Notes under the pieces: generated by a model | The model's database searches: none | Seen by the model: only the letters and a program-made list of their open reading frames with translations | What the model was told of the DNA's origin: nothing | Shown here: one piece after another, positions 1-64,000 of the stretch | Layout of the letters: the number at the start of each line of letters is the position of its first letter | How positions within the stretch are numbered: position 1 is the first letter of the stretch | NCBI RefSeq assembly: GCF_006345805.1 | Contig: NC_043017.1 | Span: 26,102,001 to 26,166,000 of the forward strand | Length of the DNA: 64,000 nt | DNA from: Octopus sinensis | Lineage: Eukaryota | Direction of reading: 5' to 3' | Position numbers and translations under genes: made by a program

Positions 1-1640
1 CACACACACACATACCCGCACACACACATACATACATACACACACATACCTACTTCAGACATACACACACACAGACATACACCCATACACTCACACTCAC
101 ACGCATACACACACACACATACACACGCACACATACACACACACACCTACACAGCCATACCCTCACTCAGACACACACATCTACCTACACACACACACAA
201 ACACACACAGACACACACCCATACATACATACATCTACACACACACGCCTACACACATACATACACACATACATAAACACACACACATACACATACACAC
301 ACATACGCACACACACATATACTTATACACATGCACACACACACATACATACATACATACACCCATATACATACACACACACATACCTACATACTCCTAT
401 ACGCACATACATACACGCAGACATACACACATACACACTCACACAAACATACACACACACATACTTACACACACACTCACCTGCACGCGCACACACATTG
501 CATGACAAACACCCATACACTCACAATCACATACGCACACACAACATAAACACGCACACGCACACAACACACCCTACACTCCCACACACATACACACGCA
601 CCTACATACACACCGCACGCATACACACGCACTACACACATACATTACACACGTACACACACACCTACACACACACACAAACATGCACGGACACACCCAG
701 ACATACATACATACCCCACCTATATACACACGCCCACACACCTACATACACACACATATACACACGCCACCCACACACCTACACATACACACATACATAC
801 ACACACTACACGGACACACCCTACATACTTACATACATACACCTATACACACACGCCTACACACCTACATACACACACATGCATACACACACACATGTAC
901 GCACGTACACACGCATATACGCACATACAATATACCCACACACATGTACACACCACACACCATACGCACATGCATGCATGCATGCACACGCGCACACCTA
1001 CACGCATACACACACACACACGAACGTACACATACATACATACACACACGCATACATACACCATACACATACATGCATCCTACACACACATACATACACA
1101 CTCACACATACATACACACACACACTCACTCACACACCTGTATGTACGCGCACACACATGCACATACACACACTTCCCCACACCCACACGTACATACATA
1201 CACACTCATACACATACACACACACACACACGGACATACATCTATGCACACACATATATACACACATACTCACATACATTCATCGGACACACTGCCACCC
1301 AGATATACACACAGACACACTCACACATCCACACACATACAGACTTACGCGCATACTCGCAGGCGCGCGCACACACGCGCTTGCGCCGGTTCGCGCACGC
1401 ATACGCGCCGGTTCGCGCACGCATACGCGCCGCATGCACCTCGCTCTTGGACCCGACGAGACCTCCCGCCCGTTCCTGGGACCGTCGCTTGTCGTTGGGT
1501 TTCCCACGCCCGTCTCCGCGGGACCACTCTTCCATCTTCCCCTCAGCTGGAGTCCTTTTTCCTTAACCCCCCCCTTTTTTCGTTACACACACGCGCACAC
1601 ATATACACACATTGCTTAAAGATATACATTACTCTTACAC
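1..1640. repeat. Degenerate (CA)n/(CATA)n low-complexity tract with a GC-rich island at ~1360-1580
   Basis: Direct reading; the H/T/Y-rich ORFs here are repeat translations. Confidence 0.95.
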
Positions 1641-2225
1641 ACATTCAATCTACTCGCCATTAATACTACCACGACACTGGACACACACACACACTACTAC
1701 TCAACACACGCTGGCACCCCTTCCCCTTCCCCTTCCCCTCCCTCCCTTCCTCCTTCCTTATTTTTCTTACTACTGACCTTTGTCTGCTATGCTGACCAAT
1801 GTCTCGCCCTACCTCACACGCCTACACACAGACGCACACACTAACACATACATATATTTTTGTTTTTTTTATCTCGCCTCACACACACACATACACACAC
1901 GCACACGCACACACTCACACATACACACACATCTCTTGCGTTACCAACCTTGTTTCCACTCTTTTGCCTTTAAAAAACCTACTTTGCTCTTGTTATCGTA
2001 AACATCCGCCTTTCACCATGTGTAACTCGTAAACACCAGTCGTTTTTTTCTTATCCCTGTTGCCCGCTCTGGGATCTTTCTTTCCTCTCTCTTCCTTCTT
2101 TATGTTTCCGACGAAGAGCTCCGCTCGAAACGTCATACCTCCCTGCTTCCATTCCTGAGCGCCTATTAATAATAATACTGTAATTGTTCCATTGTTGTTG
2201 TTTTTTTGTTTCCCGTTTGGATAAA
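1430..2225 (+). mobile_element. Decayed, internally deleted Penelope-like element remnant (linker fragment + pLTR-like end)
   Basis: Frame-switched peptide DETSRPFLGPSLVVGF/PRPSPRDHSSIFP resembles the PLE RT-EN linker (recalled ...FRRPxSLRDxLVHS); 2040-2225 is homologous to 60651-60715 + 63267-63415 and carries a hammerhead-like motif. Confidence 0.5.
2104..2138 (+). ncRNA. Degenerate minimal type I hammerhead ribozyme motif
   Basis: gttt-CCGACGA-a-gagc(tcc)gctc-GAA-acgt-c-atac; U4->C core change and one stem I mismatch; paralogue of 63299-63333. Confidence 0.45.
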
Positions 2226-2231
2226 AATTAT

Positions 2232-2276
<45 letters not shown>

Positions 2277-2771
2277 GTGTGTGTGCTTGTGTGTTTATGA
2301 TTTGTGTTTGTGTTTATGTGTGTGTGTGTGTGGTGTGTGTGTGTGTGTGTATGTGGGTGTAGTTATGCATTTTTCAACATTTTTTTAATGTTAAAATTTC
2401 GAAGTTCCTCAAATATTATGAAAACACCATTATATCCCTTGTGCCACTTGTTTTGAAATATCTGTATTTTTGCAGCACCATTTAAAGAGTCCATCCAATT
2501 ATTTTGCTTCAGGTTAATTATTGTCTAAAAGACCGGTGACCAAATGCATCTACGTATGTGCGTGCAATGTTAGGTATTCCAAAGAATTTGAAAGACATGA
2601 TGAGGAGTTTCGTGAAAGAGATTTTCCTCTACGTAAAAAAAAAAAGGAAATATGAATCATTATGTTTAAAACGAATGAAGGGGCGAGTACACAGTTTGAA
2701 AGCACTTGCATCTGTGGTGGCCGAAACGGGAATGTTTTACTGAAGAATAAACAAAATATATTTGTTTCGGT

Positions 2772-3158
2772 GATGGAAGCACTCCGTCGGTTACGACGAT
2801 GAGGGTTCCGGTTGATCCGAATCAACGAAACAGCCTGCTCGTGAAATTAACGTATAAGTGGCTGAGCACTCCACAGACACGTGTACCCTTAAAGTAGTTC
2901 TCGGAGATATTCAGCGTGACACAGAGAGTGACAAGGCCGGCCCCTTGAAATACAGGTACAACAGAAACAGGAAGTAAGAGTGAGAGAAAGTTGTGGTGAA
3001 AGAGTACAGCAGGGATCACCACCATCCCCTGCCAGAGCCTCGTGGAGCTTTAGGCGTTTTCGCTCAATAAACACTCACAACGCCCGGTCTGGGAATCGAA
3101 ACCGCGATGCTATGACCGCGAGTCCGCTGCCCTAACCACTGGGCCATTGCGCCTCCAC
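2772..3158 (-). mobile_element. Full-length tRNA-derived SINE (OR1/OR2-like head)
   Basis: tRNA-like head tggaggcgcaatggcccagtggttagggcagcggactc...gtttcgattccc; 13-bp TSD tatttgtttcggt at 2759-2771 and 3159-3171; homologous to 42463-42782. Confidence 0.9.
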
Positions 3159-3837
3159 TATTTGTTTCGGTACGATACATAATGATATGAATTATTTCAG
3201 ATCTAACTCTTCTCTTTTGAAGATATTTCTTATAACTGATAATTTTAATTTCCTATAACAGTATTTTTTCCTCAGAAATGACAAGCGGATCAAAAATCGA
3301 AACGTCGCCGTTGGAAATATTTCATAAAACGACGTCTTAACACTTGGAAAACTGATAATTACATGGCAAAGACAAATACATGACGGCTAAAATCTCCATA
3401 TTTAAACGATTAATTGGTAATTACTCAAGAATCACTTAAAATGTATCATTCTGTAAAAGAATCTGTGAACAGTGCCAAGAAAAATGAATAGCAATGGCAT
3501 TCGACTCATCTGCTACGTGAGATAATACCGGGAAAGCGCCAGTTTGTCGCATAGAAGAATCCACCATTGGAGTCTAATTTCTTCAAACGAAATTAAGATT
3601 TAAATTTGGCTTGAATTGAATATGGTTGATTCTCTATCAATGACGTGCCAGATATTTAGCCGCGAATTCAGAATATTTTATCTTATCACTAAAATCATGG
3701 TGGAACAATTCCCACGAACAGCTAATATAAGTTACATCTGAATAAATACAGCGGCCAGTAATTACTTCGGTGACAGCAAAACCGGAAATATACGACTATA
3801 AATTCGTTGCATATTAGAGAAAATAAAAAATAAATAA

Positions 3838-4314
3838 ATGCGCCAATTTAAAGCCTAGCCAGGCACATGGGCCCAGTTTTCCGGTTTCAATGGCGTATGG
3901 GTTCCCCAGCTGGACGGGACGCCAGTCCATCGCGGCGTTACTCATTTTTGCCAGCTGAGTGGACTGGAGCAACGTGAAATGAAGTGTTTTGCTCAAGAGC
4001 ACAACGCGTCGCCCGGTCTAGGAATGGAAACCACGATCTTACGATCATGATGCTGACACCCTAACCTATTTCTTTACTACCCACAAGGGGCTAAACACAG
4101 AGGGGACAAACAAGGACAGACAAACGGATTAAGTCGATTATATTGACCCCCAGTGCGTAACTGGTACATAATTTATCGACCCCGAAAGGATGAAAGGCAA
4201 AGTCGACCTCAGCGGAATTTGAACTCAGAACGTAACGGCAGACGAAATACGGCTAGGCATTTCGCCCGGTGTGCTAACGTTTCTGCCACCCTAACCACTA
4301 AGCCACGCGTCTCC
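3838..4314 (-). mobile_element. tRNA-derived SINE with the same head type but a different body, interrupted by a second SINE
   Basis: Head tggagacgcgtggcttagtggttagggtg...; body contains gcgatggactggcgtcccgtccag; split at caccctaacc. Confidence 0.8.
4067..4286 (-). mobile_element. Abundant SINE family A (ggcagaaacgttagcac...gtcgactttgcctttcatcctttcggggtcgataaattaagtaccag) nested in the previous SINE
   Basis: 10-bp TSD caccctaacc at 4057-4066 and 4287-4296; more than 15 copies in the window. Confidence 0.9.
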
Positions 4315-5379
4315 AGATAATAAGGAAAGAACAAATAAATGTTGTGTAACGTACAGCTATCGTCTACAGTCAATAGAGTGTGGATTGTAGGTGTTCAATT
4401 GTGATGGACATAGCTTCAAAACCCCCGCAAAACGAACTCCAATCTCTGAAATAATTGTTGTGAAATTGTACAGCGTAAATTTTGTGAAACAAGAAGATAT
4501 TGACTGTGGTAGGACAGAGTAGTCGACTTAAGTGAGGACGTAGAATATCAAAACAACTAACTGCAAGAAGTAGTAATGTATTCCTTTTGTGAAATAACAA
4601 GAAATTGACAGTGCCGGGACACAGGCTGGTCGAATAAGAGATGACGCAGAACGCCATTGCAAATAAACGCATGAAAGAGCGCTGACTTGAAATAAATGCT
4701 CTGCTTCAAATCGGATATAAAATACATCGAACTATAAACGCAAACCAAGACAATACAAACTGGTATGCGCGTTTGTTATGAAACATAAAATCCCTGTAAG
4801 AACAAAGCCGAGATCACAAACAATCTTAACAAAAGAAGACGGGCGTTATATATGAATTTCACTCGTTTCATATCCATTCATAGTCTTGCAGTAAATTTAA
4901 ACATCAAACTTCATGAACGAAAATACACAGAAATAAACGAATGAATCATTACATAGCGTAAAAACGCATTATATTAGAAGGCAATATAAATAATTTCATA
5001 GTAATTCCATTGTTTGGATTACTTGTTTTACAACATTTCTCCATCTTATAAAGTTCTCATTTGATTTGCCACATTCTAGATGCTCTTCGATGTTTCATGA
5101 TTAACTTTGGCTTTGTTCTTAGGTGCTGTAAACAAACAACATATCCTAATTACTATATTTTAATGATATTCATTACTGCATTCCTGTTATTTAAGAATTT
5201 ACTCAAAGAAATCTCTCAAGGTGTGATTTATGTTGCCATGCTGGATTAGATTTAAGAGAATAAATATCGTACTTTTGAAAATGTCATTTTTGTATTTTCC
5301 TAGAATTTTTGTATTTTCCTAGAATTACATATTCGATAAAGAAATGGAAACGTAAATTTGCATCCTTTATTTATTATAT

Positions 5380-5470
5380 CGACCCCCAGTGCGTAACTGG
5401 TACTTAATTTATCGATCCCGAAAGGATGAAAGGCAAAGTCGACCTCGGCGGAATTTGAACTCAGAACGTT
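5380..5470 (-). mobile_element. SINE family A fragment
   Basis: cgacccccagtgcgtaactggtac...gtcgacctcggcggaatttgaactcagaacg. Confidence 0.8.
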
Positions 5471-5744
5471 GCAGCCATTCTCTGACGCTAATAACCTCAT
5501 AGTTTATACCAATCACACCAACACCATTACTGATTGACCTATGGTACTTATTTATTGATTATTTTAATCAAATGTATGTTACAGGTTTTGATACAATTAC
5601 GATGGATATACCCAGAAAATTCAAGAACACGCATACCCTCCAAGTCTCAAATATAACAAATATTCGTTGCTCAAACTGAACTAGGTTTCCCTTAGAGTCC
5701 CAACGTTGATTTCAAGATTCAAAGTTATTGTAGGGCCGGTAAAA

Positions 5745-5952
5745 TTTTAAGAAAATAAAAATAATGAATAAGTGGAAATTTTACCGGCAAGCGTGTTAAA
5801 TTATAAGGCACAAAAAGAAAATGACGACTCTCCCCAGACCCAACAGAAAATCTTCAACACAGGAACTCACATAAAGAATCTTGCAAACTAAATCCCAAAA
5901 CGAAATATATATATATATATATATATTTATAATATTAATATATATTATATAT

Positions 5953-5993
<41 letters not shown>

Positions 5994-6221
5994 GAGAGAG
6001 AGAGAGAGAGAAAGAGAGGGAGAGGAGAGAGAGAGAGAGAGGAAAATGTTGCAAGACGCAACGAAAATTTTAGCAAAATAAAAATAAGGATAAGTGGAAA
6101 TTTTGCCGGTGAGCGTGTTAAATATAAGGCACAAAAAGAAAACGACTCTCCCCAGACACAACAGAATATACTTCAAACAGGAACTCACATAAAGAACCTT
6201 GCAAAACCAAATCCCCAAAAC

Positions 6222-6257
<36 letters not shown>

Positions 6258-6530
6258 ATACAAGGAGTAAGAGAGAGAGTGAGAGAGCCAAGAAAGAGAG
6301 AGAGAGAGAGAAGAAGAGAAGAGGGAGAGGAGAGTGAAAGAGAAAATGTTGCAAGACGCAACGAAACTTTTAGGAAAATAAAGATATGGAACAGTGGAAA
6401 TTTTGCCGGTGAGCGTGTTAAATTATAGGGCACAAAAAGAAAATGACTCTCCTCAGACACAAGAGTATATACTTCAGTACACGAACTCATATAATGAATC
6501 TTGCAAACCAAATCCGAAAACGAATTACAA
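5745..6530 (-). repeat. Three head-to-tail copies of a ~180-bp interspersed repeat separated by (AT)n(AG)n spacers
   Basis: aagtggaaattttgccggtgagcgtgttaaa...cttgcaaaccaaatcccaaaacgaa recurs at ~5770, ~6090, ~6395; opposite-strand copy at 35872-36050. Confidence 0.85.
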
Positions 6531-8858
6531 ATATAAAATAATAAAACTGTATGAATCAACAAGGACGCGTACATTTGGCGAGATAGAATAGTCCATTCGA
6601 GTGACCGCAGTTTTAGTCAAGTACTTTTATAGTGATCCAGAAATTTGAAAAGCATAAGGTGGGCAGCATGTTGTGCTAAAAGGGGATAACCAGACAGTAA
6701 ACTTTGTTCGCTTTTCTAAGTGTTCGACAATTCATCTTCATTACAAGAACGAGTAATAATACTTCTGCTGCCAAGCCTTGCAAATGCTAATGCATTCATT
6801 CATTAAATGCAAGTGTGTGATTCGTGAAGTGTTAATTACAGGGATCTAGATGTATTGTCGAAGAATCTGTGGGCATTTGTTTTCGTTTTCTATACATGTT
6901 TAGAAGTAAATATACCAGCAATTAATAACGGGAAAAAATAGCAACACAATTTCTTTACTGCCGTAAAGAAAACAATGTTGACTTTATTGCAGGTTTTATT
7001 TAATATTAATTCGGTTTATTATAGCTTAGTCAGGGTAATTATTTTTCTAGTGCGTTGAATAGTTTTGCATAGATTCTCCTGTATGCAGCCATAAAGTATA
7101 CAACAAGCTCTCAACAGAAGATAACGCAACATGAATACAGAGAATTAATACTTAATTGTACGCTGTAACGGCAGTATTAAACAATCAATAGGGCAATAAA
7201 TGTGTGCACTAAATAACGTATTGGTTCATCTGATAACATCGTCAAAAACCAATAAATAAACACATTGGATTTTATTTCCTCATTCAATTTATATAAAAAA
7301 ATTATTAATACCAATCGATAATCGTCAGTCACTTTTACGTCATAGATGATAATCTGTATTTTTGAAATTTTTCATCGTCTAAATTTTATTGTAGATGTGT
7401 ATTTTCATATTTCACTGTAGACAAAATACGTAAAAAATTCATACATTTCCCCCTTAATCTGAGAGTCAATAAATAAGCTGTTTAATTAGATCGACGACCT
7501 GTTAGAATTAGCGACTAAATACTTTTTCTGAGTAAAACAAATAAAATGATAGCAAAAACAAAGCTCATCAAATGATGTAATCCAAGATAAGATGCAATAG
7601 GACGGTCATACGTGAACACGGCTCATTAAAAGTTAACTGACTCAGAAAGTTCACTCGTAATCAGCATTTTATAAGTAAACAACTAAAATCAGAAAGAGAA
7701 CTACCAGAAGACTACTAAAATAGAAAACGTAGATACCATAGTTTGATTTAAATGAGGTTAATTGATTATTATAAGTAAGTTTAAAGGATGGATTAGAAAA
7801 GAATGTTATCTAAATATACTCCCAATGTTTTCTCGATTAAGATTTTTAGAACGTTGAACCTGTAAATAAAAAAGTTAGAGAGAGAGATTTACAAAGAAAT
7901 TAAAAAGAAGAGACAATATAAAAATGTACGGAGTTTAGAAGATGTGAGAATTATTGAGAGAAAAAAAAGGGGAAAAAAGGCCTCTTTTGAAGACGGGAGA
8001 AAACGCTGTAGAAATGCGGTGAATGGTTGTTGTGAAGTTCTGGGAACTAATAGAATTAAGACAAAGCATTGAAGAGAAGGTTTGTGCCTAGCTTTTTGCT
8101 TAAGATCGAACAGAAATTTCTACGATTGAAGTGAGATCGAACGAAACGAAACTCAGAATGTAGAATAACAAATAACTAAGTCCCCAACAGCAATAGAGAA
8201 GATGAAAAAAAACAAACAAACAAAAACAAAACCAAACAAACAAAAAACTGGTTTTGCTATATACAGTGGTTTCTTTCAGATGCATTGATATAATTGAATG
8301 ATTTATAAATGAATGCTTGCAATTACTGTGTCCAACTAGACGAGAATAGAGAAAAAAAAAAAGTCCTCTAACTAGATAATGATAATGAATGGCTAAATGT
8401 ATACTATTTACGAAGAACTATGTTTGCAGGCCAGAGAATACAGCAAGGAATACAATAGCAAAATCACTAAAACAACAACGAAAAGCAAACAAAAGTATTA
8501 AGAATAAAAATGAAATTTAAATAAGAATCCGCATAGAAAGAAAACGTAGAAAGAAAAAATTACGAGGGAAGAGGAGCTGACATAGAGAATGAAAGAATCA
8601 CAGAATTAATGAATGGCACAGAAGAAAAGAATGCTAACAATGAACGTCAATATGTAGAAGAATGACAGAGTTAGCAAATGTAGAGCTGAAACAGAAGGCA
8701 TTGCCAGGGTTATTGGGTTATTTTTGGAAACAAACTTAATTCAAAACGTATCAGTGTCGGTATTTCAATAGTTATAGTTTAGTTTCCGGCAACAACATAT
8801 AAAGGAAGGCAATATATATATATATATGTAAATATATATATTATGTTATATATATATA

Positions 8859-8915
<57 letters not shown>

Positions 8916-9085
8916 ATATAATATATATTATGTATATATATTATATATATATATATATAGATAATGTGATACATATGTGTATACATGTGTGTGTGTTTGT
9001 GTGTCTGTGTGTATGTGCATATACCTTTCTTTTATTCTTTCATTTTGTAATATATATATATGTATATATATATTACAAAATGAAA

Positions 9086-9240
9086 GATGGCCAAATAACC
9101 GAAGAGGTGGTGTTGTGGATTTCCACCTCGGCATCCGAAACTCAGAGCTTGGCTATTGAATAATTGTCACATATTATTTTACAGATAAATTTCCTGTTTA
9201 CATAATATTGAGGTCTCTTTCTTTCTTTTGTTATCTTACC
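9086..9240 (+). mobile_element. Short repeat with hammerhead-like head (probable PLE/retrozyme-type family)
   Basis: Homologous to 33640-33750 (-) and 33757-33812 (+). Confidence 0.5.
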
Positions 9241-9255
9241 GTTTTACCAATATAA

Positions 9256-9289
<34 letters not shown>

Positions 9290-9344
9290 GTATGTATGTA
9301 TGTATGTATGTATGTATGATGTATGTATGTATGCATGTATGTAT

Positions 9345-9592
9345 ACTCTTTTACTTGTTTTAGTCATTTGACTGCGACCATGCTCGAGCACCGCCTTTAG
9401 TCGAGCAAATCGACCCCGGGACTTATTCTTTGTAGGCCCAGTACTTATGCTATCGGTCTCTTTTGCCGAACCGCTAAGTAACGGGGACGTAAACACACCA
9501 GCATCGGTTGTCAAGCAATGCTAGGGGGACAAACAGACACACAAACACACACACATACACACACACGACACACACACACACATATATATATA
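9345..9592 (-). mobile_element. SINE family B 3' half (internal microsatellite)
   Basis: gtcatttgactgcgaccatgctcgagcaccgcc...gtaaacacaccagcatcggttgtcaagc; matches 36150-36575. Confidence 0.85.
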
Positions 9593-9599
9593 TGCGGTT

Positions 9600-9871
9600 C
9601 GGATTTAGAAATAGCAGTCAAAAAGTCTTAGCTATTCCTTCTACTTTAAATGGAGATCCCAGTAAAAACCAAAGCACTCAAGAACAAACCACGCAGGTAA
9701 AATAGAAAGAAATTACGAAAATCATTCTATATTAAGTTGCCTTAGAATGATTTTCGTCATTTCTTTCTATTTTACCTGCGTGGTTTGTTCTTGGGTGCTT
9801 TGGTTTTTACTGGGATCTCCCTTTAAAGTACAAGGAATAGCTAAGAGATTTGACTGCTATTTCTAAATCCG
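9600..9871. repeat. Foldback/MITE-like long palindrome, ~130-bp arms with 13-nt loop
   Basis: 9600-9729 is the near-perfect reverse complement of 9743-9871. Confidence 0.9.
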
Positions 9872-10522
9872 GTTGTGGTGTGGGGGCAAACGTTGCTGAC
9901 CCTAATTATTTAGTATTCTTAAACTTACCATGAATTGGTCTTTTACATGCCGAATTCTACTTGGTGAAATTACTGATTACTTCTTAATTAATTAATTTTC
10001 ACCGTTTGTGATTAAATATATATATTTTTTCTCGTCTAGGTTTATAGGCCCTCATTATTTTTTTCCTGTCCTGTTTCTATTCCTTCTTGTACTGTTTTTT
10101 TTGTAATTGTATTTTTATTTTGTATTTGTTTTTTATTGTATTGTTTTTACGTCCTGTTTTTGTCACATTTTTTCCTTGTTTTTACCCCTCTGCAAAGGAA
10201 TTTTATTTAATTCTTTCGCAGGAAGGACTTGTTCGACGAGACGTCCTTCTGTCCTCACCTCGAAACAAACACCTGGAGGTAACTAGGGACAGCTGATGAG
10301 GGGATTTTTTTTCTTTGTGAGTTTTGTCTGTTACTCTGTTTTTCTTTGTTAAAGGAATGGTCCTTTCCTTGCTGTTTTTATACGTTTTCGTTTTCTCGTT
10401 GAGTTCTACGTCTATTTGTGGTTTCCTGTACACACGTATATATATCTATATATGCATGTATATATACATGTAAATGTAGGTACGTACATATATGTTTGTA
10501 TGTATGCATTATTTTATTTATA

Positions 10523-10568
<46 letters not shown>

Positions 10569-10833
10569 TATATATTTAAAAAGGAACGCAGGTTCTGACG
10601 ATCGTGACATCAATAATACTGCAGGATTTAATTTACGTTTAGCGCTTCCATTCAAAACTACTTTTAATACCGTTGGGTAGAAATGTTCTTAGCTGTAACT
10701 AACAGCTTAGTCTTCCACTCCTCAACTAAATCAGTGATAAACGAAATCACTCCTGTAAGTGACAAACTGCGACCGTGAAAACCAATAAATTTCTTGTGCT
10801 CGATATTCATAATGAATATAGATACATATAACA

Positions 10834-10866
<33 letters not shown>

Positions 10867-10965
10867 CTATATATATATATATACATGAATATATATAATG
10901 TATAAACGTATTCGTGTATTATGTATATAATATATATATATATAATATATATATAATATATATAC

Positions 10966-11028
<63 letters not shown>

Positions 11029-11409
11029 ACACATATACATGCATATGGACACAGATCATATTATATGAATACATATATGCGTGCGTATATATATATATAT
11101 ATATATCTATATATAATATATATATATATATATATAGCGAGAGAGTGTGTGAGAGAATACTACATGCATAAATACATAGGTATATGAATATAGATACTGT
11201 CGTAGGGGCGTGTATATTTGACTCAAGAATCGTATATCTTAAACTGATTAAGTATTGTTGAATATTGTAGAATATTAATTGTTTTACTCCAGGTACAGGT
11301 CAGCGGAAACGGTAACCACGAAATCTGTATCACTCCGATGAATAAGACGCGGGGTAAATTTGATGGGAATCTCATAGTTCATGATCATAACAATTTAGCC
11401 GAAGAGGAC

Positions 11410-11634
11410 GACAATGATGACGATGATGATGAAAATGATTGCTGATGGTGATGATGCTGATGACGATGATGATGATGATGATGATGATGCTGATAACGAT
11501 TGAGGATAATGATGATGATGACAGCGACGACGACGACGACGACGGTGATGATGATGATGATTGCTGATGATGATTGATAATGATGATTATGATGATGATG
11601 ATTGATGATGATGATGATGATGATGATTGATGAT

Positions 11635-11670
<36 letters not shown>

Positions 11671-11705
11671 CGATGACGATGATGACGACAATGACGACGA
11701 TGACT

Positions 11706-11737
<32 letters not shown>

Positions 11738-11790
11738 CACGATGATGATGATGATGATAATAACGATGCTGATGATGAGCGGAGTACGAC
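11410..11790. repeat. (GAT)n/(GAC)n microsatellite
   Basis: Direct reading. Confidence 0.95.
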
Positions 11791-11966
11791 GACGTAGAAG
11801 AGGTTTATGATGAGTACGAGAAAGACCTAAACGATAACAACAAACATTCTAGTAATGAGGTTTTTCTTTTATGCACACACTCAAACACACATTCACATAC
11901 ACATTCACGCACACACACAGACACACTCTCTCACACACACTCAAACACACACACTCACACTCACAG

Positions 11967-12015
<49 letters not shown>

Positions 12016-12339
12016 TTCACACAAACGCTCACACATTTTCATACAAACACACTCACGCAGACGCATTTACAGTTTATATTTTCAGTTTATTAGACTCTGG
12101 TACGAGCCGATTTGCAACATGAAGTGCCTTGTAACTGGAAACACGTGTCTTCATTAATCATAATTAGCCTGATTTTACTCGGTGTCCCGAGAAAAAGAAA
12201 ATTCGTTTCTGAATAATACTGGAAGGTAGACATTGCTCAGTGGAGTAGGTCTCTGGAGATTTCATTGTATTCAATTGCCAAACAACGTATATAACCAAAG
12301 TATATCGCACACATACACACAGACATACACAAAGGTCGA

Positions 12340-12835
12340 CTTTGCCTTTCATGCTTTCGGGGTCTATAAATTAAGTACCAGTTACGCTGTGGGGTCGATC
12401 TAATCGACTTAATCCGTTTGTCTGTCCGTGTTTGTCCTCTCTGTGTTTAGCCCCTTGTAGGTGGTAAAGAGATAGGTATTTCCCCTGGCGTTACGTTCTG
12501 AGTTCAAATTCCACCGAGGTCGACTTTACCTTTCATAATTTCGGGATCGATAAAATAAGTAACAGTTAGTTACGCAGCGTTTGTCTGTTCTTGTTTGTCT
12601 CCTCTATGTTTAGCCCCTTGTCGCCAATAAAAAAATAAGAAACGTAAGCACGCCGGACGAAATGCTTAGTTTTTACGTTCTGTCTTAACGTTCTGAGTTC
12701 AAATACCACCTAGGTCGACTTTGCCTTTCATCCTTTCTTGGTCGATGAATTAAGTACCAGTTGCCTACTGGAATCGATCAAATCGACTGGCCCCCTCCCC
12801 CAAAATTTCGAGCCTTGTGCCTAAAGTAGAAAAGA
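12340..12835 (+). mobile_element. Three tandem partial copies of SINE family A
   Basis: gtcgacttt(g/a)cctttcat core at ~12337, ~12520, ~12715. Confidence 0.85.
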
Positions 12836-13379
12836 AAGAAAAATTAATTTGGTGGGATTAAAATTTTGAATTTGATATGAAGTTGTTTTCAAGAAGAATA
12901 TTTTTGTTTACTTATTATGGAGTCCATAAAATTCTTAATCGTTTGCAATCATGTATAATATGGGTTTGGAATGTTACAGGATAAATAAACATGAGCTTCG
13001 GGTTTTAAAAGTTTAATTTCCATTTTTACCTTACAGCATTTCTCTCACTGAATTGCAACCTTACAGAAAATGGCAACATTCATCTATTACTCACAGGGAT
13101 TGATATAATTTAGAAATAATCTTTAGGTAGGTAATTTAACCGTAGGGAATAGAACTGAATAAGCTTGTATGTGATTGTTTTTAGTTAAACATAACAAATA
13201 AATGATCAGATAACCAGAAGGGGATTGAAATATAACTGAAAAGAGAAGGCAGGATGCAGAAAGAGCAATAGAATGATAATAATGGTGATGAGGAGAAATG
13301 GAGGAATAACGATGGTGTGGATAAAAAGATTTTAAAAATGGGATGAAAAAGGGGACGAGCAACAGGAGAGGAAGAAAAG

Positions 13380-13511
13380 CAACATTACATTAGAAAAAAA
13401 AAAGCAGAAATTAAAGGATGGAAAGTAAACAAATACCTAGCAACACAAAAAATAATACGAAAATAATCAGAACGAAGAGGTAATAGTAGCAACAGCAGTA
13501 GCAGTGGCAAT

Positions 13512-13549
<38 letters not shown>

Positions 13550-14130
13550 TGTGGTGGTGGTGGTGGTGGTGGTAGTAGTAGTTGTGGTGGTGGTGGTGGT
13601 AGAACAAAAAGAAGAAAAGTAAATGGACAATTAAGAAGAGAGGTAAATGAAGTAAAGATTGAAGGTAGTAGAAAAAGGATGGAAAATGTGAAGGAGAAGG
13701 AATGAGAATTAGAAAGAAGACAAAAAGAAGAGGAAGAGTAGGAAACAGTAAACAGAAGCAAAAGAGGAGAGAAAGAGGTAGAGTGGTGAAGAAGAGGGAG
13801 GAAGAAAAGAACAAAGAGGTTGGCGTGAAGGATAATGAGAGTAGCACAAGGAGAAAGAAAAGATGGAATGAAAAAGGAGGGAGAAGAAAGAGAAGGGATG
13901 AAGAAACAGATGAAAAGGAAGGAGGGAAAGAAAGGAAAAAAGATGCAAGAGGTACTGGAAGTAGAAAGAGAAGAGGGAAAGCAAAAGGAGAAAAAAGGAA
14001 ACTGAACATGAACATAAAGAAATAAGAAGAAAGAACGAGAAATAGATGTGTACGATGAAAAGATGGGAAATAACAGGTAAGTCGAGAGAAATGAAGAGGA
14101 AAAATATGTAAAGAATAAAGCAGAATTGGA
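13380..14130. repeat. Purine-rich (GA/GAA) low-complexity tract with (GTA)n/(GTG)n
   Basis: Direct reading; F/S/L-rich and K/R/E-rich ORFs are compositional artefacts. Confidence 0.9.
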
Positions 14131-14248
14131 AGATATTATGCATGACAAAATACGTGGATACAAATGAAACAAGGTATGGAAAATATAGAGTACTCCTTCG
14201 ACTATTGTGGGTGTTACGTTCCAAAATCACCCACAGAAATATTTAGAA

Positions 14249-14759
14249 CTAGCAGTATCGCCCGGCGTTGCTCGGTTTGTAAGGGAAATAACTATATAAG
14301 CATTTTAGAGAGTTACTTCCCTTATAGATGCCAATTCGGGCTTTCTTAGCCATTTCTGTTTTGGTGTCTTCAAGCCATGAAGTCGTTGTTCTAAAAGAAC
14401 GCTGGTCTCCTTGACAACGCTTTACGACGTTGATTTCCTTACACTCCCTTCCCCACAGCTTCACGAGGGAGGGAAGAAGGGGGAGAAGCAAACAGGTGCA
14501 GGTGTGACCATGGACGCCAACTCCGCCGCCATCGACACACGAAAAAATTATGCATTAAAATGGAATAAAAAATGTGTTAAATTATTTTTAAAATCGTAGA
14601 CTCATCGTAGACGCGCGCTAATACTCAGACGGGCTCGATATGAATCACGACTATAAGATACCCGAATTTGGTTAAACTGCACCGCAAAATGTGGGAGTAG
14701 TTAGGAATCTAAATCGAAGGGGACAGACACTCAAACAACTACAGTTTTATATATATAGA
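14249..14759 (+). mobile_element. Non-autonomous Helitron-like element (Lep1/HINE-like), subfamily 2
   Basis: 5' ctagcagtatcgcccggcgttgctcgg hairpin; 3' ...ttttatatatataga; flanked by A and T without TSD; matches 35469-35862. Confidence 0.75.
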
Positions 14760-14779
14760 TATAAAATATATAAATACCT

Positions 14780-14912
14780 ATTTATCGCGAAAGCCGCGCT
14801 ATACTGAGGAGTCCGCGATATGAATTTACATATATTAGCCAGAAAAATCCGAGATGTACTGAGTGCGCGATAGGTGAAGCACGGCGAGGGATTATGGTGA
14901 GGGATTACTGTA
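14780..14912. mobile_element. MITE end fragment (Tc1/pogo-like terminus ...gagggattactgta)
   Basis: Repeated cgcgat motifs; terminal resemblance only. Confidence 0.35.
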
Positions 14913-15003
14913 GACACGAATAAAAACTTAAGCGTTTGCCAACAGGTATGCACATACGGACATACATAATTATATACCTGCATTCATACGTACGTAAAGC
15001 ACA

Positions 15004-15038
<35 letters not shown>

Positions 15039-15573
15039 TATATATATATATTCACAAACCTGTTATTTTTTCTGGCGAATTATTTGCTCCGATTTGAACT
15101 TATTATCACACCTGTGGCTGCCTTGATTTCGGCACAAAATAAATCAGTTGCAGCGCAGACTTGAACACGACGGGTTGGGGCTCATCATCATGGTAACGCG
15201 AGCTGAGGAAAGCGAGGCTATTATGCCACTCGAGAAGCCGGTCCACGTGAGTCCAAATACTTGAATGTATGCTGAGAGATTGTCGTAGCCTGTTTTCCCT
15301 CAGACAGTTGATTTCTGTAGTTATTACCAGTGTATTGTGGTCATTTAAATAAGAGTGTTGACTGATATTTCCAGCAGGTAGACATACTTAGTATATCCGT
15401 TGATTACTTTTAATACTTCAGCAATTTAATGCTCTTTCGGGGGCCGCACATGCCTATATTATTGCTTCTTTATTAACATTTTAAAAGTATTACATTAAAT
15501 AATAACAGAGTCAATGATATCTTCGAAATTTATTTTTTCGTGAATTACTCTTCTTGCAAATTACTTGCTCCGT

Positions 15574-15681
<108 letters not shown>

Positions 15682-15693
15682 TATGATATAATA

Positions 15694-15739
<46 letters not shown>

Positions 15740-15791
15740 ATATATATATTATATAATATATAATATAGATATATAAAAATATATATATATA

Positions 15792-15850
<59 letters not shown>

Positions 15851-16160
15851 CTCACAAGCAGAAACACTCACAACACAGAGACCTTCACTCGCGGATATTT
15901 ATCTGTCTCTGTCACCTTCTCCATACAAGTTTGTATCAAGACGAATTAAGATACACAAAAGAAAATATTTGTGAATAAATAAAATGAATTTCCAAGAGAA
16001 CAAAAATATATACGAGTGAATAATGGAATAAAGAGGAAAAATGAGAACTATAATAGGAAATACATTGTTAAATTGATAAAAAAAAACAAAAACAGAAAAG
16101 CTATTATGTATGTTCCTGCACCTATGTGCACATGTGTGTGTGCTTCTGTATATATATACA

Positions 16161-16203
<43 letters not shown>

Positions 16204-16476
16204 ATATATATTATATATATACTTATATATATATAATTGAAATGTACTTTTATCTGGTTAGATATTGAATCTACTTGAAATACGACTCTTGTTTGTCTAT
16301 TGTCCCTTCGAATATCTTACATGGATTCGGAATTTCTGCTAAAATACTCCTGGACATTGTTATTAGGAAATCGCCTGAATCTCTGATATATTGAATATTA
16401 CACAATATATTGAGATTTATGCGTCTACAACAAGTACATATATACATACATATATGCATACATACATACATATATT

Positions 16477-16518
<42 letters not shown>

Positions 16519-16974
16519 GGTATGTATAGAATAAAATGTTTTGAATGGTGCAACAATGCACTATAATACAGACAATGGTCTATATACCTGTTGTACTTTA
16601 GTCATCCATAGTCTGATATGATATTTCGGAAAAAATATTCCTTCTTCGGATATTCTTAGACGGAGTCGCTGCTGTATCAGCACACACGAGATTGAGACAT
16701 GGTCGAACTCACACACTTCTCATGAGGAATACCGAAAGGAGAGTCGTGAGACCACTGCTCAGACGAGTACCAAAATAAATAAATAAATAAATAAATAAAA
16801 TAACATCAAAAAAGAAAAGCCGTTGAAAACCGATTATACCGACTAAACCTTTCAGTCTTTCTGGGTGTCGATGAATTAACTACCAGTTGCGTACTGGGTT
16901 CGATCTGATCGATTGTCATCTTTCCCAAAGATTTCGGGCGTCGTGCCCAGGGTAGAAACATTATCAATTGTTCT

Positions 16975-16993
16975 ACCACTACTACTCCCGCTG

Positions 16994-17045
<52 letters not shown>

Positions 17046-17132
17046 ACTACTCTACTACTACTACTGCTGCTGCTGCTACTACAACTACTACTACTACTAC
17101 TACTACTACTATTGCTGCTGCTGCTGCTGCTG

Positions 17133-17169
<37 letters not shown>

Positions 17170-17380
17170 TACTACTACTACTACTACTGCTACTACTACA
17201 CTACTCTACTACTACTACTGCTGCTGCTGCTGCTACTACAACAACAACAACAACTACTACTACTACTACACTACTACTCTACTAATACTACTGCTGCTGC
17301 TGCTGCAACTACAACTATTACTACTACTACTACTACTGGTGCTACTACTACTACTACTACCACTACTACTACTACTACTG

Positions 17381-17413
<33 letters not shown>

Positions 17414-17487
17414 TACTACTACTACTGCTGCTGCTGCTGCTACAACAACAACAACTACTACTACTACTACTAGTACTGCTGCTGCTG

Positions 17488-17525
<38 letters not shown>
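16975..17525. repeat. Compound (CTA)n/(CTG)n/(CAA)n microsatellite
   Basis: Direct reading. Confidence 0.95.
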
Positions 17526-17526
<1 letters not shown>

Positions 17527-18189
17527 TTTGGTCTTATATCTGTTATTCTTCCTGCAATATCTATTGCACTTACTACTTCTTTTCAGGTTTTGGATCATGA
17601 TGCTATTTGCTCTGTTTTGTCTCCAGTATAATGAGCATTCCCTGTGTGATGTATGTATTGTTCGTTGGAATATAATTGCTTGTAACATGACTTAGTGGAC
17701 TTGAAGGTTACTTTCGGATGAACTCTGAACAAATGACACTGTCATGAGTCTATTCATAAAGCGAACTTTTACGATATTTTTTTTTCTTAATATGACACGT
17801 AAATAATTCTTAGACGATTTACAGGGGCATCAGCGTCAAGAATGCTAAGACAGATTGTCGGCAAAGAACCGCTTCATACATTCTCTTCCTTTGAATGAAA
17901 TTTCTTTTATGTAGCAAAAATTGTTGATCATGATCTCTCAAGGAGGCAAATGATACAAAATGCTTGATTGAATGAAAAGTGAAACAATTAGGATGCCTAT
18001 TGCGTGGAATTTTAATTGCGTAATTTTGTGAGCATGTCATTCTGGTTACGATAATCGATTCCAATCCGGTTGATTTGAGGCTGACTCACACTGCGGCACA
18101 GTGGGCAAGTGTCTTTTTCTACAGCAAAAAACTGACAGAATTTCTGAGAATGAATTTCGATGGAGTAAAGTGTATGACAATTTCTTGAT

Positions 18190-18237
18190 ACATACATATA
18201 CATATATCTATATGTAGTATACATTTATATATATATA

Positions 18238-18291
<54 letters not shown>

Positions 18292-18311
18292 GTGTATGTA
18301 TATATATGTGT

Positions 18312-18352
<41 letters not shown>

Positions 18353-18407
18353 GATATATATATATATATAATATATATAGATATATAACACATATATATA
18401 CATACAC

Positions 18408-18448
<41 letters not shown>

Positions 18449-18467
18449 CACATATATACATATAGAT

Positions 18468-18550
<83 letters not shown>

Positions 18551-18561
18551 GTGTATGTATA

Positions 18562-18646
<85 letters not shown>

Positions 18647-18690
18647 ATATATATATATATATATATATATATCTAATATATATATATCTT
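18190..18690. repeat. Long (AT)n microsatellite (similar tracts at ~15580-15850, 23450-23950, 31850-32270, 47930-48170, 60530-60650)
   Basis: Direct reading; IY-rich ORFs are artefacts. Confidence 0.95.
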
Positions 18691-19036
18691 AAATAGGGTA
18701 GAAAGTGATATTAATTAAAAGTCTAGTAATTTTAAAAAATCCGAAATTAAAAATTTTTTTGGCATACAAAATTTAGAGGATTGGCCACTAGACGTGGACA
18801 GCCTGTATACTAGGAATAGACGTCAAAATCGTCATTTTCAACGGAGAATGTGTTCTCAAGAAAAAATTCACCAAAAAAACCAAAGCGCAAAAATAGGCAA
18901 GGCAAATGAAAATACGAAATATACGAAATAAAAAATGAAGAAATGGCAATTTTGACGTCTATTTCTAGTATACAGGCTGTCCACTTTTAGTGGTCAATCC
19001 TCCAAATTTTGTACGTATATATATATATATATAGAC

Positions 19037-19153
19037 GCAGGAGTGGCTATGTGGCATCATGGGCAAGTGTCTTCTGCTATAGCCCCGGGACGGCCAATGC
19101 CTTGTGAGTGGATTTGGTAGACGGAAACTGAAAGAAGCCTGTCGTATATATGC

Positions 19154-19185
<32 letters not shown>

Positions 19186-19290
19186 TTGTCCCCCTAGCAT
19201 TGCTTGACAACCGATGCTGGTGTGTTTACGTCCCCGTCACTTAGCGGTTCGGCAAAAAAGACCGATAGTATAAGTACTGGGCTTACATGT
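19037..19290 (+). mobile_element. SINE family B with deleted tRNA region
   Basis: gcaggagtggctatgtgg...gggcaagtgtcttctgctatagcc...gatttggtagacggaaactgaaagaagcc. Confidence 0.85.
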
Positions 19291-19491
19291 GTGCGAGTGT
19301 ATATGCTTGTGTGTCTATGTTTGTCTGCCGATGCTGGTATGTTTACATCCCCGTAACCTGGCGGTTCGGCAAAAGACTTTTATAGAATAAGTCCTAGGCG
19401 TCGATTTGCTCTACTTAAGGCTGTTCTCCATCATGACCGCATTCATATGACTGGAACATGTAAAATAATAAAAGAACACACACACACACAT

Positions 19492-19567
<76 letters not shown>

Positions 19568-19700
19568 ATATATATATACACATTGTTAATTTCGGAATGG
19601 TCATATTGCCAGTTAGCCATAAAAACACACGCACTATATATTTGGTGTTATTTTGCTTCAGTGATATTTATTTTTTACATAAATCTTAATCTTATTTCGG

Positions 19701-19741
19701 CCAAAGTTCTTTCGTCACACTCTGCGTGACCGCATCAGTGG
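19701..19741 (-). ncRNA. Minimal type I hammerhead-like motif with A9->C change
   Basis: cca-CUGAUGC-g-gucac(gcagagu)gugac-GAA-ag(aa)cu-u-ugg; stems I, II and III all pair. Confidence 0.6.
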
Positions 19742-20052
19742 TCCTTTGTTTTCTTTCACTTACTTGTGTCTCTCCTTACTAACCGTCAGCCATTTTGTAT
19801 TTCTATTGTATGGTTTTCATTTGCGCATGCTTATATCTCTATGTGCGTCTATGTTATTTAGTGTGTGTGTGGGGGGATGCCTGTAATATTTGTATCTTCT
19901 GGTTATATACATTCTTGTAATTTGTATTTTGTTTTTGTTGTTGCTTTTGTTCTAATTTTGTTCATGTGTTTACATCCACCCATTATTATCATTACATATG
20001 CTTGTATGTATGTATAACAACAATATAGTAATAATAATAATAAATCTAATCG

Positions 20053-20109
<57 letters not shown>

Positions 20110-20217
20110 TACACATATACATACATACATATATATACACACATACATATATATAGTTATTCATTTCTATTTCTTTAATTATCTGTGTATTTATTATGTT
20201 TGCAGGATCCACTATCG

Positions 20218-20596
20218 TCATATATTGTGGTGTGTACTATTGCTCCATTCTAGTTTTCTATTCAGGATAGGTTTATTTTCTATTATATGTGTAGCTTCTG
20301 TAATTTGTCTAATTGTTGCATCTGTTCTATGTGTGGACAATATCTTAATCTCTATGTTATTGATTGATCCCCCTGTTCTTGTTCGGCGTGTGGTACAGAA
20401 TCGATGATCTTTTACCTTCCTTGAGTTGTCTCCAATGTTCATTCACCCGCTCTCCAATGCTTCTTACTGTTTCCCCTACGTATGTTACTGTCTTGTTACT
20501 GCATCGTCCCTCTATACATCTTATACTATAGACCACATTTCTGGCTTTACAGTTTGTTTGTGGGCTAAATCTACATACAGTGCAATATAACAGCAA
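20218..20596 (-). pseudogene. Frameshifted PLE GIY-YIG endonuclease domain
   Basis: C..C...CKARNVVYSIRC...C....TYVGETVRSIGERVNEH, then frameshift to ...RQITEATHIIENKPILNR; matches the VVY/YVGET/R..EH and E..I..LN motifs of PLE GIY-YIG. Confidence 0.85.
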
Positions 20597-21189
20597 AATA
20601 ACAGCAAAATAACACCAAATATATAGTGCGTGTGTTTTTATTGGCTAAACTGGCAATATGACCATTCCGAAATATAACAATATCTGTTTCAACACACGAC
20701 TTCACATAAAAAATCTTGCACAACAAATATTTAAACGTATATACACATATATATACATATATATATATAATATTATATAGGAGTTAGATGAAGTGGCTAA
20801 TGTATTTGTGCTTATTACCACCACTGCTTGACAACTAATATTTTGGGGGTTAAGTTGATTGGTTTGTATCCGATAGAAAAAATACCAGATTTTAAGAAAT
20901 TAATAGAAGGGTCACATTCGCCCGAGTAACTACTGCAAGAGAGTATTCAAGCCTGGTCGCAGTCCAATGCCAGAAACGCTTAAAAATTATAAAAAGGATA
21001 TCGGAATTGCTCATCGTGTTTTTGACAAGAGCACAAATAACCCTAATTTTTCTTTCAATGTGAAGTGTAATGTTAGACAGTTCAGTGAAGTAAAAGTTAA
21101 TAGTCTATAGTTTCCCGTTGAGGTCATATTTCAATTTCGTAGGCCTTTTTCGATGGATGAAAGTCTGTCTCCTTCTTATAGCTTTCAGT

Positions 21190-21370
21190 ACTACCCTCAA
21201 GGGGCTAAACTACATCGACCCCAGTGCGTAACTGGTACTTAATTTATCGACCCAGAAAGGATGAAAGGCAAAGTCGACCTCGGCGGAATTTGAACTCAGA
21301 ACATAGCGGCAGACGAAATACAGCTATGCATTTCGCCCGGCGTGCTAACGATTCTGCCAGCTCGCCGCCT
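21190..21370 (-). mobile_element. SINE family A copy (second degenerate copy at 21740-21885)
   Basis: Core motif match. Confidence 0.85.
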
Positions 21371-21887
21371 TATAAATTCTTGATTAACTTTTTGGGTTAT
21401 GACTTATAATTTTCTTGATTTACCTTTTGGGTTATGACTTATAATTTTCTTGATTAACCTTTTGGGTTATGACTGAGGAGCGCTTCCTTGTATGGTTTAG
21501 TCGAAGAAATCGATTCCGGTATTTAGTTTATTTCGACCCAAACCACATAATTTCGGTTTCTTTTGCCAAAACGCTAAAACCCAACAACATTCTAAAATTG
21601 TCATGGTCGAGAAAGACGAACGACACGCGCAAAAATGCGATAGGCTTCATTGCGTATCTGTCCACAAAAAAACACTCGGGAGGTATAGGTTAGCCCTTTG
21701 GCTCTTGTAGGATATGCTTGCCCAAGTTTCAGTAGGTAACATCGACCCAAGGTACTTATCTGGTACTTAATTTATCGACCCCGGAAATTTGAATGGCAAA
21801 GTCGACCTCAGCAGACTTTGAACTCAGAATAAAGCGATGGGTGAAATACCGCCTAGAGTTCTAACGATTCTGCCAGGACACCGCCTT

Positions 21888-21918
21888 TATAATAATAATG
21901 ATAATAATAAGAATATTA

Positions 21919-21974
<56 letters not shown>

Positions 21975-22611
21975 TATAATAATAATAATAATAATAATGA
22001 TAATAATAACAATAATAATTATAATAATAATAATAATAATAATGTTAATAATAATAATATTAATAATAATAATATTAATAATAATAATATAATGATAATA
22101 ATAATAATATTGTAATAATAATAATAATAACAATAACAATTCTGCTCAATGCCACAGATTTGTTTGTCAGTTGTTTGACCTTAACTAGTTGAGCATGTCC
22201 CTTAGTGGCTGACGTTATGTGCATCTCTGATCACGAGCAGAAGTAGTGGGGGAGCATCATAGGCATATGTTGAGAGGGATTCTTTGGGGTTTGAATAATT
22301 CACCTCTGGAAACATGGGTGGTTCCTTCAACATTCTTAAACAACCCTTATTCAGGGACCTTTTGAGCGGGATGGGCTACTCAACCCGAAGAAAATTCTAA
22401 CTGGGCCCCACCTGCAAGGTCATGTGCTGTTTATCTTGACATGAGATCACCATGTCACACACATATGGTTGTGATGCATGTGCCTGGTGTACCCTTATCA
22501 GACGGGTAGTCATGATGGGTATATTGGGCTTCGTATATTTTACCCCAGTATCACTTTGATGGCATGAACTGCCCTCTCACCCAATAATAATAATAATGTA
22601 ATAATAATGAT

Positions 22612-22677
<66 letters not shown>

Positions 22678-22757
22678 AATATAATAATAATAATGATACT
22701 AATAATAATAATAATAATAATAATATAATAATAATATAATAATGATAACTAATAATA

Positions 22758-22788
<31 letters not shown>

Positions 22789-22951
22789 TGATAATAATAA
22801 TAATATAATAATATGTATAAATGATACTGATAATGATAATAATAATAATAATAATGATAATAATAATAATAATAATAATGATAATAATAATATAAGAATA
22901 ATGATAATAATATAATAATTGATAATGATAATAATAATAATAATAATAATG

Positions 22952-23021
<70 letters not shown>

Positions 23022-23040
23022 TAATGATAATAATAATAAA
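21888..23040. repeat. Two long (AAT)n tracts flanking an interspersed repeat
   Basis: Direct reading. Confidence 0.95.
22140..22582 (+). mobile_element. (AAT)n-tailed interspersed repeat, probable non-LTR retroelement 3' region
   Basis: 3' ~65 nt homologous to 29425-29485; both copies run directly into (AAT)n and have different 5' ends. Confidence 0.6.
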
Positions 23041-23478
23041 CGATTAGTTAGTCATTGGATCACTTCATATAAATGTATAAACGTATAAATAACTAAACAT
23101 GCGTGTTTAATTAATTACTTCATTATTACCCATTAAGGGCTTACACAAAGAGTAAGGATAATAGATGATACAGTAGAATATGTTATTATGTGGGTTTACC
23201 GTAATCCATGCAAACTGGATAATACGATACAACAAAGGAACAAAACAATTCAAAGCCAAAACGTTTCCCCAAAAGGGAAGAGTTGGTCGGTCCGAAAAAT
23301 GGGGCACGTGACCTCTTCACCCTTTTCTCCCTCAATCTACAAGCGTTGTTATTCAAAGACTGAAAAACGCCACTAGTGACTGCAACCTATATATAATCCA
23401 CGTATTACTACACCTATACATAATTTCTTGTAGCAGTGACATCCTTCTATATATATGTATATATATATATATATTTAC

Positions 23479-23516
<38 letters not shown>

Positions 23517-23793
23517 TATATATATTATATATATATATATATGTACTATATATATATATATATGTACATATATATATCATATATATATGTGTACATATAT
23601 ATATAATATATATATATATGTGTGGCGTACATAAATAATATATATATATATATATATGTACATATATATATACATATATATATATGTATATATATATATT
23701 ATATATACATTACATATACATATACATATATATATATACTATACATATATAATATATACATATATATGTATATGTGTGTATGATGTATATATG

Positions 23794-23834
<41 letters not shown>

Positions 23835-23851
23835 TATATTATATAGATACA

Positions 23852-23932
<81 letters not shown>

Positions 23933-24958
23933 ATATATATATATATATATATATGCGAAGAGTTATCCCCATAGCATGTTTTACGATTATTTCTGCATCC
24001 AATGTTGTCAGCCAACATAACCATAAAGACATAAAGACAGTAGTAGCGGCTCAAATATATATTAATACAGTGTTATTTCTCTGCAGCAGTCGTGGCAAAA
24101 CATGTTGGCCGTTAAAACCAACCAGTCGTTGGTACTATTAGCAAATATAATAGAGCTTCTTCAAAAGCCGAAACAAAACAAGATCCGATGAAAAGCCTAT
24201 AGTTTCGGAATCAATACTTCTTTTGTGTCGTATGAATGTGAAATACCTTTCAACGCTGGAAGGTATTTGCTCTGACGGCAAAACGTGGTTGTCTAATGAT
24301 TGTAATTCAATTTATACCATTGTTGTTCTCTCATTTGCTTATTTCCTTCTTCTTTTTTTCCCTCCCGTTCCTTTCTTCATTTTACTTCTTCGTATTATTT
24401 CTATTAGATTTGTTTTATACAAACCCACATACGACCATCTCCTCTCTTTCTCCTTTCTTTCGTTCCTTCTTTCTTTCACTATCGCTCTCTCTCTCTCTCT
24501 CTCTGGCACATACACACATACACATATATGTTTATTTATTCATTTAACACCACACACACACAAACACATATACACGCACGTATACACACACACACACAAA
24601 CACTCATGCGTTCACATTTAGATACAAATAAATGTTCCCAAGTCTAATGATTTTCTGTCTCTCCTTCCATTACTTTCCGTAATACATTCTGAGAAATACT
24701 GACTCGCTACTCTTAATTTCTTCCTCGTTCTATCCACATAATGCTTCATCATCAACAACGCCATCATCATCGTCATCATCATCATCATCATCATTATCAT
24801 CGTCGTTGTCGTTGTCGGGATGATGATGAAGATGATAATCCACATCATCGTGATCGCCATAATCATCATCAACGCATTCGTCGTCATCATCATCATAATC
24901 GTCATCTTCAGGATCACCGTCGTCATCCTAGTCCTCAGCGCCATCCTCGACGTCTTGT

Positions 24959-25003
<45 letters not shown>

Positions 25004-25017
25004 CACTACTACTACTC

Positions 25018-25270
25018 TTGTGAAAGGTAGGAGAGTCCAGTTTGCTGGACATTGTTGTAGAGCTGAAAAACAGGTAATTTCTACTCTTCTCCTCTGGAAG
25101 CCATCTACTCGCAATACCAGAGGGCGCACACTCTCCTACCCTGATGTAATCTCCAAGGATACAGGTATCCAGCAACAGGACCTCCATAATGCCATGATGG
25201 ACCAGGAAGTCTGTCGTAACATGGTAGATTCCATTGTCTCGACCACGGTCGAACAATGATGATGATGACT
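25018..25270 (+). pseudogene. RTE-type LINE RT C-terminal fragment with (TGA)n tail
   Basis: VKGRRVQFAGHCCRAEKQVISTLLLWKP...RGRTLSYPDVISKDTG...AMMDQEVCR; typical RTE R..FAGHC..LLW..RGR..DTG motif. Confidence 0.8.
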
Positions 25271-25424
25271 ACTCTGCTTACTAATATTAACATCATCGTT
25301 CCACCGAGGTCGTCTTTAACTTTCATCTTTTCAGGATCGATAAAATAAATACTCCTGGAGTGTTACAGGTATCGTGGGTTTGCTACCTGCAACATTCGGT
25401 ACCATGCTAGACATTCTTTCCAGA

Positions 25425-25509
<85 letters not shown>

Positions 25510-25542
25510 TTATTGTTTTTGTTGTTGTTGTCATTATTATTA

Positions 25543-25790
25543 TTCAGTAGTCTGATCTTTATCACGTGTCTTCACTGCACTACCGGGCCCTGTGTGCCTT
25601 AGGTGTGTGCCTAAGTTATGTGCTGTGTTGATTTTTCTCATCACAGCGGACATACAAATGGACACATTTAGTTGTGTACATAAAAACATTCACAGAACAT
25701 ACAGGAAATATTGTTGACGACATATGTACAATTTTCTGTAACTTACAATTAGAGATATATTTTAAAGCATTGCGCCACTATTTATTTGAG
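25543..25790 (-). mobile_element. Possible R4/Dong-like LINE 3' end with (AAT)n tail (25424-25543)
   Basis: Degenerate LQKIVHM peptide; 3' end ...gactactgaataataat resembles recalled octopus Dong-like ends. Confidence 0.4.
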
Positions 25791-25937
25791 ATTCTAATAT
25801 TCAAAATAAGCACGGCTGCGAGCTACAATAAACGTTAGTACGCCGGGCGACTGGGGTCGATCTAATCGACTGCCCCCCTACCCCGAAAAATCTCGGGTCT
25901 TATGCCTAGAGTTGAAAAGAATATTTAAAATAGTCAA

Positions 25938-26145
25938 GGCGGCGTGCTGGAAGAAACGTTAACATGCCAGGCGAAATGCATTGCGTAATTTCGTCTTTCT
26001 TTATGTTCTGAGTTCGAATTCCACCGAGGTCGACTTTGCCTTTCATCTTTTCGGGGTCGATAAATTAAATACCAGTTGCGTATTGGTGTCGATGTAATCG
26101 TCTGTTCCCCTCCCCACAGATATCTGAACTTGTGCCGAGAATAAA
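25938..26145 (+). mobile_element. SINE family A copy
   Basis: ggcggcgtgctggaagaaacgttaac...gtcgactttgcctttcatcttttcggggtcg. Confidence 0.85.
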
Positions 26146-26544
26146 AATGAAATTTTTAAAAATCATATGATGCTCTTATTATGTACCTTATGAATTGGAT
26201 ATTAAGTTCTGCTTTCAAAATTTCCTTTGGCCAATATTGCGGTATTGACTTGGAAACACGCTGTAACAAGGACTAAACTATTTACCATATTGCAAATTCA
26301 AAGCAACGATATTTCACAAATAAAGCACAAATAAACTCATTACTTTATTGCTTTAACATGAACCTCCACCCATATCGCCCCAATTTTTTATATGAATAGC
26401 TACCCCATTATAGCTTAAATATTCTTCAATGCCCCCCTTGGAAATGTCCACTGTCGCCACATGGGAAATGGCACCCACATTAGGAACTACTGCCTTAGAT
26501 CATGGATCTTCCCGATTCAGACTGATTCGGATGTAAAATACAGC

Positions 26545-26949
26545 AAAGTATTGTTTTCAAATTTCGGAACAACGGTAATTTGATTACATCGACCGCGGTG
26601 TGCAACTCTTACAAATTTTATGGACCCTGGAAGGACGAAAGGCGAATTCTAACTTGGTGAGATTTGATCATTAATCGTAAGGTCGCAATAGGTGTGCTAA
26701 CAGTTGTGGCAACCCCAAGTATTAAACACTGCAAAATATTGCTAGAAAGTATTGTTTTCAAATTTCGGTACAACGGTAATTTGATTACATCGACCGCGGT
26801 GTGCAACTCTTACAAATTTTATGGACTCTGGAAGGACGAAAGGCGAAGTCGACCTTGGTGAGATTTGATCATTAATCGTAAGGTCGCAATAGGTGCGCTA
26901 AAAATTGTGGCAACCCCAAGTCTTAAACACTGCAAAATATTGCTAGAAA
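26545..26949. repeat. 201-bp tandem duplication containing an old SINE A remnant
   Basis: aaagtattgttttcaaatttcgg starts at 26545 and 26746. Confidence 0.9.
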
Positions 26950-27396
26950 TATAAACGTCACATTAGGAAACTCTAGCTACAAACCGGTATATTGTAAACA
27001 GAGAAAAATATTGTTACAAAAGTTAGTTCTATGATCCGCACCTTTCATCTTAATTGAATTCAGATTGACATCGTATATTCATATGTTGATAATTTATTTT
27101 CTTAGTTGTCATCACTACCAATCACTCTCTCTCTCTCTCTCACGCGTGTTTGCCTATATTGGCTTGCTTTCCTTTTGGCATATGAATGCGAAATATATGC
27201 TGAGTATTATGTAACACATATAGAGTCCCCAAATTTTTGAATATCATTGAGGTAACCGGGACAGTGGCAGAAATTTAGGGAGTAAAATTTGAAAAAGCTT
27301 TTTCTGAATCTCAGAGCAGAAAATTAATCAAATAAATACCTTCAAAAATGCCAATCGTATGGAATGGAAATTCTTCAAATCAAAGTATGAACAAAT

Positions 27397-27770
27397 GCAG
27401 TATCGCCGGCGTTGCTCAGGTTTGTAAGGGAATAACTATAAAGCATTTTAGAGATTATAGCCAAAAATAGCCAAAAAATGGAAAAAAAATGATGGTAAAT
27501 TTTTTTTTGAGAGTATAAAAGGTTGAGTTGCGTCCCCTAGACAGTCTGTGGTTTGTTTTTTTTTATTCTCGACCCCATGTCGAATTTATCGTTTTTTTCA
27601 GACTGGGGAACTTTTCAAAATTTTCGCTGCGTTATTTTGAATTATGACATTGGGCTATGTGTGTGTCAAGTTTCATCAAATCGGTTGAAAGCCGTGGTCA
27701 GGGTGAGGGACGAGAAAACAGACACACAGAAAACACGCACAGGACAAACTGCCGTTTATATAGAGAGAGA
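27397..27770 (+). mobile_element. Non-autonomous Helitron-like element, subfamily 1
   Basis: Highly similar to 60716-61081 and 62905-63266. Confidence 0.8.
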
Positions 27771-27835
27771 TATGAAGCATGGTGGATATCAGCTGTTGCA
27801 AATTTACAAATATTCGTGAGCGAAGATTTTTGCTA

Positions 27836-28040
27836 TGGGTACAGGTGTAGCAACGTGTTTTGAAATTTGCTTCCAAAGTAACTGGTTTCGGTTTCAGTCC
27901 CCTTACACAGCATCCTTGGCAAGTGTGTTCCGCGATAGTCTCAGGCTGACCAGAAGCTTGGGAGTTCAGTAAAGGGAACCTGAGATAGGTCTGTCGTACA
28001 CAAACACGCACACACACACACATACACACACACATACACA
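27836..28040 (+). mobile_element. Degenerate SINE family B
   Basis: ggtttcagtcccc...ccttggcaagtgtgttc... Confidence 0.65.
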
Positions 28041-28819
28041 CACGTATATGCCTCTCTATGCATTATCGTCGATAATACATTTTCTAATGCTGGAGCGTTA
28101 AATTAAATTATCCCTCAAAGCTATTTACAAGTCTTTTTCCCAATTGAGTGAATGATTACCCCGTGTGTTAGTAAAACCCAACTAAGTTACTATCTCTCCT
28201 TAAGGCACTCCTCAGTTTATTTTTTCTTTCCCATCATAACAACTATTTCGCGTACATAACACTGCAAAAAAACTTTTGTTGGAATAAATGTTCCATATTG
28301 AAGCTTTACTTTTCATAATACTTGTACGATGGAGACATTTCATTCGACTTACTAACATTTACGATAATGAATTCATAAATACACATCTTGGTACTGATTT
28401 GGATAACTTTTGTCGCTCGATACATTTAAATAGATTCAATAAGTTATTGCCTTATTTTGGAGTATGTGACAGTATTATTTTTCTGCATTTTATAAATAGC
28501 ATTTTTGGTATTTTAGTGTATGTGAAAAGCGTCATTTTGTGCAGTTTAGGTCTTATCGTTTTTGGGCGTTTCGGGGAATTCTCGTATGTCTGTCTTTATA
28601 TCTGTAGTTGATGTGGTGCTAGAAAAATAAATAAAATGAAATCAACGTTCTCTGAAAAATTACATAAAAACGGATTTCCTATCATACACGAGGAACATTT
28701 CAATTCGCAAGACAAGCCGCCACTTGCGTTGAACATTTCATTTTATTTAGAACATACATTTCTTAAGAGGACAAGGTGTAAACGCTATATATAATGCCGG
28801 CAGTTTAATAACATCAATG

Positions 28820-28851
28820 GCACAACAACAACAACATCATCAACAACGACT

Positions 28852-28882
<31 letters not shown>

Positions 28883-29086
28883 CACTACCAACACTACTAC
28901 TACCTCCACCACCACCGCCACCACCAACACCACCACCAACACTACAACTACTACTACTACTACAACTACTACTACTACGACTACTACTACTACTACTATG
29001 ACTACTACTATTACTACTACTACTAATACTACTACGACTACTAGTACTACGACTACTACTACTACAACAATACTATTACTACTACT

Positions 29087-29121
<35 letters not shown>

Positions 29122-29122
29122 T

Positions 29123-29158
<36 letters not shown>

Positions 29159-29175
29159 AACTACTACTACTACAA
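28820..29175. repeat. (CAA)n/(CTA)n/(CCA)n compound microsatellite
   Basis: Direct reading. Confidence 0.95.
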
Positions 29176-29485
29176 ATCATAACAATACCATAGACTAAAA
29201 GCGGAACGTTTGATATTTCGTGAGAGGGAGGTTGTCTAATACATCAATAGCAGTTCACAACTCTATATCTTATCGACCTCGAAAAGAAGAAAGTCCAAAC
29301 CGAACTGGGTGGAGTTAAACTTGTATTGTAATGTTTGAAATGACGCTCAGCCTTTGGGCGAGAACACTAACAATTTTACCATCCCACAGAAACGATAAAA
29401 AGGAAAGGCCGTCGGCAGAATATTAACTGGGCTTCTTATATTTTAACCCAGTGTCACATTAATGGCATTAACGGTTCTCGCACTC

Positions 29486-29548
<63 letters not shown>

Positions 29549-29734
29549 TATGATAATAATAATAACGATAATAATAATTATTATAAGAAGAATAAGAATA
29601 AGAATAAGAACAACAACAACGATGATAATAATCATAATAATAATAATTATAATTATAATTATAATTACAATTATAATAATAACAGTGAAAAGTAGACAGG
29701 TATGACAGGTTAATTAGTAATGCAGTTGTTGTTG

Positions 29735-29957
29735 ATAAAAAAGGTGGTAGTGGTATCAGTAATGGTCGTTGCCCTGGGAAGAGTAGTTAAAAATCTTGAG
29801 AAGCACATGGAAAAATAGGGGCTGCAATAAGGGTGGATCACTTTCCGAAAACAGCACTGCTTGGAACCGCTCGAATAATCCAGATGGTGGTTGAAAAATC
29901 GAAGTGGCACCTTAATTTATTAGTAGTGAACAGCTGGCACCGCAGTGCATCTCCAGC

Positions 29958-29960
<3 letters not shown>
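29735..29960 (+). pseudogene. R4/Dong-clade (restriction-like endonuclease) LINE C-terminus and 3' UTR with (AAT)n tail
   Basis: KKVVVVSVMVVALGRVVKNLEKHMEK/IGAAIRVDHFPKTALLGTARIIQMVVEK (one frameshift); resembles ...PV..GALG...QK.ALLGTA.I; followed by (AAT)n to ~30505. Confidence 0.75.
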
Positions 29961-30012
<52 letters not shown>

Positions 30013-30105
30013 TAAAGATAATGAAAAAAAATAATAATGATCATAATAAAAATAATAATAATAATAATAAATAATAATAATAATAATAATAATAATGATA
30101 ATAAA

Positions 30106-30136
<31 letters not shown>

Positions 30137-30766
30137 TAAATAACGTAATAATGTAATGATAATAATAATAATAACAATAATAATAATGGTAATAATAATA
30201 ATGATAATAATAAAAATAATAATAATAATAATGATAATAATAACAACAATAATAATAATAATGATAATAAAAATAATGATAATAATATTAATAATAATAA
30301 TAATAATAATAATGATAATAATGATAACATAATAATAATAATGATAATAAAAAAAATAACAATAATGATGTAATAGTATTAATAATGATGATAGTAAAAA
30401 TAAAAATAAAAATAATAATAATGATAATAATAATAATAATAATAATATCAATAATAATAATAAAAATAATAACAACAACAACAACAACAACAATAATAAT
30501 AATAATACTTCAGATATGGATTTAATGTCCAACAATACTGAAGGTTACACCTGGGGCACAATTTAAAAATATCACGTCAATCAACTGCTCAGCTAAAGAA
30601 AAAGGTGAAAACAAATACGATAATAACTTACGTAAGTTGAATCTCAATTAGGCAGGTGCAATCTTTTTTAAACCAATTGAAGGCCAATTCTCACGGACAT
30701 ATTTCATACCAAAAAAAGGAAGGATATCCTACTGTTGTGCTTAAACATTCTAACTATACACTACAT

Positions 30767-31019
30767 ATGTATGTATGTATGTATGTATGCATGTATGTAT
30801 GTATGTATGTATGTATGTATGTATGTAGAATGTATGTATGTATGTATGTATGTTTGTATGTATGTATGTATGTATGTATGTATGTATGCTTGTGTGTATA
30901 TATGTATGTATGTATGGATGTATCTATCCATCTATCTATCAATCTATATATCCATCCATCCATCTATCTATCTATCTGTCTATCCATATATCTATCTATC
31001 TATATGTCTATCTACCAAC

Positions 31020-31058
<39 letters not shown>

Positions 31059-31200
31059 ATTATATACCTATCTATATATCTATCTATCTCTATATCTATC
31101 TATCTATCTATCCATCTATCTATCTATCTGTCTGTCTGTTTGTCTGTCTGTCTATCTGTCTGTCTGTATATATATATCAATCTCTGTATGTATCTATATA
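30767..31200. repeat. (ATGT)n-(ATCT)n-(GTCT)n compound tetranucleotide repeat
   Basis: Direct reading. Confidence 0.95.
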
Positions 31201-31319
31201 CGTATCTATTTATAAATATGTATGAATTTATATACATATATATATATATATTTATTTATAGAAGGAGCTTGTGGTTGTCTTTCTCCCTCTCAGCTTTCTT
31301 CTGTATATTTATAACATAC

Positions 31320-31377
<58 letters not shown>

Positions 31378-31496
31378 CATATATTTATATATATGTATCT
31401 ATGTATTTATGTGTGACTATGGGTACATAGTCTATTTGTGTGTGTGTGTATATATGAGTGCGTATGTATGTGTGTGTGTGTTTCTCTGCATTTCAG

Positions 31497-31543
31497 AAAC
31501 CTCTAAACAATGGTTACAGTGAATGGAGAAGAGATTTGTGGAG
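31497..31543 (+). other. Candidate isolated 47-nt exon (KPLNNGYSEWRRDLW)
   Basis: Acceptor tttctctgcatttcag, donor gag|gtcagc, one open frame; no homology evidence. Confidence 0.2.
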
Positions 31544-31874
31544 GTCAGCAGCAGAGTATTCGCTCATAATTATATAAGAATCCGTTCAGTGGAATAATGA
31601 TGGCAATGTCAGACTCTGCTGGCACCGTATACAGGAATAATAATCGTATTCAGCTGGATTACAGATATATCATAAAGAAAAACGCGAGAATGCTACCCGA
31701 ACTAGGAAATTGAATCAATTATAAATACACATATTACATATGCGTACATACATGTATACGTACATACATACATACATACATACATACATGCATATATATA
31801 TTCAAGCATACATACAAAACACACCACGACACATACACGGACATCTAATATATATATATGCCTATATTTATATA

Positions 31875-31957
<83 letters not shown>

Positions 31958-32072
31958 ATATTATATATATATATACGTACAAATATATACACAGACATAC
32001 AAAATATGCAAATCACAGGTTCACACATATAAATTTGTGTGAATATACATATATATATATATATATATATGC

Positions 32073-32111
<39 letters not shown>

Positions 32112-32112
32112 C

Positions 32113-32143
<31 letters not shown>

Positions 32144-32994
32144 TATATATATATACCTATGTATAATAATATAAATATATACACACAAATATATATATGC
32201 ATGAATGTATATGTATATATATATTACATATATATATATACTCACACATATCTATCTATATATACATATATAAATATACACCCTGTCTCTTAGCATCTCT
32301 CTCTCTCACACACATATATGTGTCTGCGTGCGTGTGTGTTTGTGCGTATCTACCTGTACGTATATGGAGTCGCATATACATGTGCTTGTTTGGAGGTAAA
32401 TAATTCACATCAGATATTTTTCTTCTTTATGCGTTACTATATTTTCCCCTCTTCATAATTCTTCTCTTGCATACGTTTGCTTTTCCCCTTCTTTCCAAGA
32501 ACGACCAGCAATCTTTCGGAAAATAAAAAAAAAGAATATCTAATTTCATATTCCTAACAAGTACAAATTGTTGAGTATTCTTTTCGCTATATATATTCCG
32601 CTTTTTAGAGATTACATTCGCAGCCAATAACCGAAGCACTGTGTGAGCAAACATATTCTTTAAACTTATTTCTGACAAGCCAATACGCGACTGGTTTCCG
32701 TCAGGAACGTATACAGAATACTAATGCTTGGCAATTGGATTTATCAATAGTGGAGAGAATTCATCATCTTTATACATAAACACAAATAATATACTCGTAC
32801 ATGTACATATTACCTGAGAATTCTATGATATATATACACACATGCAGTTAGCGAAATACATATGCGTAGACGTACACACATAGAATAGTATATACCATAT
32901 ATGTTTATGTATATATATATATATATATTATATATATATATAATATATATATAGATATATATATATATTATGTGTGTGTGTGGTGTGTGTGTGG

Positions 32995-33025
<31 letters not shown>

Positions 33026-33268
33026 TGGTGTGTGTTTGAAAAGGGAGTGTCAGACGAGTGTAGTGTGGTACTAAGAAAAGAGTTTGACAAGGAACTAAAG
33101 GAATGACTTATAAACTACGTTAGCTTATAGCTGGTTCTTCTTTCTGCAACATACGTATCTTGTGTTCTACACCAAGTCATTAGTCCCGTAATGCCTAAGC
33201 AACATATATATATATATATATATATACATTGCTTAAGCATGACATATATATACATATATATATATATA

Positions 33269-33309
<41 letters not shown>

Positions 33310-33566
33310 TACCAACTGAAAATAAGTGTGTCTGAGAGACACCACCATGCCGAAATATCAGTCAAATCCCTGACTCTAAGAAACCCCTTAAATGTTCATA
33401 TCGCACCATGAGATAAGACAACACGGACAAACTCTCAAACACCCTATTTTAGTTGAAAAAAATTATTACCTTTGTGTGGTATTTTTACCATGGTGGCCAC
33501 TTGATAAAAGCGATATTATCCTTATTATGAATGTATATATATGTATATATATGTAATGCTTAAGCA

Positions 33567-33603
<37 letters not shown>

Positions 33604-33639
33604 ATATGTATATAAAAATTTATATATATATATCGATAA

Positions 33640-33812
33640 AGAGATCTCGATATTATGTAAATAGAGGAATTTATCTGTAATATGTGACAATTATTCAGTA
33701 GCCATGGTAAAACTCCGAGTCTCGGATGTCGAGGTGGATTTTTTTCCGATGGCCGGATAACTGAAGAGATGTCAGCGTGAATTTCCACATCGGCATCCGA
33801 AATTTTGGAGGA
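33640..33812. mobile_element. Two inverted partial copies of the 9086-9240 family
   Basis: 33640-33750 matches the reverse complement of ~9118-9215; 33757-33812 matches ~9086-9145. Confidence 0.7.
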
Positions 33813-33814
33813 GC

Positions 33815-33990
33815 GGGGCAGTCGATTAGATGGACACCAGTACGCATCTGGTACTTAATTTATCCACCCCGAAAGAATGAGAGGCAAAGTCGACCTCGGC
33901 GCGTTTTCAACTCAGAACGTAACGTCAGGTGAAATACCGCTAAACATTCTGCCCGACGTACTAAAGTTTCTGCCATCACGGCGCCTTATG
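33815..33990 (-). mobile_element. SINE family A copy
   Basis: Core motif match. Confidence 0.8.
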
Positions 33991-34179
33991 TGTCAATTCT
34001 GTGGTAATTTAGAGGTTCGACAGTGTGCGGTTATTCACTAATGGCAAGTGGCGAATAAGCGTAAGTGCGTGCATCTGTCAGACTGCATCACACAAAAAGA
34101 TACCAATTCTTCCGCAAAACTCTTGTAAGTTCCTTGGAATATATTCTTTTATTTCTTACAATCATGTAACTACCGCCAA

Positions 34180-34460
34180 GCTGGAACACCTCTTTTAGTC
34201 GAACTGCTAAGTTACGTGGACGTAAACCCACCAACACCGTTTGTCAAGTGATGGTGGGAGGACACACTGACACAAATAAAAAATACATACATATAAATAT
34301 ACATATAAATATACGACGGGTTTCTTTCAGTTTCCGTCTATTAAATCCATTCACAAGGCTTTGGTCGGTCCGAGACTATAGCAGAAGACATTTACCCAAG
34401 GTGCTACGCAGTGGGACTGAACCCGGAACCAGGTGGTCGGGAAGCAAGCTTCTTACAACA
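34180..34460 (-). mobile_element. SINE family B copy
   Basis: cagtttccgtc...cccaaggtgctacgcagtgggactgaacccggaacc. Confidence 0.8.
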
Positions 34461-35468
34461 TATATATTAAAATATATTGATTTTCTCCTTTGAAATTTTA
34501 TTATGTCTTCCGTTCTATGTCAGAGTATCAGAACGATTATGCCTTCAAGTAATGTGTAGTAACCTCTTCGGATTTGCCTTTCTTCAACGTTCAGCAATAC
34601 AAAGTATTTGCTTATGCTTCTGTGCTGTAAGTGTAGTATATTTGTTGCTTTGATCCGAAACATTGATGAACCGTTGTTATATCGTCTCTAGATTTTGAGG
34701 CGCAAATTATCCCTGTCTCTTGATGTTTGAAGTCGGAGTTCGATATAAGTAACACTCGATGTGGCTGCATCGAACCAACATCATAGTAATATTTGGAGAC
34801 ATATTAGATTTCAAATTCCGCGTAGGTGAATTTTACATTTCATCATTTGAGGTCGATAAAAGAAGGACCATTTGAACACTGGTGCCGATGTAATCGACCT
34901 ACCCACTGTCCTGACATTGCTGGCCTTGTGCCAGGGTTTGAAACCAATATTTGACACATAGCTTAGCTAAATGACACCAGGTTAGATTTCTTTTGTCCAC
35001 AATTGTGAACAGACTGGTTCTTTTGGTACCAAATATCGATGGAGTGTATTTCTTTTAGGCTATCGTGACAATCACTTATTTACAATGTTCGTTAAGTTCA
35101 CCAGCAAAAAAAAAAAAATAATAAATAAAAAAAACTAGCAAACCAAGAAGAAAATTAAATACATCAGTTTTTCGCAGCTTCAGTTTCTATAGTAATTACA
35201 ATTCCGAAAATAGATATAAATCATATGAGAAGAGTTCATTTAACACATTCATACAGAAAGAAACTTTTCTCACTTCGTTGTTAGAGTAAAATTTGCAACA
35301 ACAGAGTGTTGGGGGAAAATATACCCAAATGACTGTGCAGAGAAAAGATTTGCTATTCACGCTGCACCTAACATAATAATAACTGAAACCGGCGGATGCT
35401 GCAAGTGCAGAAAAAAAGACCTCATGCAGTAACATCTACTGACGTATTCGGAATCAACGCATTATATA

Positions 35469-35862
35469 TCTTTATATATAAAAGTGAGGTTGTGTGCTGT
35501 CTGTCTCCTACGATTTAGATTCCTAACTACTCCCACATTTTGCGGTGCAGTTTAACCAAAACCGGGTATCTTATAGTCGTGATTCATATCGAGCCCTTCT
35601 GGGTATTAGCGCGCGTCTACGATAAGTCTACGATAAAAAAAAATTACCATCAATTTTTCCCATTTTTAATGCATTTTTGGCATATATAAGGGAAGTAACT
35701 CTCTAAAAATGTATTATGAAATCTCAGAACGTAAAAAGCTACAGTAACACCCACCCCTTTCTGGTTAGCCATACTGAGATGGCTATTATACTTTACATCA
35801 CTAAAAATGCTTATATAGTTATTTCCCTTACAAACCCGAGCAACGCCGGGCGATACTGCTAG
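35469..35862 (-). mobile_element. Non-autonomous Helitron-like element, subfamily 2
   Basis: Reverse-complement match to 14249-14759 with conserved ends. Confidence 0.75.
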
Positions 35863-36149
35863 TATATATATATTTCGTTTTGGGATTTGGTTTGCAAGAT
35901 TCTTTATGCGAGTTCGTGTGTTGAAGCATATTCCGTTACGTCTGGGGAGAGTCATTTTCTTTTTGTGCCTTATAATTTAACACACCGTTAAAATTTCCAT
36001 TTATTCCTTATTTTTTATTTTCCTAAAATTTTTGCATTTTGCAACTTTTCAATATATATGTATACACACACACATACACACTTTCTCTCTCTCTCTCTCT
36101 CTCTTACTTTCTAACCATATAATATAGATCTATATATGTATTTATATTC

Positions 36150-36363
36150 ATTACTTGTATTCTTTCAGGCATTTGACTGCGGCCATCTGGAACACCGCCT
36201 TTATTCGAGCAACTCGACCCCGGGACTTATTCTTTGTAGCCCATACTTATTCTATCGTCTCTTTTGCCGAACCGCTAGGTGACGGGGACGTAAACACACC
36301 AGCATCGGTTGTCAAGCAATGCTAGGGGGACAAACACAGACACACAACTCACACACACACACA

Positions 36364-36418
<55 letters not shown>

Positions 36419-36575
36419 CGACAGGCTTCTTTCAGTTTCCGTCTACCAAATCCACTCACAATGCATTGGTTGGCCCGGGGCTATAGCGGAAGACACTTGC
36501 TCAAGATGCCACGCAGTGGGACTGAACCCGGAACCATGTGGTTGGTTAGCAAGCTACTTACCACACAGTCGCTCA
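36150..36575 (-). mobile_element. Near full-length SINE family B (tRNA-like head, internal CA/AT microsatellite)
   Basis: Head ...ctgtgtggtaagtagcttgctaaccaaccacatggttccgggttcagtcccac. Confidence 0.9.
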
Positions 36576-37121
36576 TACACTATTAACGTTTTAAAATCAC
36601 TAGACTTCTTGACTGATGACGGGACAATATTCGTTGAGATGGGGAAGATATTGTGTTGAAAAAGCATTTGCTTAAAAGAGAAATGATGTAATGGAACAAC
36701 AATATTTTCAATATTAGTTGCTGTAAAAATGTGTCTTGCTATGGCTGTGTCGTAGAAATCTGCAAATTCGTCATCCTACAACAATTCTTCTGCAGTAAAT
36801 TGTCGCATGTGACCAAATGGCTGCGTATCTGATATATGCTTCAGAGATAAGTAATTTCTATCACCAATAATTTTACTGCACTACATTACCTGGTCGAGAG
36901 ACTTAGATATAATCTATTCATGTCGCTGGAAATAAGCAAATGCAAATGAGTAGACAGATCACTGGGATATTGGAAGAAAAACATGTAACTTGCATTGGAA
37001 CATTAAAATTACGTAATAGGAAAAGTAGTTTCATATCCGAATATAGTGGTATTCATTACTTTCTTCTTTTTTTTTTGAGTGCTCTTTATTTTAGAGTCTT
37101 TTCTTTTAAACTAGCCAAATA

Positions 37122-38092
37122 GGATCTTTTCGGTTTGAACGGCAGTCTTTTCTAGCGGTGTCATGAAATTGTCACCCATAATTATGACCCTGTGGAGGCG
37201 CAATGGCCTAGTGGTTAGGGCAGCGGACTCGCGGTCGCAGGATCGCGGTTTCGATTCCCAGACCGGGCGTTGTGTGTGTTTATTGAGCGAAAACACGTAA
37301 AAGCTCCACGAGGCTCCAGCAGGGGGTGGTGATCCCTGCTGTACTCTTTCACCACTCTTTCTCCCACTCTTTCTTCTGTTGGCCTGCTCGCTTAGCCAGC
37401 GGGGTGGCGTCATTCGAAGGCTAAAACAATGCGAACGCAATGTGACCAGCGATGTGTAACAACATCTGATGGTCTGGTAGGTCACGTGATCACGTAAATT
37501 ATGACCCTAGTATCGATCTATTGCATTTCAATCTGTTTTAGGGTTAGAGTTAGTTAGGGTTTGGGTTAGGTGTGGGGGGAAGGGTATATTCTTTTCTTCA
37601 CAAATGTAAATCAACCCAATCTGTTTCTTAAACGTGGGACATATTTATACGGCACAGAATGTTTTTTTACCTCAATAGAAGTCATTGATTGGTTCAAACT
37701 GCAGAAATTGAAGAAAAAACAACAAAAACATCAGACAAACTACAGAATTTTCTCTATATATCCAAGAGAAAAAATATGTTTTATAACACATACTACGAGT
37801 ATACGAAGTTTCAAATTTTTTAGTTACCTAGAAATTATGTTAAAAACTGCCGTTCAAATCGAGAAGATACGGCACAGACTGTTTTTTACCTCAATATAAG
37901 TCATTGATTGGTTCAAATTGCAGAAATTGAAGAAAAAACAACAAAAACATCAGACAAACTACAGAATTTTCTCTATATATCCAAGAGAAAAAATATGTTT
38001 TATAAACACATTCTACCAGTATACGAAGTTTAAAAGTATTTAATTATATGGAAATTAATTTTAAAAAACTGCCGTTCAAACCGAAAAGATCC
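37122..38092. mobile_element. Non-autonomous DNA transposon (MITE) with perfect 25-bp TIRs, duplicated right portion and nested SINE
   Basis: ggatcttttcggtttgaacggcagt (37122-37146) and actgccgttcaaaccgaaaagatcc (38068-38092); degenerate internal TIR copy at ~37846-37870. Confidence 0.85.
37192..37496 (+). mobile_element. tRNA-derived SINE (OR-like head, tcacgtga tail) nested in the MITE
   Basis: 12-bp TSD aattatgaccct at 37180-37191 and 37497-37508; its 3' part recurs at 38606-38723. Confidence 0.9.
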
Positions 38093-38566
38093 GCAAATAT
38101 TATCGCCATCATCCTTTATTGTTTTTGAGCAATAAAATGTGTAAGAAGCCGTCGAATCCTGCCCCGCCCTGACCACGTATTCTGACATCACAATAGTCCG
38201 ACTAACCCCTACTTAAATCAATGTAAGACCTACTTAAATGCAGTGAGTTATTTTAATGTACGTCATAACCTAAAGTTCGTTGTATTTAATGTCTCTGAGT
38301 TCTCATCGAATGTTGATAAAAGGAAATGTATGATTCTAATTGATGCAGTCAACAGCATTGCGTTCAATCTCGCTGCTGCTATTTTCACGTCTTCGCCATT
38401 ACGACTCTCAATTGGCGGCTGATGGCTGCTGATAGATGCACACAAATAAGCTATCACCTCTCTCCTGCACTCTCTCTCTCTCTTTCTTTCTCTCTTTCTC
38501 TCTCTCTTAGTGTCTGTCTGATTCTCTGTATATAAATCTATAACTACCTCTCTATCTCTTTGTGTG

Positions 38567-38608
<42 letters not shown>

Positions 38609-38745
38609 CCTGCTCGCTTAGCCAGCAGGGTGGCGTCATTCGAAGGCTAAAACAATGCGAACGCATTGTGACCAGCGATGTTTAACAACATCTGATGGTC
38701 TGGTCGGTCACGTGATCACGTGATATTATATATATATATATATAT

Positions 38746-38784
<39 letters not shown>

Positions 38785-39292
38785 TGTCTGTCTGTGTGTA
38801 AGTGTGTCTTTGTGTGTGTGTGTCTATGTGCGTGCCTGTGTGAGTGTGTTATGCGTGCACGAAAATGAATGTAAAGCGTTGCTACTGCTTCATTTCAAAC
38901 AAGATTCCGTTGAATCAGTGCTTTATTAAAAAATTAAGCTGCAGAGATGACTAAAACTGATGTGACAATGCTTGCTAAAAATATTTCTTCTATGCTAGAA
39001 AATAGACGTTTGTAAGTCACGGCTGCGATTAATAGAATTTCGAAGACTATTGTTGATTTAAAATGCATTGAGTTAAAATGTTTTTCATCATTTCTTTTGA
39101 TCGCCGACATATATATTCCTTCAAAGCAAACTACGGTACATTTCCAGTTACATATATATTCAAAATTGATATATTAAAACTCTATAAAACGGCACGCAAT
39201 TTAAACAATAGTTGCAGCACAAACCAAGCTACATGTATGTATATACATACATATATATATAATATATAATATATATATATATTATATATATA

Positions 39293-39337
<45 letters not shown>

Positions 39338-39338
39338 G

Positions 39339-39383
<45 letters not shown>

Positions 39384-39653
39384 ATGTACACGCGTGTGCG
39401 TGTGTAAATGTACTAAGGAAAGGCTGTCGCATATTCTAACTTATTTTTGTTTGGTAACCAATCAAACCTGCATATTATGCTGAGTGATCGTATATCGATA
39501 TAGGTACGACGTATTATCATGCCTCTTCTTTATACAATAGTTTGAACAATTACTGATATGAATAACATTGATGGATTCAAGAAGTCTCAACTTTAAATCA
39601 GGTTTTATGTCTGTATATCTATCTATCTATCTCTCCATCTATATACAATATAT

Positions 39654-39703
<50 letters not shown>

Positions 39704-39724
39704 ATTATATAATATATATACACT

Positions 39725-39765
<41 letters not shown>

Positions 39766-40637
39766 GAGTCTAAATACAAAAATGTTTTATGAATAACATG
39801 CATGATTTCATATATTTATGTGTGTGTGTGTTTCTGTGTGTATATAAATGTACACATATACATATGTGTTTATATGTATATATATACACACATATATATA
39901 TATGCACACACAAATATCACGAGCTCAGAAACGTACACCTTTGTGTCTGTGTATGCGGATGTCTGGAAAGGATTGTATGCGTTGAAGTGTACCGTGTGCG
40001 CATGTATAAATGGATGGGTGTTCTTACTAATTCGTGAAAATGTTATTTCATTTAAATCTCTATTATTTAATTGAATATCGATTTCTCTACAACAATGGCG
40101 AACATTTTCTCCTCTCGGTTTGTTAATATAGCATTCACTTAGCGTTTCCGTTTGAGACACAAAGAAGAGACCAAATTAAATCTCTGTTTTACTTGTTTCC
40201 TTGTATAATTTCTTCTTCATTTCCTATATATTTTCACATTCCTACCATTTATAATGTCTTAATTAAAAATGAACTCATTAGCTTCCATGATGTTGTTGTG
40301 TGAAACATTCTACTTTTCAGCACGATCTGTATCAATAGGAAACTGCCTTTTGTTTTTACCATATTTCCAACGAATGTCATAATTTGTATTTAAATGAAAT
40401 ATACGTTCGCGTGATTTTGAAATACAAAACACACAGAGTAATATTTAGTACGTAAGCAAAGAAAATGCATTAAATATAAGTTGCTTTTAGAACAAGTTCA
40501 GATTTTCGGGTAGAAGAAACGCTTATTCCAGCAACGCCAGTGCTTGACTAGTGCACTATCTTATAGTTCCAGGATTCTTGAAGTGCACATGAGATCCGTG
40601 CGCAATTTATACTTATTCGTTAAAGAGCCGGAACGCA

Positions 40638-40831
40638 ATACCTTAAGGATGTATCTCCGCCGGTCTCTCGTACAGAACCTCAGTTTAGAGAAAGTATGTT
40701 TTATGGTAGACTCAAACCATTTAGGAGTTTTATACATACCTTAAGGCTGTATCTCCGCCGTCTTCCGTACGGAACCTCACTTTAGAGAAAGTATTTTGGA
40801 TGGTAGACTCAAACCATTTAAGGGTTTTATA
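40638..40831. repeat. 98-bp tandem duplication
   Basis: ataccttaagg...ctcaaaccattta starts at 40638 and 40736. Confidence 0.85.
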
Positions 40832-41102
40832 TTAACACCTAATACACAGATAACTGAATCACAGTTTAGTATTTTGGATCGTCTGGGCCAAGCCTCTATT
40901 TTGAGTATGCGTTCAGCTATTAAGCTATTACACCATAACACACTATTTAATAGAACATCATTAATTGTTATCCTTTTGTCAGTAAACTTGACGTTACTAA
41001 AGCTTCTCATTCACAATGGAAAGAACTGTAAACAATTTGCATTTTGTTTCGTTTTCAATGTTTTACATAAATCGCAAGAACACAATCAATATATATATGT
41101 CT

Positions 41103-41385
41103 TAAGGCGGCGAGCTGGCAGAAACGTTAGCACGTCGGACGAAATGCCTAGCCGTTACGTTCTGAGTTCAAATTCCACCAAGGTTGACTTTGACTTTCAT
41201 CCTTTCGGGGTCGATAAATTAAGTATTGGTTACGCACTGGGGTCGATATAATTGACTTAATTCGTTTGTCTGTCCTTCTTTGTCCTCTCTGTGTTTGGCC
41301 CCTTGTGGGTAGTAAAGAAATAGGAATTTTGTCTGTCTTTATGTTCTGGGTTCAAATACCACCGAGGTGGACTTTTCCGTATTGA
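41103..41385 (+). mobile_element. SINE family A copy plus a partial second copy
   Basis: aaggcggcgagctggcagaaacgttagcacg... Confidence 0.85.
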
Positions 41386-41788
41386 ATTACGATAATCTGA
41401 AAAAAAACCCCCAAAAACCTCATTGTATATTTGTCGGTAGTCAGCCAGGTTTACCAGTTATGCGAATAGAAATCAAATATTTACGGAATGGAAGAGATAA
41501 TATCCGGGCTACACGTGTTTCCTAGCGAGCTTATTTGAAAATCGGGCTACGCTTGTTTCAAAATCGACAGTGGTAAATATCCAAGGGTGGTGTATACCAC
41601 AGGCTAAACATCATGCGAACGGTGTCTTGACTAAATGAAGTACACATTGTCTTTAGGAGGCCATATTGTCGATCAGATTGCGTGCAGATCACTGTCTGAG
41701 TGTAGAATATAATTATGAAAAGAAATTAGGAATAAAAGAAAAGAAAAAAGAATAAAAAATAAACCAAAATTATTTACTGGTTATTCAC

Positions 41789-41839
<51 letters not shown>

Positions 41840-42462
41840 GGTGAGGGGGATATGAATAGGAAGTGTGCAGGAAGAAGGGGCAATTCTTGGTGGTCAATAG
41901 CAACGTGTTCTTAAAGCGATGGTATAGATGTAAAACTGAAAGCCTAGAGCTGCGGGCGTAGAATTGTAGTAATGACTAAAATATAGGAATTAAGAAATGT
42001 ATTTTTTTGAAGGTGCATGTGTACTGTATGAACTTGTAGAAGTGTATATAGGCGTGTGTACTTGGAAGTTTACAAAGGGAGTGGCGGTAGGTGTGGAGTA
42101 AGGCGAATTCAGAGGATTTTTAGGGTATGAAAGGTAAAGAATGATAACAAGAGATAAATATGAAATAAGAAATAAGGAGTTATGGGGAATGTATTAGTGG
42201 TTAAAGTGTTGGTTGTTGTGAGGATAAATAAAAGGGAATGTCTATAAGGGAAGGGCAAAGTAAGGGAAAGACACAGGGTATGGTTGTTATTTGTATTTTG
42301 AGAATGGTTTACGTAATCTGTGTTTGCATATTAATATCATGCTAGCACGTTCATGCATACAATCAGTGGATTGCATAATATATAAGACTTCGGGAATGCA
42401 AAGATCGCATCTGTTGTGATAGCCGGCATATGGCTTAGCGTAGTGGACTATGGACCACTTTG

Positions 42463-42782
42463 AATGGAAGCACTCCGTCGGTTACGACGACGAGGGTTCC
42501 GGTTGATCCGAATCAACGGAACAGCCTGCTCGTGAAATTAATGTGTAAGTGGCTGAGCACTCCACAGACACGTGTACACTTAACGTAGTTCTCGGGGATA
42601 TTCAGCGTGACACAGAGAGTGACAAGGCAGGACCCTTGAAATACAGGTACAACAGAAACAGGAAGTAAGAGTGAGAGAAAGTTGTGGTGAAAGAGTACAG
42701 CAGGGATCATCACCATCCCCTGCCGGAGCCTTGTGGAGCTTTAGGTGTTTCCGCTCAATAAACACTCACAACGCCCGGTCTG
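42463..42782 (-). mobile_element. 5'-truncated SINE of the 2772-3158 family
   Basis: High identity to the 3' 320 nt of 2772-3158; TSD ggaccacttt at 42452-42461 and 42783-42792. Confidence 0.9.
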
Positions 42783-43029
42783 GGACCACTTTAATGCGTA
42801 AAAAATTAAGTTGTTCTTCAGCTTATGGATAAGCTGTGATAAACCCGTATTGAGGGATTTCACTTGGAATTTGAAGCTGCAGTATCTGTTGTTAACGCTA
42901 GCTTTGAAGGTAAGGCAAATTGTTATCATTTTATATTTTAATTCCACACATGCGCATTGTTTGTTTTTGAATTTGTCGACTACACAGTATAGCAGGGTGA
43001 GTTGGGCACCGTCTGTGAGAAAAACAGCA

Positions 43030-43650
43030 CCATGACGCAATTCACTCCACCAGAAATTTGGAAACGACTTACTGTACTGCTTGGCATTCGCATCGGAAGA
43101 TCCAATACGAACATTTCAGAGTGTTTGTGTTTCAATGTGTGTAAAGCGTAATCTGAGATCATGTACCGAGATTGATGAAAATGAAACATCCAGTCAACCT
43201 TATGGAGTTTGGAGCGATCATTATTGATGACAATCTTATGCCTCCTTTCATCTTCTCACTCGGCCTCACATTCAACACGGAGGCCTATATCTGGGGCTTG
43301 GAAGTGATAGTGCTGCGCTGGGGGAAGAGGGTAGCTGGTGGAAGAGCCTATGTCTAGCAACAGGACTCTGCACTATGACACACAAGCAGAAGAAACTAGT
43401 CTCGGCTGTCAGACAATTTCTGCGACCACTTCACACTTGACATTTATCCACACAGCTCCCCATACTGCAATCCCCTTGAGTAGTATGTGTGGGGTGCAGG
43501 TGAGCGAGAAACCGACAAAACTCTTTGAACGACCAACATTAAACTAAAGGCAAGGATTATGACAAGATTCGCCATCTTAAACAAGGAGACCGCCAAGAAG
43601 TGTTGCAGGAGATTCCGAAGCCACCTGGAGTCCTTGGTTGATTGAATAAA
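43030..43650 (+). pseudogene. Decayed maT (DD37D) Tc1/mariner-superfamily transposase, internally deleted
   Basis: KHPVNLMEFG...PPFIF...QQDSAL*HTSRRN*SRLSDNFCDHFTLDIYPHSSPYCNPLE*YVWG; 37 codons between the second D and the third catalytic position (here E); stop codons. Confidence 0.85.
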
Positions 43651-43770
43651 CTTACTCTTTAGTAGTTCCAGATATTTATACATAGTTCCTTTAAAATGAG
43701 ATGTCAGTATTATTCTAATTAACACGCCGCCACACACACACAAACACACACACACACACACATATATATT

Positions 43771-43844
<74 letters not shown>

Positions 43845-43887
43845 TTATATGCATTTATATATATATATTTATTTATTTATTTATATA

Positions 43888-43944
<57 letters not shown>

Positions 43945-44942
43945 CATATATATACCCACATGTACATATGTATATGTAACAATCTGTACAACCTGAGCGT
44001 AAAAATATTCACTGATATTAGTGGATACATATTAGCGTGAGGATAAATGTATTAAATACTTAAATATTTGAGTGAAGTGTGCCTAAGGATTCAAAATGCA
44101 TATCTAATTAAAATGAATACAGTAATTCAAGTGGATGGAAAAATTCAATCCGGATTTATGCTACATACGAAAACAATGAATATTAATTACTTCCAATTAT
44201 TTTCTTATACTGTTTTTTTTTTTTTTAGTTATTAATTTTTTTTTTTTGGTTTAGTTTTAGAATTTTCAATTATCTCCTACACTACCGGAACTTTTGACAA
44301 TCATTTGAAGAAATCTCCAGTAGTCTAAAACAAAGCTTGTAACAATAGAACACAATCGAGGGAAACCTAATTGTCTTCATAAACGCTAATACATTTTCCT
44401 ACGGAGTTCGAGTGCAGCGTTGATTTCCTTCTCTTTTCTTCACTTGAAAAAAACTGTAGAAAACAAAACGAAAATATTATTTGAAAAACAGTTTGTAATT
44501 CAGTCTTCGCAAATATATTGAAGGAGAATGCTTTCTATAAGTTTATATTTTTTTTTTTTAGTACATCGCATAAATTTGCACTTAATATAATTCGAATTTT
44601 TTTCTCGAAGACAATTATCAGTCGATATTTAGCACAATAATACAGTGATAATGAAATATTGCTTTTTATTTAGAAAATTGAATGTAATCATACAGAGCTC
44701 AATTGTGCCTATAGAAATGTCTCTTAAAAATAAAAGCAATTCTCATTCGTAAACAACCAATCTTATAATCTCAAGGTGGAAACGACCGTGTTACAAATAG
44801 GAAACATAAAGAACTGTTTTTCGACATTTACATGTGTATATTCTCATTCTGCTCTCTGTCTCTCCTCTCTATTTCTCCGTCTGTCAGTCTCTCCACAAAC
44901 GCCGCCCCTCCACACATATATGCATGTATGTATATATGTATA

Positions 44943-45175
44943 AAGGCGGACAGCTGGCAGAAACGTTAGCACGCCGGGCGAAATGATTAACGGTGTTTCG
45001 CTTGTCGTTACGTTGTGAGTTCAAATTCCGCCGAGGTTGACTTTGCCTTTCATCCATTCGGGGTCGATAAATTAAGTACCAGTTACGCAGTGGGGTCGAT
45101 GTAATCGACTTAATACCTATGTCTGTCCTTGTTTGTCCCCTCTATATTTAGCCCCTTGTGGGTAATAAAGAAATA
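44943..45175 (+). mobile_element. SINE family A full copy (opposite-strand copy at 45487-45685)
   Basis: Head-to-tail match to family consensus. Confidence 0.9.
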
Positions 45176-45218
45176 TGTATGTATATATGTATGTATATAT
45201 GTATGTATGTACGTATGC

Positions 45219-45262
<44 letters not shown>

Positions 45263-45744
45263 CATATATGTATGATGTGGATGCGAAGATATATGTGTGT
45301 GTGTGTGTGTCTATGTGCACGTGGTGTAGTTTTGCGCATGACTACATACACACAAATATATCTACAAGCAGAAATGTAAGTGTGGCCGCTCAGTGTCACT
45401 AAATCTATTGAAATAGTAAAGATATACCAGTAGAAACTAAACTGCCTCCTAAATAAGATGCGAATCAAACCCTGATCCTTTACTACCCACAGAGAGGACA
45501 AACAAGAACAGACAAACGGATTAAGTCGATTATATCGACCCCAGTGCGTAACTGGTACTTATTTAATCGACCCCTAAAGGATGAAAGGCAAAGTCGACCT
45601 CGGCGGAATTTGAACTCAGAACGTAGCGGCAGACGAAATACCGCTAAGCATTTCGCCCGGCGTGCTAACGTTTCTGCCAGCTCGCGAATCAAACTCGTGA
45701 CAGCAAAAAGTAGGTGTAATCCTAAAGCGTTCTCTTCATTTGTA

Positions 45745-46873
45745 CGAGGTGGTATGAAAAAATTCCAGGACCAGTTATGTTTGATAAACAATAAGTTATT
45801 TACTCAGGTTTCAGCATGAACTCCTTCGAAATTGTCATTTTCTGTAAAAATACACCGGTTCTAGTGTTCCTGCCACTTTTGAAATCCAATCTGGGTGTCG
45901 CTTTGCGTTAGCGAGTCGACGACCATTTGCTTCCCGCTCTGGATCTCGACAATGGTGTTAAAACAGCGCCCTTTGAGCTGCTTTTTCCTTTTGGGGAAGA
46001 GATGGAAACTTGCGGTGCTACAATCTTCAGAATAGAGATTGTGCGAAAGCGATACCAATTTGTAGCGAGAAACTCACAAGCAAGGAGAGCTCGGCGACAG
46101 AGTACATTGTCGTAGTGAAGAACCCAATTTTTCGCTCCCTATTGATACGGTCGCTTTCCCCGATTGTCCTCCCTCAAACACTTTAAAACGTTGCAGCACA
46201 ACTCTCCATTGACGGTCTGGGCCTGGGGGGGGGGATGAATTTTCAATACTCAATACCGTGGACGTCGAAAAACACGATGAGCAGGGTCTTGATCAAGCTG
46301 CATCGTTTGAAGCATCCGGGTCACACGAAACATTGCGCACAAGACGGCGAGCTGGCAGAAACGTTAGCACGCCGGGTTTAGCGGTATTTCATCTGCCGTT
46401 ACGTTCTGAGTTCAAATTCCGTTCTGAGTTCAATTCTGCCGAGGTGGAAGATGCCTTTCATCCTTTCAGGGTGGATAAATTAAGAACCAGTTACGCACTG
46501 GGGTTGATGTAATCGACTTAATCCCTTTGTCTGTCTTTGTTTTCCCCTCTATGTTTGGCCCCTTGTGGGCAATAAAGAAATAAGAAACATTGCGTACGAC
46601 CGATAGCCCCATCGCCCTAAGCTTGCTGAAGCATGTTCAATGACTCTGTATCCGACTTCAAAATTTTAACGTGAAATTTCACGTCAGCCCTTTGTTCCAA
46701 CATAACAAAAATCGCTTTCTACAGGCTACATGAGTTCACAAAAATCTCAAATCTCACAACACGGCACACCGCTTCCTGAAGGTCACTACTAGCTCTCACT
46801 CCGCACAAAATCGCGTGCTTCCATCTGCTGGTGCGCTACAGAACTAGTCCTGGAAGTTTTCGATACCACATCG
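45745..46873 (-). mobile_element. Internally deleted mariner with both TIRs, TA TSDs and a nested SINE
   Basis: ta|cgaggtggtatgaaaaaattccaggac ... gtcctggaagttttcgataccacatcg|ta; ORF 45861-46058 YSEDCST/FHLFPKRKKQLKGRCFNTIVEIQ is a degenerate YSPDLAP C-terminus. Confidence 0.85.
46341..46583 (+). mobile_element. SINE family A nested in the mariner
   Basis: 14-bp TSD gaaacattgcg(c/t)ac at 46327-46340 and 46584-46597. Confidence 0.9.
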
Positions 46874-47991
46874 TATATATGTGCTGGGCCATTCATCAAC
46901 CAGTGCAACCTCTTGCAACATATCGACAAAAATACTGCTCTATCGTGAATGATTTGGTGTGACTGAGTTCGTCAATATTTTTTGAGAATCTCTCGAGTCC
47001 TAGAAAAATTGTTCTGTAATTCTTTGCTGAAAAAATTGCTAAGATAATTTATTTAAAGTGATCAAATATTTGCGTTGACCATTATCTCATCCTCTCCATC
47101 CAATGGATATTGTCTCTAAAGATAACACCATGTGTGTCATAGGTCAGATGGGGTGGATGTGCAATGAAAGCGATGATGATATGTATCTTAAAGAAGATGG
47201 TTCTCTGCCTAACAAAGTTTGGCTGAGCGAGAGGCAGCATTTAGCCAAAAAGACCCTGTGTTCCTTCCTCTGGTGATCGGTAGGATAAAGAATATAGCGA
47301 AGTGGTAAAAAAATATCAACGGATGCATAAGATGTTGAGGGGCAAATGTGATATTGAATACTCACACTTACTGAACTCAGATATTATCCGCTTTCATCGA
47401 TATCTCCGTTTACTGGCATCATTAATATTATCAGTAGAATACGACCACCACAACTATATTAACACCCACAAGCAGTCATCATCACCATCATCATGATCAT
47501 CGTCGTGATCGTAGTCGTCGTCATCATCATTATCATAATCACCAGCATCATCATTAAGATTTTTAAGATCTAACCAACAAAATATATATATATTTTTTAC
47601 CTGATTGTACTTCACTTTTAACGCACGGTTTTATGATCTCTATTTACATGAATGCTTAACATTCTGGAATTCAAACGAAACATAAATAACTTTTAATGCA
47701 TACAACACACACACACGCACACATAAACACACACACGCACATACACACAGGTACACACAACATACACACACACATATACATACATATACACATGTACATA
47801 AATAAATATATATATATATTCAGAAAGGCTTATACGTGTATGTATACATGAATCTTTCTAGTATACATACACTAATATATATATACACATACATACATAT
47901 AATTATACATACATATATATAGAGAGAGATAGATGTGTATATAAATGTAGATGTATACATATATATGTGTATATATATATAGATGTATATA

Positions 47992-48059
<68 letters not shown>

Positions 48060-48116
48060 ATATGTATATATATACACATCTATACAAACATACGCACTCG
48101 AACATACAGACGCATG

Positions 48117-48167
<51 letters not shown>

Positions 48168-48282
48168 ATAAGTTACAATGAAAATCGAAAACATTAAATT
48201 ATCGATAGAACATTATCGATTGCCTCACTAGTTTGTCTGTGTCATATTTGTATTTGCCGACAACGTCGTAGATTGTTTTTTT

Positions 48283-48313
<31 letters not shown>

Positions 48314-48321
<8 letters not shown>

Positions 48322-48356
48322 TTCATATTCTCCACTGGAGAATATGAACTTATATA
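48314..48356. repeat. Perfect 21-bp-arm palindrome with a 1-nt centre
   Basis: tatataagttcatattctcca-c-tggagaatatgaacttatata. Confidence 0.9.
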
Positions 48357-49238
48357 ATAAGTATTTATCGATCACGACAAGAACGTATAGATATATTTTT
48401 TGGTGGTGGGTATTTTTTTTTTTGCATCAATACATTTGTTTTTCGACTGGCTGAAACAGATCGATGGAATTTATTGATTATAATATATATCCTGTACAAT
48501 TACGTGGGCATAAACAAAGTCTTTAAAGCAGAAAAGAATAAAAAAAAAACACAATTGAAATAAAACTACAAAAATATAGGTGAATTGTGAAAATACGACC
48601 TGATTTGCTTTTGTTTTGCCGTTCGAAAATATCATCAATAGAACTAGAAAATTACAAATATAATTATTATCGTAAAAGATTCATAAAAAATCGTACATAT
48701 ATTCAAATATTGTTGGAAGCAATCATAAATCATAGAGGCGCCGACCACAAGAACAGAAGAAATAAACTATAATATATCATATACATGTGTGTGAGTGTGT
48801 GTGAGTTTCTGTGTGTGTATGTATACGTGCGCGTGTGTATATAATTATGCCTAAATAAACAAAATGAGTTTGATATTATATTGTCCAACTGACTAGAAAC
48901 AAAACCGATTTTTTTTCATTCTGAAAACCAAAGTTGTCTTAAATAAAAAAAAACAAAACTACCCATTATATAATAATTTTTTATATGCGTACAAAAAATA
49001 AATATTTGCCTTGTAACGCCTGAGATATATATTTCAGTATATTTCCACTTGGGTAAGGAAAGAACTGTCAATGACAATTTTATCGTCCAATTTTATCATC
49101 CACGCACAATTATTATGATTTTCATGTTGTTGATGCTGATGATATTACCGTTCTTTATTTAAGAGATGAGGAATTATGTACGTTATTTACATTATTTACA
49201 TAATTTATATTTGACGGATATTTGTCCTAATCCGATTA

Positions 49239-49285
49239 GCACAGGATTTCGGCTGATATACCCTCCAGGCTTCATCAGGTGTGTT
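49239..49285 (-). ncRNA. Degenerate hammerhead-like motif in a PLE-type short repeat (~49150-49330)
   Basis: cacac-CUGAUGA-a-gccug(gaggguauau)cagcc-GAAA-uccu-gugc; one stem II mismatch; stem III decayed. Confidence 0.4.
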
Positions 49286-49325
49286 TGGGAAAAATCGAAC
49301 CAGGGTTCTCATTCCTATGGCATTT

Positions 49326-49365
<40 letters not shown>

Positions 49366-49370
49366 TAATG

Positions 49371-49394
<24 letters not shown>

Positions 49395-49413
<19 letters not shown>

Positions 49414-49775
49414 TAGCATCGAAAAATACCTTAGTAATGGCCCACAAGATCTCATCCCATTGGATTTCTTTTCTGTTTGGTCCATCTTGGAGACGAGGTT
49501 CTCGACGGTTCTTCATGCTTCAATCGAAGCCCTGAAGGCGAAATTGCGCCAGGAGTGGGCTCCGATTCCGCATGAACAGCCGCATAACGAGTATGAAGCA
49601 TTCGCACCTAGTCTTAAGTGTCTGATTCAAAACAGAAGTAGTCATATCGGATAAATGTGGTAGTGTCATGGTTGCCCTTCCTTTATATTGCAACGCTCAG
49701 ACCCAAAATATAACAATATTTTGCTTTGGCAAAATTGAAAGACGTTGGTTGCCTTAATTTCGGGACACCCCCTAT
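49395..49775 (+). pseudogene. maT/Tc1-like transposase C-terminal remnant with probable TIR
   Basis: QDLIPLDFFSVWSILE...SIEALKAKLRQEWAPIP...LKCLIQNRSSHI; ends ...aatttcgggacaccccctata. Confidence 0.7.
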
Positions 49776-50288
49776 ATATACAGTTGCTACCAGTGTCACA
49801 ATCATATTAGATGTAATATTAAATTGCCATTTTTTATTTCAGCAAGTGTAAATTCTCTTTGAAGAAAGCCTTAATCAGAGACATTAGACATTCAAATATC
49901 CACGGCAATTTCACTCCGTCGCTTTTTCTAAATATCTTATTGTCATAATTAAGGTTTCATGTTGCGTTTTAAGTTGTTCTTCCGAAATCGTTGATTATAT
50001 AATCGACATTATTATGACAATGATATCGATCATATACGTTTTTGACAACACACGATGAGTGACTAGCAAAATCGAGAACAATCTAAGCAAAACAGAACTG
50101 GTGCGGAACACTAATAAACATAACACTGATTTGTTAACGAAATTTCCTCTTTTACAAAGAGCTGTGGGCGAAATGTAGAAAAATCATTCTCTGTTCCATA
50201 GTTACTTCTGGAGAATGTACGTGTCGAATCTACTAATTTAGTAGAAGTAGTGGCAGCAGCAGCAGAAGTAGTAGTAGTAGTAGTAGTA

Positions 50289-50327
<39 letters not shown>

Positions 50328-51167
50328 CAGCAGCAGCAGCCGTCCAAGAATTTGGACCTGGATATTTTCATTTCCAGCGAAATGTCGGGCGTCAACGAAA
50401 AGCCCTCAACTACAAGATGACCAAATTATTTTACAAGGTCTGGGGTTTCCCGCTCCTAAGCCTTAGACCATCACCTAATCACCATTACCCGTTTTGTTGC
50501 TTAACAACAACAACAACAACAACAGCAACAGCAATAGCAGTAGCGGTTGTAGTCTTTACTATTAATACAATTTGAAGTCTTCACGTGGAGACAACTATTG
50601 ATATATTCCGAAAATACGTACACATATCTGAAAACACGAAATACTAGTATTGGTTGTAGCTGTAATGATATTGGTAGCAGTAGTGATAGTAATACATTGC
50701 TACATCCTTAGCCCCAGCATCAAAAAATTATCGATAGATTCAGAAAAAAAGATAAATGTTTGAATCATCAAGCAGATCAAAAACTCCTGTTTCAAGATAA
50801 AGCATTGCTGACACGTAATACAGAAGTCGATGCAGGAACGAAGTTCCATCGAAAACGCAGCATAGGAAAGAAAACTGGACGTCAATATTACAATCTAAAC
50901 TATTACAAGAAATTTGAAGAATTTTGTTTTTATCTCCACATGTATTATATTTGGAATTGAAAATTTGGGATTACGTAAACATGCATTGCAATAAAATATC
51001 CACGGTGCTCAAAGCAAATATTTTACTTAGCAGAGAAAACATGATATCTGAGATATCACAAATGAATGCTTCTAGTAAGTTTATGGAAAAAGGAAACATG
51101 GCAAATATACAACGATATATACAATGTAGAAGCAGTCAGAACAATGACAGCAAATATTAAGAGGTAC

Positions 51168-51204
<37 letters not shown>

Positions 51205-51258
51205 TGTGTGCATGTGTGTATGTATGTATGTATGTATGTATGTATGTATGTATGTATG

Positions 51259-51337
<79 letters not shown>

Positions 51338-52684
51338 GTAAATATATATATATAACCGTGAACTTATACATATATGTGTATCCGTGAGCGTGTATGCATA
51401 TACGTATGTATAAATACATACATACATACATATATACATATATATATATATGTGTGTGTGTGTATCTATGTATCTATGTTTACTTTTAGATATATATGTA
51501 TATACATATACGTGCATGAGTGCAAACTCACACACATATATGTGCTCAGAATAATAAATAAAATCAGTATAACATTAAAGAAATTGGCAATATACACAAA
51601 ATAATTTGTCAATGTTACTTTCAAATATCGAGAGAAAGATGTATGCGAGAGGCTAATACATAGATACATAAAAGAATGGATATGAGATGGGAAATGACTT
51701 CTCGAGAAAAAAAGGTTTGAAAAAAAATGAAAGAAAAACTAGTGACGGCCGCGGATAAACGAAATGCATAGATCATATGACAAAAACAAAAAAATGTATA
51801 TCCTGGAAGCATTCGTACAGAATATAGAAAATTGTTCCGAAATTTTTTTTTTCTTTATATAACAGCATCCTAGCTATTGACGAGTTTCATTTGATATGCT
51901 CCATAAGTATCATGTCAAGAAATTTATCTTTTATTAATTAAACTTAGGACACATACATCTTAAATTTCCAACTGGGGGAACAAAAGAGCAATTCTATTCC
52001 GAAAAAATACTTTAAAAAAATGAGAAAAACTTCGACAGATAATCAATCTAAATAGTGGCCATTTATAAATTCTTGTAAGACATTTTCAGTAACTGGAAAA
52101 TGGTGAATTCGTAATTGTATAAAATATTTCCTGAAGAGTAAAAGAATTTATTTTTTTTATATTAATGTCGAATTGATCGTTGCGATAGCTATAGGCTTAA
52201 AACATAATGTTATTGGATAACACAAAAATGCGTGTGATTCTGTTACATAATTGAAAGAAAACACATCCTATTTAATCATATACTTTATACTTCCCCAAAT
52301 TGTAGATTTTCTTAGAATCCGTATGGTTCCCACCAAAATTTAATATGGTTAATACAAAACAAGCAATTTAATATTTTCTCTGGGATATCATTGAGCTTTA
52401 GTAGCACGAACAAGGAATCTACGTAGAAATTTGCAGTGAATATTATATAAGTTCTATTCACTGAAAATAAACATATCGTCACTTGTTAAATGTAGAAGGC
52501 CTCTTGATTCTTTATTATCAATCCGTACATAATCGCAATCTTATATTCATCAGAATGGTCTAACAATTTTTGTACTACAACAGAAATTAGAACAGAGAAC
52601 GACATTATGGAAACGACTTCAAGGAATGTAAGAAGAAAAAAATATAATATAAATCGTGAAATGTATTTGTCACCTAAATATATA

Positions 52685-52895
52685 TTTCTTTACTACCAAC
52701 AAGGGGCTAAATATAGAGAGGACAAATAAGGACAGTCAAAGGGATTAAGTCGATTATATTGACCCCAGTGCGAAACTGGTACTTTATTTATCGAGCATGA
52801 GAGGATGAAAGGTGAAGTCGACCTCAGAGGAATTTGAACTCAGAACGTAACGACAGACGAAATACCGCTAAACATTTCTGCCAGCTCACCGTCTC
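52685..52895 (-). mobile_element. SINE family A copy
   Basis: Core motif match. Confidence 0.85.
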
Positions 52896-53774
52896 TTGCC
52901 ACCTAAATATAGCTAAGCGTTAAGGGCTGATACTACTGTAGCTTGTAGCTTGTAGCCCCCAGAAAACATCTTCTCCAGCTGGCTAGTAACACACTATCTG
53001 TGCCCAATCAGTATTGCAGAGGGAAGCCATCCTTGCCCTCTCCATCCCGACGTGCGGCTACTGTTTACACGTCGCTCAGTGATTTATTATATAATATAAA
53101 TACAAATAATATAAATTACATTACGCAGAACATAAAATATAAGGCACAGATGATGAAAGAAAAGCAATATGGTTTATATTGATATGGGGAAAGATAGTTG
53201 TAATATATTAAAAATATTGAAAGTTTATTTACAATAACAGTAGAGAAAAGCTGTATACAAAGCACTGGATTTCAAGATTACAACTTAATATTTTGTACCA
53301 TTGCATCAGACGTCGCTATAGTATAATAAATCGATAGCATTTATTATATAATCAATCACAAAATCGATCATCGCAAATAATTCATCATAGTACTCTTCTT
53401 CATGAACCATTGTCGTCTCAGTCGACAACAGAAAGCATTAATTAGCAATGATTTAGATAATATGCATATTAACGAGTTTTCTGCTGCTAACGGTTATAAA
53501 TTGGTACGAGTGAAATCGTGGAAGACAAACAAACATTCTTTATTCTTCGTTTTATCTTTCAAATCGCCAACGAATCATTGTGGACGGCAGCAATCTGAAC
53601 AGGTAAAGTCACTGAACTATTTCTTCATGATCAGTCTAGACATCGATCTTACATTTCTGCTTTCAACTACAAACTATTTTATAGAAATTATTAAAATCTC
53701 CATAAAACTGAAACACGAAATCGAACATTATTTTTCCAAACTATAATGGCGTTATCGCGGTCGTCAATCTCGGA

Positions 53775-54308
53775 GGAGGGCGTAAGTAGATTAGATTGAC
53801 CCCAGCGTTTAACTGGTACTTATCTTATTGACCTTGAACATATAATTAAGACAAAGTCAACCTACGCTGAAATTGAACTCCTAACGTGAAGACGAGTGAA
53901 ATATATGTTTCTTTAATACCCACAAGGGGCTAAACATAGAGGGGACAAACGGATTAAGTCGATTATATCGGCTCCAGTGAGTAACTGGTGCTTTTTTAAT
54001 CGACCCCGGAAGAATGAAAGGCAAAGTCGACCTCAGCGGAATTTGAACTCAGAACGTAACGGTAGACGAAATACCTATTTCTTTATTACCCACAAGGGGC
54101 TAAACACAGAGGGAACAAACAAGGACAGACAAACGGATTAAGTCGATTACATCGACCCCAGTGTATAACAGGTACTTATTTAATCGACCCCGGAAGGATG
54201 AAAGGCAAAGTCGACCTCAGCAGAATTTGAACTCAGAACGTAACGGCAGACGAAATACCGGTAAGCATTTTGCCCGGCGTGCTAACGTCTCTGCCAGCTA
54301 TCCGCCTT
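53775..54308 (-). mobile_element. Three head-to-tail SINE family A units
   Basis: cccacaaggggctaaaca recurs at ~53920 and ~54090; only the last unit keeps the 5' head. Confidence 0.85.
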
Positions 54309-54481
54309 ACACAATTGAAATATTCGATTTAGTATTCTGTTGTTCAAAAAGTTTTTCTTATTCAATGCGTTTTTTTAAACAAATCTTAGAAAATCCATTT
54401 TATACAGAATATAGGAAATCTATAGAAATGCGTATTGAAAGAACAGTTCCTGATAAAGCATTAAGTATTATGTATGTATGT

Positions 54482-54527
<46 letters not shown>

Positions 54528-56199
54528 CACCATGTGTCCGATTGCGTTATATTTGAAATTTCAGGAATATGGACGTCAAGTTTTATAATTTTTTTGCGCA
54601 AATATATACCTGATTAGATCGAAGAATATACTTCTCAAAACTTCCTTTATGCTACTTAAATGTCCTTAACTGTAGATACGTAAAATTAATACACTATATA
54701 CAGTATCTATGAATATATGATAAAACATGTATGTATATTTGGCGATAATGGTGTGGATTGGTAGTATTGAGTAAATTGGAAGAAAAAAATCTAGTCAAAC
54801 TTGAATGGATTGTATTGTTGAACGAAATACAAACACATAGGAACCTCACTCAACGACACAGCCTATTATGCGTGTATTTTATTTTTTCGCTTATTCAGTA
54901 CTCGCATCCTCTACAATGAAAAGGGCCAAGACGTACTATGCCATGAATACTTCAAGATTTTTTTTTTTTTTCAGTATAATATCTGAACTAATATTGGTTT
55001 GGCTAACAATGCCTCTATGTATGATTATATGTTAAGATGACAGTCGTGAATAGATATAATACTGAAACAAAATAATAATCGCAGTTTGGTCATCTGGTGC
55101 AATAACGCATTAACTTTCAAAGACGTAGGGTATATTGACCATTATTCTATACGCATCTTTGCTTAACGTTTGTTGTTTACTCTACGTAACACAATGGTAC
55201 ATAAAGAATATTTACTGTGTAAAAATACAGCGTAACAATGAATGAAGATTCCAATGTAATTATGCGGCTATTTATGTTATATTCAGTTTACTGTTTGTTA
55301 AACATAATAAAGTGCACTTACTAACAGGAATCAAGAACATTAATGAAACAAATGCGAAGTAATAATGAATCAAAAGAGATATTTTATATTCAAACATGGC
55401 GGATGAAGGACATATTGAAATATGTGTAATGGAACAGATTATAAAAGATAGAAAAAGAATGTTTAACTCCAAAACGAACAATGAAAAATAATAACGGTTT
55501 GTTATTGCAACATTGTACAAGAGAATTGTTTGAATTGACAACTTAGCATTTCATTTTTACTCGATTTCATAATTATTATTCCATAGCAAAAATAGAAATA
55601 ATTTTATTTTGATATGTTTCGTTAAAGGAAACAAATAGAAGATAAATCTCTTTATATTGTTGTGTTCATTTTAACTACGACAGGAGCGCAATGATAGGTC
55701 TATTAGGTATTACTTACTAGAAATAGCAACTAAGCATCTCACTCATAACAAGACGCCCTCTTGAAATGCCGAACGGAGGCTAAAATGCAAGAAAATAAAA
55801 CATACATGAGGCCTCTAAATTGTCCTTCAATCTACTACACACATTAAACAATTCATTTTCAAAACAAAAGACACCGTCTTCAAATAGTGGAAAGCTACCC
55901 CGGGTGATATAGCCATTAATATACTAAAAGTGAATCGTCTATTTTATTTATTTAGTCAAATGTACGGGTGAACATGGTAACTGTCAAAACGAAATACGTA
56001 AGCTTAAATCAAAATGGAACAATGAATGGGGTACACCTCTCAACTGTGTAAAAGACTTTATTTACTTACCTGAGTAGTAAAATCTGTAGCTGCAAAAGTG
56101 ATGCACTAGTAAATCATTGGGTGCTGTAGACAAGCTATAAATGGTTACGGAAGGTAGACTTCTATATAATATGAAGAAATGTACCTCTTTCAAGCAGAT

Positions 56200-56490
56200 G
56201 TACCTCTGTTCTACTGCGTGACTCTTCAGCCGGGCACTTATTCCAAATTTGAAAGAAAACTGGATGTCGCCAACACTTTCATTCTAAGAGTGGCTTTGAA
56301 CGCCACCGGGAAAGATTGTCTTACGAATGATCAATTTTTATGGGAAATTTCGTTCAGGATCAGACGCGACATTATCAGAGAACGTCGCGTCAGTTTCGCA
56401 GGGTATTGCTAGCGGGCTGAAGACGAATTTCTAAGTGAAATTATTTTGTGGGAGCATCCACAAAGAAGAGCTAGCAGGGGGGGGGACAAG
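56200..56490 (+). pseudogene. Old RTE-type LINE fragment (same subtype as 25018-25270)
   Basis: ERKLDVANTFILRVALNATGKDCLTN...IIRERRVSFAGYC*R...IILWEHP. Confidence 0.65.
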
Positions 56491-56499
56491 CAGATTTAT

Positions 56500-57075
56500 G
56501 GTGATATATACTGGAATAAATCGAGATGGTGACTGCACTCCAGAAATAAGACGGTGGAGAGGCAATGGTCAGCATGAGCAGGGTCAAGAAGATTAGAGAC
56601 ATCAGACGCGCTACCAAATGCAGATTGGTGAATGCAATTGTCTTCCCAATAGCAACATATGGATGCGAGACCTGGACACTAAAGAAAGCTGACCAGAAGA
56701 GAATTAATGTATTCGAGCTTTGGTGTTGGAGAAGACTTTTACGGATTCCATGGCCAGCGAGGCTCACCAATGGAGAAGTTCTTAAGCAGATCAGGCCGAA
56801 AATGTCGCTAGAAGCTAGGATCACCACGCATAGATTGGCATATTTCGGGCATATTATGCAGAGGAAATCCCTGGATAAAGACATCATGCTCGAAATGGTC
56901 AGTGGCAAGAGAGGAAGAGGCCGACCAAGAACCCGCTGGCTTGACACCATCAAGAGTGATACCGGAATGGACATAGCCAGTCTGAAAGAAGCGGCCCAGG
57001 ATAGAACTGACTGGAGACACTGATCCAACGAGTAACCGAGAGTCGACTTCGACTGAGCGGATAGATTGATAGATA
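56500..57075 (+). pseudogene. RTE (BovB-like) LINE RT C-terminal fragment with GATA-like tail
   Basis: RLVNAIVFPIATYGCETWTLKKADQKRINVFELWCWRRLLRIPW...RLAYFGHIMQR...RGRGRPRTRWLD; diagnostic RTE YGCETW/FGHI/RGRP motifs. Confidence 0.9.
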
Positions 57076-58099
57076 CTGGAATCACTCTGGCCTATCGAAC
57101 ACGATGAATAATAGAACTGGATAGCGACATAGATTTGCGATAATCCGGGAAAACAGTGTGTCATTTAAAATAAATAGATACCAATTGTATCTCTAGGGAC
57201 ATAGATACTGTCGTTAGGATTCGATATGGAGCAAAACGGCGAAGATGACGACAGTATCAACAAAATAAACGGCGAATTCTAGAATTTTAATTTGCTAACG
57301 AAAGATAACAAAATATCTGAAGTAATAACTATAGTCGTTTATTTAATCAATCGGATCCACAGTGCCATAAATTCATGTAATATTATTGTTGTTTTATTAA
57401 TCATTTATATGAAGACTGGGAAATTAATGAATTATTACACGCGAGGGAATTACTGGAACAAACTAAATCAATATTAAATAAGCATTCTCTTTAGAACTAA
57501 ACACGCAGAAAAATAGAAATTGTAAATGAAATTGAAAATACTAGAAATGATTTGAAAGTATAAAAAAATAACATAAATGATATATTGTATTCAGCTATCT
57601 TATGTGTGTGCAAATGTGTTTTTATGTGTGTGCGTGTGCTTGCGTGTGTGTATGTGTGTGTGTGTGTGGAAAGAGAGAATAATCTGATAGGTAAAAAGTT
57701 GGGTAAAATTTAGTTTTTTTAATATCATTAATATATGGAATAATACATCGAAAATAATGTCGGACAAACATAATTTTACTTTTCATGATCTAGAGAAATT
57801 AAAGTTGATATATAGAGATGGTCATAGCTGGATTGTTTTTAATCATAAATTTGCTTCCACCAGGATGACACCTGGAATAATTAACAACATCAAACACGTG
57901 TAGAAATATGGGAAAGCTTCTAGTTGAAATCTCGATAGCCAAGGAATAGTAGGAGAGAAATTTATGACTTTATTAGAAACTACATGAGAACAAAATGTTG
58001 CTTGTAGATGTCTTACGTTAAACTTGATAAACTAGAAATAAATTTCTAAATTACTATTTTGGTTATATTGTTTGCCCCAAATTATTCAGAATATGGTAG

Positions 58100-58480
58100 T
58101 TATAAGATCAAATGTCAGGCCATTAAGAAAGAAAAGTCCGATTTTCTTATGCACCAAGTTTGACAGTCATGAACTCTAATGTTTTATCCTGACAATTCTT
58201 TGTGTTACAATACTGAAGAGATACATCATCCCTTTTCGAAGTGCTATTCGTGGAGTCTGATTATATATTGTGAGCTTTCTCTTGTTAATCAATTTTTGTG
58301 AAGTCATGGATAGATCAAAAGCTCGTGTGGTTTATGTATATGAGTTCCGTCCTGTAACCAATGCATCTCGGACAGCTCGAAACATTAATGAGGTGTTTGG
58401 TGAAGATGTGGTGAATAAGTTCACTGTACGTCGATGGTTTGAGAAGTTCCGCTCTGGTAACTTTACTCTTGAAAATCGGC
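58100..58480 (+). pseudogene. Mariner transposase 5' fragment (Mos1/Hsmar1-type HTH)
   Basis: MDRSKARVVYVYEFRPVTNASRTARNINEVFGEDVVNKFTVRRWFEKFRSGNFTLEN; similarity ends after EN. Confidence 0.85.
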
Positions 58481-58819
58481 TTTGGTGGTCTGAGATTGGT
58501 ACCACTGCTGTCGGAAGCGTTGTTGTCAGAACACTAAAACCAAACAAATGCTGCATGACATTTTCCCGGAAAGGCAAGCATCTCACCACACTCCGACACA
58601 CATTATTATAAATTGCTGACTCTCTACAGATAGGATTGATAAGTATCAAAGTAGATCTTTTATAATTTTTCTTTCAACTTGATTCAGACTTTAGACTGTG
58701 ATCATGCTGCGATCATGCTGGCACCCTTAAATCCTTAAAATCCTTAAAAGTGTTATAGCCCGAAGGCCGCGGCCATGCCTGAAGAATTTTTAGTCGAATG
58801 AATTGAGGGCAATGCATAA

Positions 58820-58920
58820 AAGATTGCTACTTATTCTAACCATCTCTTTTGCCGAACAGCTACATTAACGGGATGTGAAGCGGTGCTGTATGAGACAAAC
58901 ATAGTCACAAACCCACACAC

Positions 58921-58965
<45 letters not shown>

Positions 58966-59120
58966 CGACAGGACTCCGTTTAGTTTCCGCCTACCAAACG
59001 CATAAGGTTTTGGTCGGCTCCAAGCTATAATAGGAGACACTCGAACAAAATGCCACGCAGTGGGAGTGAACCCGGAATAATGTGGTGACGAAGGAAACTG
59101 CTTACTATACAGACACACCC
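58820..59120 (-). mobile_element. Degenerate SINE family B
   Basis: tagtttccgcctaccaaa...gccacgcagtgggagtgaacccggaa. Confidence 0.75.
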
Positions 59121-60041
59121 GAGCCTACTGTCGAAGGTACAGACGTTGCTGTGTAGTAACGTGTTCGATCGCAAATGTGATAGAGTCTAAAGAAATAATA
59201 GCAGGCCTTCTATCCAGTGCTTTAACGATTCTTCCAAAACCTCTAAACCTTGGTTCGTAAATTGGAAGAGAATTGAAGGGAAGTGCTTGGGATATTTGTT
59301 CCGAGAGTTTTCATTCTCATGTCGTACTCGACTTTCCTTCTTGTGTTGGAATTTAATTCCTCACCCAATCTAACTGTCCCACCGCCTGCTCCATGGTTAA
59401 CTATTGCGGAGTTCCCTCCATTGTATACATTAGATGAAGACCTCCAGTTTCGGGGTAAATTTCTCATTCAAACTAGTATCGAGGTATAAACAACTGCTCT
59501 CCTCCCTTGACTAACCAATATATTTTACTCATGTTAAATGAATGTAGCTATCAAACTCTCTAATAGCGAAGACGTGTGGAGAACACATGGAAAAATAGTA
59601 GGTCGACACATTTTGTGATAGACAGATATTCAGTGAAAATTGTCGGTCTAACAATGAACATCCGTTACAGCGAACCATCAGACTAAACAACGGAAATATA
59701 AAACATAGACAGATTATGAAGATATTATACACGACATTGCACAAGGACAAAACGCAGTGAAGAAATCGATTAAGAGGAAATCACAAACGCCACCAGGCTT
59801 ATATTTCAACATAGTTAAAACACACAGACATCATATTCCGTCAAAGCATACATTCGATCCATCAAAAAGAAACCAAAATCATATCTGCACGATGTACCAT
59901 AGTAAATTTCGAAGACCAGACGTATATAGAATGAGTATGTGGTCGCATGTTCAGTTAGAAATAGCTACCACATACTCTCAAATAACAAGAATTCTTGAAT
60001 AAGTAGTCACGTTCAGTGTATTTTCGAATGCTCTCATGCAG

Positions 60042-60095
60042 GTTGGTCAGAGTTGGAAGTACTATAAAGATATGGTTGATTCTAAATATACTGCG
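60042..60095 (+). other. Candidate 54-nt symmetric exon (VGQSWKYYKDMVDSKYTA)
   Basis: Acceptor ctctcatgcag, donor gcg|gtaagc; no homology evidence. Confidence 0.3.
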
Positions 60096-60357
60096 GTAAG
60101 CAATAGCAACACCACAATATTAATATAAAGACGAAAATGGTATAGGACAGCGATTCTATGCCGCACGTTCCAAATCTGCATGAGGCCCTCAAGCATCCTT
60201 CTTGCAGCCAACAAACTGTCATCCATTTAAAAATATAATAAAATTTCCTTTAATTGACTTTAGTTTTTTGGGAGGAGCCATCTAAAAGATCGGGGTTTGG
60301 GATCTGGGCTGGATAATATAAAGGCTAGCAACCATTGCTGCGGGAAGTGAACATAAA

Positions 60358-60397
<40 letters not shown>

Positions 60398-60524
60398 TAT
60401 CAAGTAATTCTACACAAACCTAGTGCAATTTTTAATGTGATGGTCACAGTTCGTAAGTAAAATATTTTACCATTGATCATAGTAATTTTAGGAGAAAAAA
60501 TACCTGCAAAACTCACAAACACGC

Positions 60525-60637
<113 letters not shown>

Positions 60638-60650
60638 TAAATATATATAT

Positions 60651-60715
60651 AGTTAATCCAAACATGAAAACACAAAGAGAAAACAACGCGAGTACGTGGA
60701 ACAAATATAGTATTA
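60651..60715 (-). mobile_element. Left half of the PLE-type repeat split by the composite insertion
   Basis: atccaaac...tggaacaaatatagtatta matches the reverse complement of ~2160-2225. Confidence 0.65.
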
Positions 60716-61081
60716 CTAGCAGTATCGCCCGGCGTTGCTCGGGTTTGTAAGGGAAATAACTATAAAGCATTTATAGAGAGTTATAGCCAAAAAATGGAAA
60801 AAAATGATGGTAATTTTTTTTTTAGTTAAAATGGTCGAGTTGCGTCCCCTAGACAGTCTGTGGTTTGTGTTTCTGATTCTTGACCCCATGTCGAATTTAT
60901 CGATTTTTTTCAGAACTGGGGGAACTTTTCAAAATTTTCGCTGCATTAGTTTTGAATTATGACATTGGGCTATGTGTGTGTCAAGTTTCATCAGAATCGG
61001 TTGAAAGCCGTGGTCAGGGTGAGGATTCAACCTAACACACACACAGAAACACAGACAAACTGCCGTTTATATATATAGAGA
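60716..61081 (+). mobile_element. Non-autonomous Helitron-like element, subfamily 1 (left bracket)
   Basis: a|ctagcagtatcgcccggcgttgctcggg ... gccgtttatatatatagaga|t. Confidence 0.8.
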
Positions 61082-62249
61082 TTTTCTGTATTTTTAAAGT
61101 CATTTTCCCTTTAAAATATTTTTTTAAATATGCCAAAAAAATTTTTGTAATGGTATTCACTTAAATATAATTGAAAAAACATTAAAATATTGTGTTTAAA
61201 GAAAGCTAAAATATAAATACTTACTGTACAAACAACTTAAATTTTTGAAATCACATTCACTTAAAAATATTTCTAAATGATTAAAATACTGTGTTTAACA
61301 AAAGTGAAAAATAGAAACATTTACTGTAAAAAAAAAAAACATCATATTTTTTCGTTGTCAACTCATTGTCTAATAGAAAGATAAGAGTTTTTTCCCTTTC
61401 AGGATGAAGATTATTTTCAGAACATTTTCCCATTATGCACCATTTTAGCTATTTTTACCCTGAAAATCTCTAATCTCTTGAAAACCACTTTACCGATTTG
61501 TGCAAAACTTGTTTCATTCTGTTTGTATTAAAATTTCAGGGTAACTTAATTCATAGTATTTTCCCATTATGCACCAGTTTGGTTGAGTAATACTGCAAGC
61601 AAGCAAGCAAGCAAGAATAAAACTAATTTCTAGTGTATTATAGATGGTGGATAAAGTTATTCAGAAGTGCATACAAAATAATACGATCATATTTGTATGC
61701 AGATTTGAAGGATCTTATCCAACATGGAGTACTAAAGTTACTCTGAACAACACATGGAAAGTTATCAATAGTTGCATGAATTATTACCTAACGTTGCAAG
61801 ATTGATTGCATTAAATTAAAATGCCATAATTGTAAAGTGAAGTAGTAAAATCATTTAGTCACTCTTCCTTTTATTTGTCATTATAAACACTTTATGGATG
61901 TTTGCAATTTTCAAAACATGTGTCTGGTAAATAAAATTTACAACCATATCTGATAGCCAATATTATATATATATATATAAAAGTACATATATATATATAT
62001 TTATATAAATGTAAGTAATTCGTTATGTGTTGGGTATGCTCATAGTAGTTAGCTGATAAAGCACTTTCACTGTCTATGGCTCCCTGATATCATCCATAGT
62101 ATTTACGCAATTGTCAGTGGATCTACTCAGGAATTCTTCAGTGTTTATTGAGTATATAAGAAATGATGGAGACAGAAAATAGAATATATACGAGGAACTT
62201 TATTGCTCACAATGATCATTTCAACACATCCTGCATTGATCCCTTGTAG

Positions 62250-62306
62250 GTGGGAGACTGTACAACTGGTTGTGGTGCATCATTTGGTGCAGAAGTTTTT
62301 CATCAG
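62250..62306 (+). other. Candidate 57-nt symmetric exon in the cargo (VGDCTTGCGASFGAEVFHQ in frame 0)
   Basis: Acceptor gatcccttgtag, donor cag|gtgata; all three frames open; no homology evidence. Confidence 0.35.
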
Positions 62307-62485
62307 GTGATATTATAAGGAGTATTTCATTAAATAAACTCTGTTTCCCCTTGGTTCTAATACAGCATGTTGTTACCATAGGATTAAGTCATTAGGCAGG
62401 AATGAGTTGGAATAGATTCCATTGCAATGTTGCAGACATTTGTCTATATTAGTAGTAAATCAAAGGCAGGGAGTTTAATTTACTG

Positions 62486-62535
<50 letters not shown>

Positions 62536-62611
62536 TATGGGATGAAGTGCTGAAGGATGACCTCAGAATGCTGAACCTTTCAGATGAGATGACAAAGGAC
62601 CAAGATACACT

Positions 62612-62663
62612 GTCTCTGATGAAGGGATATTATTAATAAATATCCTAGAAACAGCTGTAAGAC
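62612..62663 (+). ncRNA. Type I hammerhead ribozyme motif with intact catalytic core
   Basis: gucu-CUGAUGA-a-gggauauu(auuaaua)aauauccu-a-GAA-acagcugu-A-agac; palindromic stem III; predicted cleavage after 62659. Confidence 0.7.
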
Positions 62664-62904
62664 CATCTATCTATAAATGCTGTAATATCTATACAGCCTT
62701 GGTTTTTTATCTTATTATGCAAAAAATTCTTATAAACATATGTTGACATAGAACCAACGTTGAACCCTATATTCGCAATATTACTGAATCTGGAACTTAA
62801 CTATGGTCTGTCTATAGCACTGATTCAGCTTTACCTGATGCCTTTGGGTATCAATGACACCGTTATCTCTTATAACCTCAACTTCTCGCTACTATATATA
62901 TGTA

Positions 62905-63266
62905 CTAGCAGTATCGCCCGGCGTTGCTGAGGTTTGTAAGGGAAATAACTATAAAGCATTTTTAGAGAGTTATAGCAAAAAAAATTATGGTAAATTATTT
63001 TTGAGAGTAAAAAAGGTGGAGTTGCGTCCCCTAGACAGTTTGCGGTTTGTGTTTCTGATTCTCGACCCCATGTCGAATTTATCGATTTTTTCAGAACTGG
63101 GGGAACTTTTCAAAATTTTCGCTGCGTTAGTTTTGAATTATGACATTGGGCTATGTGTGTGTCAAGTTTCATCAGAATCGGTTGAAAGCCGTGGTCAGGG
63201 TGAGGGTACAAGCAAACAGACACACAGAAACACGCACAGACAAACTGCCGTTTATATAGAGAGAGA
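62905..63266 (+). mobile_element. Non-autonomous Helitron-like element, subfamily 1 (right bracket)
   Basis: a|ctagcagtatcgcccggcgttgc ... gccgtttatatagagagaga|t. Confidence 0.8.
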
Positions 63267-63403
63267 TTGAACGCTCAGGAAGGAAGGGAAGAAGAAGGGT
63301 TTTACGTTTCGAGCGGAGCTCTTCGTCAGAAACATATGAAAAGGAAAGATCCAGAGAAGGGAAGACGGAGGAAAAAATCGCCAACGGTACACACGCGGTC
63401 ACA

Positions 63404-63415
<12 letters not shown>
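63267..63415 (-). mobile_element. Right half of the split PLE-type repeat
   Basis: Homologous to ~2040-2165. Confidence 0.75.
63299..63333 (-). ncRNA. Minimal type I hammerhead ribozyme motif with intact core
   Basis: guuu-CUGACGA-a-gagc(ucc)gcuc-GAA-acgu-A-aaac; palindromic ACGU minimal stem III. Confidence 0.7.
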
Positions 63416-63442
<27 letters not shown>

Positions 63443-64000
63443 CATACATTCATACATATATCCAAAAATCATCTAGAAATGATCTAGTTAATTACTAAAT
63501 CTCAGAACAGTTAAAATTTCGAAATTAAAAATGTTACAAGGAATAAAGTATACGAAAATCTTTCATAAATTACCTTTGTGTAAAAGACGCTACAATCAAA
63601 TGTGAAACGTTATCTTATTTAGAGATAACACACACACACACATACACACACAGACACACACACACACACATGCACATTTATATATCCACTCATATGTACA
63701 CATCCACACGCATGTATACACTGTCGCATGAATCTACATGTTGACGCATGGAAGATTCAATCAGAATGTGTGATTTTGTTGGTTGGTAAGTGGGATATAC
63801 TTAAGCGACAAGTATAATTTTATTTTCTCCATTTCCATGTCTTCCACTGGAACAAGTGATATATAAATGTAAGATCCGGGGATCGATGTGCAGGAAGAAA
63901 GTTAGCTTCAAGCAATCAGTTATGGGATGCACCACTTTTGCTCTCGGCCTGAATTTACTAAAACTGCTCGTCTACGGTTACTAACAGCTGATTGATACAA

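Follow-up and report, generated by a model that had tools for sequence, protein, structure and literature searches.

The window analysed here, a 64-kb stretch of octopus DNA, contains a block of 2551 bp (60716–63266) in which two related mobile elements, copies A and B, enclose a passenger of 1823 bp. Comparison with an uninterrupted paralogue of the repeat in which it lies supports the whole 2551 bp being an insertion at that site. It was probably formed, with a likelihood that we would put at about 60%, as a compound non-autonomous Helitron, B, passenger and A having transposed as one unit through bypass of the inner terminator (read-through, or “end bypass”).

Layout of the block

The two elements and the DNA between them had been delimited in an earlier, sequence-only reading of the window, whose coordinates are exact to the base: “ctagcag...” begins at 60716 and again at 62905, “...agaga” closes at 61081 and at 63266, and the length claimed for the enclosed DNA agrees with the sequence read directly. 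The sense strand of both elements is the minus strand, on which the order is flank, A|TC-B-CTAG|T, passenger, A|TC-A-CTAG|T, flank. Copy B is thus the upstream and copy A the downstream member of the compound unit. All four junctions of the block are Helitron termini exactly, with A and T as flanking bases. On the same strand, the first base of the passenger is the T that follows the CTAG of B, and its last base is the A that precedes the TC of A. The coordinates of the block, of its surroundings and of the related elements are collected in Table 1.

Table 1. Positions in the window of the compound block, its target repeat and the other members of the Helitron family.
Feature	Coordinates	Strand	Description
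Copy A	60716–61081	-	366 bp, non-autonomous Helitron; 5′ TC at 61081–61080, 3′ CTAG at 60719–60716
Hairpin of copy A	60728–60743	-	Intact CCCGAGCAACGCCGGG, 6 bp with one bulge, 8 nt, then CTAG
Passenger	61082–62904	.	1823 bp, ~29% GC, non-coding
Copy B	62905–63266	-	362 bp Helitron; 5′ TC at 63266–63265, 3′ CTAG at 62908–62905
Hairpin of copy B	62917–62932	-	Degenerate CCTCAGCAACGCCGGG, two substitutions in the 5′ arm
Copy C	27397–27770	-	Third full-length member, 87–88% identical to A and B (BLAST)
Copy D	14249–14759	-	Second subfamily; interior unrelated to A/B/C
Copy E	35469–35862	+	Second subfamily; hairpin and CTAG intact; A...T flanks within (TA)n
(TA)n microsatellite, left border	60525–60651	.	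About 63 units (TRF)
Left half of the ~200-bp target repeat	60653–60715	-	Aligns to the relative at ~2225–2173; ends ...GGAACAAATATAGTATTA at the insertion point
Right half of the target repeat	63267–63400	-	Aligns to the relative at 2161–2041; starts TTGAACGCTCAGG
(TA)n, then (ATAC)n, right border	63410–63458	.	(TA)n at 63410–63438 (TRF)
Uninterrupted paralogue, empty-site reference	2041–2228	+	Orientation opposite to the interrupted copy; join at ~2171–2173

The target repeat and its empty site

The proposal that removal of the whole block rejoins the two halves of one repeat is confirmed by alignment. Once the 2551 bp are taken out, the flanks (60640–60715 followed by 63267–63420) are colinear with the reverse complement of 2040–2260, with a score of 170. 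Excision of A alone gives a score of 72 and excision of B alone a score of 115, each of them recovering one half of the repeat only. Each flank by itself also matches the half of the relative that it should, with a score of 53 on the left (null 25 ± 4.4) and of 108 on the right (null 33 ± 5.7), and in neither case is the observed value reached by any of 2000 dinucleotide shuffles. Both edges of the cargo score at the null level against the relative, with no match. The right half includes a 30-nt block (63304–63333, reading GUUUCUGACGAAGAGCUCCGCUCGAAACGU on the minus strand) that is identical to the relative at 29 of its 30 positions.

At the join itself, GTATTA|TT aligns with GTATTATT of the relative and no bases are duplicated. 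This is consistent with the A|T junction lacking a target-site duplication (TSD) that had been put forward, but at a resolution of a few bases rather than base-exactly, since directly beyond the join, where indels are frequent, the relative has 6 bases that the interrupted copy lacks, and identity between the two repeat copies is only ~75%. The empty site is indeed a paralogue of ~75% identity, neither an allele nor an orthologue. Paralogous empty sites are a standard type of evidence for Helitrons.

The flank repeat had also been described as PLE-type, and only part of what could be said for this label was found. The repeat does sit in (TA)n, which is present on both sides of the interrupted copy and on one side of the relative; such microsatellites are a preferred insertion target of several Penelope-like clades (PMC8557442), and the association is suggestive of a PLE, although unspecific. 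The minus strand of the interrupted copy contains CUGACGA, 12 nt and GAAA, i.e., the relaxed “HHR core” string (CUGANGA-12 nt-GAAA) defined in the same work (PMC8557442), at a place where the relative has CCGACGA. However, neither repeat copy gives an Rfam hammerhead at the gathering threshold or at E ≤ 10, and constrained folding with the core held open yields no three-helix junction, GUUUC...GAAAC forming around a GAGC/GCUC stem. No ORF with a PLE reverse transcriptase and a GIY-YIG endonuclease adjoins either repeat copy in the window. The repeat is therefore left as an unclassified interspersed repeat, and its identity has no effect on the insertion argument.

Structural hallmarks of the elements

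By all the hallmarks tested, copies A to E are non-autonomous canonical Helitrons (Helitron1-type), and the “Helitron-like” identity first assigned to A and B holds for every structural hallmark that was tested in the window. The 5′ terminus is TC in all five copies, the sense strand starting with TCT(C/A/T)T..., and the base on its 5′ side is A in each of them. At the 3′ end, the CTRR motif is found in A, B, D and E, which terminate in ...GATACTGCTAG, and copy C is truncated by the last 3 nt. The intact 3′ ends read ...CGATACTGCTAG right before the host T (on the minus strand, or the plus strand for E), this T following all four intact CTAG ends. Terminal inverted repeats are absent: inverted comparison of the first 40 nt with the last 80 nt gives a top score of 6–7, for a null mean of 5.4–5.9. 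This absence separates the elements from TIR elements and from the asymmetric TIRs of Helentron/Helitron2. The possibility that the 366-bp element is a SINE or retroposon was considered and is ruled out by the lack of a TSD around the compound unit, the TC/CTAG termini and the subterminal hairpin.

This GC-rich hairpin, CCCGAGCAACGCCGGG, lies 12 nt from the end and adopts the same structure in A and E, with a folding energy of -4.5 kcal/mol (single-stranded DNA fold); its z-score relative to shuffled sequences is not significant, the stem being so short. Copies B, C and D have a degraded version. In copy B the family hairpin no longer forms, and the fold of lowest energy is a different and weak one (-2.6 kcal/mol, z-score +0.13). 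One of the two changes in the hairpin of B is a transition at a CpG site and is also found in copy C, so that it may correspond to ordinary decay after insertion.

Members of the family and their relationships

Copies A and B had been described as direct and highly similar, and they are: BLAST aligns them over 372 columns with 89.8% identity (E = 5e-143). Their 356 aligned sites include 22 substitutions, and the 29 gap columns fall mostly in A/T runs. The likeness between A and B is not due to chance: the window has 4 occurrences of a 23-nt head, CTAGCAGTATCGCCCGGCGTTGC, where 0 are expected (none in 100 shuffles), and copy C is a third full copy. Copy C has kept an intact 5′ end (A|TCTCTC) and has lost the hairpin along with the end of its CTAG. 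The A/B/C and D/E subfamilies have only their termini in common, ~16 nt on the 5′ side and ~58 nt on the 3′ side, the latter comprising the hairpin and CTAG. Sharing of the termini with unrelated interiors is usual for non-autonomous Helitrons that use one transposase. The sequences flanking C, D and E show some likeness, which is short, TA-rich, of low complexity and uninformative.

The K2P distances among the first three copies are 0.064 (A–B), 0.071 and 0.105, B being about as close to the unlinked copy C as it is to A. Private changes are unequally distributed, with 16 in A and 5 in B. Both features argue against a recent duplication in situ of one copy. A Helitron expansion at a Jukes–Cantor distance of ~0.09 has already been annotated in Octopus vulgaris (PMC13282606), in the same range as the distances measured here.

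The copies are non-coding. A frame of 138 codons runs across B and through both of its borders, with the cargo and with the flank; it has no Pfam match, and neither a record nor a homologue in the searched collections. No long ORF of the RepHel type is present within the 64-kb window, and neither the Helitron 3′ head nor an internal 27-mer had an exact match in the metagenome contigs scanned.

The passenger DNA

The DNA carried between the two copies includes an imperfect tandem duplication of ~100 bp (61139–61335), a (GCAA)5 motif and two (TA)n tracts (61960–62007 and 62489–62525). Its description as “foreign” or “gene-body” DNA could not be upheld: its longest stop-free stretch is 65 codons, with no Pfam match and no sign of a gene. 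“Foreign” can mean only that it comes from another place in the same genome, and nothing more. Apart from microsatellites, BLAST finds no second copy of it in the window. The segment 62530–62620 was considered as the tail of an RTE LINE and dropped, because a tblastn comparison of the passenger with 121 RTE proteins gave nothing below E = 0.4. The inner flank of B is TA-rich and resembles the targets of D and E, and both inner junctions obey the A|T rule, as would be expected if A and B had been separate insertions into the passenger DNA.

In the window as a whole, stop-free stretches of at least 50 codons are only transposon-derived or low-complexity frames, as judged by inspection. The best matches of an RTE-type ORF of the window are 79% identical and lie on Logan/ENA contigs of ~1 kb; an ORF in a SINE frame has one match, on a contig of 543 bp. 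The window also carries a very abundant SINE-like repeat and a heavy load of microsatellites, which suggest an octopod genome.

A probable compound origin by terminator bypass

The proposed history would start at another place in the genome, a donor locus where two members of the family would have inserted independently, in the same orientation and 1.8 kb apart. A RepHel transposase acting in trans would then have made its nick at the 5′ TC of what is now B, the upstream copy. Unwinding in the 5′→3′ direction would have missed the 3′ signal of B itself, traversed the 1.8 kb and the downstream copy (now A), and stopped at the intact hairpin and CTAG of the latter. The resulting 2551-nt unit would have integrated between A and T in the ~200-bp repeat, within (TA)n and without a TSD. 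We infer from this arrangement a single-event origin of the block and the sequence of steps, along with a donor locus and a hairpin of the inner copy that was already defective at the time of the move.

Several observations favour such a read-through. The outer ends of the block are the 5′ TC of B and the hairpin and CTAG of A, which is the pair that one rolling-circle unit requires. The terminator that had to be bypassed, that of B, is without its hairpin today, whereas the one that would have been used, that of A, retains the family hairpin. In addition, colinearity of the target repeat is restored by removal of the whole block only, and the edges of the cargo have no counterpart in the relative. 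In Helraiser, a 1.6-kb flank has been shown to be transduced in 11.7% of events with the hairpin in place and in at least 36% once it is deleted (PMC4778049). The two hairpins as they now stand provide weak support, since about half of the copies in the window carry a damaged hairpin and the observed combination would arise by coincidence roughly 1 time in 4. Against the compound reading stands the fact that the window, in this one assembly, contains neither a donor locus nor a second compound copy. The sequence-only reading is supported in part: its Helitrons, its insertion of the whole block and, of the two routes that it offered, read-through are retained here, and the origin that it ascribed to the cargo is not.

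The same final structure would result from recombination, if a single Helitron had been resident at the site and a circle carrying transduced DNA had then integrated by homology, or if a break had been repaired by gene conversion from an ectopic Helitron–cargo–Helitron locus. Double-stranded Helitron circles are known as intermediates (PMC4778049), and the 6% divergence between A and B would fit chimeras of two different family members. This history is nevertheless unlikely, as it requires two rare events where one suffices and predicts neither which hairpin should be intact nor the A that precedes the TC of copy A. Integration of a circle at a single copy had previously been offered as one of two single-event routes; it does lead to the observed structure, but it is itself a two-step process. 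Two successive transpositions also appear quite improbable. Copy A would have come first, and B would have followed with 1.8 kb of 3′-transduced flank and a de novo 3′ end, landing at the 5′ edge of A. Helitrons do insert beside other Helitrons, and read-through does yield new, palindrome-free 3′ ends (PMC4778049). The site ...CAA|TCTC would even provide the A|T, made up of the A of the repeat and the first T of copy A. However, the insertion would have had to hit one exact phosphodiester bond, and both CTRR and a hairpin are missing from the 3′ end that B would then have had (minus strand, ...ACAGAAAA). A stop at the canonical end of A is the more parsimonious explanation.

The repeat-dense surroundings and long (TA)n borders are of the kind in which an assembler could take a wrong path through Helitron repeats and place foreign sequence between the halves of a locus. 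An artefact of this sort is very unlikely here, because two misjoins returning to the same 200-bp repeat unit would be needed, the substitutions and several indels that distinguish A from B are not those of one collapsed node, and the four junctions fall exactly on Helitron termini in a window without any N or gap. It is hardly credible that there was no insertion at all, the long form being ancestral and 2041–2228 being an internal-deletion derivative of a longer repeat family. The single relative is indeed divergent and has indels close to the join, but the end points of the deletion would have to match, base-exactly, the 5′ TC of one Helitron and the 3′ CTAG of another, and the block holds two copies of a family whose other members are scattered elsewhere, each in unrelated flanks.

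Terminator bypass in a compound unit is thus the preferred reading of the block. A more far-reaching proposal, which we regard as rather improbable, is that a new Helitron family is amplifying in this genome, probably that of an octopod, and that the block founded it or belongs to it. If it were true, pairs of decayed non-autonomous Helitrons would routinely shuttle kilobases of host DNA as compound units, and losing the inner hairpin would be the switch that gives rise to them.

Comparison with known systems

The mechanism has already been described in bats and plants, and the block is a clean further example of it rather than a new mechanism. It leaves mechanistic understanding unchanged and would not surprise a specialist. 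Its value is that a single 64-kb window brings together both parental ends and the passenger with a broken inner terminator and a paralogous empty site. If genome-wide checks agree, it would document end-bypass capture in a lineage whose Helitrons have been catalogued rather than dissected, and would link what experiments have shown about the 3′ hairpin with an event in nature.

Mobilization of DNA lying between two copies, or beyond a bypassed terminator, is also familiar from composite transposons of the Tn5/Tn10 type and from L1 3′ transduction. The former, however, move by DDE cut-and-paste with inverted IS copies, and the latter by RNA-mediated retrotransposition, and both generate the TSDs that are absent here. 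The bacterial IS91/ISCR elements are closer in principle, since their HUH rolling-circle transposase can miss the termination end and take the adjacent DNA along; they differ from the octopus elements in being prokaryotic, in usually involving a single element and in their unrelated sequence.

Among Helitrons, HelibatN539 provides a direct natural precedent, being a compound element of vesper bats that has been cited in support of the end-bypass model (Thomas et al. 2014, PMC4224331). Its parental locus was found and its captured DNA is a gene fragment (KCNQ5), whereas the octopus unit has an anonymous non-coding passenger, keeps both complete copies inside and is recognized through a paralogous empty site. 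The experimental counterpart is Helraiser, a reconstructed element from bats, which has TC...CTAG ends and circles as intermediates (Grabundzija et al. 2016, PMC4778049). Its right-terminal hairpin is the termination signal, in the absence of which read-through proceeds to a downstream terminator and the flank is mobilized (PMC4778049). Helraiser experiments involve one element and de novo 3′ ends; in the octopus block, known from its sequence alone, the downstream terminator would be the canonical end of a second member of the family.

Copy C and the Second Helitron Subfamily

Copy C, the third member of the subfamily formed by the direct non-autonomous Helitron copies A and B, has kept its 5′ end and has lost the 3′ hairpin and the terminal CTAG. 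The changes at its 3′ end comprise the deletion of one C and a CpG to TpG substitution. Copy C is dead, and could be mobilised only through read-through into the flank.

Copies D and E define a second subfamily. Only its termini correspond to those of A, B, and C, over about 16 nt on the 5′ side and about 58 nt on the 3′ side, the latter including the hairpin and CTAG; its interior is unrelated to theirs. D and E are themselves separated by large internal indels. The flanks of B, D, and E are TA-rich, which hints that this Helitron family targets (TA)n-like sequence. Several di- and trinucleotide arrays of 250–550 bp apiece, of the (AT)n, (CTA)n, (AAT)n, and (TAA)n types, are found at unusual density between positions 10816 and 32278 of the window.

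Features located in the window
Feature	Position	Strand	Details
Helitron copy C	27397-27770	-	Full-length, A/B subfamily
Helitron copy D	14249-14759	-	Second subfamily
Helitron copy E	35469-35862	+	Second subfamily
RTE/BovB-type LINE ORF	56435-57091		3′ part
Mariner-type transposase remnant	58261-58608	+	HTH_48 (Mos1) domain, E 1.9e-16
Mariner-type transposase remnant	~43157-43354	+	Frame transposase-like by eye only
Tandem duplication in the passenger DNA between A and B	61139-61335		Imperfect, ~100 bp, 78% identity
Long-unit tandem repeat	26545-26949		Two copies, 201-bp unit, 95% identity
Long-unit tandem repeat	40638-40831		Two copies, 97-bp unit, 88% identity
Degenerate (CA)n / (ACACACACACAT)n array	1-1341		1.3 kb
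Short repeat with RNWYLIYRPRKDERQSRPRRNLNSERNGRRNT frame	4147-4317; 21209-21406; 25937-26155; 45457-45816; 54104-54553		Examples

A Conserved Block in the Flank Repeat

The repeat split by the A–passenger–B block and its uninterrupted relative share a 30-nt block, ACGTTTCGAGCGGAGCTCTTCGTC(A/G)GAAAC, at 63304-63333 and 2104-2133, with 29 of the 30 positions identical, the rest of the two copies being only about 75% alike. Read on the opposite strand, this block resembles a hammerhead core (CUGACGA...GAAA). The fold obtained for it is a simple hairpin, however, and no Rfam match was found.

Other Repeats and Transposon Remnants

The degenerate array that opens the window yields spurious long ORFs rich in His and Thr; the GC skew over the first 2 kb is -0.67. 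A very abundant short repeat, one frame of which reads ...RNWYLIYRPRKDERQSRPRRNLNSERNGRRNT..., is present at many sites in the window; its sole database match is one ENA contig of 543 bp, and it resembles the common octopod SINE. For the LINE ORF, the nearest database proteins, from short Logan/ENA contigs, are just 79% identical. Its named relatives come from frog, sheep, and lizard, which is the usual spread for the horizontally transferred RTE/BovB-type LINE group.
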